From Asticcacaulis sp. (lineage in GTDB: Bacteria; Pseudomonadota; Alphaproteobacteria; Caulobacterales; Caulobacteraceae), in NCBI RefSeq assembly GCF_035497195.1, contig NZ_DATJDZ010000016.1, forward strand, positions 23-64,022: a stretch of DNA of 64,000 nucleotides, written 5' to 3'. Shown in pieces: positions 1 through 64,000 of the stretch. The translations under genes were made by a program, and so were the position numbers. The stretch's first letter is position 1. Each line of letters opens with the position of its first letter. The notes beneath the pieces were generated by a model. It searched no databases, had not been told where the DNA came from, and saw only the letters and a program-made list of their open reading frames with translations.

Positions 1-1311
1 ATTGGTCTGCTCCAGTTCGGCCTGCTGCTGTTCGAGACGGGCGTGCGATTCCTTGAGCGCCCGGCCCTGCTCCTCAAGCTCTTCATTATTGACGCGCAGC
101 TCTTCGCCCTGGCTTTGCAGTTCCTCGGACTGGCGCTGGGTCTCTTCCAGCAGGTTTTGCAGATTGGCGCGGTAATTGGCCGTCTGCACGGCGACGCTGA
201 TGGTTTCGGACACCCGTTCCAGAAGGACGCGCGTCAGGTCCGACAGCGGCGACAGGAAGCCGAGTTCGATGACGGCATCCACCGTCCGCTCCGACCGGGC
301 CGGCGAAATCAGCAGATGGCGTGGCCGCCACTGACCCAGCGCGGCGCCAACCGACAGATGGCTTTCAGACAGATCATGCAGAAGGATCGGCTTGCCTTCG
401 CTGACCGCCTGACCGAGCAGGCCGTCCTTCGGCGTGAAGGTGGCGGGCACGGTATTTTGCTCCGGTACGCCAAGCATCGCCGTGCGGCGGTAGGCGCCGT
501 CCGTCAGGGCGTAAAAAGCGCCGGCACTGGCCTGGGTGTATTCGGACAGGAAGGCCAGGATGCTGTGGCCAAGCTGATCAAGCCTTTGCTCACCCATCAT
601 GGCGGCGGACACACCGACCTGGCCGGCCTGCAACCATTCCTCCCGGCGGCGGGCAGCGGAGGCGCGGCTGATCATGGTGGTGATGGCGATCGACAACAGC
701 ACGCCGATCAGGGCGGTGACCGCCACGCTGACGACAGCCGTATCGTAGGCGTCCTTCATCTCGATAATGCGCTGTTGGCGCAGGTCGCCTTCGGTATCCT
801 GCATCAACGCCACCTGGGCGCGGATGGCGTCCATGTCTTCCTTGCCGCGATTGGTCGCCACGCGCGCCACAGCTGCCGACAGGCCTTCGCTGCGTCGCAT
901 TTCGATACCGGCGCCCAGTTCCTGGAGCTTGGCCGCGATGTGCGATTTCAGGGGTGCGATACGGCGCTGCTGATCGGGATTATCCTTGGTAAGCTGCTCG
1001 ATCCGCAGCACCTGTTCCTCGATGCCCGTCAAGGCGTCGGAATAGGGTTCGAGATAGCTTTCCTGACCGGTGATGATGTAGCCGCGCTGACCGGTTTCGG
1101 CGTCCTTCATGGTGGAGAGAACGTTATTCAAACCGAGCAGGACTTCGTGCGTGTGGCCGATCTGATCGCTGTCACGCTTGAGGGTCTGGATATTGAGATA
1201 GGAAACGATGCCGCTGATGATGAAAAACACCGCGACCAGCGACAGTCCGAGCGACACGCTCAGGTCCATGCGTAGCTGGCGATTCGGCTGCGCGGTTTTA
1301 TTCTTGGTCAT
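1..1311 (-). CDS. Sensor histidine kinase, N-terminal part (CHASE3 - TM - GAF-like - coiled coil); 3' end runs off the window
   Basis: Absent from the ORF track because it has no stop inside the window. The reverse complement from ATG at 1311..1309 reads MTKNKTAQPNRQLRMDLSVSLGLSLVAVFFIISGIVSYLNIQTLKRDSDQIGHTHEVLLGLNNVLSTMKDAETGQRGYIITGQESYLEPY (CHASE3-type). This is followed by a second TM segment (VSVAVTALIGVLLSIAITTMI), a GAF-like stretch, and then the heptad-rich EELQSQGEELRVNNEELEEQGRALKESHARLEQQQAELEQTN at position 1. The listed 43..1275(+) ORF is its antisense shadow. Confidence 0.75.
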   Translation of the reverse strand, partial: MTKNKTAQPNRQLRMDLSVSLGLSLVAVFFIISGIVSYLNIQTLKRDSDQIGHTHEVLLGLNNVLSTMKDAETGQRGYIITGQESYLEPYSDALTGIEEQVLRIEQLTKDNPDQQRRIAPLKSHIAAKLQELGAGIEMRRSEGLSAAVARVATNRGKEDMDAIRAQVALMQDTEGDLRQQRIIEMKDAYDTAVVSVAVTALIGVLLSIAITTMISRASAARRREEWLQAGQVGVSAAMMGEQRLDQLGHSILAFLSEYTQASAGAFYALTDGAYRRTAMLGVPEQNTVPATFTPKDGLLGQAVSEGKPILLHDLSESHLSVGAALGQWRPRHLLISPARSERTVDAVIELGFLSPLSDLTRVLLERVSETISVAVQTANYRANLQNLLEETQRQSEELQSQGEELRVNNEELEEQGRALKESHARLEQQQAELEQTN

Positions 1312-1516
1312 CCGTCTTCCATGCCCCCATGCGGCCAGAATGGACTTCTGGCCGTTCGTTCCATTGCAAAAACCCTATGGGCCGTAGCGTAAGCATCCAA
1401 TAAGGAGCGGGATACGCCTTATAAAAAAGCCATAAGGATAGTTATAATTCAGAAGTTTACAGGGTTAAAAACCGCCCTTTGCCAAACCCCCGCCACTTCG
1501 CTAAACTGGTACTATC

Positions 1517-2092
1517 ATGACACCGAAGCTTGTACTCCTGGCCGGCGGCAAAGGCAAACGCATGGGCGGCGACAAACCCTTTGCGCCCTATGGACAATCG
1601 ACCCTGATCGAAACCACGCTGGCGCGCCTGCGGCCGCAGGTGCGTGAGATCGTCATCAATGCCGGTGCAAAAACGTCCCCCCTGGTGTTGCCCTTGTCAT
1701 GTCTTGACGCCGGCTTGATCTTTGATGATCCGGCGTTTGAGGGCCTGGGCCCCTTAAGCGGGGTTCTGAGTGCGCTCGAAATGGCGCGGGCGGCGGGGGA
1801 TGCGATGGTGATCACCGCACCGTGCGACATGCCCGACCTGCCGGACGACATGGTGGCGCGATTGCTCGCCGCCCCGCCGGCCGACGTGGTGTATTTCAAG
1901 GGCGCGCGCGATTATCCGCTGTGCGCGCTGTGGCGGATTTCAGTGGCGGACCCTTTGCGCAACGCCCTGCAACAGGTCGAGGGCGGACTGGCGGTCATGC
2001 GCTTCCTGGCGACGCAGAATGTGCGCACAATCGCCGTGGACGACGACGCGGCGTTTGCGAATATCAACTACCCGCCATTAGCCCCCGGTTAG
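1517..2092 (+). CDS. mobA: Molybdenum cofactor guanylyltransferase
   Basis: 191 aa. N-terminal LAGGKGKRMGGDKPF nucleotidyltransferase motif typical of MobA. Converges on moaA. Confidence 0.85.
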   Translation: MTPKLVLLAGGKGKRMGGDKPFAPYGQSTLIETTLARLRPQVREIVINAGAKTSPLVLPLSCLDAGLIFDDPAFEGLGPLSGVLSALEMARAAGDAMVITAPCDMPDLPDDMVARLLAAPPADVVYFKGARDYPLCALWRISVADPLRNALQQVEGGLAVMRFLATQNVRTIAVDDDAAFANINYPPLAPG

Positions 2093-3100
2093 GGACATGG
2101 TGCGCGCCGGCGCATGGCTGCGTTGCGGTTGCGGCAAACCGGCTTCGGCGATGAAAAAATCATGCGCTTTCGGTTTGTGCGCCAGGGCTTCGGCCAATGC
2201 TGCCTGCAAACCGGCGTCCGTCGCATCTTCGCGCAAAGGACCGCGCAGATCGACCTGATCATCCTGTCCCAGGCACATATACAGCTGGCCGGTGCAGGTG
2301 ATGCGTACGCGATTGCAGGTGTCGCAGAAATTATGACTGAGCGGCGTGATCAGGCCCAGCTTTCCGCCGGTTTCCGCCACGCGATAATAACGCGCCGGAC
2401 CGCCCGTCGTGTCGGTAATGCCGTCAACCTGCCAGAAACTGCGCAGGTCAGAGAGCACGTCTTTCAGCGACACGAACTGCGCTTCGCGGCCGGAAATTTC
2501 ATCGCCCAATGGCATGGTTTCGATCAGCGAGACGTCGATGCCGCGGTCATGGGCAAAGCGGATAATATCGGGAATTTCAGCGCGATTATCCTGGGCGAGC
2601 GCCACGACATTGAGCTTGATATGGATGCCGTGCGCCTGTGCCGCCGCGATGCCGGCCAGCACCTTGTTCAGATCACCGCCGCGGGTGATACGGCGATAGA
2701 CCTCTGGTTTCAGGCTGTCGCACGACACATTGATGCGTTTGATTCCCGCCCCGGCCAGCACCGGCGCCGCGTCTTCGAGCAGGGTGCCGTTGGTCGTCAG
2801 GGTCAGTTCCTTGAGGCGTCCCTTATGCACCTGGTCGCCAAGCTTGGTGATGAAATCGAGCACGCCCTTGCGCACCAGCGGCTCACCGCCGGTAATGCGC
2901 AGGCGTTCGACGCCGCTATCGATCAGGAACAGGCTGAGGCGTTCCATTTCCTCGAAACTGAGCAGGTCCTTGCGCGGCAAAAAGGTCTGGTGCTCGCTCA
3001 TGCAGTAGGTGCAGCGCAGGTCGCAGCGGTCCGTTACCGACAGCCGCACATAGCTGAGGCGGCGGCCGAAACCATCAATGAGAGGGGAACGCAGGGACAT
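2078..3100 (-). CDS. moaA: GTP 3',8-cyclase (radical-SAM molybdenum cofactor biosynthesis protein A)
   Basis: 340 aa. Radical-SAM cluster motif CDLRCTYC, second cysteine cluster CDTCNRVRITCTG, and the characteristic C-terminal GG. The 3' end overlaps the mobA 3' end by 15 nt (convergent). Confidence 0.93.
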   Translation of the reverse strand: MSLRSPLIDGFGRRLSYVRLSVTDRCDLRCTYCMSEHQTFLPRKDLLSFEEMERLSLFLIDSGVERLRITGGEPLVRKGVLDFITKLGDQVHKGRLKELTLTTNGTLLEDAAPVLAGAGIKRINVSCDSLKPEVYRRITRGGDLNKVLAGIAAAQAHGIHIKLNVVALAQDNRAEIPDIIRFAHDRGIDVSLIETMPLGDEISGREAQFVSLKDVLSDLRSFWQVDGITDTTGGPARYYRVAETGGKLGLITPLSHNFCDTCNRVRITCTGQLYMCLGQDDQVDLRGPLREDATDAGLQAALAEALAHKPKAHDFFIAEAGLPQPQRSHAPARTMSLTGG

Positions 3101-3160
3101 GAGTTTAATCTAGGCGCACCCCGATCAAATAACAAGCTTAGGATATGTGACAGCAGCAAA

Positions 3161-3309
3161 GCAAGAAACCCCACCACCCCGCCCTTCGGGCGCGGTCCCC
3201 CTCCCCGGCTGTGCCGGGGAGGTACAAGAAAAAACCAGTTTTATACCTCCCCAACTTGTTGGGGAGGGGGACCGACGCGCTCTTGCGCGTTGGTGGTGGG
3301 GTATCTTGC
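3161..3309. repeat. Nested-palindrome intergenic element (REP/MITE-like), long copy A
   Basis: Outer arms: gcaagaaaCCCCACCACC (3161-3178) pairs with GGTGGTGGGGtatcttgc (3292-3309). Inner arms: GGTCCCCCTCCCC (3195-3207) pairs with GGGGAGGGGGACC (3261-3273). Between them are two small CCTCCCC-N-GGGGAGG hairpins. It ends flush against the dinB stop codon (3310). A closely related copy lies at 57766-57880. Confidence 0.8.
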
Positions 3310-4404
3310 TTAAAGTGACAAGCTCAACTGCTCGACCGCCCTCTCTTCCTTCTCCCCCAGAGACGACATCGAAACGCCCAGCAAACGGATACCCTTCGGC
3401 ACCGGAAACACCCCTTCCAGAAGCGCCCGCACATAGCCCGTCAACTCACTCTTGCTCATCACCGGCACAAGCCCGGAACGGCTGCGGGTAATGAGGCGAA
3501 AATCGGAAAACTTGACCTTGAGCGTGACCGTCCGGCCTTTGATGTCATTGGTCTCGACATAGCGCCACACCTTATCGATCAAGGGTTCTAGAAACCCCCA
3601 GGCGGTATCGAAATCGGTCGTGTCTGTGAAGAAGGTATTCTCGGCGCCGATCGATTTACGCTCACGATCCGGCCGGACCTGGCGATGATCTATCCCGCGC
3701 GAAATACCGTAATAATAGCGCCCTGAGACTCCAAAATGCTGCTCCAGGAAATCGAGCGTCTGGTTGCGAATATCCTCACCGGTATAAAGCCCCAGCCGGT
3801 TCATCTTCGCCGCCGTCGCCGGGCCGATGCCGTGGAACTTCTTCACCGGTAAAGACGCCGCGAACGCCGGCCCCATCGCCGGTTTGATGACGAACAGGCC
3901 GTTGGGCTTGTTCTGATCCGAGGCCAGCTTGGCGAGGAACTTGTTATAGGACACGCCGGCCGAGGCGGTCAGTTGCGTCGCCTCCCAGATGCGGGCGCGG
4001 ATGTCTTCGGCGATCTCGGTAGCCGAGGCCATGCCCTTGCGATTTTCGGTGACGTCGAGATAGGCCTCATCGAGCGACAAAGGTTCGACCAGCGGCGTGT
4101 AATCCTCGAATATCTCGCGGATCTGGCGCGACACCGCTTTATAGACCTCGAAATTACCGCGCACAAAAATCAGCTCCGGACATTTGCGTTTGGCCGTGAC
4201 CGAAGGCATGGCGGAGTGGACGCCGAACTTACGCGCCTCATAGCTGGCAGCCGCCACGACCCCGCGTTCCGAGCCGCCGCCGACCGCTACCGGCTTGCCG
4301 CGCAGCTCCGGATGATCGCGCTGTTCGACCGACGCGAAAAAGGCATCCATATCGACGTGGATGATCTTTCTTTGTGGCGAGTGTTTTTCATCGTCCATGG
4401 TCAT
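3310..4404 (-). CDS. dinB: DNA polymerase IV (Y-family translesion polymerase)
   Basis: RKIIHVDMDAFFASVEQRD, SYEARKFGV and the LSLDEAYLDVT catalytic motifs. The track ORF extends to 4500, but conserved similarity starts just after MTMDDEKH, so I prefer the ATG at 4404 (4398 is an alternative). Confidence 0.9.
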   Translation of the reverse strand: MTMDDEKHSPQRKIIHVDMDAFFASVEQRDHPELRGKPVAVGGGSERGVVAAASYEARKFGVHSAMPSVTAKRKCPELIFVRGNFEVYKAVSRQIREIFEDYTPLVEPLSLDEAYLDVTENRKGMASATEIAEDIRARIWEATQLTASAGVSYNKFLAKLASDQNKPNGLFVIKPAMGPAFAASLPVKKFHGIGPATAAKMNRLGLYTGEDIRNQTLDFLEQHFGVSGRYYYGISRGIDHRQVRPDRERKSIGAENTFFTDTTDFDTAWGFLEPLIDKVWRYVETNDIKGRTVTLKVKFSDFRLITRSRSGLVPVMSKSELTGYVRALLEGVFPVPKGIRLLGVSMSSLGEKEERAVEQLSLSL

Positions 4405-4519
4405 TGACTCATGCCACAACCAGAACATAAAGTGAACATGTAAAATGCTGTCAAAAACGGGTTGCGTCCTTATAGAATAGTTTGGCACGCATTGAGACAA
4501 GACCTGTCAGGAGGAACAC

Positions 4520-5302
4520 ATGACCATCTATGTCGGCATCGGCGGCTGGACCTACGAGGACTGGCGCGGCCCCTTTTATCCCGAAGGCCTGACGCAGAAG
4601 CGCGAACTGGAATATGCGTCATCCAAACTGACCTCGATCGAGATCAACGGCACCTATTACGGCGCGCAGAAGCCGTCATCGTTTCAGAAATGGCGGGCGG
4701 AAACCCCGGATGGCTTCGTCTTTTCCGTCAAAGGCACGCGCTACGCCACCAATCGCAAGAACCTGGCGGAATCGAAGGACAGCGTGGACCGCTTCCTCAA
4801 TTCGGGCATCAGCGAGCTGAAGGAAAAGCTCGGCCCGATCAATTGGCAGTTCATGGCGACAAAAAAGTTCGATCCGGCCGATTTCGAGAATTTCTTAAAA
4901 CTGCTGCCGCCGGAAGTCGATGGTGTCAGGCTGCGTCATGCCGTCGAGGTGCGCCACCCGACCTTCCAGTGCGCTGAGTTCGTTGATCTGGCGCGGCACT
5001 ATGGCGTGGCGATCATCACCGGCGCCGATTCGGACTTTCCGGTCATCGCCGACCTGACCGCCGATTTCGCCTATGTCCGCATCATGGGCACGACCGACCA
5101 GCACGAAAAAGGCTATAGTGAACAGGCGCTGGATGAGTGGGCCTATCGCGCCCGCACGCTGGCTGAAGGCCAGGTGCCCGGCGATCTGGCGACCTATGGC
5201 GAAAAACCGGCGCCTAAGCCTCACGACGTCTTCCTGTATGTCATCAGCGGCTACAAGACGCTGAACCCCGCCGCGGCTATGGCCCTCATAGAGAGACTTT
5301 GA
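4520..5302 (+). CDS. DUF72 family protein (YecE-like)
   Basis: 260 aa. N-terminal YVGIGGWTYEDWRGPFYPEGL is the hallmark opening of DUF72 proteins. Confidence 0.8.
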   Translation: MTIYVGIGGWTYEDWRGPFYPEGLTQKRELEYASSKLTSIEINGTYYGAQKPSSFQKWRAETPDGFVFSVKGTRYATNRKNLAESKDSVDRFLNSGISELKEKLGPINWQFMATKKFDPADFENFLKLLPPEVDGVRLRHAVEVRHPTFQCAEFVDLARHYGVAIITGADSDFPVIADLTADFAYVRIMGTTDQHEKGYSEQALDEWAYRARTLAEGQVPGDLATYGEKPAPKPHDVFLYVISGYKTLNPAAAMALIERL

Positions 5303-5304
5303 TA

Positions 5305-6303
5305 ATGACCAAAACCACATGGGGCGTGCTGAGCACGGCGAAGATCGGCGTCACCAAGGTCATTCCGGCCCTGATGCAGAGCGAGTTGATCCGTGTAAAG
5401 GGCATCGCCTCACGCGATATCGAAGCCGCGCAGGACGCCGCTGACAAGCTTGGTCTGGAAACCGCCTACGGCTCTTATGAAGACCTTCTGGCCGATCCGG
5501 ATATCGAGGTCGTCTATAATCCCCTGCCCAATCATCTGCATGTGCCGATGACCCTGGCCGCGGCGCGCGCCGGCAAGTCTGTGTTGTGCGAAAAACCGAT
5601 GGCGCTCAATGCCCGTGAGATCGACGAACTGAGCGAGGTGGCGCATAAAGTCCATATCATGGAAGCCTTTATGGTGCGCCACAGCCTGCAATGGCTGGAG
5701 GCGCGCCGGCTGATCCGCGACGGCGCAATCGGCGCGCCAAAAATCATCCAGTCGTGGTTCAGTTACACCAATACCGACGCCAACAATATCCGCAACAAGG
5801 TCGATTGGGGCGGCGGCGGACTGATGGATATCGGCTGCTATCCCATCGTCGCCGGGCGCTTCTTCTTCGAGGCTGAGCCGGTGCGCGTCATGGCCCTGAT
5901 CAGCCGCGACAAGACTTTCGGCACCGACACCATCACCTCCGGCCTGCTCGATTTTGGTGACGGTCGCCAACTGACCTTCGCCGTTTCGACCGCGCTGACG
6001 CCGGGCCAGGCCGTCACCATAATGGGCGACAAGGCCCGTCTGAGCTTGTCCATTCCGTTCAACCAGCCGCCCGACGCGCCACAAGTCATCACGATCGATG
6101 ATGGCCACAGCTTCAATGGCGCAACGGCCGTGACGCACACCCTGCAACCGTCAAACCAGTACACCCTGATGGGCGAAGCCTTCACCCGCGCCGTCACCGG
6201 TGAAGCGCCCCTGCCCTACGGCATAGAAGACGCCCGTATCAATATGCGCATCATCGACGCTTTGTTTCGTTCGGAAACATCTGGCCAGTGGGAACCCTTA
6301 TAA
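5305..6303 (+). CDS. Gfo/Idh/MocA family NAD(P)-dependent oxidoreductase
   Basis: Rossmann N-terminus WGVLSTAKIGVTKVIPAL and the EKP motif (VLCEKPMALN). The track starts at TTG 5299; I prefer ATG 5305 (MTKTTWG). Confidence 0.8.
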   Translation: MTKTTWGVLSTAKIGVTKVIPALMQSELIRVKGIASRDIEAAQDAADKLGLETAYGSYEDLLADPDIEVVYNPLPNHLHVPMTLAAARAGKSVLCEKPMALNAREIDELSEVAHKVHIMEAFMVRHSLQWLEARRLIRDGAIGAPKIIQSWFSYTNTDANNIRNKVDWGGGGLMDIGCYPIVAGRFFFEAEPVRVMALISRDKTFGTDTITSGLLDFGDGRQLTFAVSTALTPGQAVTIMGDKARLSLSIPFNQPPDAPQVITIDDGHSFNGATAVTHTLQPSNQYTLMGEAFTRAVTGEAPLPYGIEDARINMRIIDALFRSETSGQWEPL

Positions 6304-6411
6304 ATTAAGACTTCTAGCGAACCTCATCGTTTTTTTACGACGGATATTTCATGACTGCTGCGTGGAATGGATGTGTCCATCCCCCGGACCTCCTGAAAGT
6401 ACGGCAAAAGC

Positions 6412-7641
6412 ATGTGGTATAAAAACAAGCGGTTCCTCACCATCGCCGGCGTCGCGGCTGCGGTGCTTGTCGTACTCGTCCTGTGGCTGCTGTTCTTCAA
6501 TAAACCCAAGCGGCCGGAACTGGTGACGCAACCTGCGGCTATCGGCAATGTCGAGAAGACTGTCCTGGCTTCGGGCACGCTTGAGCCGTTCGAGCAGGTC
6601 AATGTCGGCGCGCAGGTTTCCGGTCAGGTGACCAAACTCAACGTTGAACTGGGGGATGAGGTCAAGGCCGGTGACCTGATCGCCGAAATCGACTCGCAAA
6701 AGCAGAAAAACGATTTGGCCACCAGCCAGGCCGCGCTCAATAACCAGAAGGCCCAGCGCGCCTCGGCCATGGCGTCACTGGCGCAGGCGCAAAGCAATTT
6801 CACCCGCCAGCAGACGCTTTATCAGGCCGATGCCGGCTCGAAAGCCGATTATGAAAGCGCCGTGCAACAACTGAAGGCGGCACAGGCCAGCCTCGATGCC
6901 GCCAATTCGCAGATCCAGCAGGCGACGATCTCGGTCAATACCGCCAATGTCAATCTCGGCTATACCCGCATCGTGGCGCCGATGAACGGCACGGTCATCG
7001 CCATCATCACCAAGCAGGGCCAGACAGTCAATGCTAACCAGTCGGCGCCCACCATCGTCGTGCTCGGCCAGCTTAACAAGATGACCGTCAAGGCGGAAAT
7101 CTCCGAAGCCGATGTCATCCGCATCAAATCCGGCATGAAGGTCTATTTCACCACCCTCGGCGATCCGGACAAGAAATATTACGCCACCTTGCGCAGTGTC
7201 GAGCCGGCCCCGACCGATTTCACCGGCGAGACCACCACGGGCAACACCTCCTCAGCCATCTATTATTACGGCCTGTTTGATGTCGATAATCCCGACGGCA
7301 CCCTGCGCCCGTCGATGACCGCCCAGGTCTATATCATCCAGGAAAGCGCCAATAATGTGCTGACTATTCCTTCGGCGGCGCTCGGTCGCAAGGGCAAGGA
7401 TGGCAGCTATACCGTCCGCATCATCGGCAAGGACAAGACCAAGCCGGAGCCGGTGAAGGTCAAAACCGGTATCAATGACGGCACCAATGTGCAAATCCTG
7501 AGCGGACTGACAGCCGGCCAGCAGGTGGTTATCGCCCAGGCGTCTGCCTCCGGATCATCCACCTCTTCCGGTGGCAACCGCAATAATCGCGCAGGCTCCA
7601 GCGCCCTTGGCGGCAGCACGCGTCCGCCGCGGGGTCTCTGA
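6412..7641 (+). CDS. macA: Macrolide-type efflux periplasmic adaptor (HlyD/MFP family)
   Basis: 409 aa. N-terminal TM anchor, a long coiled-coil ([10 protein letters not shown]...[19 protein letters not shown]), the [13 protein letters not shown] lipoyl/beta-barrel motif, and start/stop coupling to macB. Confidence 0.85.
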
Positions 7642-9602
7642 TGACCACGCCTCCCGCACTGGAAGTCTCGAAACTGCGGCGTGACTTTCCCGCCGGCGAA
7701 GGGACGATCACCGTCCTGCACGACATCGACCTGACCGTGGCGCCCGGCGAAATGCTGGCCATTGTCGGTCAGTCCGGTTCGGGCAAATCGACGCTGATGA
7801 ACATTCTCGGCTGCCTCGACCGGCCGACCGCCGGCACGTACAAGGTCGGTGGCCGGGCCACCTCGGAACTCGATCCGAACGACCTGGCCGAACTGCGCCG
7901 CGAGCATTTTGGCTTCATCTTCCAGCGCTATCATCTGCTCGGCGACCTGTCCGCGCTCGGCAATGTCGAAGTGCCAGCCATCTATTCCGGCACGCCTGCG
8001 GATCAGCGCAAAAGCCGCGCCACCGAACTGCTCGGCCGGCTGGGCCTGGCGGACCGCACCGGCCACCGGCCCGGACAGTTGTCCGGCGGCCAGCAGCAGC
8101 GCGTTTCCATCGCCCGCGCCCTGATGAACGGCGGCGAAATCGTGCTGGCCGATGAGCCGACCGGCGCGCTCGACACCACCTCCGGCGAGGAGGTCATGCG
8201 CATCCTGAAGGGACTGCACCAGGAGGGCCATACGGTCATCATCGTCACCCATGACCCGGAAGTGGCCGAGCACTGTGAACGCGTCATCGAAATCCGCGAC
8301 GGCCATATCATCAATGACCGCAAGGGCGAGGGTCGCGGTGTCGCCGAGGCTCAGGGATTGCCGCCCATAGCCACCGCCACACACGGGGGCCTGCGGGCGA
8401 CGATCGATAGCTTCAATGAAGCCTTCCGCATGGCGGTGCTGGCCATGAACGCCCACCGGATGCGCACCTTCCTGACCATGCTCGGCATCATTATCGGCAT
8501 CGCCTCAGTGGTCTGCGTCGTGGCGCTGGGCGAAGGCTCGCGCCAACAGGTGCTGGCCCAGATCGCCTCAATCGGCACCAATACCCTGCAGATCAATCCG
8601 GGGCGCGGCTTCGGCGATATCCGCTCCGGGCGGGTGCGCACCCTGGTGGTCTCCGACGCCGACGCCCTGGCCAAACAGCCCTATGCCGACAGCGTGACGC
8701 CGCTTGTCCAGACCAATGTGGTCATGCGTTCCGGCTCAATTTCCGCCAACGCCACCGTCATGGGCGTCGGCGACCAGTATGACCGCGTGCGCGGCCTGAC
8801 GATGGCGCAGGGCCGCTGGCTGACGGCGGAAGATGTCAGCGGCCTCAGTCAGGACGTGGTGATCGATGACAACACCTACAACACCCTTTATCCCAATAGC
8901 GGCAAGCCACTGGGGCAGGTCATCCTGCTCGGATCGGTGCCGGCGCGCATCGTCGGGGTCACCAACAAGTCGAGCGGCGTCGGCGGCGGCAACCAGGACA
9001 CGCTCAACATCTACATGGCCTTTACGGCGGTCAATTCGCGTATGCTGGGCACCAGCGTGCTGCGCAGCATCACCGTCCGCGTGAAAGACGACACCGAGTC
9101 GTCCGTGGCCCAGTCGGGCGTCACCCAACTCCTGACCCAGCGTCACGGCGCCGTCGATTTCACCATCCTCAACACGGATGAAATCCGCCAGACCATCACC
9201 GCCACCACCAATACCCTGACCATACTGATCTCGGCCATCGCCATCATTTCGCTGATCGTCGGCGGCATCGGCGTCATGAATATCATGCTGGTTTCGGTGA
9301 CGGAGCGAACGAGCGAAATCGGCGTGCGCATGGCGGTCGGCGCCCGCACGCGCGACATCATGCAGCAATTCCTTATCGAGGCCGTCCTGGTCTGCCTGAT
9401 CGGCGGGGTGCTCGGCATTATCATGGCGCTCGGCTTCGGCCTGGTGTTCGGTCTGTTCAGCACAGATTTCACGCTGGTCTATTCAGCGGCCTCGATCATC
9501 TCGGCCTTCCTGTGCTCGACCCTGATCGGCGTCATCTTCGGCTTCCTGCCGGCGCGCAATGCCGCCCGCCTTGACCCCGTAACCGCCCTGGCGAGGGACT
9601 GA
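7641..9602 (+). CDS. macB: MacB-type ABC transporter, fused ATPase/FtsX permease
   Basis: 653 aa. Walker [10 protein letters not shown], signature [15 protein letters not shown], Walker [14 protein letters not shown]-terminal four-TM FtsX-like permease. ATGA-type overlaps with both neighbours. Confidence 0.9.
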
Positions 9603-10939
9603 TGACATATTTCCCAAAAATCGGAATTTTAGTGAGCGCGCTTTTACTCAGTGCCTGCGCCTCGACGCCTTACGACACGCCGCAGGCGCCAATGACGGCG
9701 CAGTTCAACCATGCTGGGGAAGGTACGGACGCCGCCAGCCAACCGGCCGACTGGTGGACCGCCTTCGGTGACCCGGCGCTTAACACGCTGGTCACCGATG
9801 TTCTGGCGCGCAACAATGACCTGGCCGCCGCCGCCCTGCGGGTACAGCAGGCGCAACTTCAGGCCGGGCTGACCCGGCTCGATCAGTTCCCGTCGGCAAA
9901 TGGCGGTTTGAGCGCCAGCACATCCGACAGTACGCGTTATTCGGCCAGTCTCGGCGTTTCCTATGAGGTCGATCTGTGGGGCCGTCTCGCCGCCAACAGC
10001 CGCGCCGCCAACTGGGAGGCGCAGGCCACCGAGGAGGACCGGCAGGCCGCACAACTGGCGCTGATCGGCACCACAGCCGAGCTTTACTGGCGCATCGCCT
10101 ATACCCATCAGCAGATCACGGTCGGCGAACAAAATCTCGACTACGCCATCAAGGTGCGCGACCTCGTCACCGTCCAGCACAATGCCGGTGCGGTTTCCGG
10201 TGTCGAAGTGGCCGAGGCCGATCAAAGCGTCAATTCACAGCGCGCCAGCCTGTCCGGCCTGCAACAGCAACTGGTTGAATATCGCTCGGCCATCACTGTG
10301 CTTCTGGGCGGTACGCCGTGGCCGGAAAGCGGCGAGCCGCAAACCCTGCCTGATATCCCCCTGCCGGAGGTGCGCGCTGGTGTGCCCGCCGAACTGCTCA
10401 GCCGCCGGCCGGACCTGCGCGCCGCCGAACTGCGCCTGCGCGAAACCCTGGCCGATGTCGATATCGCCAGAGCGGCCTTCTATCCCGGCCTCGGCCTGAC
10501 CGCCTCCGGCGGCGCCTCTTCCGCCGAACTGGGGTCGCTGTTCAATAACCCGACCGGCGCGATCGGCGCGGCGCTCAGCCTGCCCTTCCTCGATTTCCCG
10601 CGCCTCAGCCGCAATGTGAAGATTTCGCAGAAAAGCTATGACATCGCCGTGCTGAACTTCAAGACGACCCTGTTGCAGGCCCTGGCCGATACTGACAACG
10701 CCCTGTCCAACCGCACGCAACTGGCGGAACAGGGCGCGGCGCAACTGGCCAGTCTGGAAGCCGCACGCAAGGCCGAGGCGCTCTACGCCCTGCGTTACCG
10801 CACCGGTGCGGTGGCGCTGCGCGTCTGGCTGGATGCGCAACAATCCCTGCGGTCGTCGCAACTGAGCTATGACAACAACCGCCTGTCGCAACTGATCAAT
10901 CAATCGACCCTGTATCAAGCGCTCGGCGGGGGCACTTAA
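9602..10939 (+). CDS. Outer-membrane efflux lipoprotein, NodT family
   Basis: 445 aa. Lipobox LLLSAC. Duplicated OEP repeats (RPDLRAAELRLRETLADVDIARAAFYP, ALGGG C-terminus). Confidence 0.85.
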   Translation: MTYFPKIGILVSALLLSACASTPYDTPQAPMTAQFNHAGEGTDAASQPADWWTAFGDPALNTLVTDVLARNNDLAAAALRVQQAQLQAGLTRLDQFPSANGGLSASTSDSTRYSASLGVSYEVDLWGRLAANSRAANWEAQATEEDRQAAQLALIGTTAELYWRIAYTHQQITVGEQNLDYAIKVRDLVTVQHNAGAVSGVEVAEADQSVNSQRASLSGLQQQLVEYRSAITVLLGGTPWPESGEPQTLPDIPLPEVRAGVPAELLSRRPDLRAAELRLRETLADVDIARAAFYPGLGLTASGGASSAELGSLFNNPTGAIGAALSLPFLDFPRLSRNVKISQKSYDIAVLNFKTTLLQALADTDNALSNRTQLAEQGAAQLASLEAARKAEALYALRYRTGAVALRVWLDAQQSLRSSQLSYDNNRLSQLINQSTLYQALGGGT

Positions 10940-10970
10940 AAAAACCGCCGGCCTCAAGGAGACCGGCGGC
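10938..10970 (-). terminator. Rho-independent terminator for the hydrolase gene; possibly bidirectional
   Basis: 11-bp stem (ccgccggcctc / gagaccggcgg, one mismatch) with a 3-nt loop. The A7 run on the plus strand gives a T7 run after the hairpin on the minus strand. Confidence 0.7.
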
Positions 10971-10990
10971 GCATCCGTTATCGATCAAGC

Positions 10991-11830
10991 CTAAGCCTGA
11001 ATAAAAGCCAGCAGGTCCGGATTGATGACATCGGCGTGCGTGGTGCACATGCCATGCGGATAGCCTTCGTAAATTTTCAGCGTACCGTGCTTTACCAGCT
11101 TGATCGCTTCCAGGGCTGCGGCCTTGTACGGCACGATCTGGTCGTCATCGCCATGCAGGATCAGCACCGGCACCTCGATCGCTTTCAGGTCGCCGCTCAG
11201 GTCGGTTTCCGAGAAGGCCTTGATGCCTTCATAATGGGCCAGGGCTGCGCCCGTCATGCCCTGACGCCACCAGTTGTCAATCACCCCGTCGATCGGCTTC
11301 ACACCGTCGCGGTTGAAACCATAAAAAGGTATCGGCAGGTCCTTGTAGAATTGCGCGCGGTTATTGGCGGTCTGTTCACGCAGGCCATCAAAGACCTCGA
11401 TCGGCAGTCCGAGCGGGAAGGCCTCGGTCTTCAGCATGATCGGCGTCACGGCGCTGATCAGAACCGCCTTTGAAACCCGGCCATTGCCGCCAAACTTCGC
11501 CACATAGCGCGCCACTTCACCGCCGCCGGTCGAATGGCCTATATGGACGGCATTCTTCAGGTCAAGATGTTCGACGACCGCATTGGCATCGGCGGCGTAG
11601 GTGTCCATGTCATGGCCTTCGCTGACCTGCGAAGACCGGCCGTGCCCGCGGCGATCATGGGCGACGACGCGGAAACCCTTACCCAGGAAATACAGCATCT
11701 GGGTATCCCAGTCGTCGGATGACAAAGGCCAGCCATGATGGAAAACGATAGTCTGGGCGGTCTTCGGACCCCAGTCCTTATAGAATATCTGTGTACCGTC
11801 CTGGGTGATAACGAAAGATTTGCCAGTCAT
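10991..11830 (-). CDS. Alpha/beta hydrolase, non-haem chloroperoxidase / arylesterase (perhydrolase) type
   Basis: 279 aa. FHHGWPLSSDDWDTQMLYF, HDRRGHGRS, nucleophile elbow GHSTGGGE, and C-terminal HGDDDQIVP...PHGM. Confidence 0.85.
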   Translation of the reverse strand: MTGKSFVITQDGTQIFYKDWGPKTAQTIVFHHGWPLSSDDWDTQMLYFLGKGFRVVAHDRRGHGRSSQVSEGHDMDTYAADANAVVEHLDLKNAVHIGHSTGGGEVARYVAKFGGNGRVSKAVLISAVTPIMLKTEAFPLGLPIEVFDGLREQTANNRAQFYKDLPIPFYGFNRDGVKPIDGVIDNWWRQGMTGAALAHYEGIKAFSETDLSGDLKAIEVPVLILHGDDDQIVPYKAAALEAIKLVKHGTLKIYEGYPHGMCTTHADVINPDLLAFIQA

Positions 11831-12141
11831 TTTAAGGCTCCTGTAGAGGGAATGGTTTCATGGCGCGCAGAACCGCTTTCGCCAGATGAACTGACGCGCC
11901 GGAAAAATAACGCTTTGCACGGGTCGGAATTATAAATGATCACGCATCATTTATAGCGGGTCGTCATACGCGGTTTAGGTGACAATTTACGCCGGAAAGG
12001 CCAAGACTACGCCGCGCAGTAAAGCCAATGGGGCATCCGGCGTCAAGCCTTCCCATGCTGCGCCGCATCAATATTTTTTTACCGCATCAGGCGCAATATT
12101 TTTTGGCGCGCCAAAAGCCTGAATTCCGGTTAATATCGTGT

Positions 12142-12858
12142 ATGTTCTCCGCTGATACCGCCATCGAAATCAATCCCGCCGCGCGCGTGCAACTTCGCCA
12201 TTATGGCGAAGAACAACAGCCGCTTATCGTCATCGACGACCTGCTGCTCAATCCGGATGACCTGATCGAATGCGCTGCCAAAGCGCGCTTTTCCGCCCCC
12301 GAAGCGACCTGGTATCCCGGCCTGAACGCAGCCCTTCCGCCCACCTATCTGACTACCCTTTTGCCGGTATTGCGGCCCAGCCTGATGCGCGCTTTTGGCG
12401 TCGGCCAGTCGGCGCTGACAGCCCGCGCCTTCTTCGCCCTTTCGACGAAGCGGGCCGAGGAAATGCTGCCGCTGCAAAAGATTCCGCACTATGACCAGCC
12501 CGATCCGCGTTGCCTGGCCATGGTGCATTACCTCGGCCGCGGCCAGGCCGGCGGCACCGGTTTCTTTCGTCATACCGCCAGCGGATTTGAATCGATTGAC
12601 TCCACCCGCCGCGAAGCCTACATGCAGCAGGTCACCCAAGAGCTGGAGGCCCTGGGTGACAGCCTGACCGGTTATACCGGTCCCCGGACTCCCAACTATG
12701 AATTGCTGGAGACCGTCGACCCCAAATTCAACCGCCTGGTGATTTATCGCAGCCATGTTCTGCACTGCGCCCTGTTCGACGGCGCCCGCCTGACGGATGA
12801 TCCGCGCACCGGCCGACTGACGGCCAACAGCTTTTTCACGCCGGCGCGCACCGTTTAA
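12142..12858 (+). CDS. Hypothetical protein (resembles DUF6445-type proteins; function unknown)
   Basis: Clean ORF. The track begins at 12028, but 12061-12116 holds T-rich direct repeats and a perfect 16-bp palindrome, so I prefer ATG 12142 (MFSADTAIEINP). Confidence 0.55.
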   Translation: MFSADTAIEINPAARVQLRHYGEEQQPLIVIDDLLLNPDDLIECAAKARFSAPEATWYPGLNAALPPTYLTTLLPVLRPSLMRAFGVGQSALTARAFFALSTKRAEEMLPLQKIPHYDQPDPRCLAMVHYLGRGQAGGTGFFRHTASGFESIDSTRREAYMQQVTQELEALGDSLTGYTGPRTPNYELLETVDPKFNRLVIYRSHVLHCALFDGARLTDDPRTGRLTANSFFTPARTV

Positions 12859-13064
12859 ACACGCAAGTGTGACGACGCGCTTATTGCAGCGCACCTTGAA
12901 CCATACTGAATCTTTACAGGCGAACCGCCACTGTCGGTTTGCCGGGCGAGGTAATATCAGCCTTGCCGCCTTCATAAAATCGGCGCCCGCAAAAGGTTTT
13001 TCTCAGACCGTTTATCTGTAACTTTTTCTGCCGGGCCAGATATCACCCTTGCAGGAGCGCGGAT

Positions 13065-15398
13065 ATGCTACAGACCAACAGTTTCGAAATTGCCCACGAT
13101 GTCGAAGTTGAGACGGAAGGCCTGCCCCATAATGTCGCCACCGCACTGAACACCAGCGCCCTTACCCAGCTTCCCGCTACCGAAGCCGTCCTGTCGAAGG
13201 CGGCGATCATCGGCAATTTCCCGCCGCGCCAGTGCGGCCTGGCCACCTTCACACGCGACATGTACGCCTGCCTGGCAAAGGCCTTGCCGAACACCGACTG
13301 GGACGTTATCGCCATGAACGATCCGGGCGCGACCTATGACTATCCGCTCGAAGTCACCCACCAGATTCCGCAAAACGACGTCGCCGCCTATCGTGATCTT
13401 GCAAAGACGCTCAATGACGACGGCACCCAGGTCCTGTTCGTGCAGCACGAATTCGGCATCTATGGCGGCCCGTCTGGCGCTTGGCTGATCGAATGTCTGG
13501 AGCGCGTCAATTTCCCGATTGTCACAACGCTCCATACCATCCTGGAAACGCCAAACGACGAGCAAAAGCGCGTCATGCAGTCGCTGATCCGTCTCTCCTC
13601 GACCCTCGTCACCATGGCGCAGAAGGGCGCGGACATCCTGCAACGCGTCTATGGCGTCAAACCCGCACAGATCAGCGTCGTGCCACACGGCGCGCCGTCG
13701 CGGCCCCTGCGCAATACCGCCGAATTCAAGTCGCATCTGCATCTGGCCGGCAAGAAAACCCTGACCACTTTCGGCCTGCTGTCTCCTAACAAAGGCATCG
13801 AGACGGTCATCGCCGCCCTGCCGGAAATCCGCGAAACCTGCCCGGATGTGGTCTATCTCGTTATCGGGGCCACCCACCCGCACCTGCTCAGAAACGAAGG
13901 CGAAAAGTACCGCGACGGCCTGAAAGACATGGCGCGTGACCTGGGCGTTGAGGACAATATCCGTTTCATCAACCGGTTCGTGAATGACAACGACCTGATC
14001 GATATCCTTCAGGCGACCGATGTCTATGTCACGCCCTACCTGACCGAAACCCAGATCACCTCCGGCACCCTGGCCTACGCCCTGGCGCTCGGCCGACCGA
14101 CGGTCTCGACACCCTACTGGCACGCCGTCGAAGCCCTGGCCGGCGGCGTCGGCATCCTGTGTGATTTCCACGACACCAAGGCCTTCGCCAAGGCGATCTC
14201 GCGCCTGCTGGCCTCTGATAAAGTGCGCGCCGATATGTCGATGCGCGCCTATATGGCCGCCCAGCCGTCGCGCTGGTCATCGGTGGCGCAGGCCTATGTC
14301 GCCTGCGCCGTGGCGGATGTGGAAAACTACGAAGCCCCGAAGGCGCGCGCCGCCGTCCTGCCCGCGCCGCCATCGTGGAGCGCGATCGAACGCATGACCG
14401 ACGACTGCGGCATCTTCCAGCATGGCCGCTACCGCCTGCCCGACCGCCAGCACGGCTATTGCGCCGACGACAATGCCCGCGCCCTGTCGCTGGTGGCCCG
14501 CCAATCAAGGCTGGCGCCGCTTACGCCCGATCAGACATCATTGGCCTACCGATATGCCGCTTTCATGAACCACGCGTGGAACGGCGAGAGTTTCCGCAAC
14601 TTCATGTCCTATGGCCGTGACTGGCTCGATGACGGCGGGTTCGACGACTGCAACGCCCGTTCGTTTGAATCGCTGGTCGATGTCGCCCGTTCAGACCTGC
14701 CAGCCGATCTGCGCCAATGGGCCGGCGATCTCGGCAGCCTGATCATGCCAAGGGTCGATAGCTGGACAAGCCTGCGGTCGCGCGCCGTCATGATCAGGGC
14801 ACTGGTCCGCACGTTCGGAGTCTTTGGCGATGGCCAGGAAATCCAGGCGCTGATCCGTTATTTCAGCCGTGACCTGCATCAGCGCTTCAAGTCTCAGTCG
14901 CGCCCCGGCCATGAATGGTTCGAGGCGAACCTGTCCTATGACAACGCCCGCATCAGTGAGGGCCTGATCGTCGGCGGCGCCTTCCTTGCCGAAGCGGACA
15001 TGGTCGCGGATGGCCTGGCCGCCCAGCGCTGGCTGATGAAAAAGCAGACGCGCTTTATTGCCGGGAAAGAAGGGGGCGTCTTCGTGCCGGTCCCCAATTC
15101 GAAATTCTCCGATGACGGCCCGGATCATCCGCTTTACGATCAGCAGCCACTGGAAGTGCTGGCAACCATCGACGCCTGCCTCAGCGCTTTGCGGATTACC
15201 GGTGACAGCCAGTGGCAGGACGAGGCGACGCGCGCCTTCGCCTGGTTCCACGGCGAAAACACCGCCGGCCTGTCATTGCTCGATGGTGAGGGCGGTTGCT
15301 ACGACGGGCTTAATCCGAATGGTCTCAATCTCAATCAGGGGGCGGAATCCATCCTGTCCTACCCCATGAGCTGGGCCGCCTTGAAAGCCGACCTGTAA
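13065..15398 (+). CDS. Glycosyltransferase family 4 (GT-B) fused to a ~350-aa C-terminal domain of unknown function
   Basis: 777 aa. The N-terminal half shows GT4 features (IIGNFPPRQCGLATFTRD, GATHPH, YVTPYLTETQITSGTLAYALALGRPTVSTP). The C-terminal half (from about APPSWSAIERMTDDCGIFQH) has no motif I recognise. Confidence 0.75.
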   Translation: MLQTNSFEIAHDVEVETEGLPHNVATALNTSALTQLPATEAVLSKAAIIGNFPPRQCGLATFTRDMYACLAKALPNTDWDVIAMNDPGATYDYPLEVTHQIPQNDVAAYRDLAKTLNDDGTQVLFVQHEFGIYGGPSGAWLIECLERVNFPIVTTLHTILETPNDEQKRVMQSLIRLSSTLVTMAQKGADILQRVYGVKPAQISVVPHGAPSRPLRNTAEFKSHLHLAGKKTLTTFGLLSPNKGIETVIAALPEIRETCPDVVYLVIGATHPHLLRNEGEKYRDGLKDMARDLGVEDNIRFINRFVNDNDLIDILQATDVYVTPYLTETQITSGTLAYALALGRPTVSTPYWHAVEALAGGVGILCDFHDTKAFAKAISRLLASDKVRADMSMRAYMAAQPSRWSSVAQAYVACAVADVENYEAPKARAAVLPAPPSWSAIERMTDDCGIFQHGRYRLPDRQHGYCADDNARALSLVARQSRLAPLTPDQTSLAYRYAAFMNHAWNGESFRNFMSYGRDWLDDGGFDDCNARSFESLVDVARSDLPADLRQWAGDLGSLIMPRVDSWTSLRSRAVMIRALVRTFGVFGDGQEIQALIRYFSRDLHQRFKSQSRPGHEWFEANLSYDNARISEGLIVGGAFLAEADMVADGLAAQRWLMKKQTRFIAGKEGGVFVPVPNSKFSDDGPDHPLYDQQPLEVLATIDACLSALRITGDSQWQDEATRAFAWFHGENTAGLSLLDGEGGCYDGLNPNGLNLNQGAESILSYPMSWAALKADL

Positions 15399-15512
15399 TG
15401 GAAGGCGACCTATAATCAGGTTCGCAAAATACGGACCGTTCACAAAACAGGCGGGTTGCGAAAGCGACCCGCGCTACGCGTTGCTAAACTACCCATCTGA
15501 GGGGGTTATAAA

Positions 15513-16829
15513 ATGACCGATATGCTGATCAGCCCGACGATGCTGCGCTCCAACCCGGATCGCGTCGTCATTCTGCCGTTCTCGATTTCCGTAAACCCGC
15601 GTGACAGCGCAATGGGGGCGATGTCGCGCGTCACCCGTATCTGCGACTCCATCGCCGCCATGTCGCCCGCAACCGTCCAGGCTGAGCTGGAAATTGTCAA
15701 CCGCGATTTCACCGGCCGGCACTGGCAGACGCGCGGCATCTTCCTCGATCGTTTCAAGGCCATGCAGACCATGCATGGCGGCATGGAAAATCTCGACGAG
15801 GACCACATGGCGCTGATCGGCGCCTATTTTTGCCATGAATACAGCTACCAGGCGGCGGCGGTCATGAACCCTTCGGTCGTACCGCACCCCGACCAGAGCA
15901 ATGCCAACGGCGGCACAAATTTCATCATGTCGACGCGCACCGTCGGCGAAGGCCATATCTCGACCATTTCGTTCCGCGAAGGCACTTTTTACAAAGACGG
16001 CACGATGGAATTGAAGGCGGAGGCCGATTTCGCCGTCGCCGCCAAGCCGCTGGGCAATGCGCCGCTCGATGGCGCCATCACCGTCCACGGCCATCAGGCC
16101 TGCCCGATCTCCGAAACCGTGCTGTTCCCCGTCACCCGTTCACAGAGCAATGGTCTGGAAGACCTGCGCATGGTCAGGTTCATCGATGAAAACGGCACTG
16201 CGGCTATCATGGGCACCTATACGGCCTATAATGGCCGCGAAATTGCCTGCGAATGTTTCGAGACCTCTGATTTCCGCTCCTTCCGGCTGACACCTTTCCG
16301 CGGTGCGGCCTCGCAGCACAAGGGCCTGGGCTTCTTCCCGCGCAAGATCAACGGACGCTGGGCGGCGGTCGGCCGGCTCGATCACGAGAGCGTCTTCTAT
16401 CTCGAAAGCGACGACAAATACACCTGGAACAACGGGGAGAAGATCCTCGGTCCGGAAGCGCCGTGGGAACTGATCCAGATGGGCAATTGCGGCTCGCCGA
16501 TCGAGATTGAGGAAGGCTGGCTGGTGCTGACCCACGGCGTCGGACCGGTGCGGCGCTATTCGCTCGGCGCCGCCCTGCTCGACAAGAACGATCCGCGCAT
16601 CGTGCTGGCGCGTTCGAAGGAGCCGCTGCTGTCACCCTCGGAAGACAACCGCGAAGGCTATGTGCCGAACGTCATCTATACTTGCGGCGCACTGCGCTGC
16701 GGCGAGTGGATATTCATGCCGTATGGCGTGGCCGATTCCTCGATCCACTTCGCCTCGATCAAGATCAAGGACCTGCTGGCGCACCTGGGATACGATACGG
16801 CGGCGGCGCAAAAGAATGCGGCGGAGTAA
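15513..16829 (+). CDS. Glycoside hydrolase family 130 protein (beta-mannoside phosphorylase-like)
   Basis: 438 aa. GH130-type blocks GNCGSPIEIEEGWLVLTHGVG, RRYSLGAALLDKNDPRIVLARSKEPLLSP and REGYVPNVIYTCG. 114 nt downstream of the GT4 gene on the same strand. Confidence 0.75.
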   Translation: MTDMLISPTMLRSNPDRVVILPFSISVNPRDSAMGAMSRVTRICDSIAAMSPATVQAELEIVNRDFTGRHWQTRGIFLDRFKAMQTMHGGMENLDEDHMALIGAYFCHEYSYQAAAVMNPSVVPHPDQSNANGGTNFIMSTRTVGEGHISTISFREGTFYKDGTMELKAEADFAVAAKPLGNAPLDGAITVHGHQACPISETVLFPVTRSQSNGLEDLRMVRFIDENGTAAIMGTYTAYNGREIACECFETSDFRSFRLTPFRGAASQHKGLGFFPRKINGRWAAVGRLDHESVFYLESDDKYTWNNGEKILGPEAPWELIQMGNCGSPIEIEEGWLVLTHGVGPVRRYSLGAALLDKNDPRIVLARSKEPLLSPSEDNREGYVPNVIYTCGALRCGEWIFMPYGVADSSIHFASIKIKDLLAHLGYDTAAAQKNAAE

Positions 16830-16884
16830 TGCGCCCTCTGTCCATCCGGGCAGAGAGCGCTTTTTGGCCGGTCGCCTGTAAAAC

Positions 16885-17073
16885 CTACGACCCCATATGG
16901 TGCTTGTCTTTCTGCGTACCGGGCACGGTCGTCTTCGGCGTCTTGCCGTTTTCGATGCGGCCTTCATTGCGCAGTTGACGGCCCTTGTCGGCCATTTTGG
17001 TATCGCCCAGCGCTTCGCCCAGTTCTTCTTCGGCGGCGCCAGTGGTTTCCTTGATGCTGGCTTTAACAGTCAT
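16885..17073 (-). CDS. CsbD-family stress-response protein
   Basis: 62 aa from MTVKASIKETTGAAEEELGEALGDTKMADKGRQLRNEGRIENG, with an AGGAG RBS 7 nt upstream. The track ORF (to 17202) is an upstream extension. Confidence 0.8.
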   Translation of the reverse strand: MTVKASIKETTGAAEEELGEALGDTKMADKGRQLRNEGRIENGKTPKTTVPGTQKDKHHMGS

Positions 17074-17425
17074 GGGGTTTCTCCTATAAAAACAGACGCC
17101 GCGAGCATTCCCGGCGGTCATCGTGACTATAGGGGTTTGCCTGTAAAATTGACGCACCGGAGCGCATCCCTGCCGGTAAGGATGGGGTAAATCACTTTGC
17201 AATACAAAGTGCGCTTATGGCTTCTTTATTTATGGCTTGCGGCCTACACATGGCTTCCTTAAAGCCCGGCCGGTAATCTCAAGCCATCACGTCCACGTCC
17301 GTTTGTCTCAAGCCCTTCTCCGCCCCCCCAGCCCCTGGGTTTCAGACAAGCCTGACGTGGACGTGACCCCCATTCTTCCTCCCCCCGAAATACTGAACTT
17401 AGCTTCTTAGTCAGGAGATTATACC

Positions 17426-17752
17426 ATGCTGTCTTCCGCCACCAAGGCCGCCGCCAATGTCACCAAGAGCCTGGCCGAGCACGATATCCGCAGCAGCGCC
17501 CGCGACGCCGCCAACAATGCCCGCGATGCCGTGCAGGATCTGAATGATCGCGGTCACGATGTTCTGAGCGATGTCAGCGGCTATGCCAACGAAGCCGGCC
17601 AGAAGGTGCGCGGTTTGTTTGACCGCACCCTCGACAACAGCAAGAGCGCCACCCACAAGATCGAAACCGAGATCAAGACCAACCCGGTTCGTTCCTCCGC
17701 CATCGCGCTCGGCGCCGGCTTTATATTGGGCGCGTTGCTGACCCGCCGCTAA
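17426..17752 (+). CDS. DUF883 family membrane-anchored protein (ElaB/YqjD-like)
   Basis: 108 aa. Helical hydrophilic body with a single C-terminal TM (SSAIALGAGFILGALLTRR). GGAG RBS. Confidence 0.8.
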   Translation: MLSSATKAAANVTKSLAEHDIRSSARDAANNARDAVQDLNDRGHDVLSDVSGYANEAGQKVRGLFDRTLDNSKSATHKIETEIKTNPVRSSAIALGAGFILGALLTRR

Positions 17753-17776
17753 ACAATAACCGGAGATACGCCAGTC

Positions 17777-18205
17777 ATGTTCTGGGTAACACGAATTTTC
17801 GAGCTTCTGTCGGCGACGAAGAAGCTCAACGACTCGAAAGCCCATGTCATGAGCGCTGTGTCCAACCTGATGGTGGCGCTGCTTCTGGGTATGTTCGGCA
17901 TATTTTTGTCCGCCATCATGATCGGCGGCCTGCTGTATCTCATCTATCTCCAGCTTGTCCTGTCAGGCTTTAGCGTTCTGGCCGCCACGCTCTGCACGGC
18001 GGCCCTGACGCTCGCCATACTTGCCGTCGCCGCTCTGTGGGCGGCGGCGGTGTTCGGTCGCGTCCGCGCCGATGTCGAACAGATTTTTCACAGCCAGTCA
18101 CCGATTATAGCGCCGGTGATTACCAAGGTGAGCAACGTCGCAGGCTCCTTCCTGTCCGGCCTGCGGAACAAGCCGAAAAAGGCTGCCGAGCACGCCCGGC
18201 GCTGA
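17777..18205 (+). CDS. Holin-X / YqjE-like small membrane protein
   Basis: 142 aa. Two long hydrophobic helices. 24 nt after the DUF883 gene, matching the yqjD-yqjE type arrangement. Confidence 0.6.
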   Translation: MFWVTRIFELLSATKKLNDSKAHVMSAVSNLMVALLLGMFGIFLSAIMIGGLLYLIYLQLVLSGFSVLAATLCTAALTLAILAVAALWAAAVFGRVRADVEQIFHSQSPIIAPVITKVSNVAGSFLSGLRNKPKKAAEHARR

Positions 18206-18348
18206 CATTTCCGCCGCGCCGCCCTTACGGCATCTTTATAATATTCCCGCCCTCGCTTATTGCCCTATTACCGCTCGTGAGATAGCCTGACCCTTTCATA
18301 AATCGTGTTTTTGTACCTTACAGCGCCACAGGGGTTTGGCCAGTCGCA

Positions 18349-20196
18349 ATGAGAATGCCGTGGGGACTCAATGTCAAGCATCTGTACCTGGCCTTTTTCA
18401 GCGTCATTTCGATAGCCCTGTGCGCTTTCAGCCTCATCATCTATGACCAGTACCAGAAGTCGCAAAATCTGAACGATTACATGCGCTACGAGTACGAAAA
18501 CATCCGCCGGACCAAGAACATCCTGATGGATATCGTCGATATGGAAACCGGTGTGCGCGGATATGTTTTGACGGGCGATAAAACCTACCTGCACCCTTAT
18601 GACATCGCCTCCGACCGCCTGCCCGGCGAGATCATGGCCCTGCGCCAGGCGACCTATTATGAATCCAACGCCTTCGCCGAAACCAACAGCCTGCTTGATC
18701 GCGTCAACAGCCTGCAAAAGCTGTTGGAATCGCAGATGAACTATATGCACGTCCACGGTCGCGGGCAGATCAGTCAGAACGCCCTCAGCATCCAGCGCAC
18801 CCAGATGAATGAGGTTGAGACCATCATCGAGACCAGCATCGCCCATCGCCTGGCCAGCGTGAAGACCCGCCGCGACCAGGTGGAGCCGCGCAAGACTAAC
18901 TTCTTCTACATCCTGCTCATCGGCACGATCCTCGGCGTCGGCATCATCCTGGCCGGCACCGTGCTGATCATCCGCCTGGAAAGCGAGAGCGAAGATATCC
19001 TGGCGCAGAACGAAGGCGCCGAGAGCCGTTTCCGCGCCGTGATGAACGGCACCAACGATGGCGTCTTCGAGCTGAATTTCGTCAATGAAACCATCTATAT
19101 GTCAAAGGAATTCAAGGCCATGCTCGGCTTCGGCGAGGACGCGCTGGATAACGACATGCACACTTTCAACACCCTCATCCATCCCGATGATTTCGACGCC
19201 TACATGCAGGTGCGCCACGATTACATCATCAAGCAGACCCCACTTTACAACAACATCTTCCGCCTGAAACACAAGGACGGCGCCTGGCGCTGGATGATGG
19301 CGCGCGGCATCGGCACCTGGGACAAGTTCGGCCAGATCCGCACCATGATCGGCACCCATACCGACATCACCGAGCAGAAAAACCGCGAGGAAGAACTGCG
19401 CCAACTCAATAATGACATGGAAGCCTTCACCTACATTACCTCGCACGACATGCGCTCGCCCCTGGTCAATCTCAAGGGCTTCTCGCACGAGCTGGCCCTG
19501 GCGGTGCAGGAGGTCGACGACCTGCTGGAGCCGCAACAGACAAAACTCGGCACTGAGGCCTGGGCGCGGCTGGAGCACATCCTGCGCAAGGATATCCCCG
19601 AAGCGCTCGGCTTCATCGGCAATGCCGTCGATCGCATGGACACCCTGACGACCGCCATCCTCGACCTGTCACGCATCGGCAAGTTCATCTACCGCGACGA
19701 ACTGGTCGACGCCCAGGCCGTTTTCGACAAATGCCTGGGCGCGCAGAGTTATGAGGTCGCCAGCAAGAATGTCGATGTAACGATCAAGCCCCTGCCGAAA
19801 CTGGTCACCGATCCGATCGCGCTCGAACAGGTCTTTTCCAACCTGCTCGATAACGCCGTCAAATATCTCAAACCTGGCGAACCGGGACGCATCGAGATGT
19901 CCTGCCAGGAGACAAGCCGCGACTATGTGTTCACCATCCGCGATAATGGCCGGGGCATCGACGCCGAGGATTCCGACCGTGTTTTCAATATTTTCCGCCG
20001 CGCCCGCAATACCGGTGATGTGCGGGGCCTCGGCCTCGGCATGGCCTTCGTGAAAGCCACCCTGCGCAAGATGAACGGCGCCATCTGGTTCGAATCGCAG
20101 CTCGGTGTCGGCACGGCCTTCCATGTAAGCTTGCCGAAACGCACCCCTGCCACCGCTTCCAACGACCAGGCAGAAAAGGGAGAGGACGCGGCATGA
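18349..20196 (+). CDS. Sensor histidine kinase, CHASE3 - TM - PAS - HisKA - HATPase
   Basis: 615 aa. CHASE3 block IRRTKNILMDIVDMETGVRGYVLTGDKTYLHPYD, a second TM, a PAS domain (DGVFELNF...WRWMMARG), H-box ITSHDMRSPLVNLKGF, N/G boxes NLLDNAVKY, RDNGRGI, GLGLGMAF. Confidence 0.88.
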   Translation: MRMPWGLNVKHLYLAFFSVISIALCAFSLIIYDQYQKSQNLNDYMRYEYENIRRTKNILMDIVDMETGVRGYVLTGDKTYLHPYDIASDRLPGEIMALRQATYYESNAFAETNSLLDRVNSLQKLLESQMNYMHVHGRGQISQNALSIQRTQMNEVETIIETSIAHRLASVKTRRDQVEPRKTNFFYILLIGTILGVGIILAGTVLIIRLESESEDILAQNEGAESRFRAVMNGTNDGVFELNFVNETIYMSKEFKAMLGFGEDALDNDMHTFNTLIHPDDFDAYMQVRHDYIIKQTPLYNNIFRLKHKDGAWRWMMARGIGTWDKFGQIRTMIGTHTDITEQKNREEELRQLNNDMEAFTYITSHDMRSPLVNLKGFSHELALAVQEVDDLLEPQQTKLGTEAWARLEHILRKDIPEALGFIGNAVDRMDTLTTAILDLSRIGKFIYRDELVDAQAVFDKCLGAQSYEVASKNVDVTIKPLPKLVTDPIALEQVFSNLLDNAVKYLKPGEPGRIEMSCQETSRDYVFTIRDNGRGIDAEDSDRVFNIFRRARNTGDVRGLGLGMAFVKATLRKMNGAIWFESQLGVGTAFHVSLPKRTPATASNDQAEKGEDAA

Positions 20197-20639
20197 TCAG
20201 CACCTTTACCCAACCCTTTTCTGTAGTCCTGATCGAGGATGACGAAGGCCACGCCAACCTGATCAACCGCAACCTTCAGCGCGCCGGCGTGCTCAATCCG
20301 ATCACCCGTTTGCGCGACGGGCACGAGGCCCTGACCTACTTCTTCGGCAGCGACGCCCACACCCAGCCCCTCGACAAGACGGTGGTCGTGCTCGACCTCA
20401 ACCTGCCGGATGTCGATGGCTTCGAAATCCTCGGCCGCCTCAAGACCGACGAGACCACGCGGCGCATTCCGGTGATCGTGCTGACCACCACCGACAATCC
20501 GCGCGATATCGACCGCTGCTATGCACTTGGCTGCAACGCCTTCATGACCAAGCCGGTCGGCTACAATGATTTTTCCGAGGCCATACAAAAGCTTGGCCTT
20601 ATGTTGACCATAGTTCGCGTTCCCCATACCAGACCCTGA
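20193..20639 (+). CDS. Single-domain response regulator (receiver only)
   Basis: 148 aa. Acidic pocket IEDDEGH, phospho-acceptor [15 protein letters not shown], and the conserved K in FMTKP. 4-nt overlap with the upstream kinase. Confidence 0.88.
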
Positions 20640-20641
20640 GT

Positions 20642-22279
20642 GTGCCTGAATTCATGTCAAATCCCCCTGTCAGCCCCTCGAAGACCTTGCATCCCGCCAT
20701 GCAGAACATCCTTTATGTCGAGGATGACGCCGCGCTGGCGCGCCTGCTGCAAAAGCGCATGGAGCGGATCGGGCTGAAGGTCGAGACCGTCGTCACCGCC
20801 GAGGAAGCGCTGGCCCTGCTCCACCAGCGCGATTTCGACCTGCTGCTGGTCGATTACAACCTGCCGGGCATGAACGGCCTGCAAATGCTCGACCGGCTGA
20901 CTGAACTGGCCGTGGTGCCGCCCGCCGTTATCCTGACCGCCGGCGGTGATGAACGCATCGCCCTGGAAGCGCTTGAAAAAGGCGCCGCCGACTACGCGGT
21001 CAAGGATGTCAACCAGACCTATCTCGACCTGTTGCCGGCCATCATGGTCGCCGCCTTCACCAAGGAGCGTCTGCTGCGTGAAAACGCCCAGCAAAGTGTC
21101 GAACTGATGCTGGCCAAGGAGCGCGCCGAGGCCGCCAACCAGGCCAAGAGCCGCTTCCTCGCCACCATGAGCCATGAAATCCGCACGCCGATGAATGTGG
21201 TGACCGGCCTCGCCACTGTGCTGGCCCACACCCGTCTCGATGACCACCAGCAGAAGATCGTCGATACCCTGCGCACCAATGCCGACCTGCTGCTCAAGCT
21301 GATCAATGACCTGCTCGATATCAGCCGCATCGAGGACGATCACATCGAACTGGAGACCATCCCGTTCCAGGTTTCGGCCATTTTGCAGGATATCCGCGTC
21401 ATGTTCGAACAGGATATCGAGCGCAAGGGCCTGAGCCTGCGCGTCGAGGACGAAACACAAGCCTTATGGATGCTCGGCGACCGCTCGCGTCTCCAGCAGG
21501 TTTTGATGAATCTTGTCAGCAATGCGTTGAAATTCACCGACAATGGCGAGATCGCCATCGAAGCGCATATCCGGCCAGGGACAGACGAGACATACGGCCT
21601 GATGATCCGGGTGCATGACAGCGGTATCGGCATTCCGCCCGACAAACTGCCGCTTATCTTCGAGAAATTCACCCAGGCCGACGAGAGCATCACCCGGCGT
21701 TTCGGCGGCTCCGGCCTCGGTCTGTCCATCGCCCGGTCACTGGTCGAACTGATGGGCGGCGATGTCGTCGTCGAGAGCGATCCCGGCACCGGCTCCAGCT
21801 TTACCATCACCCTCGACCTGCCGCGCGCCTCAGCCCCGGAAAAGCTGGCCGAACCGGCGCCGGATTACCGCGCGCCGGAAGTGGCGGGTGGCGTCAAACC
21901 GACGGTGCTGATCGTTGAGGATTATGAACCCAATATCATGGTGCTCAACCTGATGCTGGAAGAACTGGGCTATGAAACGGTGTCCGCCACCTCCGGCCTC
22001 GAAGCACTGCACCTGATCGAAGGGTCTCCGCCCTTCCATGCCATCCTGATGGACGTGCAGATGCACGGCATGGACGGGCTGGATACCACGCGCCATATCC
22101 GCGATGGCGAACAGTCGGGCGTGCCGCGCCACACCATCATCGGCGTCACCGCCCACGCCCTGGCCGGCGACCGCGAACGCTGCCTGGCGGCGGGCATGGA
22201 CGACTATATTTCCAAGCCCGTCCTGCCTGGTATCCTGGCGCAGAAACTCGGCGCCATTACTGCGCGCCAGCCGGCGTAA
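20642..22279 (+). CDS. Hybrid histidine kinase, REC - HisKA - HATPase - REC
   Basis: 545 aa, GTG start. N-terminal receiver ([11 protein letters not shown]...[13 protein letters not shown]), H-box [10 protein letters not shown], ATPase boxes [23 protein letters not shown], and a C-terminal receiver ([12 protein letters not shown]...ISKP). Confidence 0.88.
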
Positions 22280-22389
22280 GGTTTTTTCCTTACCGCTCCC
22301 TTATCCGCATTGCGAAGCTTAGGCACTGAGCCCTTGCAGGCTTTGGGCCTAGGGTATGTTTCAAGAGCAATTCGCAGGAGCAGAGCGCC

Positions 22390-23037
22390 ATGCCAGAAAC
22401 CATGCAGGATACCCGGATCCGCGACAACCATGTCCGCACCAGTCCGACCAGCCAGGGCGTTACCTCAAACGAGGTGAAAAGCGCGCCCGCCGGCACGCAC
22501 GCGCTCGGCTCGGAAGGCCTGGCAGCGCTGTATGACCAGGATCATATCGAATCCGTGCAGAAGATGTCGCACGACCTCAAGCGCCTGCTGACCGGCTGCG
22601 ACGCCGCCCGCCTCAAGACCGACGTCAAGCTGCAAGTGGCCAAACTCAATGACTGGACCACGACCTATCTCAAGGGCCTCGACGCCGCGCAAAAGATCAG
22701 CGAGGCCGGTTACGACACCCTGATTGAGGCTCAGAAGGAACTGGCGCTATCGCTCGACGATTTCCTGCGTTTTGAAGGCGAAGGCGGCAACGCGCCGACC
22801 GATGACCAGGAACGCCGGATCGACGACATTTCGCGCGCCCTGCGCCGTATCAGCGGTCTGATTCCGGCCGTGGAGCAGACTTTCGCCGGCCCCAATGATC
22901 CGGAAAACCCCGAAATCGAACCACTGAGCCCGGATACGTCCCCGCCCGACAACGCACCCGAATACGATCCGCCGGCGCCTGACGGAAATCCGGAACTGCC
23001 GTCGGAGATCCCCCCGGTCATGGACCCCAAGATGTAA
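22390..23037 (+). CDS. Hypothetical protein with helical core and acidic proline-rich tail
   Basis: 215 aa. No recognisable motif. The C-terminal 45 aa are a PxxP/PE-rich low-complexity tail (PENPEIEPLSPDTSPPDNAPEYDPPAPDGNPELPSEIPPV). Confidence 0.5.
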   Translation: MPETMQDTRIRDNHVRTSPTSQGVTSNEVKSAPAGTHALGSEGLAALYDQDHIESVQKMSHDLKRLLTGCDAARLKTDVKLQVAKLNDWTTTYLKGLDAAQKISEAGYDTLIEAQKELALSLDDFLRFEGEGGNAPTDDQERRIDDISRALRRISGLIPAVEQTFAGPNDPENPEIEPLSPDTSPPDNAPEYDPPAPDGNPELPSEIPPVMDPKM

Positions 23038-23062
23038 TTCCGCCCTGATACAGGAGCCAGAC

Positions 23063-23230
23063 ATGAACGCCCAGATCATCCCTTTCCCCGCCCCAAAGCC
23101 CGCCCCAGTCCGTCAGGTCAGTATCGATGGTGAATATTTCGAGGACGAGATTCCCGAACTGTTCGATGCCGACGAGGATTTCGACGAACTGACGATCTAT
23201 GCCCACATCGCCGACACGTGGAACGATTAA
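23063..23230 (+). CDS. Small acidic hypothetical protein (55 aa); below the ORF-track size cut-off
   Basis: ATG 23063 preceded by CAGGAG 7 nt upstream. Translation: MNAQIIPFPAPKPAPVRQVSIDGEYFEDEIPELFDADEDFDELTIYAHIADTWND*. It starts 25 nt after the preceding gene. Confidence 0.45.
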   Translation: MNAQIIPFPAPKPAPVRQVSIDGEYFEDEIPELFDADEDFDELTIYAHIADTWND

Positions 23231-23261
23231 GGTCGGGAACGATTAGAATTGGGAACGATTA
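23220..23261 (+). promoter_or_regulatory. Three direct repeats of GGAACGATTA with exact 16-bp period, abutting the ATG at 23266
   Basis: Copies lie at 23220-23229, 23236-23245 and 23252-23261. The first copy overlaps the last codons and stop of the 55-aa ORF. Confidence 0.6.
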
Positions 23262-23265
23262 GCCA

Positions 23266-23598
23266 ATGACAGAATACACACGCGGCTCCGGTTTCGGCCG
23301 GTTCGTCGTTATCATCCTGCTGCTGATCGTCGTTGTCGCCGGCGTCTGGTATTATAACAAGACGCATGTCGTCACCGCCGGCGATCATGTCGGCAAGGCG
23401 GTAGACGCCATCCCTGCCGTTGTCAGTAAGGCGGCCGACGAAGTGACCGACAAGGACAACCTCGACAAGGTTGGCGACGCTATCAAGGATACCGGACAGG
23501 CCGCCTCTTCGGCACTTTCAAAGACCGGCAAGGCGGCGGCCAGCACGGTTTCTGAAACCGCCGCCGACACACAAAAGAAACAGGATAAGCACCCCTGA
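23266..23598 (+). CDS. Small membrane-anchored hypothetical protein (K/A/D/T-rich soluble part)
   Basis: 110 aa. One N-terminal TM (FVVIILLLIVVVAGVWYY). Followed by a strong terminator. Confidence 0.6.
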   Translation: MTEYTRGSGFGRFVVIILLLIVVVAGVWYYNKTHVVTAGDHVGKAVDAIPAVVSKAADEVTDKDNLDKVGDAIKDTGQAASSALSKTGKAAASTVSETAADTQKKQDKHP

Positions 23599-23654
23599 TC
23601 CCCCATTGCCGACGCCGCAGTTTTCCCCTGGCTGCCGTTACCTCGGCATTTGAA

Positions 23655-23689
23655 GGGAGCAAGGGCGAACCCCCTTGCTCCCTTTTTTT
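23655..23689 (+). terminator. Rho-independent terminator
   Basis: 11-bp perfect stem gggagcaaggg / cccttgctccc, about 6-nt loop, followed by T7. Confidence 0.85.
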
Positions 23690-23724
23690 GCGCCCCGGTT
23701 GAGTCCGTTTGCGCTGCCCATACA

Positions 23725-24480
23725 ATGTTGGTAAGAACGGCCATGAAGCCCCAAGACATAACCTCTCCGACACACGATGAGATCCGCGAATACCTGCATC
23801 GCCAGATGCTGTCGTCGGTATCGCATGACCTGAAAACACCGCTGGCCACCATCATCGGCTCGCTGGAGGTCATGACCATGCTTTACGACAAGCTGAGCGA
23901 GGAAAAGCGCAAGTCGCTGATCAGTTCGGCCCTGACCGAAGCCTTCCGGCTCGACCACTTCATCACCAACATTCTCGACATGGCCAAGTTCGAGGCCGAT
24001 GCCGTCAAGCCGCGTTTCGAGAGCGCCCGCCTCAGCCAGATGATCAACGACAGCCTGGCGCGTCTGGGTCCGCTCAAAACCAAAGGGGAGATCAAGATCA
24101 ACGCCGTGGGCGACGCGGATGATCTGGTGACCGATTCGATGCTCGGCAGCCGCGCCATCGGCCTAGTGCTGCATAATGCCTTCAAGTTCGGCGGCCGAAA
24201 GGCCAGCATTCCTGCTATTGAGGTCGAGTATGGCATTAAGGGCAATGAGGGCTTCGTCCGCATCCGCGATCATGGCGAAGGCATCCCGCCCGAAAAGCAG
24301 GCGGCGGTTTTCGACAAATATACCCGCCTGCAGAAGACCGACCAGCAGACCGCCAGCACCGGGCTTGGCCTGACCATCAGCCAGTACATCATGCGTCTGC
24401 TCGATGGCCGGATCGAGCTACATAACCACCCCGAAGGCGGGGCTATTTTTACTTTGTGGTACGCGAACAAGAAAGCGTAA
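23725..24480 (+). CDS. Cytoplasmic histidine kinase lacking TM or sensor domains (HisKA-HATPase only)
   Basis: H-box SVSHDLKTPLATIIGSLE, N box VLHNAFKFG, G boxes RDHGEGI and GLGLTISQ. The track start 23650 lies inside the upstream terminator, so I prefer ATG 23725 (or 23743). Confidence 0.8.
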   Translation: MLVRTAMKPQDITSPTHDEIREYLHRQMLSSVSHDLKTPLATIIGSLEVMTMLYDKLSEEKRKSLISSALTEAFRLDHFITNILDMAKFEADAVKPRFESARLSQMINDSLARLGPLKTKGEIKINAVGDADDLVTDSMLGSRAIGLVLHNAFKFGGRKASIPAIEVEYGIKGNEGFVRIRDHGEGIPPEKQAAVFDKYTRLQKTDQQTASTGLGLTISQYIMRLLDGRIELHNHPEGGAIFTLWYANKKA

Positions 24481-24500
24481 GAAGACTACGAACAGGTACG

Positions 24501-24531
24501 AAAAAACCGGCCTCGATATGAGGCCGGCTTT
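24501..24531 (-). terminator. Terminator hairpin (bidirectional geometry; the T6 run is on the minus strand)
   Basis: 8-bp stem ccggcctc / gaggccgg, 5-nt loop, A6 upstream on the plus strand. It sits between the convergent kinase and DUF1328 genes. Confidence 0.7.
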
Positions 24532-24554
24532 CAACGCTTCCAAAATCAGGAAAG

Positions 24555-24737
24555 CTATAGAGGCGGATTGGCGCTTCGCCCGGTAATCATGCGATAAACC
24601 AGGCTGGCCACGAACAGAACCACGAAGACCACGGCGATGAACTTGGCGATTTCGGCGAAAGTGCCGGCCAGACCGGTAAAGCCGAAAAAGGCCGCGATAA
24701 CGGCCAGAATGAAGAAAGTGACAATCCAGTTGAGCAT
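24555..24737 (-). CDS. DUF1328 / UPF0391 small membrane protein (YtjA-like)
   Basis: 60 aa. MLNWIVTFFILAVIAAFFGFTGLAGTFAEIAKFIAVVFVVLFV is the family signature. GGAG RBS. Confidence 0.8.
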   Translation of the reverse strand: MLNWIVTFFILAVIAAFFGFTGLAGTFAEIAKFIAVVFVVLFVASLVYRMITGRSANPPL

Positions 24738-24881
24738 AGTGGTCTCCTGTTAAGCAACCCCGCCCGGAATGGCGCAGATAATTGACTCCAACCTATGCGT
24801 CCGGTCATAAATATACAAAGACGACCCGCGATCATAAGATAAGGATGGAATAAAAGACCTGCCTTTCCGCAAAACGGACAC

Positions 24882-24914
24882 AAAAAATCCGGCAGGCGCG
24901 CACCTTACCGGATT
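24882..24914 (-). terminator. Probable terminator downstream of the response-regulator gene
   Basis: On the minus strand: atccgg - 15-nt GC-rich loop - ccggat followed by T6. The stem is short. Confidence 0.45.
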
Positions 24915-24937
24915 TCTGTAATGCGTCGCTGATGGTT

Positions 24938-25633
24938 CTAGTTGACCATATCCATGCGATAGCCGATGCCGGATTCCGACACGATCGACTTGCCAAGACC
25001 CGGACGGGTCTCCAGCTTGTCACGCACCTGACCGATATAGACACGTAAATACTGCGTATCCTCCAGGTGGGCCGGTCCCCAGACTTCTTTCAAAATCTGC
25101 TTGTGGGTCAGCATCCGGCCGCGATTGACCAGGAAATAGCGCAGCAGGTCGTATTCCTTGGGCGTGAAGCCGATACGTTCGTCGTCGATAAAGACTTCGT
25201 GACGCACAAGGTCCATGCGGATCGGACCGTGGACGATTTCCGGGTCACCGACCTCCTTGACCGCCGACTTGCGCAGGTTGGCGTTGATGCGCGCCAGCAG
25301 AACCTCGGCCGAAAACGGCTTGGTAACATAGTCGTCGGCGCCGATATTGAGCGCCGGCGCCGCGTCGGCATCTTCCGAACGAGCGGTCAGCACGACGATC
25401 GGCACATTCGACCATTCGCGGATCTTGGTGATGACTTCCTTGCCGTCGATATCGGGCAGGCCGAGATCGAGCAGGATAAGATCGGGACGAACCGACGCGC
25501 TCATGCGCAGGGCCTGCTTGCCTGAATCGCATTCGCACACCTTGAAATCCGCCGCATCGAGAAAGATGCTCAGCATCTTGCGGATTTCTTCTTCATCGTC
25601 GACGATCAGAATGGTGTTTTTCTTTTCGAGCAT
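24938..25633 (-). CDS. OmpR/KdpE-type response regulator (REC + winged-helix)
   Basis: From MLEKKNTILIVDDEEEIR. Contains LILLDLGLPDIDG and YVTKPF, plus a C-terminal trans_reg_C (LTPKEYDLLRYFLVNRGRMLTHKQILKEVWG...YLRVYIGQVRDKLE). The track ORF extends upstream to 25711. Confidence 0.88.
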   Translation of the reverse strand: MLEKKNTILIVDDEEEIRKMLSIFLDAADFKVCECDSGKQALRMSASVRPDLILLDLGLPDIDGKEVITKIREWSNVPIVVLTARSEDADAAPALNIGADDYVTKPFSAEVLLARINANLRKSAVKEVGDPEIVHGPIRMDLVRHEVFIDDERIGFTPKEYDLLRYFLVNRGRMLTHKQILKEVWGPAHLEDTQYLRVYIGQVRDKLETRPGLGKSIVSESGIGYRMDMVN

Positions 25634-25752
25634 GGATACTCCGTGATCCTCTAAAATATAGACGCCGCCGGACCCCTGCAAACAGGAGATCACTAACTTT
25701 TGGTGAAACAAGAACTACGGGCAGAAAAATAAAAATTAAATGCGTGAGTGGC

Positions 25753-26049
25753 TTATATGCTCAACGCCGCCTTATCGATCAATCTCGCCAGTTTGATATC
25801 GCTTTGCGTCAGCCCCCCTGAATCATGCGTCGTCAAGCGAATGGAGACGGTATTATAGACATTGGACCATTCGGGATGATGATCCAACCGGTCGGCCTCA
25901 GCGGCAACCTTGGTCATGAAAGCGAAGGCCTGTTTGAAATCAGCGAATTTGAGCGTGCGGGAAATCGCTTTCCCGTCGCTTTCCAGCCTCCAGTCCGGCA
26001 GGCCACGCGAAAGGGCAGCTAATTCATCAGTCGAAAGTACGGATCTCAT
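25753..26049 (-). CDS. phhB: Pterin-4-alpha-carbinolamine dehydratase
   Basis: [35 protein letters not shown] is the PCD signature. I prefer the start at ATG 26049 ([10 protein letters not shown]). Confidence 0.85.
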
Positions 26050-26172
26050 AGGGGCATCTTGCGCGCCGGCACCGCTTTTGACAAGCGCCGCCACAGGTCA
26101 ATTCTGCGGCATCTTGCCACCGGTGTCTTAAGCGGATAGCCTCGGCGCAAAATAACAGGACAGGAAACTCCC

Positions 26173-28062
26173 ATGCGCCGGAACAGGCTCGTTTTATCGT
26201 CCATTTTCGTTGCTCTGGCGCTGACCACAACGCCGCTTCACGCTGCGCCGGCCAAACCGGCCGATAATGCGGCCTATACCGCGCTGGTGCCGCCGTTCGT
26301 GCTGGTAAACGCCGACAAACGCGACGGTCTGTCGCTCTCCGGTCCGTGGCATTACAGCGTCGATCCCTACCGCGACGGGCAGGCCGATTTTCTGGGCCGG
26401 CCGGTCAATCCCCGCCTGTCGCGCGGGGCGGATGTCAATGTCGAGCAGGCGTCGCGCGACAATCCCAATGCGCTCTACGAATACGATCTCGGCCGCGCGC
26501 CAACCGCCGATGTGCCCGGCTCCTGGATCGGCTACGATCTGCAATTGCGCTATTATAACGGCCTGATGTGGTATCAGAAGAGCTTCGACGCGCCTAAAGC
26601 AGACGGCAAGCGCATCTTCCTCCGTTTCGGCGCGGCGGACTACCACGCCACCGTCTATCTCAATGGCCAGGCCATCGGCGAACATGAAGGCGGCTTCACA
26701 CCGTTTTCCTTCGACGTGACGGACAAACTGCGCGCCAAGGATAACAACCTCGTCGTGGCGGTCGATTCGACGCGCACCCCCGACACCATTCCGCCGACGG
26801 TCACCGACTGGGAAACCTATGGCGGCATTACGCGGGATGTGACCCTCGTCGTCACGCCGCAGACCTATATCGACGACGATTTCATCCGCCTGACCAAGAC
26901 CGGTCGCATCGAAGCGGACGTGGCCCTCGACGGTCCGCAAAAAGCCGGGCAGGCGGTGGAAGTCCGCGTGCCGGCGCTGAAACTCAACCTCAAGGGCACG
27001 ACCGGCGCTGATGGCCGGGTCAGCCTCGCGGCCAAGGCGCCTGCGGGGTTGAAACGCTGGTCACCGGATGCGCCGACCCTTTATGACGTCACCGTGACCG
27101 CTGGCGCCGACTCCTTAAGCGACCGCATCGGTTTCCGCACCATCGAAGTGAAGGGCAGCCAGATCATCCTTAATGGCAAGCCGGTCTTCCTGCGCGGCAT
27201 TTCCCTGCATGAGGAAGAGTTCGGCCCCGATCCGTCGCGCCGCATCACGCCGGAGGCCTCGCGCGCCCTGCTCAACGAGATAAAAACCGGCCTGCATGGC
27301 AACTATGTCCGGCTGGCGCACTATCCGCATTCCGAGGTAACGACGCGCATGGCCGATGAGCTGGGCCTGCTGGTGTGGAGCGAGATTCCGGTTTATTGGA
27401 GCGTCAATTTCAACCGACCGGAAACACTCCAGGCGGCGCAGAAGATGATCGCCGAAAACATCCTGCGCGACCGCAACCGCGCCGCCGTCATCATCTGGAG
27501 CGTGGGCAATGAAACCCCGGTATCGGACGCGCGCAATCATTTTCTCGGCGCGCTGGCGCAGGAGGCGCGCGATCTCGACGGTTCGCGGCTGGTCTCGGCG
27601 GCGCTGAATACGGCCACCAGTAACGGCCCCAACGACATTTCGATCAAGGACCCGCTGGGCGCCTATCTCGATGTCATCGGCATCAACACCTATAATGGCT
27701 GGTATGGCAACGGCACGCTGGAAGACGTCCGCAAGACGGTCTGGCATTCGGATTACGACAAGCCGATGATTTTCTCCGAGTTCGGCGCCGGCGCGAAATA
27801 CGGCTATCACGACCCGGCGCAGCAGCACCGGTTCAGCGAGGATTACCAGGCCAGCTATTACAAGGCGACGCTGGAAATGGCCGATCATATTCCGTTCCTG
27901 GCTGGCCTGTCACCGTGGATCCTGAAGGACTTCCGCTCGCCGCGCCGGCAGAACACCTATCAGCAAGGCTGGAACCGCAAGGGCCTGCTTTCCGAAACCG
28001 GCCAGCGCAAGGCAGCCTTCTTTGTGTTGGGGGATTATTACCAGAAGAAGGCAGGGGAATAG
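26173..28062 (+). CDS. Exported glycoside hydrolase family 2 (beta-glucuronidase/galactosidase-like)
   Basis: 629 aa. Signal peptide (ALALTTTPLHAAPA). GH2 sugar-binding block YHATVYLNGQAIGEHEGGFTPFSFDVTD, the acid/base region IIWSVGNETP and SEFGAGA. Confidence 0.82.
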   Translation: MRRNRLVLSSIFVALALTTTPLHAAPAKPADNAAYTALVPPFVLVNADKRDGLSLSGPWHYSVDPYRDGQADFLGRPVNPRLSRGADVNVEQASRDNPNALYEYDLGRAPTADVPGSWIGYDLQLRYYNGLMWYQKSFDAPKADGKRIFLRFGAADYHATVYLNGQAIGEHEGGFTPFSFDVTDKLRAKDNNLVVAVDSTRTPDTIPPTVTDWETYGGITRDVTLVVTPQTYIDDDFIRLTKTGRIEADVALDGPQKAGQAVEVRVPALKLNLKGTTGADGRVSLAAKAPAGLKRWSPDAPTLYDVTVTAGADSLSDRIGFRTIEVKGSQIILNGKPVFLRGISLHEEEFGPDPSRRITPEASRALLNEIKTGLHGNYVRLAHYPHSEVTTRMADELGLLVWSEIPVYWSVNFNRPETLQAAQKMIAENILRDRNRAAVIIWSVGNETPVSDARNHFLGALAQEARDLDGSRLVSAALNTATSNGPNDISIKDPLGAYLDVIGINTYNGWYGNGTLEDVRKTVWHSDYDKPMIFSEFGAGAKYGYHDPAQQHRFSEDYQASYYKATLEMADHIPFLAGLSPWILKDFRSPRRQNTYQQGWNRKGLLSETGQRKAAFFVLGDYYQKKAGE

Positions 28063-28215
28063 AAAATCTCCTCCCCATCATGATGGGGGAGAGTAGCTTT
28101 GTTTGCGTAGTATACGAAGACGACAGGGGATAAACCCGCCGTCTGCTTACCCCCTCTGATCGCCATTGCAGGCAATGCCGCTCAGCTCCCCCTCCAAGAG
28201 GGGGAGAGCTTAAAG
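28063..28215. repeat. Cluster of three CTCCCC/GGGGAG-type hairpins between convergent genes
   Basis: Hairpins at about 28067-28093, about 28126-28155 and 28184-28210. The last has a perfect 9-bp stem ctccccctc / gagggggag with a 3-nt loop and lies 5 nt from the isomerase stop. Confidence 0.75.
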
Positions 28216-29031
28216 TTATCCCTTCAAATTCTTTATGCTCGTCGCAATGCTCGCCCACGGATCGGCCGGATTGTCATGCTCGACAAAGCCGTACTTGATA
28301 CCGAGGTCATTGGCCTTGGCCAGCACAGCCGCATAATCGATCACGCCTTCACCGACCGGCGCCATCGAACCATCCGCGAGTTTGTCCTTCAGGTGCAGCA
28401 TCCGAATGCGGTCGCCATGTTCTTTCAGGATATGCAGCGGATCGTGCCCGGCAAAGCTGGCCCAGTAGCAATCCAGTTCGAAACTCACCAGGGCCGGATC
28501 GGTATTTTCCAGCAGCAGATGGTAGGGCATTTCGCCCTCAGCCGTCTTGGTGAATTCGAAATCGTGGTTGTGATAGGCGAAGCCTAAGTTTCGCGCCTTC
28601 GCCAGCGCGCCCCATGTGTTCATCTTGTCGCCCAGCGCCTTCCAGTCCTTGCGGTCTTCAGGCGGCATCCACGCCAGCACGGCATAGTCGGCGCCAAGGG
28701 CTGTCATGTCATCGAGCGCCGTTTCCGGACGCGTATTCCAGTCCGCCAGACCAATATGCGAGGAAGGTGCGCTCAGGCCGATCTCATCCAGCTTCGCCTT
28801 GAAGGCCGCCGGCGCCATGCCGCCAAAGGAAATGGTCTCGACATAATCATAGCCCAGCCCCTTGATCTTTTGCAGTGTGCCGGATGGATCGGCGGTGAAG
28901 GCGTCACGCACCGTATAGAGTTGCAGGCCGATCTTCTGGTAAGGCTGCTTGATTGCCGCGGCATTGGCGGACAGGCCAATCAGACCAAGCGCCGAGAAAC
29001 CGGCCAGCAGGTGACGGCGATTCATATCCAT
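28216..29031 (-). CDS. Exported sugar-phosphate isomerase/epimerase (xylose-isomerase-like TIM barrel)
   Basis: Tat-type signal MDMNRRHLLAGFSALGLIGLSANAAA. TIM-barrel blocks GYDYVE, FAYHNHDFEF, LHLKD. I prefer ATG 29031 over the track start 29082. Confidence 0.75.
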   Translation of the reverse strand: MDMNRRHLLAGFSALGLIGLSANAAAIKQPYQKIGLQLYTVRDAFTADPSGTLQKIKGLGYDYVETISFGGMAPAAFKAKLDEIGLSAPSSHIGLADWNTRPETALDDMTALGADYAVLAWMPPEDRKDWKALGDKMNTWGALAKARNLGFAYHNHDFEFTKTAEGEMPYHLLLENTDPALVSFELDCYWASFAGHDPLHILKEHGDRIRMLHLKDKLADGSMAPVGEGVIDYAAVLAKANDLGIKYGFVEHDNPADPWASIATSIKNLKG

Positions 29032-29084
29032 GACGTTTTCTCCCGTTTTCCAACACAGACCACGTGTGCGACGGGCTGTCAAAT

Positions 29085-29954
29085 TCAGGCCAGCGCCCGG
29101 TGATATTCCCCCGTGCCACGGGTATAGATATGGTCGCCCGGCAGGACTTCGGACAGGCCGTAATCCCGCACGGATTTCAGCCGCTCATAGATCGGCCCGA
29201 AATCAGTATTCGCCATGTCGAACAGGGTGTCGATCGACGGCATGACGAAATAGGTCTCCTGGAATTCGTCGATGCGGTAATGCGTGCGCATCACGCGCTC
29301 TAGGTCGAAACCGATGCGGTTGGGCGACGGACTTTCCAGCGCGAATTGCGTCTCGGTAAACGACGACAGGATGCCGCCGCCAAAGATGCGCACGTCACCC
29401 TTCTCCGCGATCAGGCCGAACTCGACCGTGTACCAGTAGAGCCGGGCGATCCGGTCCAGTTCACCGAGCCGCATGGCTTTCAATCCGCCCTCGCCATAGG
29501 CCTGCATGAAGTCGGCCATCACCGGATTGACCATCATCGGCACATGGCCGAAAATATCGTGGAAGACGTCCGGCTCCTGCAAATAATCGAGCTGATGGCT
29601 TTTGCGGATAAACTGCCCGGCCGGAAACCGGCGATTGGCCATATGGTCGAAAAAGACGTCATTGGGCACCATGCCCGGCACCGCCACCACCCGCCAGCCG
29701 GTGCGCTTTTCCAGGACATCTGACAGCCGCTCAAAATCGGGGATGGCGTCGGCGGTGATCGGCAGGTCGGCCAGCCCGTCGAGATAATGCTGCGACGCCC
29801 GGCCGGGGATCAGCTTCATCTGGCGCTCGTAAAGCGTCTTCCAGGTGGCGTGTTCTTCGCTGGAGTAGAGCGACCAGTCCTGCGGAATGGTCCAGTCGGC
29901 CCGTTCCGGCACATAGCCGCCGACAATTCCGTGCTTCTCATCCGCATCCTGCAT
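29085..29954 (-). CDS. phhA: Phenylalanine 4-monooxygenase
   Basis: 289 aa. Iron-binding region PDVFHDIFGHVPMM and YWYTVEFGL, characteristic of bacterial aromatic amino acid hydroxylases. Confidence 0.9.
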   Translation of the reverse strand: MQDADEKHGIVGGYVPERADWTIPQDWSLYSSEEHATWKTLYERQMKLIPGRASQHYLDGLADLPITADAIPDFERLSDVLEKRTGWRVVAVPGMVPNDVFFDHMANRRFPAGQFIRKSHQLDYLQEPDVFHDIFGHVPMMVNPVMADFMQAYGEGGLKAMRLGELDRIARLYWYTVEFGLIAEKGDVRIFGGGILSSFTETQFALESPSPNRIGFDLERVMRTHYRIDEFQETYFVMPSIDTLFDMANTDFGPIYERLKSVRDYGLSEVLPGDHIYTRGTGEYHRALA

Positions 29955-30118
29955 GACGGCCTCCTCTGGTTTTTACGAAGTTTAGCGTCAAACTGGTTTC
30001 TATTGAAATGATTTTTTCGTGACGGCGATTCATGACTTTTTTGTAATCTTGTCAAGCCCCTGAAAGCCGCTAGTTTCACATGCAATCTATTAGCGTCAGA
30101 AAAAAGTGGGGCTCCCCG

Positions 30119-32293
30119 ATGCGCATTTCCCTGAAATCCCTATGTATGACCACGGCGCTCGTTGCGGTCGCCCTCAGCCAACCCTCATTCTCATGGGCAC
30201 AAATGACTACCGTCGCCAAAGCCGTCGCCGACAATCCCCATACCGCCGCAAAAGATGCCCCCGATCCGCGCGCCTTCCTCGATGAAATCGACGGCGCCGA
30301 GGCCATAAAATGGGTGCTGGCGCACAACCAGACCACCATCGACAAGCTCTCGAAAGACCCGCGCTTCGCCCAGAACCAAGCCGAGGCCCTGACCATATTG
30401 CAGGCCACCGACCGTATCGCCGTGCCGGGTTTCGCGCACAAGGGCATGGTGCAGAACTTCTGGCAGGACGCCGAACATACTCACGGCATCTGGCGCCAGA
30501 CGACCTGGGGCTCATACAAGACCGCCACGCCGCAATGGGACACCATCCTCGATATCGACGCGCTCTCCAAGGCCGAGGGCAAGAACTGGGTGTGGGAAGG
30601 CGCCAACTGCCTGGCGCCTGACTATACGCGCTGCCTGATTGAATTGTCGGACGGCGGCAAGGACGCCACCACCGTCCGCGAGTTCGACATCACCACCAAG
30701 AGCTTCATCCCCGGTGGATTCACACTGCCCGAAGGCAAGCAGAGCATTACCTGGCGTGACGCCGATACGGTCTATATCACCCGCGAATGGCAACCGGGCG
30801 ACGTCACCGCGTCGTCCTACGCCTACATCACCAAATCGCTGAAACGCGGCCAGAGCCTTGATCAGGCGGTGGAAATCTATCGCGGCGCTAAAAGCGATGT
30901 CAGCGCCGGCCGCACCGTGCTGCGCGATGTCAGCGGCGCATATGTCATGGACTACGCCTATCGCGGCCTCGATTTCTTTCATACGCAGCAACTGTTCTAT
31001 GCCGGCGACAAAGCCGTCGAACTGCCCCTGCCGCAATCGTCGAACTTCAATGGCTATATGGATGGCCAGGCGATCTACAGCCTCAAGGAAGACTGGACCT
31101 CGGCGAAGGGCACCGTTTTCAAGTCCGGCGCGGTGCTGGTATTTAATCTGGCGAAGGCGCTGGCTGATCCGGCAAAACTCGAACCCACGCTGCTCTTTCA
31201 GCCCGATGCGCACCAGTCGGTCGAGGCCATCAGCCAGACGAAGAACCGCCTGATCCTGTCGCTGCTGTCGAACGTCACCGGCGAGATCTGGAGCTATGAC
31301 TATAGCGGTGGCAAATGGTCGGCGAAAAAACTCGACCTGCCGGCCAATTCGGCGCTCGATATCGCCTCGACCGACGATGAAAGCGATCGCGTCCTGCTCA
31401 CGGTTTCATCCTTCCTGATCCCGGCCACCCTGGTCAATGTCGATGCGGCGACAGGCCAGCTCGAAACGCTCAAATCCTCGCCGGCGCGTTTCAATGCCGA
31501 GGGCTTGCAGGTGCAGCAATATTGGGCGACCTCAAAGGACGGCACGAAGGTGCCCTACTTCTTCATCGCCAGAAAAGACATCAGGCTCGATGGCACGACG
31601 CCGACCATCCTCAATGCCTACGGCGGCTTCGAGGTTTCCTCGACCCCTTATTATTCCGGCACGATCGGCAAGCTGTGGCTGGAAAAGGGCGGCGCCTTCG
31701 TGCTGGCCAATATCCGTGGCGGCGGCGAATTCGGTCCGTCCTGGCATGAAGCCGGCCTGAAAACCAAGCGCCAGAATATCTATAACGATTTTCAGGCGGT
31801 GGCCGAAGACCTGATCGCGAAAAAGATCACCACGCCGCGCCATCTCGGCATCATGGGCGGCTCCAATGGCGGGCTTCTGATGGGCGTCCAGCTCACCCAG
31901 CGTCCGGACCTGTGGAACGCCGTCGATGTGCAGGTCCCGCTGCTCGATATGGTCAACTACACGAAAATGTCGGCCGGCGCTTCGTGGCAAGGCGAATATG
32001 GCGATCCCGCCGATCCGGTCGAAGGCGCTTTCCTGCGCGGCATCTCGCCCTATCATAACGTAAAGGCCGGTGTCGCCTATCCGGAGCCTTTGTTCGAAAC
32101 CTCGACCAAGGACGATCGCGTCGGCCCGGTTCATGCCCGCAAGATGGCGGCTTTGTTTGAAGAGATGGGCCTGCCGTTCTATTATTATGAGAATACCGAA
32201 GGCGGCCATGCGGCGGCGTCAAACCTGCCGGAACGCGCCCGCAGATACGCTATCGACTATACCTACTTCATGCAGAAACTGATGGATAAGTAG
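30119..32293 (+). CDS. Exported S9 family prolyl oligopeptidase
   Basis: Signal peptide (MRISLKSLCMTTALVAVALSQPSFSWA), a beta-propeller half, catalytic GGSNGGLLMG serine motif, and the DDRV / GGHA Asp and His regions. Confidence 0.85.
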   Translation: MRISLKSLCMTTALVAVALSQPSFSWAQMTTVAKAVADNPHTAAKDAPDPRAFLDEIDGAEAIKWVLAHNQTTIDKLSKDPRFAQNQAEALTILQATDRIAVPGFAHKGMVQNFWQDAEHTHGIWRQTTWGSYKTATPQWDTILDIDALSKAEGKNWVWEGANCLAPDYTRCLIELSDGGKDATTVREFDITTKSFIPGGFTLPEGKQSITWRDADTVYITREWQPGDVTASSYAYITKSLKRGQSLDQAVEIYRGAKSDVSAGRTVLRDVSGAYVMDYAYRGLDFFHTQQLFYAGDKAVELPLPQSSNFNGYMDGQAIYSLKEDWTSAKGTVFKSGAVLVFNLAKALADPAKLEPTLLFQPDAHQSVEAISQTKNRLILSLLSNVTGEIWSYDYSGGKWSAKKLDLPANSALDIASTDDESDRVLLTVSSFLIPATLVNVDAATGQLETLKSSPARFNAEGLQVQQYWATSKDGTKVPYFFIARKDIRLDGTTPTILNAYGGFEVSSTPYYSGTIGKLWLEKGGAFVLANIRGGGEFGPSWHEAGLKTKRQNIYNDFQAVAEDLIAKKITTPRHLGIMGGSNGGLLMGVQLTQRPDLWNAVDVQVPLLDMVNYTKMSAGASWQGEYGDPADPVEGAFLRGISPYHNVKAGVAYPEPLFETSTKDDRVGPVHARKMAALFEEMGLPFYYYENTEGGHAAASNLPERARRYAIDYTYFMQKLMDK

Positions 32294-32302
32294 GAAACAG
32301 AA

Positions 32303-32453
32303 CCTCCCCTGATATCAGGGGAGGGTGGCGCAAAGCGCCGGGTGGGGTTACAACCGACGTATCAGTTTGCCGTGACGCTGGTAATAACCCCCTTTGTCGC
32401 AAGGGCGACATCTCCCCCTGAAACGAAGTTCGGCGCAACCAAATCAGGGGGAG
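32303..32453. repeat. Cluster of CCTCCCC/GGGGAGG hairpins between convergent genes
   Basis: Perfect 22-nt palindrome cctcccctgatatcaggggagg (32303-32324). ggcgc-aaa-gcgcc (32326-32339). gtcgc..gcgac (32394-32409). Perfect 10-bp arms ctccccctga (32412-32421) / tcagggggag (32444-32453). Confidence 0.8.
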
Positions 32454-32467
32454 TTCTTTAATCAGCC

Positions 32468-33664
32468 TTAAGCCCGCTGGCGCATCGGGTCTTTCTTCAT
32501 GCTGTTGAACAGGCTGGCCTCGAAATCGATCAGCATGTCGGCGAATTCGATATCCTGCAACGGCTTGGCGCCTTTGCGGTTGAGCCGCGCCATACGATAC
32601 TTCCAGAACGACGCGATATGGTTCAGCGTGCCGATCTTGTTGCCCAGTTCGATAAACAGTTCCGAGCCGAACAGCAGGAATTGCCGGAACGGCTCCGGAT
32701 CGCGCCGCACCGCCAGCGCGTGATAGACCTGATCGTAATGATCGAGCGTATCGCGGGCGTCGCTGATGACCTCGACCACGGCCTTGGCGATACGCGGGCG
32801 GGCTTTTTTCAGATAACTGCGCAGGGTTTCATCATAGCTGCCGGACGTGCGATAGCTGCCGAGGCCGCCCAGCACGTCGCGCAGGCCGTTTTGCAGTTCG
32901 ACATGGCACCATTTGTAATAGAGAAATCCGCGCCAGCAGGTGATGCCTTCCTGAAATTCCTCATCGTTCATCCGCAGGGTTTTTTGCAGCGGTTCCAGCG
33001 TCTGGCTCAGCTTGTCCGATAAAATCTTGGCGCCGAGCCGGGTGGCCTCGCGGCTGGTCTTGTCCTGCCCCAGGGCCACATTGACCAGATTCTCGATTTC
33101 ACGCGCCGTGAAGGCCGTCATGGCCTTCAGGTCATGCGCCGAAATCTGAAAATAGACGCCGGACGGGTTGCAGCCGGCCTTGTCGAGGTGTTCGCGCAGC
33201 AGGAAAGGATCAAGAGACGGCAGATCGTCGATCGTGCGCAACAGTTGGGCGTCACGGTTCTTGCCCATATCCTCGATACCGAGATAATTGCGCATCAGCG
33301 GTTCGTATTGGGTCTGGCGCACGAAGAACGACCGGCCGCCCAGACGCAGATCATACGGATCATAGGGCATGATCACCTTGGTGACCGTACGACGCCCGCC
33401 GGGAAAGAGGTCGCGCTCATCCAGCCGCAAAGTGTGCTTGAGAATCAGAGCGCGATTGAGCGCCGAGTGCTCGAACAGGGGCTTGGCGATATAGTCCTCA
33501 TTATCGCGGTAGGTCGTATAGATCTTGGCGAGGTTCAGCACCCGGCAGGACGACCAGGTTCGGTTCAGGTTGGCGAGATTGCGCACTTCACGCGTCGAGG
33601 TGAATTCGCTGTCCGAGACGGCGCGATTCAGGCCGTCGGTAAAGGCCAGACTGGTGCCGATCAT
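32468..33664 (-). CDS. Hypothetical protein, paralog B of an unrecognised ~390-aa family
   Basis: 398 aa, no TM or signal. Shares colinear blocks with the upstream gene product (RVLNL, KHTLR..ERDLF, RRT.TK.I.P.D..DL.LGGRS, LPSLDPFL.REHL, LRM.D.EF..GI..WRGFLY.KW.H.ELQ, YDQ.YHAL, HIASFW.YRM). ATGA start/stop overlap at 33661-33664. Confidence 0.7.
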   Translation of the reverse strand: MIGTSLAFTDGLNRAVSDSEFTSTREVRNLANLNRTWSSCRVLNLAKIYTTYRDNEDYIAKPLFEHSALNRALILKHTLRLDERDLFPGGRRTVTKVIMPYDPYDLRLGGRSFFVRQTQYEPLMRNYLGIEDMGKNRDAQLLRTIDDLPSLDPFLLREHLDKAGCNPSGVYFQISAHDLKAMTAFTAREIENLVNVALGQDKTSREATRLGAKILSDKLSQTLEPLQKTLRMNDEEFQEGITCWRGFLYYKWCHVELQNGLRDVLGGLGSYRTSGSYDETLRSYLKKARPRIAKAVVEVISDARDTLDHYDQVYHALAVRRDPEPFRQFLLFGSELFIELGNKIGTLNHIASFWKYRMARLNRKGAKPLQDIEFADMLIDFEASLFNSMKKDPMRQRA

Positions 33665-34830
33665 CTGCCACTCTCCTCGTCATCGAGCGAAACGACCGAC
33701 AGCGAATCTTCGAAATCCATCAGGATGTCGCCATATTCGAATGGCGTCAGGCGCTGGGTCATCATTTGCTGCCCCATGCGATAGGTCCAGAAAGAGGCGA
33801 TATGACTCAGGATTCCGATGCTTTCGCCCAGTTCAAAAAACAGGCTCGGCCCGTCGAGCAGGAAGCGGCGGAACGGACCGGGATTTTCGCCATGAACCAG
33901 GGCATGATAGGCTTGGTCATAGACATTGAGCGTGCGGCCGACACTGGCGACGGCGTTGACGATCCGGCGCACCAGGCGCGGGCGCACCTCTTTCAGATAA
34001 TCGCGTGTGCCATCATCGCAAGCGCCGATCGGCTGGTAGGTCGACAGGCCGTCCAGCACGCGGCGCATCTCGTCCTGCAATTCGATATGGCGCCATTTGA
34101 AATAGAGGAAACCGCGCCACGAGAAGATGCCATCGGAAAATTCATCGTCCGACATGCGCAGGGTCGATTTCAGCGGCCACAGTTCCGTGTCGAGTTCGTT
34201 GGCGAGTATCTTGCCGGCCAGCTTGATGGCCGATCCGCCGCCAAGCGAACCGGAAAAGGCCGTGCGCACCAGCCGCTCGATCTCTTCATTGGCGAAGCCG
34301 ATCATGCGCTGGATATCATGCGATGAAATCTTGAGATAGCAGGCGCCCGGCCGGAAACCTTGGCGCGCCAGGTGTTCGCGCACCAGGAATGGATCGAGTG
34401 ACGGCAACTGATCGAGCAGGCGCAGGATCTGCACATCGGTATTGGCGTTGATGTCGTCACCGAAATAGCCGCGGCAGAAGGCGTCGAAGCCGGCCTGGTT
34501 GATCAGGATCGAGCGCCCGCCCAGCTTGAGGTCCGTCGCATCGAACGGCAGGATGATCTTGGTGGCCGTGCGGCGATGGCGGCCGAACAGGTCGCGTTCG
34601 TTGGCGCGCAGGGTATGCTTGACCAGGATGCACTTGTTCATCTGCGAGTCGCGGAAGAACGGTTTTAACTGGTAGTCCTTTTCGCGCGCCGAATTGACAT
34701 GAATAGCCGACAGGTTCAGCACGCGGCTCGTCGAGGCCGTTTCACCGAGATTGGCGAGGCTGCGCAGATCGCGGTTCGACAGGGTGTTGCTGATGGGTGC
34801 GCGATTGTCCAGGGCGGCGAAGGCGTTCAT
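33661..34830 (-). CDS. Hypothetical protein, paralog A of an unrecognised ~390-aa family
   Basis: 389 aa, soluble. Roughly 40% identical by eye to paralog B over the full length. ATGA overlap with the upstream receiver gene at 34827-34830. Confidence 0.7.
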   Translation of the reverse strand: MNAFAALDNRAPISNTLSNRDLRSLANLGETASTSRVLNLSAIHVNSAREKDYQLKPFFRDSQMNKCILVKHTLRANERDLFGRHRRTATKIILPFDATDLKLGGRSILINQAGFDAFCRGYFGDDINANTDVQILRLLDQLPSLDPFLVREHLARQGFRPGACYLKISSHDIQRMIGFANEEIERLVRTAFSGSLGGGSAIKLAGKILANELDTELWPLKSTLRMSDDEFSDGIFSWRGFLYFKWRHIELQDEMRRVLDGLSTYQPIGACDDGTRDYLKEVRPRLVRRIVNAVASVGRTLNVYDQAYHALVHGENPGPFRRFLLDGPSLFFELGESIGILSHIASFWTYRMGQQMMTQRLTPFEYGDILMDFEDSLSVVSLDDEESGR

Positions 34831-35753
34831 TGCGCGACCTTTTTGGGGACGGCCTTGCGCGTGGTTTTACGTTTGGTGACGAGCACTTTCAGGTGCCGGA
34901 CAATATCCTGGGCGTCGTCCGGATGGGCATAAGGCACCTCATTGAGCCGGATGAGCGCATCGAGGTGCACGTCAACCACCTCCGGATCGGCGTGATCGCC
35001 AAACAACCGCATATAGTCGTTGAGGGATTGCGCCGCCAGTTCAACCAGCCGCAGGCGGAATGTATGCGCCTCGGCATGGCTCTGCATCAGATCCAGAACC
35101 GTCTGATTAACCGCTTCGACATCGGTTTTTTTGGCGGTTTTATGAGCGGTTTTTTGGCCCGCATGACTTATCAGGCCGCGCAGGGTATTCAGCCCTGTGT
35201 CGATCGGATTCGGCTTGCCATTGCTTTCAGGCCGCCGCAGCAGTCCCGGAAACAGTTGCGCCTTGCGGCGGCGGCGCTCCGAAACGACAGCCTCCGCCAC
35301 CGGTTGACGCTTTTGGGTCAGGGCGGACGAAATGGCCCGCAGCAGGGATGTGGTCGAGAATGGTTTGACGACGAATTCGTTGATGCCCGCGTCACGCGCC
35401 CGCGTCACATCATCAGCGCGCTGGCGCGCCGTCAGCATGACGATCGGCAAGGCGGGATCGGGAATGCGTCCATCCGGTTTAAGCGCCGCCCCACGGATCA
35501 GGGTCACCAGTTCCAGCCCCGACATGCCCGGCAGGTTCCAGTCCAGCAACATGAGGTCGGGCGCCTGGTTTTGCAGGTGTTCCAGGGCCTCTTCGGCGTT
35601 TCGGGCGAAGCTCAGACTGGTGAAGCCGGCGGCGCGCAGCAACTCCACCACCAGGCGGCGCGAGGCGTCATTATCCTCAACGATCAGCAGACTGACCGCC
35701 GTGCAGTTGACCTTTCGCAACAGGCGCTGGGTCTGTGAATGAAGCATGTTCAT
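34827..35753 (-). CDS. Response-regulator receiver protein with an unrecognised ~170-aa C-terminal domain
   Basis: 308 aa. Receiver motifs LLIVEDNDASRRL, phospho-acceptor LMLLDWNLPGMSG, MLTA, VVKPF. These are followed by an Arg-rich linker (SERRRRKAQLFPGLLRRP), a helical acidic/His-rich domain and a basic tail. Confidence 0.8.
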   Translation of the reverse strand: MNMLHSQTQRLLRKVNCTAVSLLIVEDNDASRRLVVELLRAAGFTSLSFARNAEEALEHLQNQAPDLMLLDWNLPGMSGLELVTLIRGAALKPDGRIPDPALPIVMLTARQRADDVTRARDAGINEFVVKPFSTTSLLRAISSALTQKRQPVAEAVVSERRRRKAQLFPGLLRRPESNGKPNPIDTGLNTLRGLISHAGQKTAHKTAKKTDVEAVNQTVLDLMQSHAEAHTFRLRLVELAAQSLNDYMRLFGDHADPEVVDVHLDALIRLNEVPYAHPDDAQDIVRHLKVLVTKRKTTRKAVPKKVAQ

Positions 35754-35807
35754 AGGGTTGAAATTCGTCCGTTGCCCGTCACCATCCCGCAGAATACCGC
35801 AAATCCC

Positions 35808-35853
35808 TTAATTCCGTGTTGACTTATATCTTTGAATTTATGGGAATTTATGG
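35808..35853. promoter_or_regulatory. AT-rich divergent control region: CtrA-like box plus a perfect tandem 10-mer
   Basis: TTAA-ttccgtg-TTGAC at 35808-35823 (one mismatch to TTAA-N7-TTAAC). gaatttatgg gaatttatgg at 35834-35853. The local AT content is far above the window average. Confidence 0.4.
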
Positions 35854-35913
35854 TTACCTTTTATTTACTCCAAATAAACCAGGCCTTAACGCCGGGGGGC
35901 TATACTGACAGGC

Positions 35914-36309
35914 ATGATCCGCAGACAGTTCCTCGCCCTTACCGTCGTTGCCAGCCTTATCGCACCGGCCGCCACCGCTTCCGAACCCAAGAAAAAGGGC
36001 GGTGGCGAAGGCTATACGCAGTTCAACACGATCAATGTATTTACCGAAGCCAGCCGGCGCCGCCACGGTACGCTCAGCGTCGATATGGGCCTCTACAGCG
36101 ATGACGCGAAGCTGGTCGAGCAGATCAGGCTATATCAGCCGCGTTTGCAGGATGCCTATGTCGCGCGGTTACAGGCCTATGCCGGCAGCCTCAATTCGAG
36201 CGCCCTGGTCAATGCGGACTTCATCGTCATGCAACTCCAGACCGCCACGGATGCGATCCTTGGCCGCAAGGGTGCAAAGGTTCTGCTCGGCACGGTTTTA
36301 TTGAACTGA
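35914..36309 (+). CDS. Exported small protein with FliL-like architecture
   Basis: 131 aa. Tat/Sec-like leader MIRRQFLALTVVASLIAPAATA, a Lys/Gly patch, then a layout resembling the FliL C-terminal domain (Y..F..I.V......R...L.V...L......LVE.I....PRLQD... and the ending VLLGTVLLN). The assignment is by eye only. Confidence 0.35.
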   Translation: MIRRQFLALTVVASLIAPAATASEPKKKGGGEGYTQFNTINVFTEASRRRHGTLSVDMGLYSDDAKLVEQIRLYQPRLQDAYVARLQAYAGSLNSSALVNADFIVMQLQTATDAILGRKGAKVLLGTVLLN

Positions 36310-36420
36310 CCGGGATCGCCGGATGATCTTTTTTTTGCATTTGCGCACCCTTGCGAAACCGGCCATAGTTTTGCGGTATTCCCTTGAGAATATACCATAC
36401 TGATTGAGGAGACCGCGGAC

Positions 36421-36768
36421 ATGAGCACGCCCTCACCCTTTGAAAACGGCCTGCGCCTGATGGCCGATCAGCAGCAGCGCGCCGCGCGCAGCCTGATCAA
36501 CCTGATCGAGATGATCAGCACCACCTCACACCGTTATGCCGAAGATACCGCCGCCTTCACCCAGGAAGCGATCACCCTGATGAACGAGGCCTCCAGAAAG
36601 CGCGATCCGGCATCGGTCGCCGAACTGCAAAAGAAATGGGCCGCCACCTGCCTGAAATACGGCCAGGACCAGACCAAGGCGACCATGACCTTCGTCGAAC
36701 AATGCGGCAAGCAGGCGCTCAATGTCGCCTCCCATGCCCAGGACTCCTCCCCCAAATCCAAGGAATAA
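36421..36768 (+). CDS. Phasin family protein (PHA granule-associated)
   Basis: 115 aa, all-helical, phasin_2-like (FENGLRLMADQQQRAARSLINLIE...). Sits immediately upstream of 3-hydroxybutyrate dehydrogenase. Confidence 0.6.
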   Translation: MSTPSPFENGLRLMADQQQRAARSLINLIEMISTTSHRYAEDTAAFTQEAITLMNEASRKRDPASVAELQKKWAATCLKYGQDQTKATMTFVEQCGKQALNVASHAQDSSPKSKE

Positions 36769-36772
36769 ACTC

Positions 36773-37558
36773 ATGTCATTATCTGGCAAAACCGCGCTCA
36801 TCACAGGCTCCACGAGCGGTATCGGATTAGCCATAGCGACAGGGCTGGCGGCGCAGGGGGCGAACATCATGCTCAACGGTTTCGGCGACGCTGGCGAGAT
36901 CGAGAAAGTCCGCGCCGGACTGGCCGCCGATCACGGCGTCGAGGTGCGCTTTAACGGCGCCGACCTGACCAAGGCGGACCAGATTGCCACCCTGATCAAG
37001 GAGATCGACGTCACGCTCGGCGGGGTCGATATCCTCGTCAACAATGCCGGCATCCAGTTCGTGTCGCCGATCGAGGACTTCCCGCCGGAAAAGTGGGACG
37101 CCATTATCGGCCTCAACCTGACCGCCAGCTTCCACACCACGCGCCTGACCTTTCCCGGCATGAAGGCGAAGAAATGGGGCCGCATCGTCAATATCGCCTC
37201 GGCTCATGCCCTGGTCGCCTCGCCGTTCAAGTCGGCCTATGTCGCCGCCAAGCACGGCCTGCTCGGCTTCACCAAAACCATCGCCCTGGAAGGCGCGGCC
37301 TTCGGTATTACGGCCAACGCCATCTGCCCCGGCTATGTCCATACGCCGCTGGTCGACAAACAGATCCCCGACACCATGAAGGCGCGCAACATGACGCGTG
37401 AACAGGTGATCAAGGAGGTCATCCTGGCCGCCCAGCCGACCGGCGAGTTCGTTTCGGTCGAGGACATCACCGCGCTGGCCGTCTTCCTGTGCTCGGACGC
37501 CGGCAAGGCGATCAACGGCGCCCCCCTCAGCATCGATGGCGGCTGGGTGGCGCAGTAG
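36773..37558 (+). CDS. bdhA: 3-hydroxybutyrate dehydrogenase (SDR family)
   Basis: MSLSGKTALITGSTSGIGLAIA cofactor motif, NNAGIQ, and the catalytic S...YVAAKHG. The track ORF start 36722 overlaps the phasin gene; I prefer ATG 36773. Confidence 0.82.
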   Translation: MSLSGKTALITGSTSGIGLAIATGLAAQGANIMLNGFGDAGEIEKVRAGLAADHGVEVRFNGADLTKADQIATLIKEIDVTLGGVDILVNNAGIQFVSPIEDFPPEKWDAIIGLNLTASFHTTRLTFPGMKAKKWGRIVNIASAHALVASPFKSAYVAAKHGLLGFTKTIALEGAAFGITANAICPGYVHTPLVDKQIPDTMKARNMTREQVIKEVILAAQPTGEFVSVEDITALAVFLCSDAGKAINGAPLSIDGGWVAQ

Positions 37559-37713
37559 AAGGGGCACAGCCCCTGCCTCCGATAATATGATGGCGTTTTC
37601 GAACTCCGGCCAATCCTTACAACTTTTTTATGAATAACAGGCTCCACCCACAGCGCTTCCATATTCTCCCTCCGCCATAGTCCATCACGTCTTGGTGAGA
37701 AGGAATCACAATC

Positions 37714-37932
37714 ATGCGCAATACGTTTAAATTCATCGCTATCGCTGCCGTGGCCGCTGCTTCGCTGTCGGTCGCCGCCTGCTCGAAGCCGGCAGATACA
37801 TCGACCACGACTGAAACCTCGACCGAGGTGACGTCGCCGGCCGTTGACGCCATGGCCCCGATGTCGGAAGCCCCGGCTTCGGACGCCGCCGTTTCGACGA
37901 CGACCACGACGACGACGTCTTCGTCCTCGTAA
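37714..37932 (+). CDS. Small lipoprotein with Thr/Ser-rich low-complexity body
   Basis: 72 aa. Lipobox LSVAAC. Mature part PADTSTTTETSTEV...VSTTTTTTTSSSS. GGA RBS region. Confidence 0.55.
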   Translation: MRNTFKFIAIAAVAAASLSVAACSKPADTSTTTETSTEVTSPAVDAMAPMSEAPASDAAVSTTTTTTTSSSS

Positions 37933-37949
37933 GCCGAACGAACCTACAC

Positions 37950-37992
37950 AAAAAAGCCCCTCGCACCCGTCATGGCGCGAGGGGCTTTTTTT
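37950..37992. terminator. Bidirectional rho-independent terminator
   Basis: 11-bp stem aagcccctcgc / gcgaggggctt, 10-nt loop, with A6 upstream and T9 downstream. It sits between the convergent lipoprotein and ABC genes. Confidence 0.85.
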
Positions 37993-38009
37993 GCGCCTTG
38001 ATGTTCGCC

Positions 38010-39890
38010 TTATTCGACCTCGGCAGCGACCTTGGCAAGCGTTTCGCGGGCGGCGTCGGCGGCGCGCTGGCGTTCCCACATTGAATGATAGAGGCCGTTC
38101 AGCTTCATCAGGTCGGCGTGTTTGCCTCGCTCGGCGATAACACCATCTTTCAGCACCAGAATCTCATCGGCGCCGACCACGGTGGATAACCTGTGGGCGA
38201 TCACCAGAGTCGTGCGATTTTTCGAGACATCATCGAGCGACGCCTGGATTTCGCGCTCGGTATGGGTATCGAGCGCAGAAGTGGCCTCATCGAGGATCAG
38301 GATCGGCGGCGCTTTCAGCAGGGTGCGGGCGATGGCGACACGCTGCTTTTCACCACCGGAGAGCTTGAGGCCGCGCTCACCGACCTCGGTGTCGTAGCCC
38401 TTCGGCAGGGTGGCGATAAAGCCGGCGATCTGCGCCGATTCAGCCGCTTCCTCGACCTGCTCGCGTGACGCGCCGAACTGACCGTAGCCGATATTGTAGG
38501 CGATGGTGTCGTTGAACAGCACCGTATCCTGCGGCACCATACCGATCGCCTTGCGCACGCTTGCCTGGGTGACCGTGCGCACGTCCTGACCATCAATCTC
38601 GATGGCGCCGCTGGTGACATCATAGAAGCGATACAGCAGCCGTGACAGGGTGGACTTGCCGGCGCCCGAAGGCCCGACCACGGCCACCGTCTTGCCGGCC
38701 GGCACCTCGAAGGTGACACCTTTCAGGATCTGGCGGTCCGGATCGTAGGAGAAGTGCACGTCCTTGAAGGCGATGGCGCCGTCGCTCACCACCAGTTCGG
38801 TGGCATCCGGCGCGTCGATCACTTCGGCCGGCTCGTCGAGCAGCTTGAACATCGCTTCCATGTCGATAAGGCCGGTCGAGATTTCACGGTACAATGTGCC
38901 GATGAAGTTGAGCGGAATCGAAAGCTGGATCATGAAGGCGTTGATCATGACGAAATGGCCGACTGTCTGGCGGCCGGTCGTCACTTCCCAGGCCGACATC
39001 AGCATCACGATGGCCATGCCGATGGTGAAGATCACCGCCTGGCCGAGGTTGAGCCAAGCCAGCGAGGTATAGGTCTTGATCGCCGCTTTTTCGTATTGCG
39101 CCGTCGCCACATTGTAGCGGTCGGCTTCCTGCTGCTCATTATTGAAATATTTGACGGTCTCGAAATTGAGCAGCGAATCGATCGCCTTCGACATCGAATC
39201 CGTATCGGCCTCGTTCATATCGCGGCGGATGGCGATGCGCCAGTTCGAGGCCACGATGGAGAACCAGACATAGACGACGACCGTGACGGCGACCACGACG
39301 ACGTACCAGATATTGAACTGGCAGATAAGGATGATCGAGGTCAGGATGAACTCGATCAGGGTCGGGATGCCGACCATCATGGTCAGGCGGATAATGGTTT
39401 CGATGCCCGACTTGCCGCGTTCCATGACCCGCGACAGGCCGCCGGTGCGGCGCTGAAGATGGAAGCGCAAGGACAGATGATGCAGGTGGGCGAAGGTGCG
39501 GTTGGCCAGGCCGCGCACGGCGTGCTGGCCGACGGCGGCGAATTGGGCGTCGCGCACCTGGTTGAAAACGTTCGAGAAAAGCCGCGCCACATTATAGGCG
39601 ATCACCATGATGATTGGGGCCGCGATCATCAGCGTCCAGAAGCCCGGCGGGCCGGCATGAACCGACATGGCGCCTGGCGTTAACGCATTGACCGCCCACT
39701 TGTAGGTGAACGGGATAATGACCGTCACCCCTTTGCCGAGAAGCATACACAGAAGCGCGAAAACGACCTGAAGTTTCAGATCGGCCCGGTCGGCAGGCCA
39801 GAGGTAGGGCTTGAGGAAGGCCAGGGTTTCGGAAAACTTGCCCTGGGACTTCGGCATCGGCGTATTTTGCAAATTGGGAGGCGGACTCAT
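38010..39890 (-). CDS. Atm1/HMT1-type ABC exporter (fused TMD-NBD half transporter)
   Basis: 626 aa. N-terminal FLKPYLWP motif, six TM helices, Walker A GPSGAGKST, signature LSGGEKQRVAIARTL, Walker B ILILDEATSALD. Confidence 0.85.
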   Translation of the reverse strand: MSPPPNLQNTPMPKSQGKFSETLAFLKPYLWPADRADLKLQVVFALLCMLLGKGVTVIIPFTYKWAVNALTPGAMSVHAGPPGFWTLMIAAPIIMVIAYNVARLFSNVFNQVRDAQFAAVGQHAVRGLANRTFAHLHHLSLRFHLQRRTGGLSRVMERGKSGIETIIRLTMMVGIPTLIEFILTSIILICQFNIWYVVVVAVTVVVYVWFSIVASNWRIAIRRDMNEADTDSMSKAIDSLLNFETVKYFNNEQQEADRYNVATAQYEKAAIKTYTSLAWLNLGQAVIFTIGMAIVMLMSAWEVTTGRQTVGHFVMINAFMIQLSIPLNFIGTLYREISTGLIDMEAMFKLLDEPAEVIDAPDATELVVSDGAIAFKDVHFSYDPDRQILKGVTFEVPAGKTVAVVGPSGAGKSTLSRLLYRFYDVTSGAIEIDGQDVRTVTQASVRKAIGMVPQDTVLFNDTIAYNIGYGQFGASREQVEEAAESAQIAGFIATLPKGYDTEVGERGLKLSGGEKQRVAIARTLLKAPPILILDEATSALDTHTEREIQASLDDVSKNRTTLVIAHRLSTVVGADEILVLKDGVIAERGKHADLMKLNGLYHSMWERQRAADAARETLAKVAAEVE

Positions 39891-39987
39891 CAGGCGGTCG
39901 CTTTCGACTGGCTCAGAACGGGCATGGAGGTTACCGGCCTATATAGGCCGCGCCTTCCGCTTCGCCAATCGATCAAGACTATTTATT

Positions 39988-40665
39988 TTATGCGGGATCG
40001 CAGCCATCGATGCCGCAGGCGTCGCCTGCGATGACCGGATTTTTTGCGGCTTCCGCGGCGGCGGCCTGAAAGGTCTGGACGAAAGCCGCGACCGGTTGCG
40101 CGCCGGAAACGGCATATTTGCCATCGACCACCACGAACGGTACCCCGCACACGCCGATAGATTGCGCCTGACGCTGGTCGAGCGCGATCTGCATATCGAT
40201 CTCTGACGAGGTAAAGGCGGCGTCGATATCGGTCGCGGTCAGGCCGATTTCGGCGCCGATCTCGTGCAGCACGGCGCGGTCGAAGATATTGCGGCCATCG
40301 GTGAAATAGGTGCGATAGAGATGCTCGATGGCCTCGGCCTGTTTGCCCTTGCCAGCCGCCAGCGCAATCAGGCGATGGGCGTCTGTGGTATCGCCGGCCA
40401 GGGTGCCCAACAGATGAAATTCCAGACCGGCCTCCGCCGCGCGGGCTTCAAGGCTGGCCTGATTGGCCGTCACCTGCTGCGTCGTCAGGCCATATTTGCG
40501 GCTCAACATCTGATCGGTCGGGATCACCGGCTCGCCCGGTGACAGACGAAAGGCGCGGTGCACGATGTCCGCCTCACCGCCGATCTGCGCCAGCGCCTGT
40601 TCGAGATTCGCCTTGCCGATATAGCAGAACGGACAGATGACATCGGACCAGATTTCGATTTTCAC
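39988..40665 (-). CDS. DsbA-family thiol oxidoreductase (FrnE-like)
   Basis: 225 aa. N-terminal IEIWSDVICPFCYIGK with the CPFC active site, and GVPFVVVDGKY near the C-terminus. Confidence 0.82.
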   Translation of the reverse strand: MKIEIWSDVICPFCYIGKANLEQALAQIGGEADIVHRAFRLSPGEPVIPTDQMLSRKYGLTTQQVTANQASLEARAAEAGLEFHLLGTLAGDTTDAHRLIALAAGKGKQAEAIEHLYRTYFTDGRNIFDRAVLHEIGAEIGLTATDIDAAFTSSEIDMQIALDQRQAQSIGVCGVPFVVVDGKYAVSGAQPVAAFVQTFQAAAAEAAKNPVIAGDACGIDGCDPA

Positions 40666-40728
40666 GGCAGGTGCTCCTCAATTTTTGCGCCTACTGTATG
40701 TAGTCAGGTTACAGTTTGATGCAAGGGG

Positions 40729-41295
40729 CTAACCTGCGGCTTTAACCCGACAGCCGTAGGCCTCCGCATATGGCTTATCAAAGCAGGCGATCAGGCCGTC
40801 CACGATCTCCAGATTTAACGGCCACAAGATCGTCTCACCATTTGCTTTGAGTTCCGCTACCGCCTCATCCCACCCGTCGGGCTTGGGTTCTGCAATCAAT
40901 TGCGCCCGCGCGGCCAGCAAAGCTGCCTTGTCATGCCGAAGAAAAGCGACGGTGGCAGCGGCATAGTCACGCATTGCCGGATCTGGATTATCGACCGACA
41001 GCAGCGGGATGGCGCCTTCATAATCGCCGAAGGCAGCCCGCATCTGACCTTCGTGCCAACTCAGGCCTCGCATATTATCGGCGGACAAGTCGGGGTGTGC
41101 GCCGCGATAATCCCGGATCAGATCGGCGGCCGCCAACTTACAATCGTCTATGGCCGCGAGCGAACGCCAACCTTCATGATCGAACGCCTTGTAATCCAGA
41201 GCCAGCAACTGCGCATGATTATAGGAACAATCGGCAGCCTGCACAGCGGGCGGCATAACCAGAAACCCCAAAACTGCAAGAACAGCTTTCAACAT
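40729..41295 (-). CDS. Exported hypothetical protein
   Basis: 188 aa. Signal peptide MLKAVLAVLGFLVMPPAVQA. Four Cys. No recognised motif. Confidence 0.5.
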   Translation of the reverse strand: MLKAVLAVLGFLVMPPAVQAADCSYNHAQLLALDYKAFDHEGWRSLAAIDDCKLAAADLIRDYRGAHPDLSADNMRGLSWHEGQMRAAFGDYEGAIPLLSVDNPDPAMRDYAAATVAFLRHDKAALLAARAQLIAEPKPDGWDEAVAELKANGETILWPLNLEIVDGLIACFDKPYAEAYGCRVKAAG

Positions 41296-41346
41296 GATAA
41301 CCCCCTCCCCGCGCAGCTAACCGAAAGGTTGTGACGGGATTATGGC

Positions 41347-43236
41347 TCAGAGCGGCTCATCCCGCATCCGGTCCCACCAGGTGAACTTCATCACCACCGA
41401 ACACACCACCACCAATCCCAGCGACAACCAGAACCGGTCCATTTCACGGATGATCAGGAAAATCGCCGAAGCCGTGATCGCCGTCTGCCACAGCACGCCG
41501 ATAATCGAATTGAACATATCGCGGGCAAAGTCCCTGTTCGGTTGCGCGTTCGGTTCATCTTCACGCAAGGCCTGCAAAACCGGTCCCCAGAAACCCCACG
41601 GCCGGGTCTTTTTGTAGAAGGCTTTCAGCACGGTCATGTCGGTCGGTTTGGTCAGGTACGACCCGGCGACCGCCACCGCCGTGCAGGCCGCGAACAGCCA
41701 CGGAAAAGCCGCCAGGGCGTCGATGGCATGACCGTTCGGGTCCTTGTAAACCACCATCCACATCGCCACCGCCACGCCGAGGGTCATGGAGGCCGCATAG
41801 CCCGCGCCATTCAGCCGCCACCAATACCATTTGATGACATTGGCGACCGTGTAGCCGCCGTAAAGCCCGGTGGTGATCCAGCCAACGATATCGTTGATCG
41901 AGGTCAGTTGCCAGCCAATGAAAGCGCCCAGCACCGCGAAGGTCAGCGACGTGGCGTAGGACAAATGAACCAGTGTCTTTTCCGGCGCATCGGGCCGGAT
42001 GTACTTCTTGTAGATGTCATTGACCACATAGGCCGGCGCGGCATTGAGCGAGGCCGAATAGGTCGCCATGAAGGCCGACAGCATCCCCGCCAGCGCCAGC
42101 CCCATCAGCCCGGCCGGCATATAGTTGCGGATCACCCACGGCAGGACGGAATCGATATCGCCGGCATAGGCCTGGCCGGAGGCGACGGCGGCGGCTTCGA
42201 GATGTGTCCATTGTGGTCCGATGAAACACAAGGCCAGCACCGCCATGCCGGCGATCATCAGATAACGCGGAAATAGCAGAGCGATATTGACGAAGCCGGA
42301 AATCTTGGCCGCCTCGGTGGGCGATTTCGCCGACAGCAGGCGCTGCATATCGTAGTTCGGCGCCGGTCCGGCCATCGCCTTGAACAGGCCCTGGAAGGTC
42401 ATCAGAATGAAGAAGATGCCAAACGCCGAATGGCCTTCATTGGTGATGACGGAGATCGCCGTCGTCGCCACCACCTTGTTTTCCGGTTTGGCGGTCTGCG
42501 CCACACCGGTCCAGTCGAGATTGAGGTGCCAGCCGAAAAAGATATCGTGCCAGCCGGCCGGCACCACGGCCGCGATCATCTCCGGCGTCACCAGGGTCAT
42601 GGCGACCCAGGCGATGGCGAAACAGACCACAAGCTTGATGAAGAACTGCAATATCTCGGTCATCACCACCGAATACATGCCGCCCTTGACCGAATAGATG
42701 GTGGTCAGCGCCACGACGATCAGGCCGTAGATCTTGTCGTTGACCATAGGATCGGCCACGAACTGATAGGGGATAAATTCAGCCGCCAGCTTGCCGATGC
42801 CGAGGAAGCCAAAGGCCAGCATCCCCACCACATTGATCAGCGCGAATATCACATTGATCAGGTGCGAGGCCCGCGCGCCGGCATCCTCGCCGAAGCGAAA
42901 ACTGATCCATTCGGCGCCGGTCAGCTTACCCGATCGGCGCAGCCATATGGCGAGGAAGGCCATCAGGAAAATCTGGTTGAACACTGGCCACAGCCACGGA
43001 ATGAACACCGATTTCAGGCCGTAGACGACCAGCAGCCCGACCATCCACATGGTACCGGCCACATCGAACATGCCCGACGCATTGGAAAGCCCCAGCACCC
43101 ACCACGGCAGCTTGTTTCCGGCCAGGAAATAGCTTTGCAGGCTGCCTGAAGACAGTTTCGCCACCCAGAATCCAAGGCCTATAGTCAGCAATATATAGCC
43201 CGCGACAATCGCCAGATCGATGGGTTGTAAATTCAT
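41347..43236 (-). CDS. Sodium:solute symporter family (SSF) transporter
   Basis: 629 aa, about 14 TM helices. SSF-type opening (DLAIVAGYILLTIGLGFWVAK...YFLAGNKLPWWVLGLS). Confidence 0.8.
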   Translation of the reverse strand: MNLQPIDLAIVAGYILLTIGLGFWVAKLSSGSLQSYFLAGNKLPWWVLGLSNASGMFDVAGTMWMVGLLVVYGLKSVFIPWLWPVFNQIFLMAFLAIWLRRSGKLTGAEWISFRFGEDAGARASHLINVIFALINVVGMLAFGFLGIGKLAAEFIPYQFVADPMVNDKIYGLIVVALTTIYSVKGGMYSVVMTEILQFFIKLVVCFAIAWVAMTLVTPEMIAAVVPAGWHDIFFGWHLNLDWTGVAQTAKPENKVVATTAISVITNEGHSAFGIFFILMTFQGLFKAMAGPAPNYDMQRLLSAKSPTEAAKISGFVNIALLFPRYLMIAGMAVLALCFIGPQWTHLEAAAVASGQAYAGDIDSVLPWVIRNYMPAGLMGLALAGMLSAFMATYSASLNAAPAYVVNDIYKKYIRPDAPEKTLVHLSYATSLTFAVLGAFIGWQLTSINDIVGWITTGLYGGYTVANVIKWYWWRLNGAGYAASMTLGVAVAMWMVVYKDPNGHAIDALAAFPWLFAACTAVAVAGSYLTKPTDMTVLKAFYKKTRPWGFWGPVLQALREDEPNAQPNRDFARDMFNSIIGVLWQTAITASAIFLIIREMDRFWLSLGLVVVCSVVMKFTWWDRMRDEPL

Positions 43237-43262
43237 GTTTCCTGCCCCTGTTCGGGTTATTG

Positions 43263-44426
43263 TTATCTGAGCCGGCGATCGAGTTCGATCATGGCGCGTC
43301 CATTATGATACGGGCATTTCCATTGGCCCGCCTTGTAGATTTTCTCACGTGGCGCCAAGGCGGCGTACCATGTCCATTCGGTCGCGCCGCCGGCACCATA
43401 TTGCGCCTTGGTATAGTTCCAGACGCGTTCGGCCGTTCCCAACCAACCAGCCTCACCGGTCATCTGCCAGGCATTGACGAAACCGACCAGCGCCTCGGCC
43501 TGCTCCCACCATTCGCCATCCGGATCGAGATGACCGCCGTGTCCTTTTTCATAGGCCAGCGCTCCATCCGCCCTCAAGCCTTCGCACCGCGTTGTTTCCG
43601 CCAAGGCCAGCACCACCGGCCGGGCGCGTGCGAGCAGGGTTTCATCGCCCAGCGCCTCCGCCGCTTCCCAGATCAGCCAACTCGCCTCGATATCGTGGCC
43701 ATAGGAGACCGAGCGCGTCAGGTCATTCCAGTCCATGCCGAAAAACAGGCGCAGATGGCCCTCCGGTGCAACAAAGCGATCGAGAAACAGAGTAAAAATG
43801 CGGTGCAGGGCCGCGCGCGTGTCCTCCGCCGGCGCCACTCCATGCAGCCGGCTATAGGCTTCCAGCACATGCAGGTGCGTGTTCATCGTCTTGGGCGCAT
43901 TGAGATCCTTGTCGGACAGGCGCTGATCTGGCAAGGCTCGCCAATCGGCACTCAGCGCCTCGATATAGCCGCCAGCGCCGGCGTCCCAGTATTTTGCTTC
44001 GATCAGATTCTGCAAATCCCGGGCGAAGGTCAGCGCCCCCGCATCCCCGGTCGCCTGGTGATATTCGGCGAAGGCATAGACGGCAAATCCTTGCGCATAA
44101 GCCTGCTTGCGCGTGTCTTCGGGCAGGCCCGCCGCCGTCAGCCGCCAATACAGGCCACCCTGCTCGGCGTCATGGAAATGCGTGCGGATATAGTCGGCCG
44201 CGCGCCGTGCCAGAGTCAGCGCCCGCGCATCACCCGACCAACCGGACATGGCGCTGAAAAACCACAGCAGCCGCGTATTGAGGATGATGCTTTTTGACGC
44301 CTCCAAAACCGGCCGGTCCCCGGCATCGACCTCACCATAAAAGCCGCCGCGCCCATCGACCAGATGGCCCTCCCACCAGTCAAGCAGGCGCAGACCTTCC
44401 GCATGGGCTTCGTCTCGCAGGCTCAT
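43263..44426 (-). CDS. N-acylglucosamine 2-epimerase superfamily protein, probably cellobiose/mannobiose 2-epimerase
   Basis: 387 aa. (alpha/alpha)6 AGE-type repeats ([60 protein letters not shown]). 4-nt overlap with the GH130 gene. Confidence 0.78.
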
Positions 44427-45628
44427 TGGCTTACCGGATTTTTGGCCAGAAAAGCCGCATTGCGGTCGATAAGGTCGATGCGCTGCTGCACGCAGGCCGC
44501 CGAAGCCAGCGGGTCAGCAGGGGTGTTTTTGCAATAATCGATCAGTTGCGCCACCGTCGAGGTCGCCACATGCAGGCGGGTATCCGACGAGGCGTAGTAG
44601 ATGAGCACCCGGCCATCGTCATCGGCGATCCAGCCGTTGGAGAAGACGACATTCGACACGTCACCAATACGTTCCTGACCCTGCGGCGCGATAAAATGCC
44701 CGCCCGGCGCATGGATGATACACCACGGCTGATCAAGCGCGGTCATGAACATGTACAGCACATAGCGCAGGCCCGCGGCCGTATTGCGCACGCCATGCGC
44801 CAGATGCAGCCAGCCTTCGAATGTCTTTATAGGTGCAGGCCCCTGGCCGTTTTTCACTTCCTTGATGGTGTGATAGGCCTTGTTATCGACGATGACTTCC
44901 TGCTGAATCACCGCCTTGGTCATGTCATCGCACAGACCCCAGCCGATACCACCGCCGGCGCCGACCGAGATAAACCCATCCTGCGGACGGGTGTAGAGCG
45001 CGTATTGGCCGTCGACAAATTCCGGGTGCAACACCACATTGCGCTGCTGGCCGGAGTGGGTGATCAGGTCCGGCAGGCGTTCCCAGGTGATCAGGTCCTT
45101 TGTGCGGGCGATGCCGCATTGGGCCGTCGCTGCTGACAGATCATCCGGCAGGGCGCGATCCTTGCGCTCGGTGCAGAAGAGACCGTAAATCCAGCCATCT
45201 TCGTGCTGAGTCAGGCGCATATCATAGACATTGGTGTCTGGGTCTTCTGTTTGCGGCAGCACCACCGGCTTCGGCCAGAAGCGGAAACCATCGACACCAT
45301 TGGCGCTTTCGGCAATAGCGAAGAATGACTTGCGGTCGTTTCCCTCGACACGCACCACGACAATAGACTTACCCTGCCATTTCATCGCCCCGGCATTGAA
45401 GGTGGCGTTGATGCCCAGCCGTTCCATCATGAAGGGATTGGTCTGCGGATTAAAATCATAGCGCCACTCCAGCGGTACATGGGCGGCGGTGATCACCGGA
45501 TGCTGCCAGCGCTGATAGATGCCGTTGCCGGGGGCTGTCATGCTGTGATGCGGCGCATTGGGCGCGGAGACCAGGGCCTCGAATTCCGCACGCAGGTCCG
45601 CCAGTCGCTGTTCCGCAGTCAAACTCAT
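44423..45628 (-). CDS. GH130 4-O-beta-D-mannosyl-D-glucose phosphorylase-like enzyme
   Basis: 401 aa. Long blocks match my recollection of the characterised Bacteroides enzyme ([101 protein letters not shown]). This is from memory, not a search. Confidence 0.85.
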
Positions 45629-45729
45629 ATGCGTCTCCCCATATCCGTGTGGTCCGGCTTCGTTCGATTAAGTAAAATTGATTTATTAAATGAGCAAGGT
45701 TTTTTTCACAGCAGGCTGGACAGATCAAT

Positions 45730-45817
45730 TTGTAATGTTATAAAGTAACATCAAACGCGATGAAATAATTCTCCATCAAATTCTTCGCCGCCCTTGTAAT
45801 AAGTTATGCTATAACAT
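45730..45817. promoter_or_regulatory. Two related operator-like sites in an AT-rich divergent promoter region
   Basis: Site 1: TTGTAATGTTATAAAGTAACAT (45730-45751; ATGTTA-N5-TAACAT). Site 2: TTGTAATAAGTTATGCTATAACAT (45794-45817; GTTAT-N3-ATAAC). They share TTGTAAT..GTTAT..TAACAT. Confidence 0.45.
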
Positions 45818-45849
45818 ATGTGCCCGCAGGGGCATACGGAAAGGCCACT

Positions 45850-46266
45850 ATGCTGCACGTAAAGAAAACATGGCTTGATATCGCCTCACTGGGCCTGTCC
45901 GCTCTGTGCGTGGTGCACTGCCTGGCCCTACCCTTCCTGGTCGTCCTCCTGCCGGCCCTGACGCCCTTTACCGGAAGCTGGGTCCATGCCGCGCTGGTGC
46001 TCACCGCCGCGCCGATCAGCCTGTGGGCTATCCGCGCCTCGCATGTCTGGCGTAAGTGGCAGATCTCCGTGCCGATCGTCGCCGGCCTGATTCTGTTGGC
46101 GCTGGCGGCCTTTATTCCGGCTCTGGCGGCTATCGAAGTGACCTTGAGCGTTATCGGCGCGCTGCTGATTGCCACCGGACACGCCTATAACTATCTGCGC
46201 AATCATCGTCCGGTCCATATCCATGATCGCGCCTGCGGCCATGCCGAAGGTCTGGCCGGGGAATAG
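45850..46266 (+). CDS. MerC-domain membrane protein
   Basis: From MLHVKKTWLDIASLGLSALCVVHCLALPFLVVLLPAL. Four TM helices with the CxxHC motif typical of MerC-like proteins. Confidence 0.6.
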   Translation: MLHVKKTWLDIASLGLSALCVVHCLALPFLVVLLPALTPFTGSWVHAALVLTAAPISLWAIRASHVWRKWQISVPIVAGLILLALAAFIPALAAIEVTLSVIGALLIATGHAYNYLRNHRPVHIHDRACGHAEGLAGE

Positions 46267-46353
46267 GTCTTCTGCGGCAAAATCGACGCTTGACGGATAA
46301 TCCTCACGGTTTAAGGGAAGCGGGTCGTTAGATTTGTTACGAAAAGCCCGCTC

Positions 46354-46668
46354 ATGATCCGTCACATCGTTATGTTTTCCAGCCCGAATGAAGCGGACCG
46401 CGAAGCCATCTATCGCGGCCTGTCGGTCCTGACCCAGATCGAGCACGCGGCGCTACTTGAAGTCTCCTACAACGAAAAGATCGACCAGATCGCCAATGAC
46501 ATCGACATCATCGTCTATGGCGAATTCGCCACGATCGAGGACTTCCGCGCCTACAAGGCCCATCCGCTGTACGCCGAATCGATCCGCCAGGTTCGTCATC
46601 TGCGCGATGTCCGCGTCGCCGCCGATTACACCGTCTCCAACGCCACGCGCCAACTCATCAAGGCTTAA
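46354..46668 (+). CDS. Dabb (stress-responsive alpha/beta barrel) family protein
   Basis: 104 aa. MIRHIVMFS opening and ...FRAYKAHPLYAES..., typical of Dabb domains. Confidence 0.75.
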   Translation: MIRHIVMFSSPNEADREAIYRGLSVLTQIEHAALLEVSYNEKIDQIANDIDIIVYGEFATIEDFRAYKAHPLYAESIRQVRHLRDVRVAADYTVSNATRQLIKA

Positions 46669-46723
46669 GGCCTTTACCAGGCTCCCCATCGCCCGCTATA
46701 ACGGTTAAAGCTGGGGAGATATC

Positions 46724-48706
46724 ATGGCTGAATTCTACGATCTGCATGGCGAACGCCCGCCGCTTAAGCCGCAAAAACCTTTTCTGGGCGACGACAAAAG
46801 CCTGATCCGCGCCACCTTTATTTTGGGCGCCATACTGGTCTTGTGGAAGCTCTATATCGCCCTGATCAGCCATGTCATCTGGGAAGAGGGCCATTTCGTC
46901 GTCTCCGGCGCCTATCTCGATCTCGGCTATCCCGATATCCCGGCCGGCTTTCCCTGGCTGGCCCGACTGGTGACGGCGATCTTCGGTTGGCATGTGCTGC
47001 CGCTGCGCATCGTGGCGTTGATCATCGCCACGATGATGCCGTTCGCCGTCTATTTCATGGCGACGCCGCTGGTCAGTCACCGCAATGCCCTGTGGGCGGC
47101 GATGATCGCCTTGCTGCTGCCGCCTCTGACGCTCAACGGCACGGTCTTTTATCCCGAAGGCGCGCTCCAGGTGCTGATGGCCCTGATGCTCGGCTGCCTG
47201 ATCCGGGCGGTCCAGCAGGACAAACTCAAATGGTGGGTGCTGACCGGCATCTGCGCCGCGCTCGGCTTGCTGGTGCATTTCCGCTTCCTCGCGCCTGGCC
47301 TCGCCGTCGTTGTCTTCATGCTGGCCACGACGCAGGGCCGCAAATTGTGGACCAAACCCGGCGTCTGGATCACCGCCGGCATCGCCCTGCTCGGCCTGAT
47401 GCCGTCGCTGATCTATAACGCCCTTAACGAATGGCCGGCCATCCAGTTCCATGTGCTGAACCGGCCGCAGTTCAAGCCCGATCCCGGCCGTGTCCTCAGC
47501 TATCTCGAAACCCAGTTCGCGCTGGCCACGCCGGTCTTTTTCATCGCCATGCTGGTGGCGGCGAAAAACGGCCTGTTCCGCGACCGCAACAAGCCGGAAA
47601 GCCTGCTGGCCTGGCAGTTTGTCGTTATCCTCGTTTTCTATGGCGTGCAGACCATCTTCAACAAGAAGATCATGCCGCACTGGCCCTTCATGGCCTTCAT
47701 CCCGCTGTTGCCGTTTGTGCCCGACCTGCTGGAAAATTTCATGAGTCGCGCCACAAGCGTCGGCAAGCGGAACCTGCGCATGGCCCTTATCGCTACGGCG
47801 CCGCTGATGGCGCTGGCGATCGGCGTCGCCGGCACGGCCTATCAGTGGGCCTTTGTCCATTCGGCGGAACTGCCCTATGCCCTGCGTGAGCGCAACATCC
47901 TGAAAAATGAGAACTGGTCCCTGCTGGAGCCGGCCATCGCCGCTGCCGACGCCCGCGCCAGGGCGCGTTTCGGGCCGGATGTGGTATGGGCGGCCAACAG
48001 CCATATGAGCGCCGTGCACATGGAATTTCCCGGCAGCGGCGACAGTCACCGCCGCTTCTATACGCTCGATGATCCGAATGACGAACTGACGCGCTTCGTG
48101 GTGGCGCGGCACAAGTGGGGGCTGGATATGTCGAGCCTGATAGAGAAACAGGCCGGCAAGGGCGTGATGCTGGCCATGCTGGAGCCGTCATATATCTATC
48201 ACGAGGCCGACAAGACGGCGATGTATACCAAGCTCTGCCAGAACTTCGAGCAGATCGAACCGTTCCGTATTGTCAGTTTGCCGCCCTACAAGATGGCGGT
48301 CGATTTCTATACGGCGAAGGTACGCGTGCATCCGTTGACCGATATTTCCGGCGCGCCCTGCCCGTTTTTCCCACAAGCCTATATCGCCCATCCTGAGCGC
48401 GGCGCCTTCCTCGGCAGTGGCGATACCGGCAATTATCATGGCGCCGCCGCCGATCCGAAAGGGATTACGGCGGTCGACATCCTGATAGACGGCAAGGTGG
48501 TGACACGGGCCAATTACGGTCTGAACCCAAAGGAATTCCGCGTGCCGAACCTGCTGAAATACGATCCGAACTGGCCGAAGCTGCAATATGATTTCAAGTT
48601 CCCGGCGGGATCACTGAAGTCCGGCGAGCACAAGCTCAGCATCCGCGCCACACGGACCGACGGCACGACGTTCGACAGCGATGCGCGGACGCTGTACGTG
48701 CATTGA
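46724..48706 (+). CDS. GT-C fold glycosyltransferase (ArnT/PMT-like, GT39/83) with a large C-terminal periplasmic extension
   Basis: 660 aa. About 11 TM helices in the first ~400 aa, with an early periplasmic-loop acidic motif (WEEGHF...YLDLGYPD). The C-terminal ~250 aa are soluble and end in a beta-rich module (GITAVDILIDGKVVTRANYGLNP...GEHKLSIRATRTDGTTFDSDARTLYV). Confidence 0.7.
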   Translation: MAEFYDLHGERPPLKPQKPFLGDDKSLIRATFILGAILVLWKLYIALISHVIWEEGHFVVSGAYLDLGYPDIPAGFPWLARLVTAIFGWHVLPLRIVALIIATMMPFAVYFMATPLVSHRNALWAAMIALLLPPLTLNGTVFYPEGALQVLMALMLGCLIRAVQQDKLKWWVLTGICAALGLLVHFRFLAPGLAVVVFMLATTQGRKLWTKPGVWITAGIALLGLMPSLIYNALNEWPAIQFHVLNRPQFKPDPGRVLSYLETQFALATPVFFIAMLVAAKNGLFRDRNKPESLLAWQFVVILVFYGVQTIFNKKIMPHWPFMAFIPLLPFVPDLLENFMSRATSVGKRNLRMALIATAPLMALAIGVAGTAYQWAFVHSAELPYALRERNILKNENWSLLEPAIAAADARARARFGPDVVWAANSHMSAVHMEFPGSGDSHRRFYTLDDPNDELTRFVVARHKWGLDMSSLIEKQAGKGVMLAMLEPSYIYHEADKTAMYTKLCQNFEQIEPFRIVSLPPYKMAVDFYTAKVRVHPLTDISGAPCPFFPQAYIAHPERGAFLGSGDTGNYHGAAADPKGITAVDILIDGKVVTRANYGLNPKEFRVPNLLKYDPNWPKLQYDFKFPAGSLKSGEHKLSIRATRTDGTTFDSDARTLYVH

Positions 48707-48709
48707 CAA

Positions 48710-48742
48710 ATGGGGTTTGGGGCCTGTGGCCCCAAACCCCAT
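48710..48742. terminator. Perfect 15-bp-stem hairpin between convergent genes (no U-tract)
   Basis: atggggtttggggcc-tgt-ggccccaaaccccat. The last base overlaps the pstB stop codon (48742-48744). Confidence 0.6.
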
Positions 48743-49551
48743 TAGCCAAAACGGCCACCGATATATTCCGAAGTCTTATCGACCTTTGGCTTGACGAACA
48801 GCTCATCGGTCGGGCCGAACTCGATCATCTTGCCGAGGAACATGAAGCCGGTATAGTCCGACAGACGCGCCGCCTGTTGCAGGTTGTGCGTCACGATGAC
48901 GATGGTGTAGTCGCTCTTCAGTTCTTCCAGCGTGTCTTCCAGCTTGGCCGTCGAGATCGGGTCCAGCGCCGAAGCCGGCTCATCGAGCAGCAGGATTTCC
49001 GGATTGACCGCGATGCCGCGCGCCACGCACAGGCGCTGCTGCTGGCCACCGGAAAGGCCGAGACCCGACTTGTGCAGCTTGTCCTTCACTTCGTCCCACA
49101 GCGCCGCACGGCGGATCGAGCGTTCGACGATCTCGTCCAGTTCGGCCTTCGACTTGTTGGAATGCAGACGAACGCCAAAGGCGACATTGTCATAGATCGA
49201 CATCGGGAACGGCGTCGGCTTCTGGAACACCATGCCGATGCGGGCGCGCAGGGCCGCCACATCCACCTTGGGACCGATCAGGTTTTCACCCTCAAAGTTG
49301 ATTTCGCCCTCGGCGCGCTGGCCGGGATAAAGATCATAGATGCGGTTGATGGTGCGCAGCAGGGTCGACTTGCCACAACCCGACGGGCCGATCAGCGCGG
49401 TAATGGCGTGTTTCTTGACCGGCAGATCGACGTCGAACAGCGCCTGGTTCTGGCCATAGAAGAAACTCAGCTTCTTGCATTCGAGCACAAGGCTGCCTTC
49501 CGGCGGCGGAACGATAACGCTCTTGAAGTCAGGTAAAGTCGTGTCGGTCAT
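48742..49551 (-). CDS. pstB: Phosphate ABC transporter ATP-binding protein
   Basis: 269 aa. Walker [10 protein letters not shown], signature [29 protein letters not shown]. Last gene of the pst operon. Confidence 0.93.
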
Positions 49552-49580
49552 GAACTCATTCTCAAGTCAGGATGAAAGGA

Positions 49581-50435
49581 TTAGTGGCCGGCGTTCTTGT
49601 CGCGGCCCAGCCAGCGGCCGAGGATATTGACGCCGAGCACGGCCAGCGCCACCAGCAGGGCGGCAGCCCAGGCCAGCTTGTTCAGATCTTCGTAAGGCGT
49701 CAGCGCGAAGTTGTACATGACGTGCGGCAGGCTTTCCATCGCCTGCCCCATGTCGGCGTTGAAAAACTGGTTGCCCAGCGCGGTAAACAGAAGTGGGGCG
49801 GTTTCGCCGGAAATCCGGGCGAAACCGAGCAGGCCACCGGTCAGAAGGCCGGCGCCCGCCGCCTTCCAGATGATGGTGCGGATGGTGGTGAACTGCGAGG
49901 CGCCGAGCGCCATGCCGGCTTCGCGCAGGGCGTTGGGTTGCAGATTGAGGATATCCTCGGTCGTCCGCGTCACAATCGGTGTGGCGAGAATGGCCAGCGC
50001 CACGGCGCCGGCCCAGCCGGAGAAGTGACCGAGCGCGAACGGGCTGCCGGTGACCAGAATCTGCGCCACAAAGACGCCGATCAGGATGGAGGGCGCCGAC
50101 AGCAGCACGTCGTTGAGGAAGCGGACGGCATGGCCGTAGGGCGTGTCACCGCCGATTTCGGCCAGCCAGGTGCCGGCCAGGATGCCGACCACAATGGCGA
50201 TGATCATGGCAACGCCGCACATCAAAACAGAGCCGACGATAGCGTTGCGCAGGCCGCCTTCGGAACCCGCGGCGGGGGTATCCATAGTGAACAGGTGCAG
50301 GTTCAGCCCGCCAAAGCCCTGAGTGAACAGCGACCACAAGATCAGGGCAAGCGACAGCAGGGCGATACCGGTGCCGAGCAGGCACAGGCCGATGAAAACG
50401 TAGTTAGCGAGTTTGCGGCGAAGGGCGCGGTCCAT
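49581..50435 (-). CDS. pstA: Phosphate ABC transporter permease
   Basis: 284 aa, six TM, EAA-type loop (EAGMALGASQFTTI). Position between pstC and pstB. Confidence 0.9.
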   Translation of the reverse strand: MDRALRRKLANYVFIGLCLLGTGIALLSLALILWSLFTQGFGGLNLHLFTMDTPAAGSEGGLRNAIVGSVLMCGVAMIIAIVVGILAGTWLAEIGGDTPYGHAVRFLNDVLLSAPSILIGVFVAQILVTGSPFALGHFSGWAGAVALAILATPIVTRTTEDILNLQPNALREAGMALGASQFTTIRTIIWKAAGAGLLTGGLLGFARISGETAPLLFTALGNQFFNADMGQAMESLPHVMYNFALTPYEDLNKLAWAAALLVALAVLGVNILGRWLGRDKNAGH

Positions 50436-50447
50436 TTTTACGTCTCC

Positions 50448-51428
50448 CTAGTAGCGTTGCGAGGACAGCAGCCAGCGCGCGATCGCCAGAACCGTGAAAG
50501 TGATCAGGAAGAGGACGAGGCCAAGCGCGATCAGCGCCGAGCGGTGGATATCGGCGGCTTCGGCGAACTCGTTGGCGATGGTCGAGGCCAGGGTCGACGA
50601 CGAGTCGAACAGCGACTTGGGGAACTTGTGCGAATTGCCGATGATGAAGGTGACCGCCATCGTCTCACCCAGCGCGCGGCCAAGGCCCAGCATGACCACC
50701 CCGATCATGCCCTTTTGTACGTAGGGGATGATGACGGCGGTGACGACCTCGAATGGCGTGGCTCCGACGCCAAAGGCGGCTTCGCGCACCTGAGCCGGGA
50801 TCGAGCGGAACAGTTCGCGGAAGACAGCCGCCATGTAAGGCAGGATCATGATGGCCAGGATGATCGAGGCGGTGAAGAGATTGGCGCCGTTGGGCACGCC
50901 GGCCACCAGCTTGGCGAGGAAGGAATCGGGAGACTGCGAGGCGGCGATCAGCAGCGGCGTCTGGATGGTCTTGGCGAACCACGGCGCGAAAACGAACAAG
51001 CCCCACATGCCATAGACGATGGAGGGGATGCCGGCCAGCAACTCGACGGCGGTCGACAGCGGCTGGGCGATGCGCTGCGGGCAAAATTGGGTAAGGAAGA
51101 CCGCGATGCCGATGGCGATAGGCAGGGCGAAAACCAGCGCGATGAAGGAGGTGATGATGGTACCGAGGATCGGCGCCGTGGCGCTGTAGTTGTCGGTGAC
51201 CGGGTTCCACGGTGTGTCGATGCAGATCGGCCCCTGGCCGACCGGGCATTCCTTGAATTTCAGGAAGAAGTCGAAACCGAACTTCGACAGGGCGGGCCAG
51301 CCGCCGACCAGCAGCAGGCCGATCAGCGAGGCCAGAACCACCAGAAGCAGGGTAGCCGCGGCGAAGGACACCCAGCGGAAGATGGGGTCGGTCAGATCAA
51401 CGCGAGGCGCTTTGGTTTTAACAGACAT
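50448..51428 (-). CDS. pstC: Phosphate ABC transporter permease
   Basis: 326 aa, six TM, EAA loop (REAAFGVGATPFEV). Follows pstS. Confidence 0.9.
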   Translation of the reverse strand: MSVKTKAPRVDLTDPIFRWVSFAAATLLLVVLASLIGLLLVGGWPALSKFGFDFFLKFKECPVGQGPICIDTPWNPVTDNYSATAPILGTIITSFIALVFALPIAIGIAVFLTQFCPQRIAQPLSTAVELLAGIPSIVYGMWGLFVFAPWFAKTIQTPLLIAASQSPDSFLAKLVAGVPNGANLFTASIILAIMILPYMAAVFRELFRSIPAQVREAAFGVGATPFEVVTAVIIPYVQKGMIGVVMLGLGRALGETMAVTFIIGNSHKFPKSLFDSSSTLASTIANEFAEAADIHRSALIALGLVLFLITFTVLAIARWLLSSQRY

Positions 51429-51526
51429 TCTTCAAGGTTCTCTTAAAATCCGGACTGTATCGGCTCCAGCGAGCCGGTTGGCAATAACGGGTATCAGTAG
51501 TCATTCGGGACATCAGATACAAGACT

Positions 51527-51555
51527 GGGGCGAGGCCGAAAAAAGACCTCGCCCC
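51527..51555 (-). other. Intercistronic stem-loop between pstS and pstC
   Basis: 9-bp perfect GC-rich stem ggggcgagg / cctcgcccc with an 11-nt loop. There is no downstream U-run on the coding (minus) strand. This placement is typical of hairpins that give differential pstS abundance. Confidence 0.55.
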
Positions 51556-51606
51556 TCTAGTTCTTCCAGGCCTATACGAACCTGTCAGGGCGTATCACAT
51601 CACCGA

Positions 51607-52662
51607 TTAGGGGTTCGGCGAGGTATAGACCGGGGCGCCGTTCGACTTGATATTGGCAGTCCACTGCTTGCGCACCATCGACTTCACCGAAGCCGGCAGC
51701 GGCACATAGTACAGCTCGTTGGCGTTGAAGTCGCCGCCCTTGTAGGCGTAATCGAAGAACTTCAACACTTCGGCGGCCTTGGCGGCGTTAGCCTGTTCCT
51801 TGTACATCAGGATGAAGGTCGCGCCGGTGATGGGCCAGGCATTGGCGCCCGGCTGGTTCAGGATCAGCACGTAGTTGCCGGGGGCGTGCGCCCAGTCGGC
51901 GCCGGCGGTCGCTGCCTTGAAGTTGGCGGCAGTCGGCATCGGCCAGGTGGCGTCTTTCGAGGCGACCAGGGCGTAGCTGATGCCGGTCTTCATGACGTAG
52001 GCATATTCGACGTAACCGATCGAGCCGGCAGTCTGACGAACCAGGGCGGCAACGCCGTCATTACCCTTGCCGCCGAGGCCGGTCGGCCATTCAACGGCGT
52101 CATTGGCGCCGACGTTCTGCTTCCACTCGGCCGAGGCGATCGACAGGTAGGAGGTGAACAGGAAGCTGGTGCCCGAACCATCCGAACGGTGAACGACGGT
52201 GATCGGCAGGGCCGGCAGATTGAGGCCGGCGTTCCACTTGGCGATGGCCGGATCGTTCCACATGGTGATCTTGCCGAGGAAGATATCGGCCAGAACCACG
52301 CCCGGCAGCTTCAGCTTGCCGCTGGCGATGCCAGGAACGTTGATGGCCGGCACCACGCCGCCAACGACGGTCGGGAACTGATAGAGGCCGTACTTGTCGA
52401 GTTCATCCGGAGTCAGCGGCTTATCGGACGCGCCGAAATCGACCGTCTTGGCCTGGATTTGCTTGATGCCGCCGCCGGAACCGATGGCCTGATAGTTAAG
52501 CTGGTTGCCGGTGCTACGCTTGTAGCCTTCGGCCCACTTGGCGTACAGCGGCGCGGGGAAGGTGGCGCCGGCGCCGGAAATCGTGTCGGCGGCCATCGCG
52601 GCCGAACCGAACGAGGCGGTCATCACGGCAGCGGCCATAACAACTTTCAGAAACTTGAACAT
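51607..52662 (-). CDS. pstS: Phosphate-binding periplasmic protein
   Basis: 351 aa. Signal peptide, then GAGATFPAPLYAKWA, IGSGGGI, HRSDGSGTSF. Confidence 0.93.
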   Translation of the reverse strand: MFKFLKVVMAAAVMTASFGSAAMAADTISGAGATFPAPLYAKWAEGYKRSTGNQLNYQAIGSGGGIKQIQAKTVDFGASDKPLTPDELDKYGLYQFPTVVGGVVPAINVPGIASGKLKLPGVVLADIFLGKITMWNDPAIAKWNAGLNLPALPITVVHRSDGSGTSFLFTSYLSIASAEWKQNVGANDAVEWPTGLGGKGNDGVAALVRQTAGSIGYVEYAYVMKTGISYALVASKDATWPMPTAANFKAATAGADWAHAPGNYVLILNQPGANAWPITGATFILMYKEQANAAKAAEVLKFFDYAYKGGDFNANELYYVPLPASVKSMVRKQWTANIKSNGAPVYTSPNP

Positions 52663-52710
52663 TCATATCTCCTTGGAAAGGGATGTGTGCAGACTGTCTT
52701 GCGTGATGCT

Positions 52711-52741
52711 CTAACTGCTTTTTACGACAGTTTTGTAACAG
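52711..52741 (-). promoter_or_regulatory. Pho box upstream of pstS
   Basis: The minus strand reads CTGTTAC-AAAA-CTGTCGT-AAAA-AGCAGTT: 7-bp repeats with 4-bp A-rich spacers (11-bp phasing), 50-80 nt upstream of the pstS ATG. This matches the CTGTCAT-N4-CTGTCAT PhoB consensus. Confidence 0.75.
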
Positions 52742-52775
52742 CCGGCGGAATTTAAAAAGACAAGGCGTTATAGAA

Positions 52776-52802
52776 ACAGGCTGTTGGGTCACAACAGCCT
52801 GT
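52776..52802 (-). terminator. Terminator-like hairpin after the porin gene
   Basis: 11-bp stem acaggctgttg / caacagcctgt with a 5-nt loop. Followed on the minus strand by TTCT only (weak U-tract). Confidence 0.5.
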
Positions 52803-52815
52803 CTTTATTTGGTTT

Positions 52816-53841
52816 TTAATAACGAACCTCGGTCCAGATGCCGATTTCGTTGTTGGTGGTCTTGTGGCCGATCGAGGTCACTTCGTCATGCTTGATGACA
52901 GCGGCGAACGACACGCCCTTGAAGGCGGCGAAGGAAACGCCAGCGTTGTAGTACTGGTCCTTCTTGGAAGGCGAGAGGGTCTTGGAAGGCTTCACTTCTT
53001 CAGCGCGACCAAAGACGGTGTAAACCGGAGTCAGGCGGTAGGAACCAAAGACCGAATAACCATCAGCCTTGTCTTCCTTGAGCGGATCCTTGACCAGGGC
53101 GGCGGAGTAGTCGTTGGCGGCGAAATATTCGACGCCAATGCGGCCACGCTCGCCGACATAGGCGGCCAGGGCATCAACGCGGGTAGCGGTGTTCGGCGTG
53201 GCGACACCGGCGACTTCCTGGCCGAGCTTGCCGGTGTAACCACCGATACCGAAGTTCCACTGGTCGAACTTGGCGCTCAGGCGGCCTTCAAAGTCCATGC
53301 CCTTCGAACGGGTCGGGTTCTTGTAGCCGGCGCCATTGACGGCGGCCACGGCGTAGGAGAAGTTGCCGCCGAACTTACCCGAAGCGTGCAGGCCCCAGTC
53401 AGCCGAGGTAGCGACCTTCACCCGGTCGGCCACAGTGTTTTCAACATAACGATAACCGTAGATGTCTTCGGCGTAAGGCACCCAGGGCATATCCGTAGCA
53501 CCGACGCGCACAACGAAGGCGTCGTTGAACTTGGCTTGCAGGTAGGCCTTCTTGAGGTAGATTTCGGTCGAGCTGATTTCCGACTTGTACTGGAAATCGG
53601 TCGTCACATTGGCCGAGAACATGTCGTTGAAGCTATGATCAATGCCGATATAAAGGCGCTTGATGTCGAAGCCCGTGCCCGACGGCGCCGCTTCAACGCC
53701 ATCGACGGTGTTGTCGATATTGGAGAAGTCGGCATACATCCGGCCCGAGATCTTCGTATCCTGCGCCGAGGCGCCGGAAACGATGGCGACCATCGCAAAA
53801 GCGGCGGCGGCCACGCCGATAACGAGAGACGATTTTTTCAT
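52816..53841 (-). CDS. Outer-membrane porin, probably Pho-regulated
   Basis: From MKKSSLVIGVAAAAFAMVAIVSGASAQD. Alternating beta-strand pattern and terminal ...IGIWTEVRY (C-terminal aromatic). Located directly upstream of pstS. The track ORF extends to 53952. Confidence 0.7.
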   Translation of the reverse strand: MKKSSLVIGVAAAAFAMVAIVSGASAQDTKISGRMYADFSNIDNTVDGVEAAPSGTGFDIKRLYIGIDHSFNDMFSANVTTDFQYKSEISSTEIYLKKAYLQAKFNDAFVVRVGATDMPWVPYAEDIYGYRYVENTVADRVKVATSADWGLHASGKFGGNFSYAVAAVNGAGYKNPTRSKGMDFEGRLSAKFDQWNFGIGGYTGKLGQEVAGVATPNTATRVDALAAYVGERGRIGVEYFAANDYSAALVKDPLKEDKADGYSVFGSYRLTPVYTVFGRAEEVKPSKTLSPSKKDQYYNAGVSFAAFKGVSFAAVIKHDEVTSIGHKTTNNEIGIWTEVRY

Positions 53842-53923
53842 GGTGAAATTACCTTGTGCGTGTGCTTGTAATTTTTTGAACCCCGAACAGCCAGGGCCAC
53901 GCACGGCGCAATAGGCGCGCTCT

Positions 53924-53962
53924 GTGACAGTCGCGTGTAGCTTGCTTGACACTTATGTGACG
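53924..53962 (-). promoter_or_regulatory. Pho-box-like phased TGTCA repeats upstream of the porin gene
   Basis: The minus strand reads CGTCAcataagTGTCAagcaagCTACAcgcgacTGTCAcag. The pentamers start every 11 bp (53962, 53951, 53940, 53929), 85-120 nt upstream of ATG 53841. Confidence 0.55.
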
Positions 53963-54091
53963 ACCGTCTTTACACGGCCTTTACAAGTCAGAGCGCTGCG
54001 GACTGCGTTATAAACATCACAGTTCTTAACCTGTAACCCAATCCGGATTTCGAGCGTATAAGTCTCGGTAAGTCATTTACGGAGTGTCATT

Positions 54092-54559
54092 ATGTTACGC
54101 CGTCATTTTCTCTCCCTGGCTGGAATTGGTGCTTTAGCCGCCGCCTGTTCGCGCAGCGAAGCCGAAACGATCGCGTCCCTGAAGCTCAGCGACGCCGAAT
54201 GGAAAAAGCGCCTGTCGCCCGCCGCCTATAACGTGCTGCGCCGCGCGGCGACCGAGCGCCCCGGCTCCAGCCCTTTGCTTAATGAGCATCGCAAGGGAAT
54301 CTTCGCCTGTATCGGCTGCGACCTGGCCCTGTTCAATTCCGACGCCAAGTTCGAATCGGGCACCGGCTGGCCCAGCTTCTTCCGCGCCATTCCCGGCCAC
54401 CTGCAAACCAGAACTGATTTCGCCATCGGCATTCCGCGCACCGAATATCACTGCGCCCGTTGTGGCGGTCACCACGGCCACCTGTTCGATGATGGCCCCG
54501 CCCCCACCGGAAAGCGCTATTGCAACAATGGCGTCGCCTTGAAATTTATTCCCGCTTAG
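54092..54559 (+). CDS. msrB: Peptide-methionine (R)-S-oxide reductase with Tat/lipoprotein-type leader
   Basis: 155 aa. Leader MLRRHFLSLAGIGALAAAC. Zinc CxxC pairs (CIGCDLALF, CARCGGHHGHLF). Catalytic RYCNNG. Confidence 0.88.
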   Translation: MLRRHFLSLAGIGALAAACSRSEAETIASLKLSDAEWKKRLSPAAYNVLRRAATERPGSSPLLNEHRKGIFACIGCDLALFNSDAKFESGTGWPSFFRAIPGHLQTRTDFAIGIPRTEYHCARCGGHHGHLFDDGPAPTGKRYCNNGVALKFIPA

Positions 54560-54568
54560 GAGGCCCAG

Positions 54569-55171
54569 ATGCTGAGACGACTGTTTGTGACAAGTATTCT
54601 GGCCCTGAGTTTTGCCGGCAATGCCCTCGCCGCCGCGCCGCAGGTGGCCGTCTTCGCCGGCGGCTGCTTCTGGAGTACGCAAAAGGCTTTCGACCATGTG
54701 AAGGGCGTGAGCAATACCCGCGCCGGCTTTATGGGCGGTTCGGTGAAAAACCCCAGCTATGAGGATGTAATCGGCGGCGGCACCGGCCATGTCGAAGCGG
54801 TGGAAGTCACATACGATCCCGACAAGGTGACGTATAACCAGTTGCTCGATGTCTTCTGGCATTCGACCGACCCGACGACCAGGGCGCGCGTCATCTGCGA
54901 CGGCGGCGATAATTACCGCACGGCCATCTTCACCTTCTCGGACGCGCAATATGCCGCGGCGGTCAATTCAAAGATCGCGGTCGGCAAGCAACTGAACAAG
55001 CCGATCTATACGCTGGTGGTCAAATCGACCCAGACCGGCCTGCCCTTCTATCCGGCGGAAGATTATCACCAGCACTACTGGCAGACCCACGCCGCGCACT
55101 ACAACGCCTATTATAACGGCTGCGGCCGTGGCCCGGCATTGAAGAAGCTGTGGGGCGATCAGGCGGGGTAA
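54569..55171 (+). CDS. msrA: Peptide-methionine (S)-S-oxide reductase with signal peptide
   Basis: 200 aa. Leader MLRRLFVTSILALSFAGNALA. Catalytic GGCFWSTQ, GHVEAVEVTYDP, YHQHYW. Confidence 0.88.
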   Translation: MLRRLFVTSILALSFAGNALAAAPQVAVFAGGCFWSTQKAFDHVKGVSNTRAGFMGGSVKNPSYEDVIGGGTGHVEAVEVTYDPDKVTYNQLLDVFWHSTDPTTRARVICDGGDNYRTAIFTFSDAQYAAAVNSKIAVGKQLNKPIYTLVVKSTQTGLPFYPAEDYHQHYWQTHAAHYNAYYNGCGRGPALKKLWGDQAG

Positions 55172-55176
55172 TCTTT

Positions 55177-55203
55177 ATCCTCCCCTGCAAAGCGGGGGAG
55201 GAT
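55177..55203. repeat. CCTCCCC/GGGGAGG hairpin between convergent genes (probable terminator)
   Basis: atcctcccc-tgcaaagcg-ggggaggat: perfect 9-bp stem, 6 nt after the msrA stop and 6 nt before the GH2 stop. Confidence 0.7.
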
Positions 55204-55208
55204 TGAAG

Positions 55209-57683
55209 TCAGGCCGACCTCAACACCACCTTGCTCCCGCTCAGCCCCTCAGCACTCGCGGCGACCGTAATCCCGCCCGCGCCGGTGACCTGCACAATAG
55301 CACAGCACAGCCCGTTGAACGCCTTGCGCTCAGACGCCTTGTCCGCTTCATGGCTGTTCGGATTACCATTGCCGACGCCAATCACAGCACCTGGTCCCGA
55401 CACAGCAAACCGGATCAGATTATCCGCCTTCGGCACCGGACGGCCTTTCGCATCGAACACCTCCGCCTTGATCACCGTGCAATCCATGCCGTCATTGACA
55501 AGCGCCGTGCGGTCGGTCGTCAGCACCACCTTCGCCGGCGCGCCCGCCGTTTCGCGCTTGTCCTTCAGGATCACCTTGCCTGCCTTGTAAGCGAAGGCTT
55601 CGATCCTGCCCGGCTGATACGGCACGACCCATTCGACGTGCAAATCCTTTGTGACCGTCTTGCGACCGGCCGACTTGCCATTGACGAACAGTTCAACCTC
55701 ATCGGCATTGCTGTGCGCCCAGACCGAAATATCCTGCCCTTCCTTGCCTTCCCAGTTCCAATGCGGGAAGAGGTGCAGCAGGGGTTCCGGCTGCCACCAG
55801 GCGCGATAATACCAGTAGTTGTCTTTCGGGAAGCCGCAGGTATCAAGCGCGCCGAATTGCGACGAGATGCTGGGCCATGAGCTATAGGGCGTCGGCTCGC
55901 CGCGATAATCGAAACCGGTCCAGATAAAGCCGCCGGCGATATAGGGTTTGGCGTCGAAATGCGGCCACCAGCCTTCGGCGGTCGTGGCCCACCACGGCGC
56001 GGTCGTATCATAGGCCGGCACGATATGGGCGGCGTCATCCTTGATATATTCGCCGCGCGTCGAAACGGTCGAGGCCGTTTCCGTGCCGATGATCGGCAGG
56101 TTCGGATATTTGGCGTGGAAGTCGTCGATCAGGTGGTCGCGGTAATTGAAGCCGATAACGTCGATCACCTCAGTGATGCCCTCGCCATAGCCGTTATCCA
56201 TCGCCGCCGTGATCAGGCGCGTCGGGTCCAGTTCATTGCACAGGCGCTTCATGGTGCGGGCGATATGGGCGCCGCGCTCGGTGCCCTGCTGCGGTTCCTC
56301 ATTGCCGATCGACCAGAGGATGACCGACGGGTGATTGCGGTCGCGTCTGATCAGGGTTTCCAGTTGCGCCAGACCTTCCGGCGACGAGGTCATCATGCGC
56401 GTTTCGTCGATGACCAGTATGCCCATTTCGTCGCACAGGTCGAGCAATTCAGGTGTCGGCGGATTGTGCGAGGCGCGATAGGCGTTGCAGCCCATGTCCT
56501 TCAGTTGCTGCAAGCGCCAGCGTTGCAGGGCGTCAGGGATAGCCGCGCCGACCCCGGTATGGTCCTGGTGATTGCAGGTGCCCTTGAGCTTGACGGACTT
56601 GTCATTGAGGAAAAAGCCGGTTTGCGCATCGAACCTGATGTCGCGGAAGCCGAAGCGGGTAGAAACCAGATCGACATTTAAATCGTCTAACCACAGATTG
56701 CTATTGATGAAATAAAGGTGCGGCTCTTCCAGAGACCAAAGCGCAGGCTTGTCGACCTTTATGTGATGCACCACTTCAGCAGAACCCCAGGCGGCAAGTT
56801 CGACTGAAGAATCATCATAGGTGTTCGGATTACTGGAAGGCATATCCTGGTAATGAACAGACGACGAAACCCGGACCTTCTGCGATACGTTTGAATCGTT
56901 CCGCACCGTCGTCGCGACCTCGACCGTGCCGTCGGTCTTCGCCCGAACACAGACGCCGTATTGCGGGATATGCACCGGGTTTGTATTGACCAGCCAGACA
57001 TGGCGGTAGATGCCGGCACCTTCGTAAAACCAGCCCTCGCCCAGCGACGCATCGACGCGCACCAGAACCGTATTCGGCGTGTCGTCGGTGTTGAGGAAGT
57101 CATTCAGTTCGACGCGGAAAGGTGTATAGCCGCTGTCATTGCGCTTTACGATGTAGCCATTGATGACCACCATCGCATCACGGAATACGCCATCGAATTC
57201 CAGCGAAATGCGCTTGCCTTTATCGGTGGCCTCAAGCGTGAACGTCTTCCGATACCAGCCGACGCTGGTTTCCGGATAGTCGCGGCCGAGCGGCTTGTAA
57301 CCGTGATTGGCGGCCGGGTCCCACACCGCGCCATGATCATCCGGCTTGAGCGGTATCTTCGGTTCCTTGTGCACGAACGGCAGCTCCACTGCCCAGTCGT
57401 GCGGCAGGGTGACCGGCCGCCACTGAGAGTCATCATAATCCGCCTTGGCCACCGGTGTGGCGTCTATGCCCTGCTTGGCATAGGTGCGCAGATCGCCACC
57501 GTAGCCGAAATCCTTTTCCACATCATTGAGGTGGCCAAAAGCGAAGCGCCAGCCGGTATCGAAACGCGTGCGGCGATCGTCTTGCCTGATCGTCTCGGTT
57601 TGTGCCTGCGAAGTCCCCGCTTGAATGGCAACAAAAGTAGCGGCGGTGCCGGCCAGCAGATGGCGGCGGTTCAGTTCCAGCAT
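55209..57683 (-). CDS. Exported glycoside hydrolase family 2 (beta-galactosidase-like)
   Basis: 824 aa. Tat leader MLELNRRHLLAGTAATFVAIQAGTSQAQ. Contains FDGVFRDAMVVINGY, YRASHNPP, acid/base ILWSIGNEE and the nucleophile region IIGTETAS. Confidence 0.85.
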   Translation of the reverse strand: MLELNRRHLLAGTAATFVAIQAGTSQAQTETIRQDDRRTRFDTGWRFAFGHLNDVEKDFGYGGDLRTYAKQGIDATPVAKADYDDSQWRPVTLPHDWAVELPFVHKEPKIPLKPDDHGAVWDPAANHGYKPLGRDYPETSVGWYRKTFTLEATDKGKRISLEFDGVFRDAMVVINGYIVKRNDSGYTPFRVELNDFLNTDDTPNTVLVRVDASLGEGWFYEGAGIYRHVWLVNTNPVHIPQYGVCVRAKTDGTVEVATTVRNDSNVSQKVRVSSSVHYQDMPSSNPNTYDDSSVELAAWGSAEVVHHIKVDKPALWSLEEPHLYFINSNLWLDDLNVDLVSTRFGFRDIRFDAQTGFFLNDKSVKLKGTCNHQDHTGVGAAIPDALQRWRLQQLKDMGCNAYRASHNPPTPELLDLCDEMGILVIDETRMMTSSPEGLAQLETLIRRDRNHPSVILWSIGNEEPQQGTERGAHIARTMKRLCNELDPTRLITAAMDNGYGEGITEVIDVIGFNYRDHLIDDFHAKYPNLPIIGTETASTVSTRGEYIKDDAAHIVPAYDTTAPWWATTAEGWWPHFDAKPYIAGGFIWTGFDYRGEPTPYSSWPSISSQFGALDTCGFPKDNYWYYRAWWQPEPLLHLFPHWNWEGKEGQDISVWAHSNADEVELFVNGKSAGRKTVTKDLHVEWVVPYQPGRIEAFAYKAGKVILKDKRETAGAPAKVVLTTDRTALVNDGMDCTVIKAEVFDAKGRPVPKADNLIRFAVSGPGAVIGVGNGNPNSHEADKASERKAFNGLCCAIVQVTGAGGITVAASAEGLSGSKVVLRSA

Positions 57684-57715
57684 GGCGGTTCCTCGTGGTT
57701 TTTACAGATACAATG

Positions 57716-57750
57716 ATGGCCGGACCTTGATGAGGTCAAGACCCGGCCAT
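57716..57750 (-). other. Stem-loop between the TonB-dependent receptor and GH2 genes
   Basis: atggccgg-a-ccttga...tcaag-ac-ccggccat: 8 bp + 5 bp helices separated by a 2x2 internal loop. Confidence 0.5.
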
Positions 57751-57765
57751 GAGATAGATTGGAAA

Positions 57766-57880
57766 GCAAAATACCCCACCCCCGCATCTAACCGCTTCGC
57801 GGTGTCGTGCGGTCCCCCTCCCCAGTTTACTGGGGAGGGGGACCGCGCCTCTCTTGAGGCGGGGTGGTGGGGTATCTTAC
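57766..57880. repeat. Nested-palindrome intergenic element (REP/MITE-like), long copy B
   Basis: Outer arms ataccccacc...ggtggggtat. Inner arms GGTCCCCCTCCCC-agtttac-tGGGGAGGGGGACC. The right end ggtggtggggtatctt(a)ct matches copy A (3292-3309) and again ends flush with a minus-strand stop codon (57882). Confidence 0.8.
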
Positions 57881-57881
57881 T

Positions 57882-60743
57882 TTAGTATTTAAACGTCAGA
57901 TCGAGCAGGTAGCGCTTGCCGTAAAGGTCATAGCGCCCCAGACGATCCGGCTCGTTGTCGTTATAGGTCCGCAGCGGCGTATCGAGCAGGTTGTTGGCCT
58001 GGAAACGCACCTGGATCGTCGGGTTGATCTGGTAGCTGATCGAGAAGTCCATCGTCGTTTCCGGACGGACGCGGATCAGCTGTGAATCGTCCCAGCCATA
58101 TATGGCGGTATATTCCGAGTGATACTTGGTGCCGAGGCGGGCATCGATGCCATGGTCGGAATACCAGAAATCGACCGCCGCCGTGTCACGCGCCAAGCCA
58201 TTGAGCGGCAGGCCCGCCGACATTTCCGTCAGATCGGAATCGACATAGGCATAGTTGGAATAGATGCCGAACTTATCAAGCCCGATAAAGCCGAATGACG
58301 ACTGGTAGGTCAGTTCCACCCCGTCGATCCGTCCGCCCTTGGCCGAATTGACCGGCGAGGTCAGGGTATAGACATTGCCGTTGATCGTTTCCTGGCGCGT
58401 GGCGTAACCGACGAAATTGCTGACATCCTTGTGGTAGGCGCTGATGGCGAACAGGGCGTCCTTGTTGAAGTAGTTTTCGTAAGAGATATCGATCTGCGTC
58501 GCCTCGAACGGCTTCAGGTACGGATTGCCCGATGCGCCGGTATAGGGCGCGGTCGAGGAAATCTGCCGGGTGATGATCATGTCGTTCAGCGGCGGACGCG
58601 AAATCACCTTGGCGGCGGAGAGCTTCAGATACTGGCCATTGCCGAAATCGAGGCGCGCGGTGGCTGAAGGCAATACCTTCGAATAGCTGGTGCCGCCGGT
58701 CGCCGGCGTGGTAATCATGGCCTGAACCCAGTTCCCCGGCGTGGCTTCGTACCAGTCGCCGGCAATCGTCGAGGTGCCGGCCGAATCGGCATCGACATCG
58801 AGGAAGCGCACGCCGATATTGCCATCCACCGGAATGCCGCCGAGCGTGGTGGCGTATGTGCCCTCGACATAGGCTTCCGCCACCTTTTCCTTAACCCGAT
58901 CGGTGATCGGCGTGGTCTTCGGATCGATATCAAACGAGGTGCCGTAGAGATGCGTTGCCAGCGCGCCGAAATTACCGGTCAGGATGGTCGGGATGTCGAA
59001 ATTCTTGAAGCTGTAGGACGACAGCAGGTAATCAGGCAGGGCGCCGATGATCGGCGATACCGTGCCGTCGAGCGAACCCAGCGCCTTGGTGCGGTCGGAG
59101 ACGCGCGCGCCGAACAGAACGCTCTTGAAGAAACCGCTATCGAAATGCCGTTCGGCGTCAAGATGGATGGCGCCCAGTTCGTCGGTGACGGCGCCAAGCG
59201 ACGTCTGGCCGCCTTGCGCGGTCTGAACATTGTCTTCCGGGGCCGACGAGACGGTGATGACCGGCTTGCCGCGGAAATCATAGGTCATCAGGCTCGGCCA
59301 GTAGGCGAATTCGTTGGCCGCCCACAGGTTATAGCGCTGCGCCTTGGAATAGGAGGCGTCGGCCGAGACCGTCCAGTGCTCGGTGGTCCACTTGCCGTTC
59401 AGCCCCTGGACGATAAGGGTCTTGTCCTCAGTGTAGCGCGCTACCACCGACTTGTCGCCGGCCCAGGCCACCGAAGCGGCCACCACATCGCCATTGCTGT
59501 TGATGACGGGCGCGTGGCCGGAAGCCGTCGCGCCATCGACATAGTTGGACAGGTTGCCGCCGTCCCAGTTGCCCCAGGCGCCATCGCCATACCAGGCCTG
59601 ATCCTGCAATTCGTCGATCTTGATATCGGAATAGAGCAGGTCATAGCTGAGCTGGAAGTTGTCGGACGGACGGTATTGCAGGCCGAGCGAGGCCCCGATA
59701 CGCGATTCCTTCAGGCGCTTGGCCTCGGCCTGCGCACCCCACGGCGTATTGTACTTTGTGGCGTCACCGGCGATTACAGCGCCATTGTTGCCGCCGGAAT
59801 TGTAGCCCCAGCCCTGCACCGACTCGTAACCGTTCTTCTGGACCTGCGAGGTCAGGCCGACAACCGCGGCGAACTGGTCGGAAAAGCGATGCACCAGCGA
59901 GGCCGAGGCGCGATACCCCATGCCGTCATAATCAGGGAAGGCCGAGCCGCCATCATAATAGACCGGGCCGGCGCGCAGCACGAAATTCGGCCCCTTGTAA
60001 TCGAGCGGACGGATTGTTTGCAGATCGACCGTGCCGGAAATGCCGCCGGAAATCAGCTTGGCCTCCGAGGATTTATAGACCGAAGCGCCGGAAATGACTT
60101 CCGACGGATAGACTTCCCAGCGCACATTACGATCGGGTTCGGAGGACGCCACTTCGCGGCCGTTCACCGTGCCCAGCACCATGCGCGCACCGAGGCCACG
60201 GATCGAAGCCTGTGAATCATTGCCGCGGTCGCGCGTCGCCATCACGCCCGGCAGGCGGTTGAGGGTTTCGGCGATGGTGACGTCCGGTAGCGCGCCGATA
60301 TCCTTGGAGGAAATGGCTTCGACAATGCCTGTATTGCGGCGCTTGACGTCGAGCGCGTCACGCAGCGACTTGCGCATCCCGACCACGACCACTTCCTGCG
60401 GATCGGCTTCGGCAACCGGTTCGGCGGCGGAGGCGCGCACGATCACGGCGGACGTGCCGTCATTGGTCTTCAAGGTCAGGCCGGTATTGGCGATGAGCTG
60501 GTTCAGGGCCGCATCATTAGTCAGGCTGCCCGAAACGGCATTGGTCTGGATGCCCTGCAAATCGGAGGCGGTGGCCAGCACCTGCAAGCCGGATTGCTTG
60601 ACGAAGGCGGGGATGGCGGTGGCGGCGTCCTGCGCCGGAATATTGAAGGTTTTGGTTTGGGCCGCAGCTGGCTGCGCCGCCATCACGACGGCGGCGACCG
60701 ACCCCATGAGGGCGGTGCGGAAGGCGTTATTCCAGTATGACAT
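57882..60743 (-). CDS. TonB-dependent receptor with N-terminal signalling (STN) extension, i.e. a TonB-dependent transducer
   Basis: From MSYWNNAFRTALMGSVAAVVMAAQPAAAQ. STN-type domain (FNIPAQDAATAIPAFVKQSGLQVLATASDLQG...), plug (DVTIAETLNRLPGV), a long beta-barrel, and terminal ...YLLDLTFKY. The track ORF extends to 60866. Confidence 0.88.
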   Translation of the reverse strand: MSYWNNAFRTALMGSVAAVVMAAQPAAAQTKTFNIPAQDAATAIPAFVKQSGLQVLATASDLQGIQTNAVSGSLTNDAALNQLIANTGLTLKTNDGTSAVIVRASAAEPVAEADPQEVVVVGMRKSLRDALDVKRRNTGIVEAISSKDIGALPDVTIAETLNRLPGVMATRDRGNDSQASIRGLGARMVLGTVNGREVASSEPDRNVRWEVYPSEVISGASVYKSSEAKLISGGISGTVDLQTIRPLDYKGPNFVLRAGPVYYDGGSAFPDYDGMGYRASASLVHRFSDQFAAVVGLTSQVQKNGYESVQGWGYNSGGNNGAVIAGDATKYNTPWGAQAEAKRLKESRIGASLGLQYRPSDNFQLSYDLLYSDIKIDELQDQAWYGDGAWGNWDGGNLSNYVDGATASGHAPVINSNGDVVAASVAWAGDKSVVARYTEDKTLIVQGLNGKWTTEHWTVSADASYSKAQRYNLWAANEFAYWPSLMTYDFRGKPVITVSSAPEDNVQTAQGGQTSLGAVTDELGAIHLDAERHFDSGFFKSVLFGARVSDRTKALGSLDGTVSPIIGALPDYLLSSYSFKNFDIPTILTGNFGALATHLYGTSFDIDPKTTPITDRVKEKVAEAYVEGTYATTLGGIPVDGNIGVRFLDVDADSAGTSTIAGDWYEATPGNWVQAMITTPATGGTSYSKVLPSATARLDFGNGQYLKLSAAKVISRPPLNDMIITRQISSTAPYTGASGNPYLKPFEATQIDISYENYFNKDALFAISAYHKDVSNFVGYATRQETINGNVYTLTSPVNSAKGGRIDGVELTYQSSFGFIGLDKFGIYSNYAYVDSDLTEMSAGLPLNGLARDTAAVDFWYSDHGIDARLGTKYHSEYTAIYGWDDSQLIRVRPETTMDFSISYQINPTIQVRFQANNLLDTPLRTYNDNEPDRLGRYDLYGKRYLLDLTFKY

Positions 60744-60823
60744 GTGTGTTCCCTGAATTCTTGTTAGCGAGGGGCTTTTTCCCCTTCTCCAAACCAAGAT
60801 GCCCCGCCGGAAGTTTTCCGCCG

Positions 60824-60838
60824 AATTGTACGACAATT
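60824..60838. promoter_or_regulatory. Palindrome AATTGT-acg-ACAATT upstream of the receptor gene
   Basis: Perfect 6-bp arms with a 3-nt spacer, 81 nt upstream of ATG 60743 and 3 nt after the FecR stop. A near-identical site lies at 62503-62517. Confidence 0.45.
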
Positions 60839-60840
60839 TT

Positions 60841-61812
60841 TTAAAGGGCCGTCCCGGCTGTGCCAATTATGATACGGTCGTCATTCAGACTGACCGGCAC
60901 ATCGAGCGCCGCATGGACGGCGCGGGCAAAGGTTTCCGGCTGATCGACATGAAAGCCGCCGACCAGTTTCTGCGCGCCCAGGGCCGGATCGGAAATGACG
61001 ATCTGCCGCTCATTATAGCGGTTGAATTCGGCCACCGCCTCGGCCAGGGTTTCGGAATTGAGCACGATCTCGCGGTCGCGCCAGGCCAGTCTGCGCTCGA
61101 CCTCTTCGGGGCGGTAGGCCACCGCGACGGTTTCCGGCTTGAGCGGCACAAAGGCCTCATGCCCCGCCGTCAGCATGACGCGCTTGCCGGTATCGTTGAC
61201 GTTCCACGCCTCGACCGTGCCCTCGGTGACCAGCACATCTGCGCCATTTTCATGGCGGCGGACGCTGAAGGCCGTGCCGACCGCACGCACGCGGATATCC
61301 CCGGCGGAAACGACGAACGGCACGTCCGGGTTCTTCGCCACCTCGAACCATGCCTCGCCCCTGACCAGCGCCACATGGCGAATCTGCGGCGTCATATCGA
61401 CATCGATCTGGCTGTTCGTATTGACCGAGGCGACCGAGCGATCCCTGAGCGGCACACTGCGCAACTCGCCGACACGGGTGGCGACGCTCAATCGATTGGC
61501 CAGCACATAACCGACAGCAACCGCGCCGGTCAGCGAGGCCGCGACGGCGCCCCCCATGACGTAGCGACGACTGACGGATGCACGGTTGCGCTTCAATTTG
61601 CCCTCCAGCGCCCGACGCGCCAGCAGGGTATCACCGTGCGCCATCACCTGGGCGCGATCGAGCCTCATCCACGCCGCTTCGGCGCGCAAATATGCCCCCT
61701 GATGGCGCGGGTCCGCCTCATGCCAGGCCTCGAAAGCCTGCCGCGTCGTTACGCTGTCATCACCATTCAGCCGCGCGACCCACTGGGCCGCCGCCTCATC
61801 AATCCGCGACAT
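60841..61812 (-). CDS. FecR-family anti-sigma factor / sigma regulator
   Basis: 323 aa. N-terminal anti-sigma helix region (AAAQWVARLNGDD...AFEAWHEADPRHQGAYLRAEAAW), one TM (MGGAVAASLTGAVAVGYVLA), and a periplasmic FecR domain. Overlaps the sigma gene by 14 nt. Confidence 0.85.
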   Translation of the reverse strand: MSRIDEAAAQWVARLNGDDSVTTRQAFEAWHEADPRHQGAYLRAEAAWMRLDRAQVMAHGDTLLARRALEGKLKRNRASVSRRYVMGGAVAASLTGAVAVGYVLANRLSVATRVGELRSVPLRDRSVASVNTNSQIDVDMTPQIRHVALVRGEAWFEVAKNPDVPFVVSAGDIRVRAVGTAFSVRRHENGADVLVTEGTVEAWNVNDTGKRVMLTAGHEAFVPLKPETVAVAYRPEEVERRLAWRDREIVLNSETLAEAVAEFNRYNERQIVISDPALGAQKLVGGFHVDQPETFARAVHAALDVPVSLNDDRIIIGTAGTAL

Positions 61813-62416
61813 ATACCCTCATCCGGCCCGCTTTAGGCTTAAGCGCCGTCACCATCGCCGATCCTGTGCCGGCCATATGACGCAGGATCAGGCTCAATCC
61901 CCTGGCCGTTTCCTTTTCGACGATATTCTCACTGATGTGCAGCGCCTTTGCCGTTTCCGCCTGCGACAGGCCATGCACCTTGCGCAGTTCGAACACCTGC
62001 CGGCAGCGCTCCGGCAGCCCACTGATCAGGCCCAGCACCTGGGTCAGTTCGGCGCGTGAGGAGGCCGCGCTTTCGGGGCTTGGCCCAAGATCGGCCACGC
62101 CCAGTTCATCGAGATTCTGCACGGTCATGATCGACACCACCTTGCTGCGCCGGACCTGTTCGAGCAGGACATTGCGCGCCGAGCGGAAGAGATAGGCGCG
62201 CGGATCGTCGATATGATCGAAGCGTTCCATCCGCAGCAATCGGCAATAGACGTCCTGGACGATATCATCGAGTTCATGCGCCTTTACACCCAGTCGCAAC
62301 AGCCAATGGCGCAGGTCTGCCTCATGCGGCAGGATCTGCGTGCCAACAAAAGCCAGAAGCGCCTGACGCGCTTGCCCGCCAGGCAGATTTGCTCCCTTAT
62401 GTACGATGTTTGCCAT
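61799..62416 (-). CDS. ECF (sigma-70 group IV) sigma factor, FecI-like
   Basis: 205 aa. Region 2 (DIVQDVYCRLL...PRAYLFRSARNVLLEQVRRSK) and region 4 HTH (LPERCRQVFELRKVHGLSQAETAKALHISENIVEKETARGL). Confidence 0.88.
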   Translation of the reverse strand: MANIVHKGANLPGGQARQALLAFVGTQILPHEADLRHWLLRLGVKAHELDDIVQDVYCRLLRMERFDHIDDPRAYLFRSARNVLLEQVRRSKVVSIMTVQNLDELGVADLGPSPESAASSRAELTQVLGLISGLPERCRQVFELRKVHGLSQAETAKALHISENIVEKETARGLSLILRHMAGTGSAMVTALKPKAGRMRVYVAD

Positions 62417-62502
62417 CGAATTTTCCGCCGCTCCCCGTGTGTTTTATCCGCCCTTAACGGGCTTTTGTGGATTTATAACACAATAACGACGATCTTCCAG
62501 AC

Positions 62503-62517
62503 AATTGTACTACAATA
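62503..62517. promoter_or_regulatory. Palindrome AATTGT-act-ACAATa upstream of the ECF sigma gene
   Basis: 5/6-bp arms with a 3-nt spacer, 87 nt upstream of ATG 62416 and abutting the GH53 stop codon (62518). Confidence 0.4.
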
Positions 62518-63864
62518 TTACGGCTGTGGCGTTCCCAACACAACCGGACCGCCGGCCTTCGGCACGGTGACATCAAACGCTTCGGCATCGCCGAGCGCGC
62601 CTTCACTTTCCGCCGTGCCGACGACCACATGGGTTTCCGGCCGCAGCCAGGCCGCATAGACAAAGCGGCCATCGGTTTTCTGCATGGTGACGGTGACGCC
62701 GCCGGTAAAATCGCCGGTCAGGTATTGCGCCGCCTGACCGTGATCCGCGACAGCGAAAGTCGTCTCGACCGGCCAGATGTAGGCCGCTTTCGGCCATTCG
62801 AGCGCCGGCAGGGCCTTACCTTTATAGTCGAAAAAGGCGGCGTTTTCCCAATCTGACCCCTGCGCCCAGCGCGTCCTGCATTTGGTTGAAACCCAGGCCG
62901 GTTCCCAATAAACGACACCGATCCCGCCGGCATCAAGCGTCAGTTGCATGATGTCGTGCATATATTTCGCCTGACCGGCGATCGAGACCGGATAGTCCTT
63001 CAGCGCCGAATCCGAGCCGAGCAGATTATTGGCGCGGTCGGCGGCCTCGTCGGTGAAGGCGTAGCCGGTTTCGACCACCACCACGTCCTTGCCGAACCGG
63101 TAATGAACGCGGCGGATGGTTTCGGCCAGGCCCGTGAAATCCTCTTTCGACCACTTGCTGTAATAGCTCAGGCCGATGATGTCATAGCCGGTGACGCCGG
63201 CGGCGGTGGCGGCCGCAAACCACGGCTCGACATTTTCCGGCTGGGCGACGTGCAGCATGATTTCCGGCTTTATGGAACTATCCGCCGAAGCGTCACGCAC
63301 GCCTTTGATGCCGGCATTGAACAGTTTGGCATTGCGCGCCCAATTGATGGCGACATGCTCCTCCGGCTGGGTGCGCAGTATCTCGCCATTGGTCTCATTC
63401 CCCACCTGCACCATTTCCGGCATCAGGTTCTTCGCCTTCAGGGCGTTGAGCGTATCGAGCGTATACTGATAGAGCGCTTTTGCCTGACCGTCCTCGGTAA
63501 GGCCCGCCCAGGCGGCGGGCACCAGTTGCTTCCCGCCATCGGCCCAGTCGTCGGAATAATGGAAATCGAGCAACACCTTCTGGCCCTGCGCCTTGGCGGC
63601 GGCGATGGTCTTCTCCACATCGGCGAGATCGGAATAGGGCGTCCATCTGGCGTCGACCCAGATTCGCACGCGGACGAGATTATGACCCGACTCCGCGAAG
63701 ATTTTATAGGCGTCGGTTTCGCCCTTATAGTCATACTTCGCGCCGCACGCCTTTATTTCATTGACGTAGGAGAGATCGGCGCCGAACCAGTAGTCGCGGG
63801 CCGAAGCGGGGTTTCCGGCCAGCAGGGTGATGGCGGGCAACAGGGCAAGGAACTGTGTTTTCAT
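62518..63864 (-). CDS. Exported GH53 arabinogalactan endo-beta-1,4-galactanase with a C-terminal extra domain
   Basis: 448 aa. Signal peptide. Contains FGADLSYVNE, NLVRVRIWVD, acid/base VQVGNETNGE and nucleophile VVVVETGYAF. There is a ~90-aa beta-rich C-terminal extension after ...KALPALEW. Confidence 0.85.
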   Translation of the reverse strand: MKTQFLALLPAITLLAGNPASARDYWFGADLSYVNEIKACGAKYDYKGETDAYKIFAESGHNLVRVRIWVDARWTPYSDLADVEKTIAAAKAQGQKVLLDFHYSDDWADGGKQLVPAAWAGLTEDGQAKALYQYTLDTLNALKAKNLMPEMVQVGNETNGEILRTQPEEHVAINWARNAKLFNAGIKGVRDASADSSIKPEIMLHVAQPENVEPWFAAATAAGVTGYDIIGLSYYSKWSKEDFTGLAETIRRVHYRFGKDVVVVETGYAFTDEAADRANNLLGSDSALKDYPVSIAGQAKYMHDIMQLTLDAGGIGVVYWEPAWVSTKCRTRWAQGSDWENAAFFDYKGKALPALEWPKAAYIWPVETTFAVADHGQAAQYLTGDFTGGVTVTMQKTDGRFVYAAWLRPETHVVVGTAESEGALGDAEAFDVTVPKAGGPVVLGTPQP

Positions 63865-63900
63865 ACCCCTTAAGATGCCCGGCGCAGATTTTTCCGCCGC

Positions 63901-64000
63901 TTACAGGTCGAGTTTCATATCCTGCAACAAGGCTCGCAGGTATTCGCGGTTGATGCGGTCCTCATCGACCGGCGCATGACGCGCCGGATCGGGATCAAAA
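63901..64000 (-). CDS. C-terminal fragment of an unidentified protein (5' part outside the window)
   Basis: The reverse complement reads ...FDPDPARHAPVDEDRINREYLRALLQDMKLDL*. Stop codon at 63903..63901. Too short to assign. Confidence 0.35.
   Translation of the reverse strand, partial: FDPDPARHAPVDEDRINREYLRALLQDMKLDL

Follow-up and report, generated by a model that had tools for sequence, protein, structure and literature searches.

A Cle-type receiver gene, two paralogs of an undescribed family and a FliL-like gene in Asticcacaulis: a probable genus-specific module linked to the flagellar motor

The window analysed here, a stretch of 64,000 nucleotides from Asticcacaulis sp., contains a locus that is probably a genus-specific Cle-type module linked to the flagellar motor. 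It comprises a Cle-type receiver gene (REC), two partner genes (A and B), and a divergent FliL-like gene. The reading in which these four genes form an Asticcacaulis-wide module acting at the flagellar motor is favoured, the balance of probability tilting modestly towards it. A first-pass annotation of this DNA had proposed an undescribed signalling output module. This holds for the A/B family, which is unrecognised, but not for the receiver, which is of the Cle type, and the purA/CC3101-like/cleD arrangement of Caulobacter already provides a relative of the module, and its closest one.

Through Cle proteins, c-di-GMP is known to adjust the flagellar motor of Caulobacter and to favour rapid attachment to surfaces (2017, PMC5677366; Hee et al. 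2020, PMC7382256; CleD/c-di-GMP structure, PDB 6SFT). These studies do not consider what the variable C-terminal regions of Cle proteins do, and in a Brevundimonas study the consequences of disrupting cleD were out of step with c-di-GMP levels. A hypothetical Caulobacterales family that lies beside cleD and is coupled to a Cle paralog is thus a testable lead on the role of that family. Together with the FliL-like gene and the CtrA-type motifs, it nominates genetically tractable candidates for the missing Cle partners, and the locus offers a function-directed entry to an unannotated family of more than 4,000 members. Should the Cle link prove wrong, the family would remain a large unannotated fold confined to dimorphic alphaproteobacteria.

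Gene layout and the divergent FliL-like neighbour

The three coupled genes lie on the minus strand. In the list of open reading frames, REC (34827-35753) encodes a receiver protein of 308 aa, paralog A (33661-34830) a soluble protein of 389 aa with a pI of 6.4, and paralog B (32468-33664) a basic protein of 398 aa with a pI of about 9. The ATGA stop/start overlaps of REC with A and of A with B, read directly as '...GCGCAATGAACGCC' and '...GGCAGATGATCGGC' with GAGGAGAG before the second, and the gene coordinates are as the first-pass annotation had described them. Of 17 Asticcacaulis loci at species level, 16 have the overlap between REC and A, which is therefore not due to chance. In each of the 18 Asticcacaulis loci examined, REC-A-B is conserved as a tightly coupled unit, so the gene-neighbourhood check suggested earlier upholds the linkage to the receiver. 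Stoichiometric co-translation of the genes and an A/B hetero-oligomer may be read from this layout.

The GC content and GC3 of the locus are typical of the genome, and its chromosomal synteny is conserved across the genus Asticcacaulis. Genes for flagella, chemotaxis, or c-di-GMP enzymes are absent elsewhere around the locus, and no RNA gene emerged in the window from Rfam and tRNA scans.

FliL is a periplasmic ring protein associated with the flagellar stator and has an SPFH-like fold. The gene divergent from REC (35914-36309, plus strand) encodes a protein of 131 aa whose N-terminus carries a twin-Arg signal or anchor and which is judged FliL-like by its predicted fold. The AF2 model (pLDDT 80.6) resembles FliL in its order of three strands, two helices, a further helix, and a strand, and the protein shares an N-terminal hydrophobic segment. 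In a Foldseek search of the PDB with this model, the top 11 matches are FliL periplasmic domains (6AHQ at E 2.9e-4, 7SGN, 9HMF_O), with a probability of 1.00 and target-normalised TM-scores of 0.65-0.77 to these three structures. In contrast to FliL, the neighbour has only 131 aa, a twin-Arg signal-like N-terminus, and 11-15% identity, lies outside a fliLM operon, and stays below the curated sequence thresholds. It has no Pfam match, and the NCBIfam FliL models give weak matches in seven of 15 members (best E 6e-4, far below the cut-offs).

The FliL-like gene is the divergent neighbour of REC in all 15 trio loci with a readable upstream gene. At one further locus (L035), it divergently adjoins a family singleton without a receiver. 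FssA (CC_1064) was considered as a possible identity of this secreted neighbour; what the evidence supports is a FliL-like fold.

Receiver domain, Arg-rich region, and C-terminal region of REC

The Rec domain of REC (aa 23-141; 35331-35687, minus strand) matches Pfam Response_reg at E 4e-26. The alignment shows the acceptor Asp71 within 'LMLLDWNLPG', the acidic pocket Glu26/Asp27, Thr108, and Lys130, and the earlier description of a canonical phospho-acceptor receiver is thus borne out. The closest PDB sequence matches of REC are CheY proteins. The phospho-acceptor set is complete in every trio receiver, whereas CleD orthologs have Glu at the position of Asp71; REC is in this respect like CleA and unlike CleD. 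Residues invariant in the alignment of REC with CleD orthologs include Arg120, Lys130, Arg149, Arg160/161, Gly170, and Arg174. Among these, Arg120 in 'ARDAG' corresponds to the helix-alpha4 Arg (CleD R113, CleA R111) and is invariant across the trio receivers and CleD orthologs. The functional importance of this Arg and of the core arginines of the Arg-rich region (ARR) is documented in the Cle work.

REC resembles Cle proteins in its architecture of a CheY-like Rec domain, an Arg-rich region, and a variable C-terminal region. It also shares the helix-alpha4 Arg and the adjacent member of the unrecognised family as at cleD. The DRR...(R/K)RxxD/tandem [YF]xGPx[RK]R pattern (DRR-x11-(R/K)RxxD) is canonical in most REC orthologs and partly degenerate in the REC of this strain. 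REC differs from Cle proteins in its Rec domain, which carries an inserted stretch of about 10 aa, and in its position upstream of two family paralogs to which it is translationally coupled. Identity to CleD orthologs is only about 20-30%, and identity to the CleD-like protein of the purA-linked Asticcacaulis locus only about 19-25%.

The ARR of REC (aa 149-177, 'RQPVAEAVVSERRRRKAQLFPGLLRRPES'; 35223-35309, minus strand) is, by sequence comparison, homologous to the ARR with which Cle proteins bind c-di-GMP. The receiver is not of an unrecognised type. The reference is the CleD peptide with c-di-GMP in PDB 6SFT, which the ARR of the CleD ortholog matches. A strict ARR motif, [YF]xGP[DEC][RK]R...[RK]Rxx[DE], is present in 14 of 17 REC orthologs. 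Among about 950 called genes at 79 loci, it is confined to receivers whose gene adjoins that of a family member or lies a few genes away. In this strain, the ARR is partly degenerate. The stretch 'VVSERRRRKAQLFPGLLRRPES' retains counterparts of D154 (as Glu), R155, R156, R157, Y163 (as Phe), G165, K168 (as Arg), and R169, and lacks those of Y150 (the first aromatic), G152/P153, R167, and D172. Several of the missing residues matter for affinity in CleD peptides, so c-di-GMP binding by the REC of this strain may be weak or lost.

The C-terminal region of REC (aa 178-308; 34830-35222, minus strand) is helical. It contains the motif 'SLNxY...DVHLDALIRLN', conserved within the Asticcacaulis orthogroup. 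As the first-pass annotation had expected of a domain without a known signature, the profile search it had named gave no Pfam match, and neither Pfam nor the PDB revealed a classical response regulator output domain. The region, about 130 aa long, has no relationship to its CleD counterpart (probability 0.3% in a profile comparison). A relation to PhoU, the sole match in a PDB profile search, was rejected as not significant (E 0.27). At locus L060, a 160-aa open reading frame that follows an ARR-receiver is unrelated to the C-terminal region of either REC or CleD.

The CC3101-like family of A and B

A and B share 48% identity over 367 aa (E 2e-125), which confirms them as clear paralogs and exceeds the earlier by-eye estimate of about 40%. 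B evolves faster than A. Both have full-length homology to the CC3101-like family over about 370 aa. They carry its eight invariant residues (R36, T90, K91, G104, D132, D146, W238, and W348), all of which are kept in B. The family comprises 736 cluster representatives at E <= 1e-3 and more than 4,000 proteins, and members with organism names are mostly from Caulobacterales. In Asticcacaulis, expansion of the family has produced many paralogs, all within one clade.

Neither A nor B has a significant match in Pfam, NCBIfam, PADLOC, or the PDB sequences. Searches with 37 diverse family members and with a profile likewise found none in the curated libraries or the PDB. Matches to FdsD, V-ATPase_H, MnmH, CspZ, and hexosaminidase are noise (all E > 0.005), and the UniRef name 'DUF1704 domain-containing protein' on one ortholog is not reproduced by any Pfam scan. 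The AF2 model of A (pLDDT 75.5, pTM 0.72) has a small alpha/beta N-terminal domain and a long helical bundle. In Foldseek searches of the PDB and BFVD, it matches only generic helical bundles (E >= 0.04, TM <= 0.24). The earlier placing of A and B outside known families thus agrees with both the profile and the structure searches. As far as these searches reach, the partner family is undescribed and the biochemical role of the partners unrecorded. The disordered N-terminus of A, 'LSNRDLRSLANL', was considered as a mimic of the FliM CheY-binding peptide and rejected; its conserved R-x-L-R-x-L is basic and not the acidic EID.

In Caulobacter, Phenylobacterium, and one Asticcacaulis strain, a family member lies between purA and a cleD ortholog, so the family probably includes CC3101 of C. 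crescentus. This identity rests on the gene order of Caulobacter sp. D4A and related genomes and not on the CB15 sequence. Gupta and Mok (2007, PMC2241609) list CC3101 among hypothetical 'signature' proteins of Caulobacterales, and literature searches, the supplements of the Cle and fss papers included, found it solely in that list. The purA-linked proteins are of about 370-390 aa and, like A and B, soluble and without a recognised domain. A and B are 40-51% identical to these copies, with A at 51% to the Asticcacaulis one. In contrast to the trio, the purA-linked copy is single, and 37-122 bp separate it from cleD downstream, with no overlap.

The family is tied to ARR-receivers in three separate clades, namely the trio (18 loci), the purA/cleD type, and a freshwater Phenylobacterium type with a 199-aa ARR-receiver two genes upstream of the family member. 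Since divergence among the receiver partners is far greater than among the family members, the ARR-receivers were probably recruited repeatedly and independently next to the family rather than inherited as one block. Family singletons also lie far from receiver genes in many genomes, including distant alphaproteobacteria, which argues that receiver control is not general to the family. They occur between a TonB-dependent receptor gene and ahcY in Brevundimonas, where the sampled loci have no ARR-type (CleD-like) receiver gene near the family gene, and in several housekeeping settings in Asticcacaulis. Because most members outside the linked clades are such singletons in unrelated contexts, the core function of the family would need no Cle neighbour.

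Possible action at the motor, alternatives, and control elements

In the favoured reading, the genes would be expressed with the swarmer-cell (CtrA) programme. The Cle-like protein would sense c-di-GMP through its ARR and, because Asp71 is kept, might sense phosphorylation as well. It would then act at the flagellar motor with A and B as partners or effectors, perhaps as an A/B heteromer. Homology, synteny, gene coupling, and the FliL-like fold are results of the analysis; c-di-GMP binding by this REC, contact among REC, A, and B, localisation at the motor, and CtrA control are predictions. CleD, when bound to c-di-GMP, binds the C ring through FliM. The PilZ-type c-di-GMP motor brakes (YcgR, DgrA, MotI) are a functional analogy only, as c-di-GMP-dependent flagellar motor proteins; a PilZ domain is absent from all three proteins, and the ligand-binding element differs. 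A wider and more tentative proposal, which is possible but doubtful, is that the CC3101-like family represents a hitherto unrecognised class of cytoplasmic proteins that serve Cle-type receivers as partners or effectors. These would bind the variable Cle C-terminal regions and relay the c-di-GMP (possibly phosphoryl) signal to the motor or stator with the dedicated FliL-like protein, and Asticcacaulis would have diversified them into the heteromeric A/B and other paralogs.

The phosphorylation control of the receiver proposed earlier gives way to the Cle precedent, since c-di-GMP, and not phosphorylation, is the activating input shown for Cle proteins. A kinase that phosphorylates Asp71 could still control the assembly or activity of an A/B hetero-oligomer, with no c-di-GMP or motor role. 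The intact phospho-acceptor set of all trio receivers, unlike the Glu of CleD, the degenerate ARR of the window, and the tight translational coupling are consistent with such a scheme. It is nevertheless rather unlikely, as the ARR is canonical in most orthologs, no kinase gene is linked to any of the 18 trio loci, and both the FliL-like neighbour and the paralog linked to cleD suggest a motor role. CleA keeps its Asp, yet phosphorylation is dispensable and the ARR is required. It is unlikely that A and B serve a general cellular role independently of the receiver, their Cle adjacency being inherited synteny or co-expression. The many singletons in unrelated neighbourhoods would fit, and the single clade of Asticcacaulis paralogs means that the trio could descend from a purA-linked copy. 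The conserved REC-to-A overlap, the ARR-receiver near each of the three family clades, and the receiver divergence indicative of repeated recruitment argue the other way.

That A and B are enzymes upstream of the receiver, such as an atypical phosphodonor or kinase or a protein of nucleotide turnover, e.g., of c-di-GMP, is highly improbable. No search found similarity to HisKA, HATPase, Hpt, GGDEF, EAL, or HD-GYP, CleD has a family neighbour even with Glu as its acceptor, and the sampled Brevundimonas family genes have no ARR-type receiver gene nearby. The idea draws on the invariant polar residues R36, K71, H72, R75, E78, T90, K91, D132, and D146, all of them in the alpha/beta domain at the N-terminus, which is the pattern that a ligand or catalytic pocket would give. 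It also draws on Brevundimonas subvibrioides, in which cleD disruption unexpectedly raised c-di-GMP. A mobile or defence island, or spurious reading frames, has a negligible likelihood. Its sole signal is a weak PADLOC match of the receiver domain to receiver-containing defence proteins, whereas A and B have no PADLOC matches, the base composition and synteny are those of the resident genome, and full-length homologs number from hundreds to thousands.

The favoured motor-linked reading places REC and the FliL-like gene under a shared divergent control region (35754-35913), in which an alignment of 11 orthologous intergenic regions, compared with CtrA motif definitions, shows three phylogenetically conserved blocks. 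These are TTAA-N7-TTTA (35875-35889), GTAACCAT (35850-35857), and TCAA-N7-TTAA followed by GCGGTATTCT (35791-35822). The CtrA-like boxes are conserved amid an otherwise diverged intergenic region, and those of the window have one mismatch each and no perfect site; CtrA control is a candidate feature. A sigma-70 consensus scan upstream of the operon gave nothing useful. The region has 44% GC against 60% for the window and ranks fifth lowest of 24 intergenic regions, which is ordinary for a promoter region and not unusually AT-rich as first described.

At the other end of the locus, two related stem-loops (32303-32453) lie between the convergent ends of B and a prolyl oligopeptidase gene. They span 32303-32324 (CCTCCCCTGA/TCAGGGGAGG) and 32412-32453 (CTCCCCCTGA/TCAGGGGGAG). 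The 'repeat hairpins' noted earlier thus exist, toned down to stem-loops between convergent genes. The first scores as terminator-like, and both are probable terminators.

The operon and its receiver

The operon comprises three consecutive minus-strand genes, which encode a 308-aa receiver protein (REC, 34827-35753), the 389-aa protein A (33661-34830) and the 398-aa protein B (32468-33664). The ORF list places them exactly where the first-pass annotation had put them, and both of the ATGA stop/start overlaps that it described are present in the junctions read directly, '...GCGCAATGAACGCC' and '...GGCAGATGATCGGC', with GAGGAGAG preceding the second overlap. GC3/GC2 of all three is as in real genes, in a genome of 60% GC. 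The best matches, 95% to a JGI protein and 90-91% to A. taihuensis, assign the window to an Asticcacaulis species of the order Caulobacterales. The paralogy of A and B, noted before by eye, amounts to 48% identity across 367 aa (E 2e-125). Both lack a hydrophobic segment and, from their sequences, look soluble.

Two related stem-loops (32303-32324 and 32412-32453) with the common core CCCCTGA/TCAGGGG lie between the convergent ends of B and a prolyl oligopeptidase gene. They are probably terminators and constitute the only full inverted repeat in the window. The 32303-32324 loop, with its T-rich tail on the minus strand, scores as terminator-like. The "repeat hairpins" reported for this side of the operon are these two stem-loops, and the description was overstated.

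The Rec domain of REC has CheY as its nearest solved structures. The decisive clue to its class is the Arg-rich linker as found in other Asticcacaulis orthologs, e.g. 'YTGPDRRRRRAETYPGLLRRNED', 'FTGPDRRKRRAGLFPGLLRRADD' and 'YVGPCRRRKPDTAYDGPMRRTDD'. [quoted passage not shown] In C. crescentus the Cle proteins are defined by the ARR, a tandem [Y/F]xGP[D/E][R/K]R motif that is enough by itself for binding of c-di-GMP as an intercalated dimer (Nesper et al. 2017, PMC5677366). From the CleD peptide structure solved by NMR (PDB 6SFT), the pattern is refined to DRR-x11-(R/K)RxxD, with Y150, D154, R155-157, Y163, G165, R167-169 and D172 as key residues (Hee et al. 2020, PMC7382256). When a strict regular expression for the ARR motif was scanned over ~950 called genes in 79 loci, it matched only receiver proteins that adjoin a member of the A/B family or lie a few genes from one.

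In the alignment of REC with CleD orthologs, Arg120, Lys130, Arg149, Arg160/161, Gly170 and Arg174 are invariant, and Arg120 is the Cle-specific arginine of helix alpha4. In contrast to CleD, the REC alleles of the window and of A. taihuensis have a degenerate first ARR repeat and lack the final Asp ('VVSERRRRKAQLFPGLLRRPES'), which makes the c-di-GMP affinity of the window allele uncertain. The C-terminal region of REC (~130 aa) is kept within the Asticcacaulis orthogroup, whereas it has no detectable relation to that of CleD (hhalign probability 0.3%), and no related domain or structure was detected for it. This is as expected from the literature, where the C-terminal regions of Cle proteins are described as variable. 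REC is a variant of the known Cle proteins, and the variant is new. The proposal of a fully undescribed signalling module does not stand, since the receiver belongs to this known group.

The family of A and B

That A and B fit no known family holds: Pfam, NCBIfam, PADLOC and PDB sequences gave no significant match. Neither did the curated families when 37 family members (27-59% identity) were scanned one by one, nor the PDB when searched with a profile of these 37. In the AlphaFold2 model of A (pLDDT 75.5, pTM 0.72), the N-terminus is disordered; residues ~35-110 form a small alpha/beta domain, after which come short helices and then four long ones (228-386). Foldseek searches with this model gave best E-values of 0.14 (PDB) and 0.04 (BFVD), and the matches, generic helical bundles with TM-scores of at most 0.24, were rejected as homologous folds.

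The family is large. It contains 1,085 clusters at 90% identity with A as query and more than 4,223 with a Caulobacteraceae member as query; at 50% identity there are 736 representatives, 224 of them below 1e-30, and at least 566 places in species-representative genomes are occupied. All named members are "hypothetical protein", from Caulobacterales or unclassified Alphaproteobacteria. R36, T90, K91, G104, D132, D146, W238 and W348 are invariant across a diverse set, and B keeps all eight. The A/B family appears in none of the curated libraries that were searched, nor in the literature covered by the analysis.

Gene neighbourhoods and history of the family

All 18 Asticcacaulis loci, the window included, have the gene order REC, A, B (the trio). 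Of 17 loci scored, 16 have an overlap between REC and A, of 4 nt or 1 nt, and the distance from A to B lies between -4 and +109 nt. The order purA, family member, 267-281-aa receiver is that of Caulobacter sp. D4A, of further assemblies of Caulobacter and Phenylobacterium, and of a Caulobacteraceae MAG. This receiver has Glu at the acceptor site and an ARR that matches the 6SFT peptide at E 1e-16, and is the CleD ortholog. As CleD is CC3100, the family member between purA and cleD is, by synteny, very probably CC3101 (NP_421895) of C. crescentus CB15. In the searched literature, the one mention of CC3101 is its entry among the signature proteins listed for Caulobacterales (Gupta and Mok 2007, PMC2241609).

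The arrangement of purA, family member and CleD-like gene, seen with one inserted gene in Asticcacaulis sp. AC402 too (L038), is ancestral. Identity to the Asticcacaulis copy linked to purA is 51% for A, whereas between the trio receiver and the CleD-like protein of that purA locus it is no more than 19-25%. This difference suggests that one duplicate of the family became linked to another Cle paralog, and that the pair was not copied as a block; the association of the family with Cle proteins would then be recurrent. A third arrangement occurs in freshwater Phenylobacterium (L060:4360-7137 and L063), with a 199-aa ARR-receiver two genes upstream of the family member. This receiver gene overlaps a 160-aa ORF without a known domain, and the 160-aa protein of L060 is unrelated to Cle C-terminal regions. 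A second tandem pair of family genes in Asticcacaulis (L021/L022:2463-8222) immediately follows genes for a PAS-domain chemoreceptor and a GGDEF/EAL protein, a signalling context without a receiver gene.

In a neighbour-joining tree, all Asticcacaulis copies (trio A, trio B, purA-linked and at least four other contexts) form one clade, which indicates a genus-specific expansion. Strain AC466 has at least five copies (L002, L020, L021), and the Asticcacaulis copies occupy at least six distinct neighbourhoods (L020-L040). Sampled Caulobacter, Phenylobacterium and Brevundimonas loci mostly have one copy, counted per locus and not per genome. Within the trio, mean pairwise identity is 72.8% among A orthologs versus 58.0% among B orthologs, and 117 of 136 pairs give the higher value for A. 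B proteins stand out as basic, the median pI of their clade being 9.0, against ~6.3 for A and nearly all other family clades. At the sequence level this contrast is compatible with sub-functionalisation or charge-complementary pairing, and is no proof of the heteromer suggested by the first-pass annotation.

A possible flagellar setting and readings of the locus

A gene for a 131-aa protein (35914-36309, plus strand) lies divergently upstream of REC, and a gene of this kind has the same position in all 15 loci with a readable upstream gene. The protein has a twin-Arg signal-like N-terminus, is annotated elsewhere as "Tat pathway signal protein", and has no match in Pfam; NCBIfam FliL models match weakly in 7 of 15 members of its group. 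Its AlphaFold2 model (pLDDT 80.6) has a predicted FliL-like (SPFH) fold. The top 11 Foldseek matches are all FliL periplasmic domains, including 6AHQ (E 2.9e-4), 7SGN (target-normalised TM-score 0.70-0.76) and, from the motor scaffold of Campylobacter (9HMF), chain O; SPFH/stomatin domains rank after them. In L035:5372-5791, the same FliL-like gene also divergently adjoins a family singleton without a receiver, and in three Brevundimonas loci it is found 2-4 genes away from the family gene. The surroundings of the operon point to the flagellar motor.

The region between REC and the FliL-like gene (35754-35913) has 44% GC, in line with the AT-rich control region described before, but is only the fifth most AT-rich of the 24 intergenic regions in the window, so that "unusually" overstates it. 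It is poorly conserved overall, with three blocks kept across 11 species: TTAA-N7-TT(T/G)A, (T/G)TAACCAT, and T(C/A)AA-N7-TTAA with G(C/G)TAnnCT ~10 nt later. The first two fit CtrA motifs from the literature (full site and TTAACCAT). In the window, the CtrA-like boxes are TTAA-N7-TTTA (35875-35889), GTAACCAT (35850-35857) and TCAA-N7-TTAA (35808-35822), each with one mismatch and none a perfect CtrA site, and a -10-like GCGGTATTCT is at 35791-35800. The third block resembles a CtrA box over the -35 region followed by a -10 element of the Caulobacter type. A 10-bp tandem duplication (CCATAAATTC x2, 35834-35853) is present in the window and absent from the orthologs.

We lean towards reading the locus as a Cle-type signalling module, in which the receiver would sense c-di-GMP, possibly phosphorylation too, and would act at the flagellar motor jointly with A and B, these two proteins being putative partners of its private C-terminal region. 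Architecture, homology, synteny, gene coupling and the FliL-like fold are the observed parts of this reading; ligand binding, protein contacts, localisation and CtrA control are its inferred ones. According to published work, Cle proteins loaded with c-di-GMP attach to FliM in the C ring, slow the motor or bias it, and favour attachment to surfaces. The putative CtrA control and the FliL paralog agree with this biology. The searched literature contains no description of a link between the family and Cle proteins or the FliL-like gene. For motor and c-di-GMP signalling in Caulobacterales, the locus is a concrete, testable lead on an open question.

The purely phosphorylation-driven module of the first-pass annotation is rather unlikely: the trio receivers keep Asp71 and the remaining phosphorylation machinery, whereas CleD has Glu, but CleA also keeps the acceptor Asp and its phosphorylation is nonetheless dispensable. 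It is unlikely that the receiver and A/B are adjacent without direct interplay. Many family members are singletons in unrelated contexts, which counts against a universal Cle link. These contexts comprise one in Brevundimonas between a TonB-dependent receptor gene and ahcY, several Asticcacaulis housekeeping neighbourhoods, and distant alphaproteobacteria. A and B as upstream enzymes would use a conserved polar pocket; the polar residues K71, H72, R75 and E78 of the N-terminal domain are near-invariant in the family, the searches gave no enzyme family or fold, and this reading is improbable. A defence or mobile element is hardly conceivable.

Beyond the FliL-like gene, a phasin-like ORF (36421-36768, plus strand) and a short-chain dehydrogenase ORF (36722-37558, plus strand), which by eye resembles 3-hydroxybutyrate dehydrogenase, form a polyhydroxybutyrate-related pair (36421-37558) that is syntenic in most, not all, trio loci. 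The 96-aa low-complexity ORF that follows on the minus strand (37617-37907, 'VVVVETAASEAGASDIG...') may represent a genuine small protein or an ORF-calling artefact. Five Asticcacaulis loci have its cluster, flanked by the genes for 3-hydroxybutyrate dehydrogenase and the ABC transporter.
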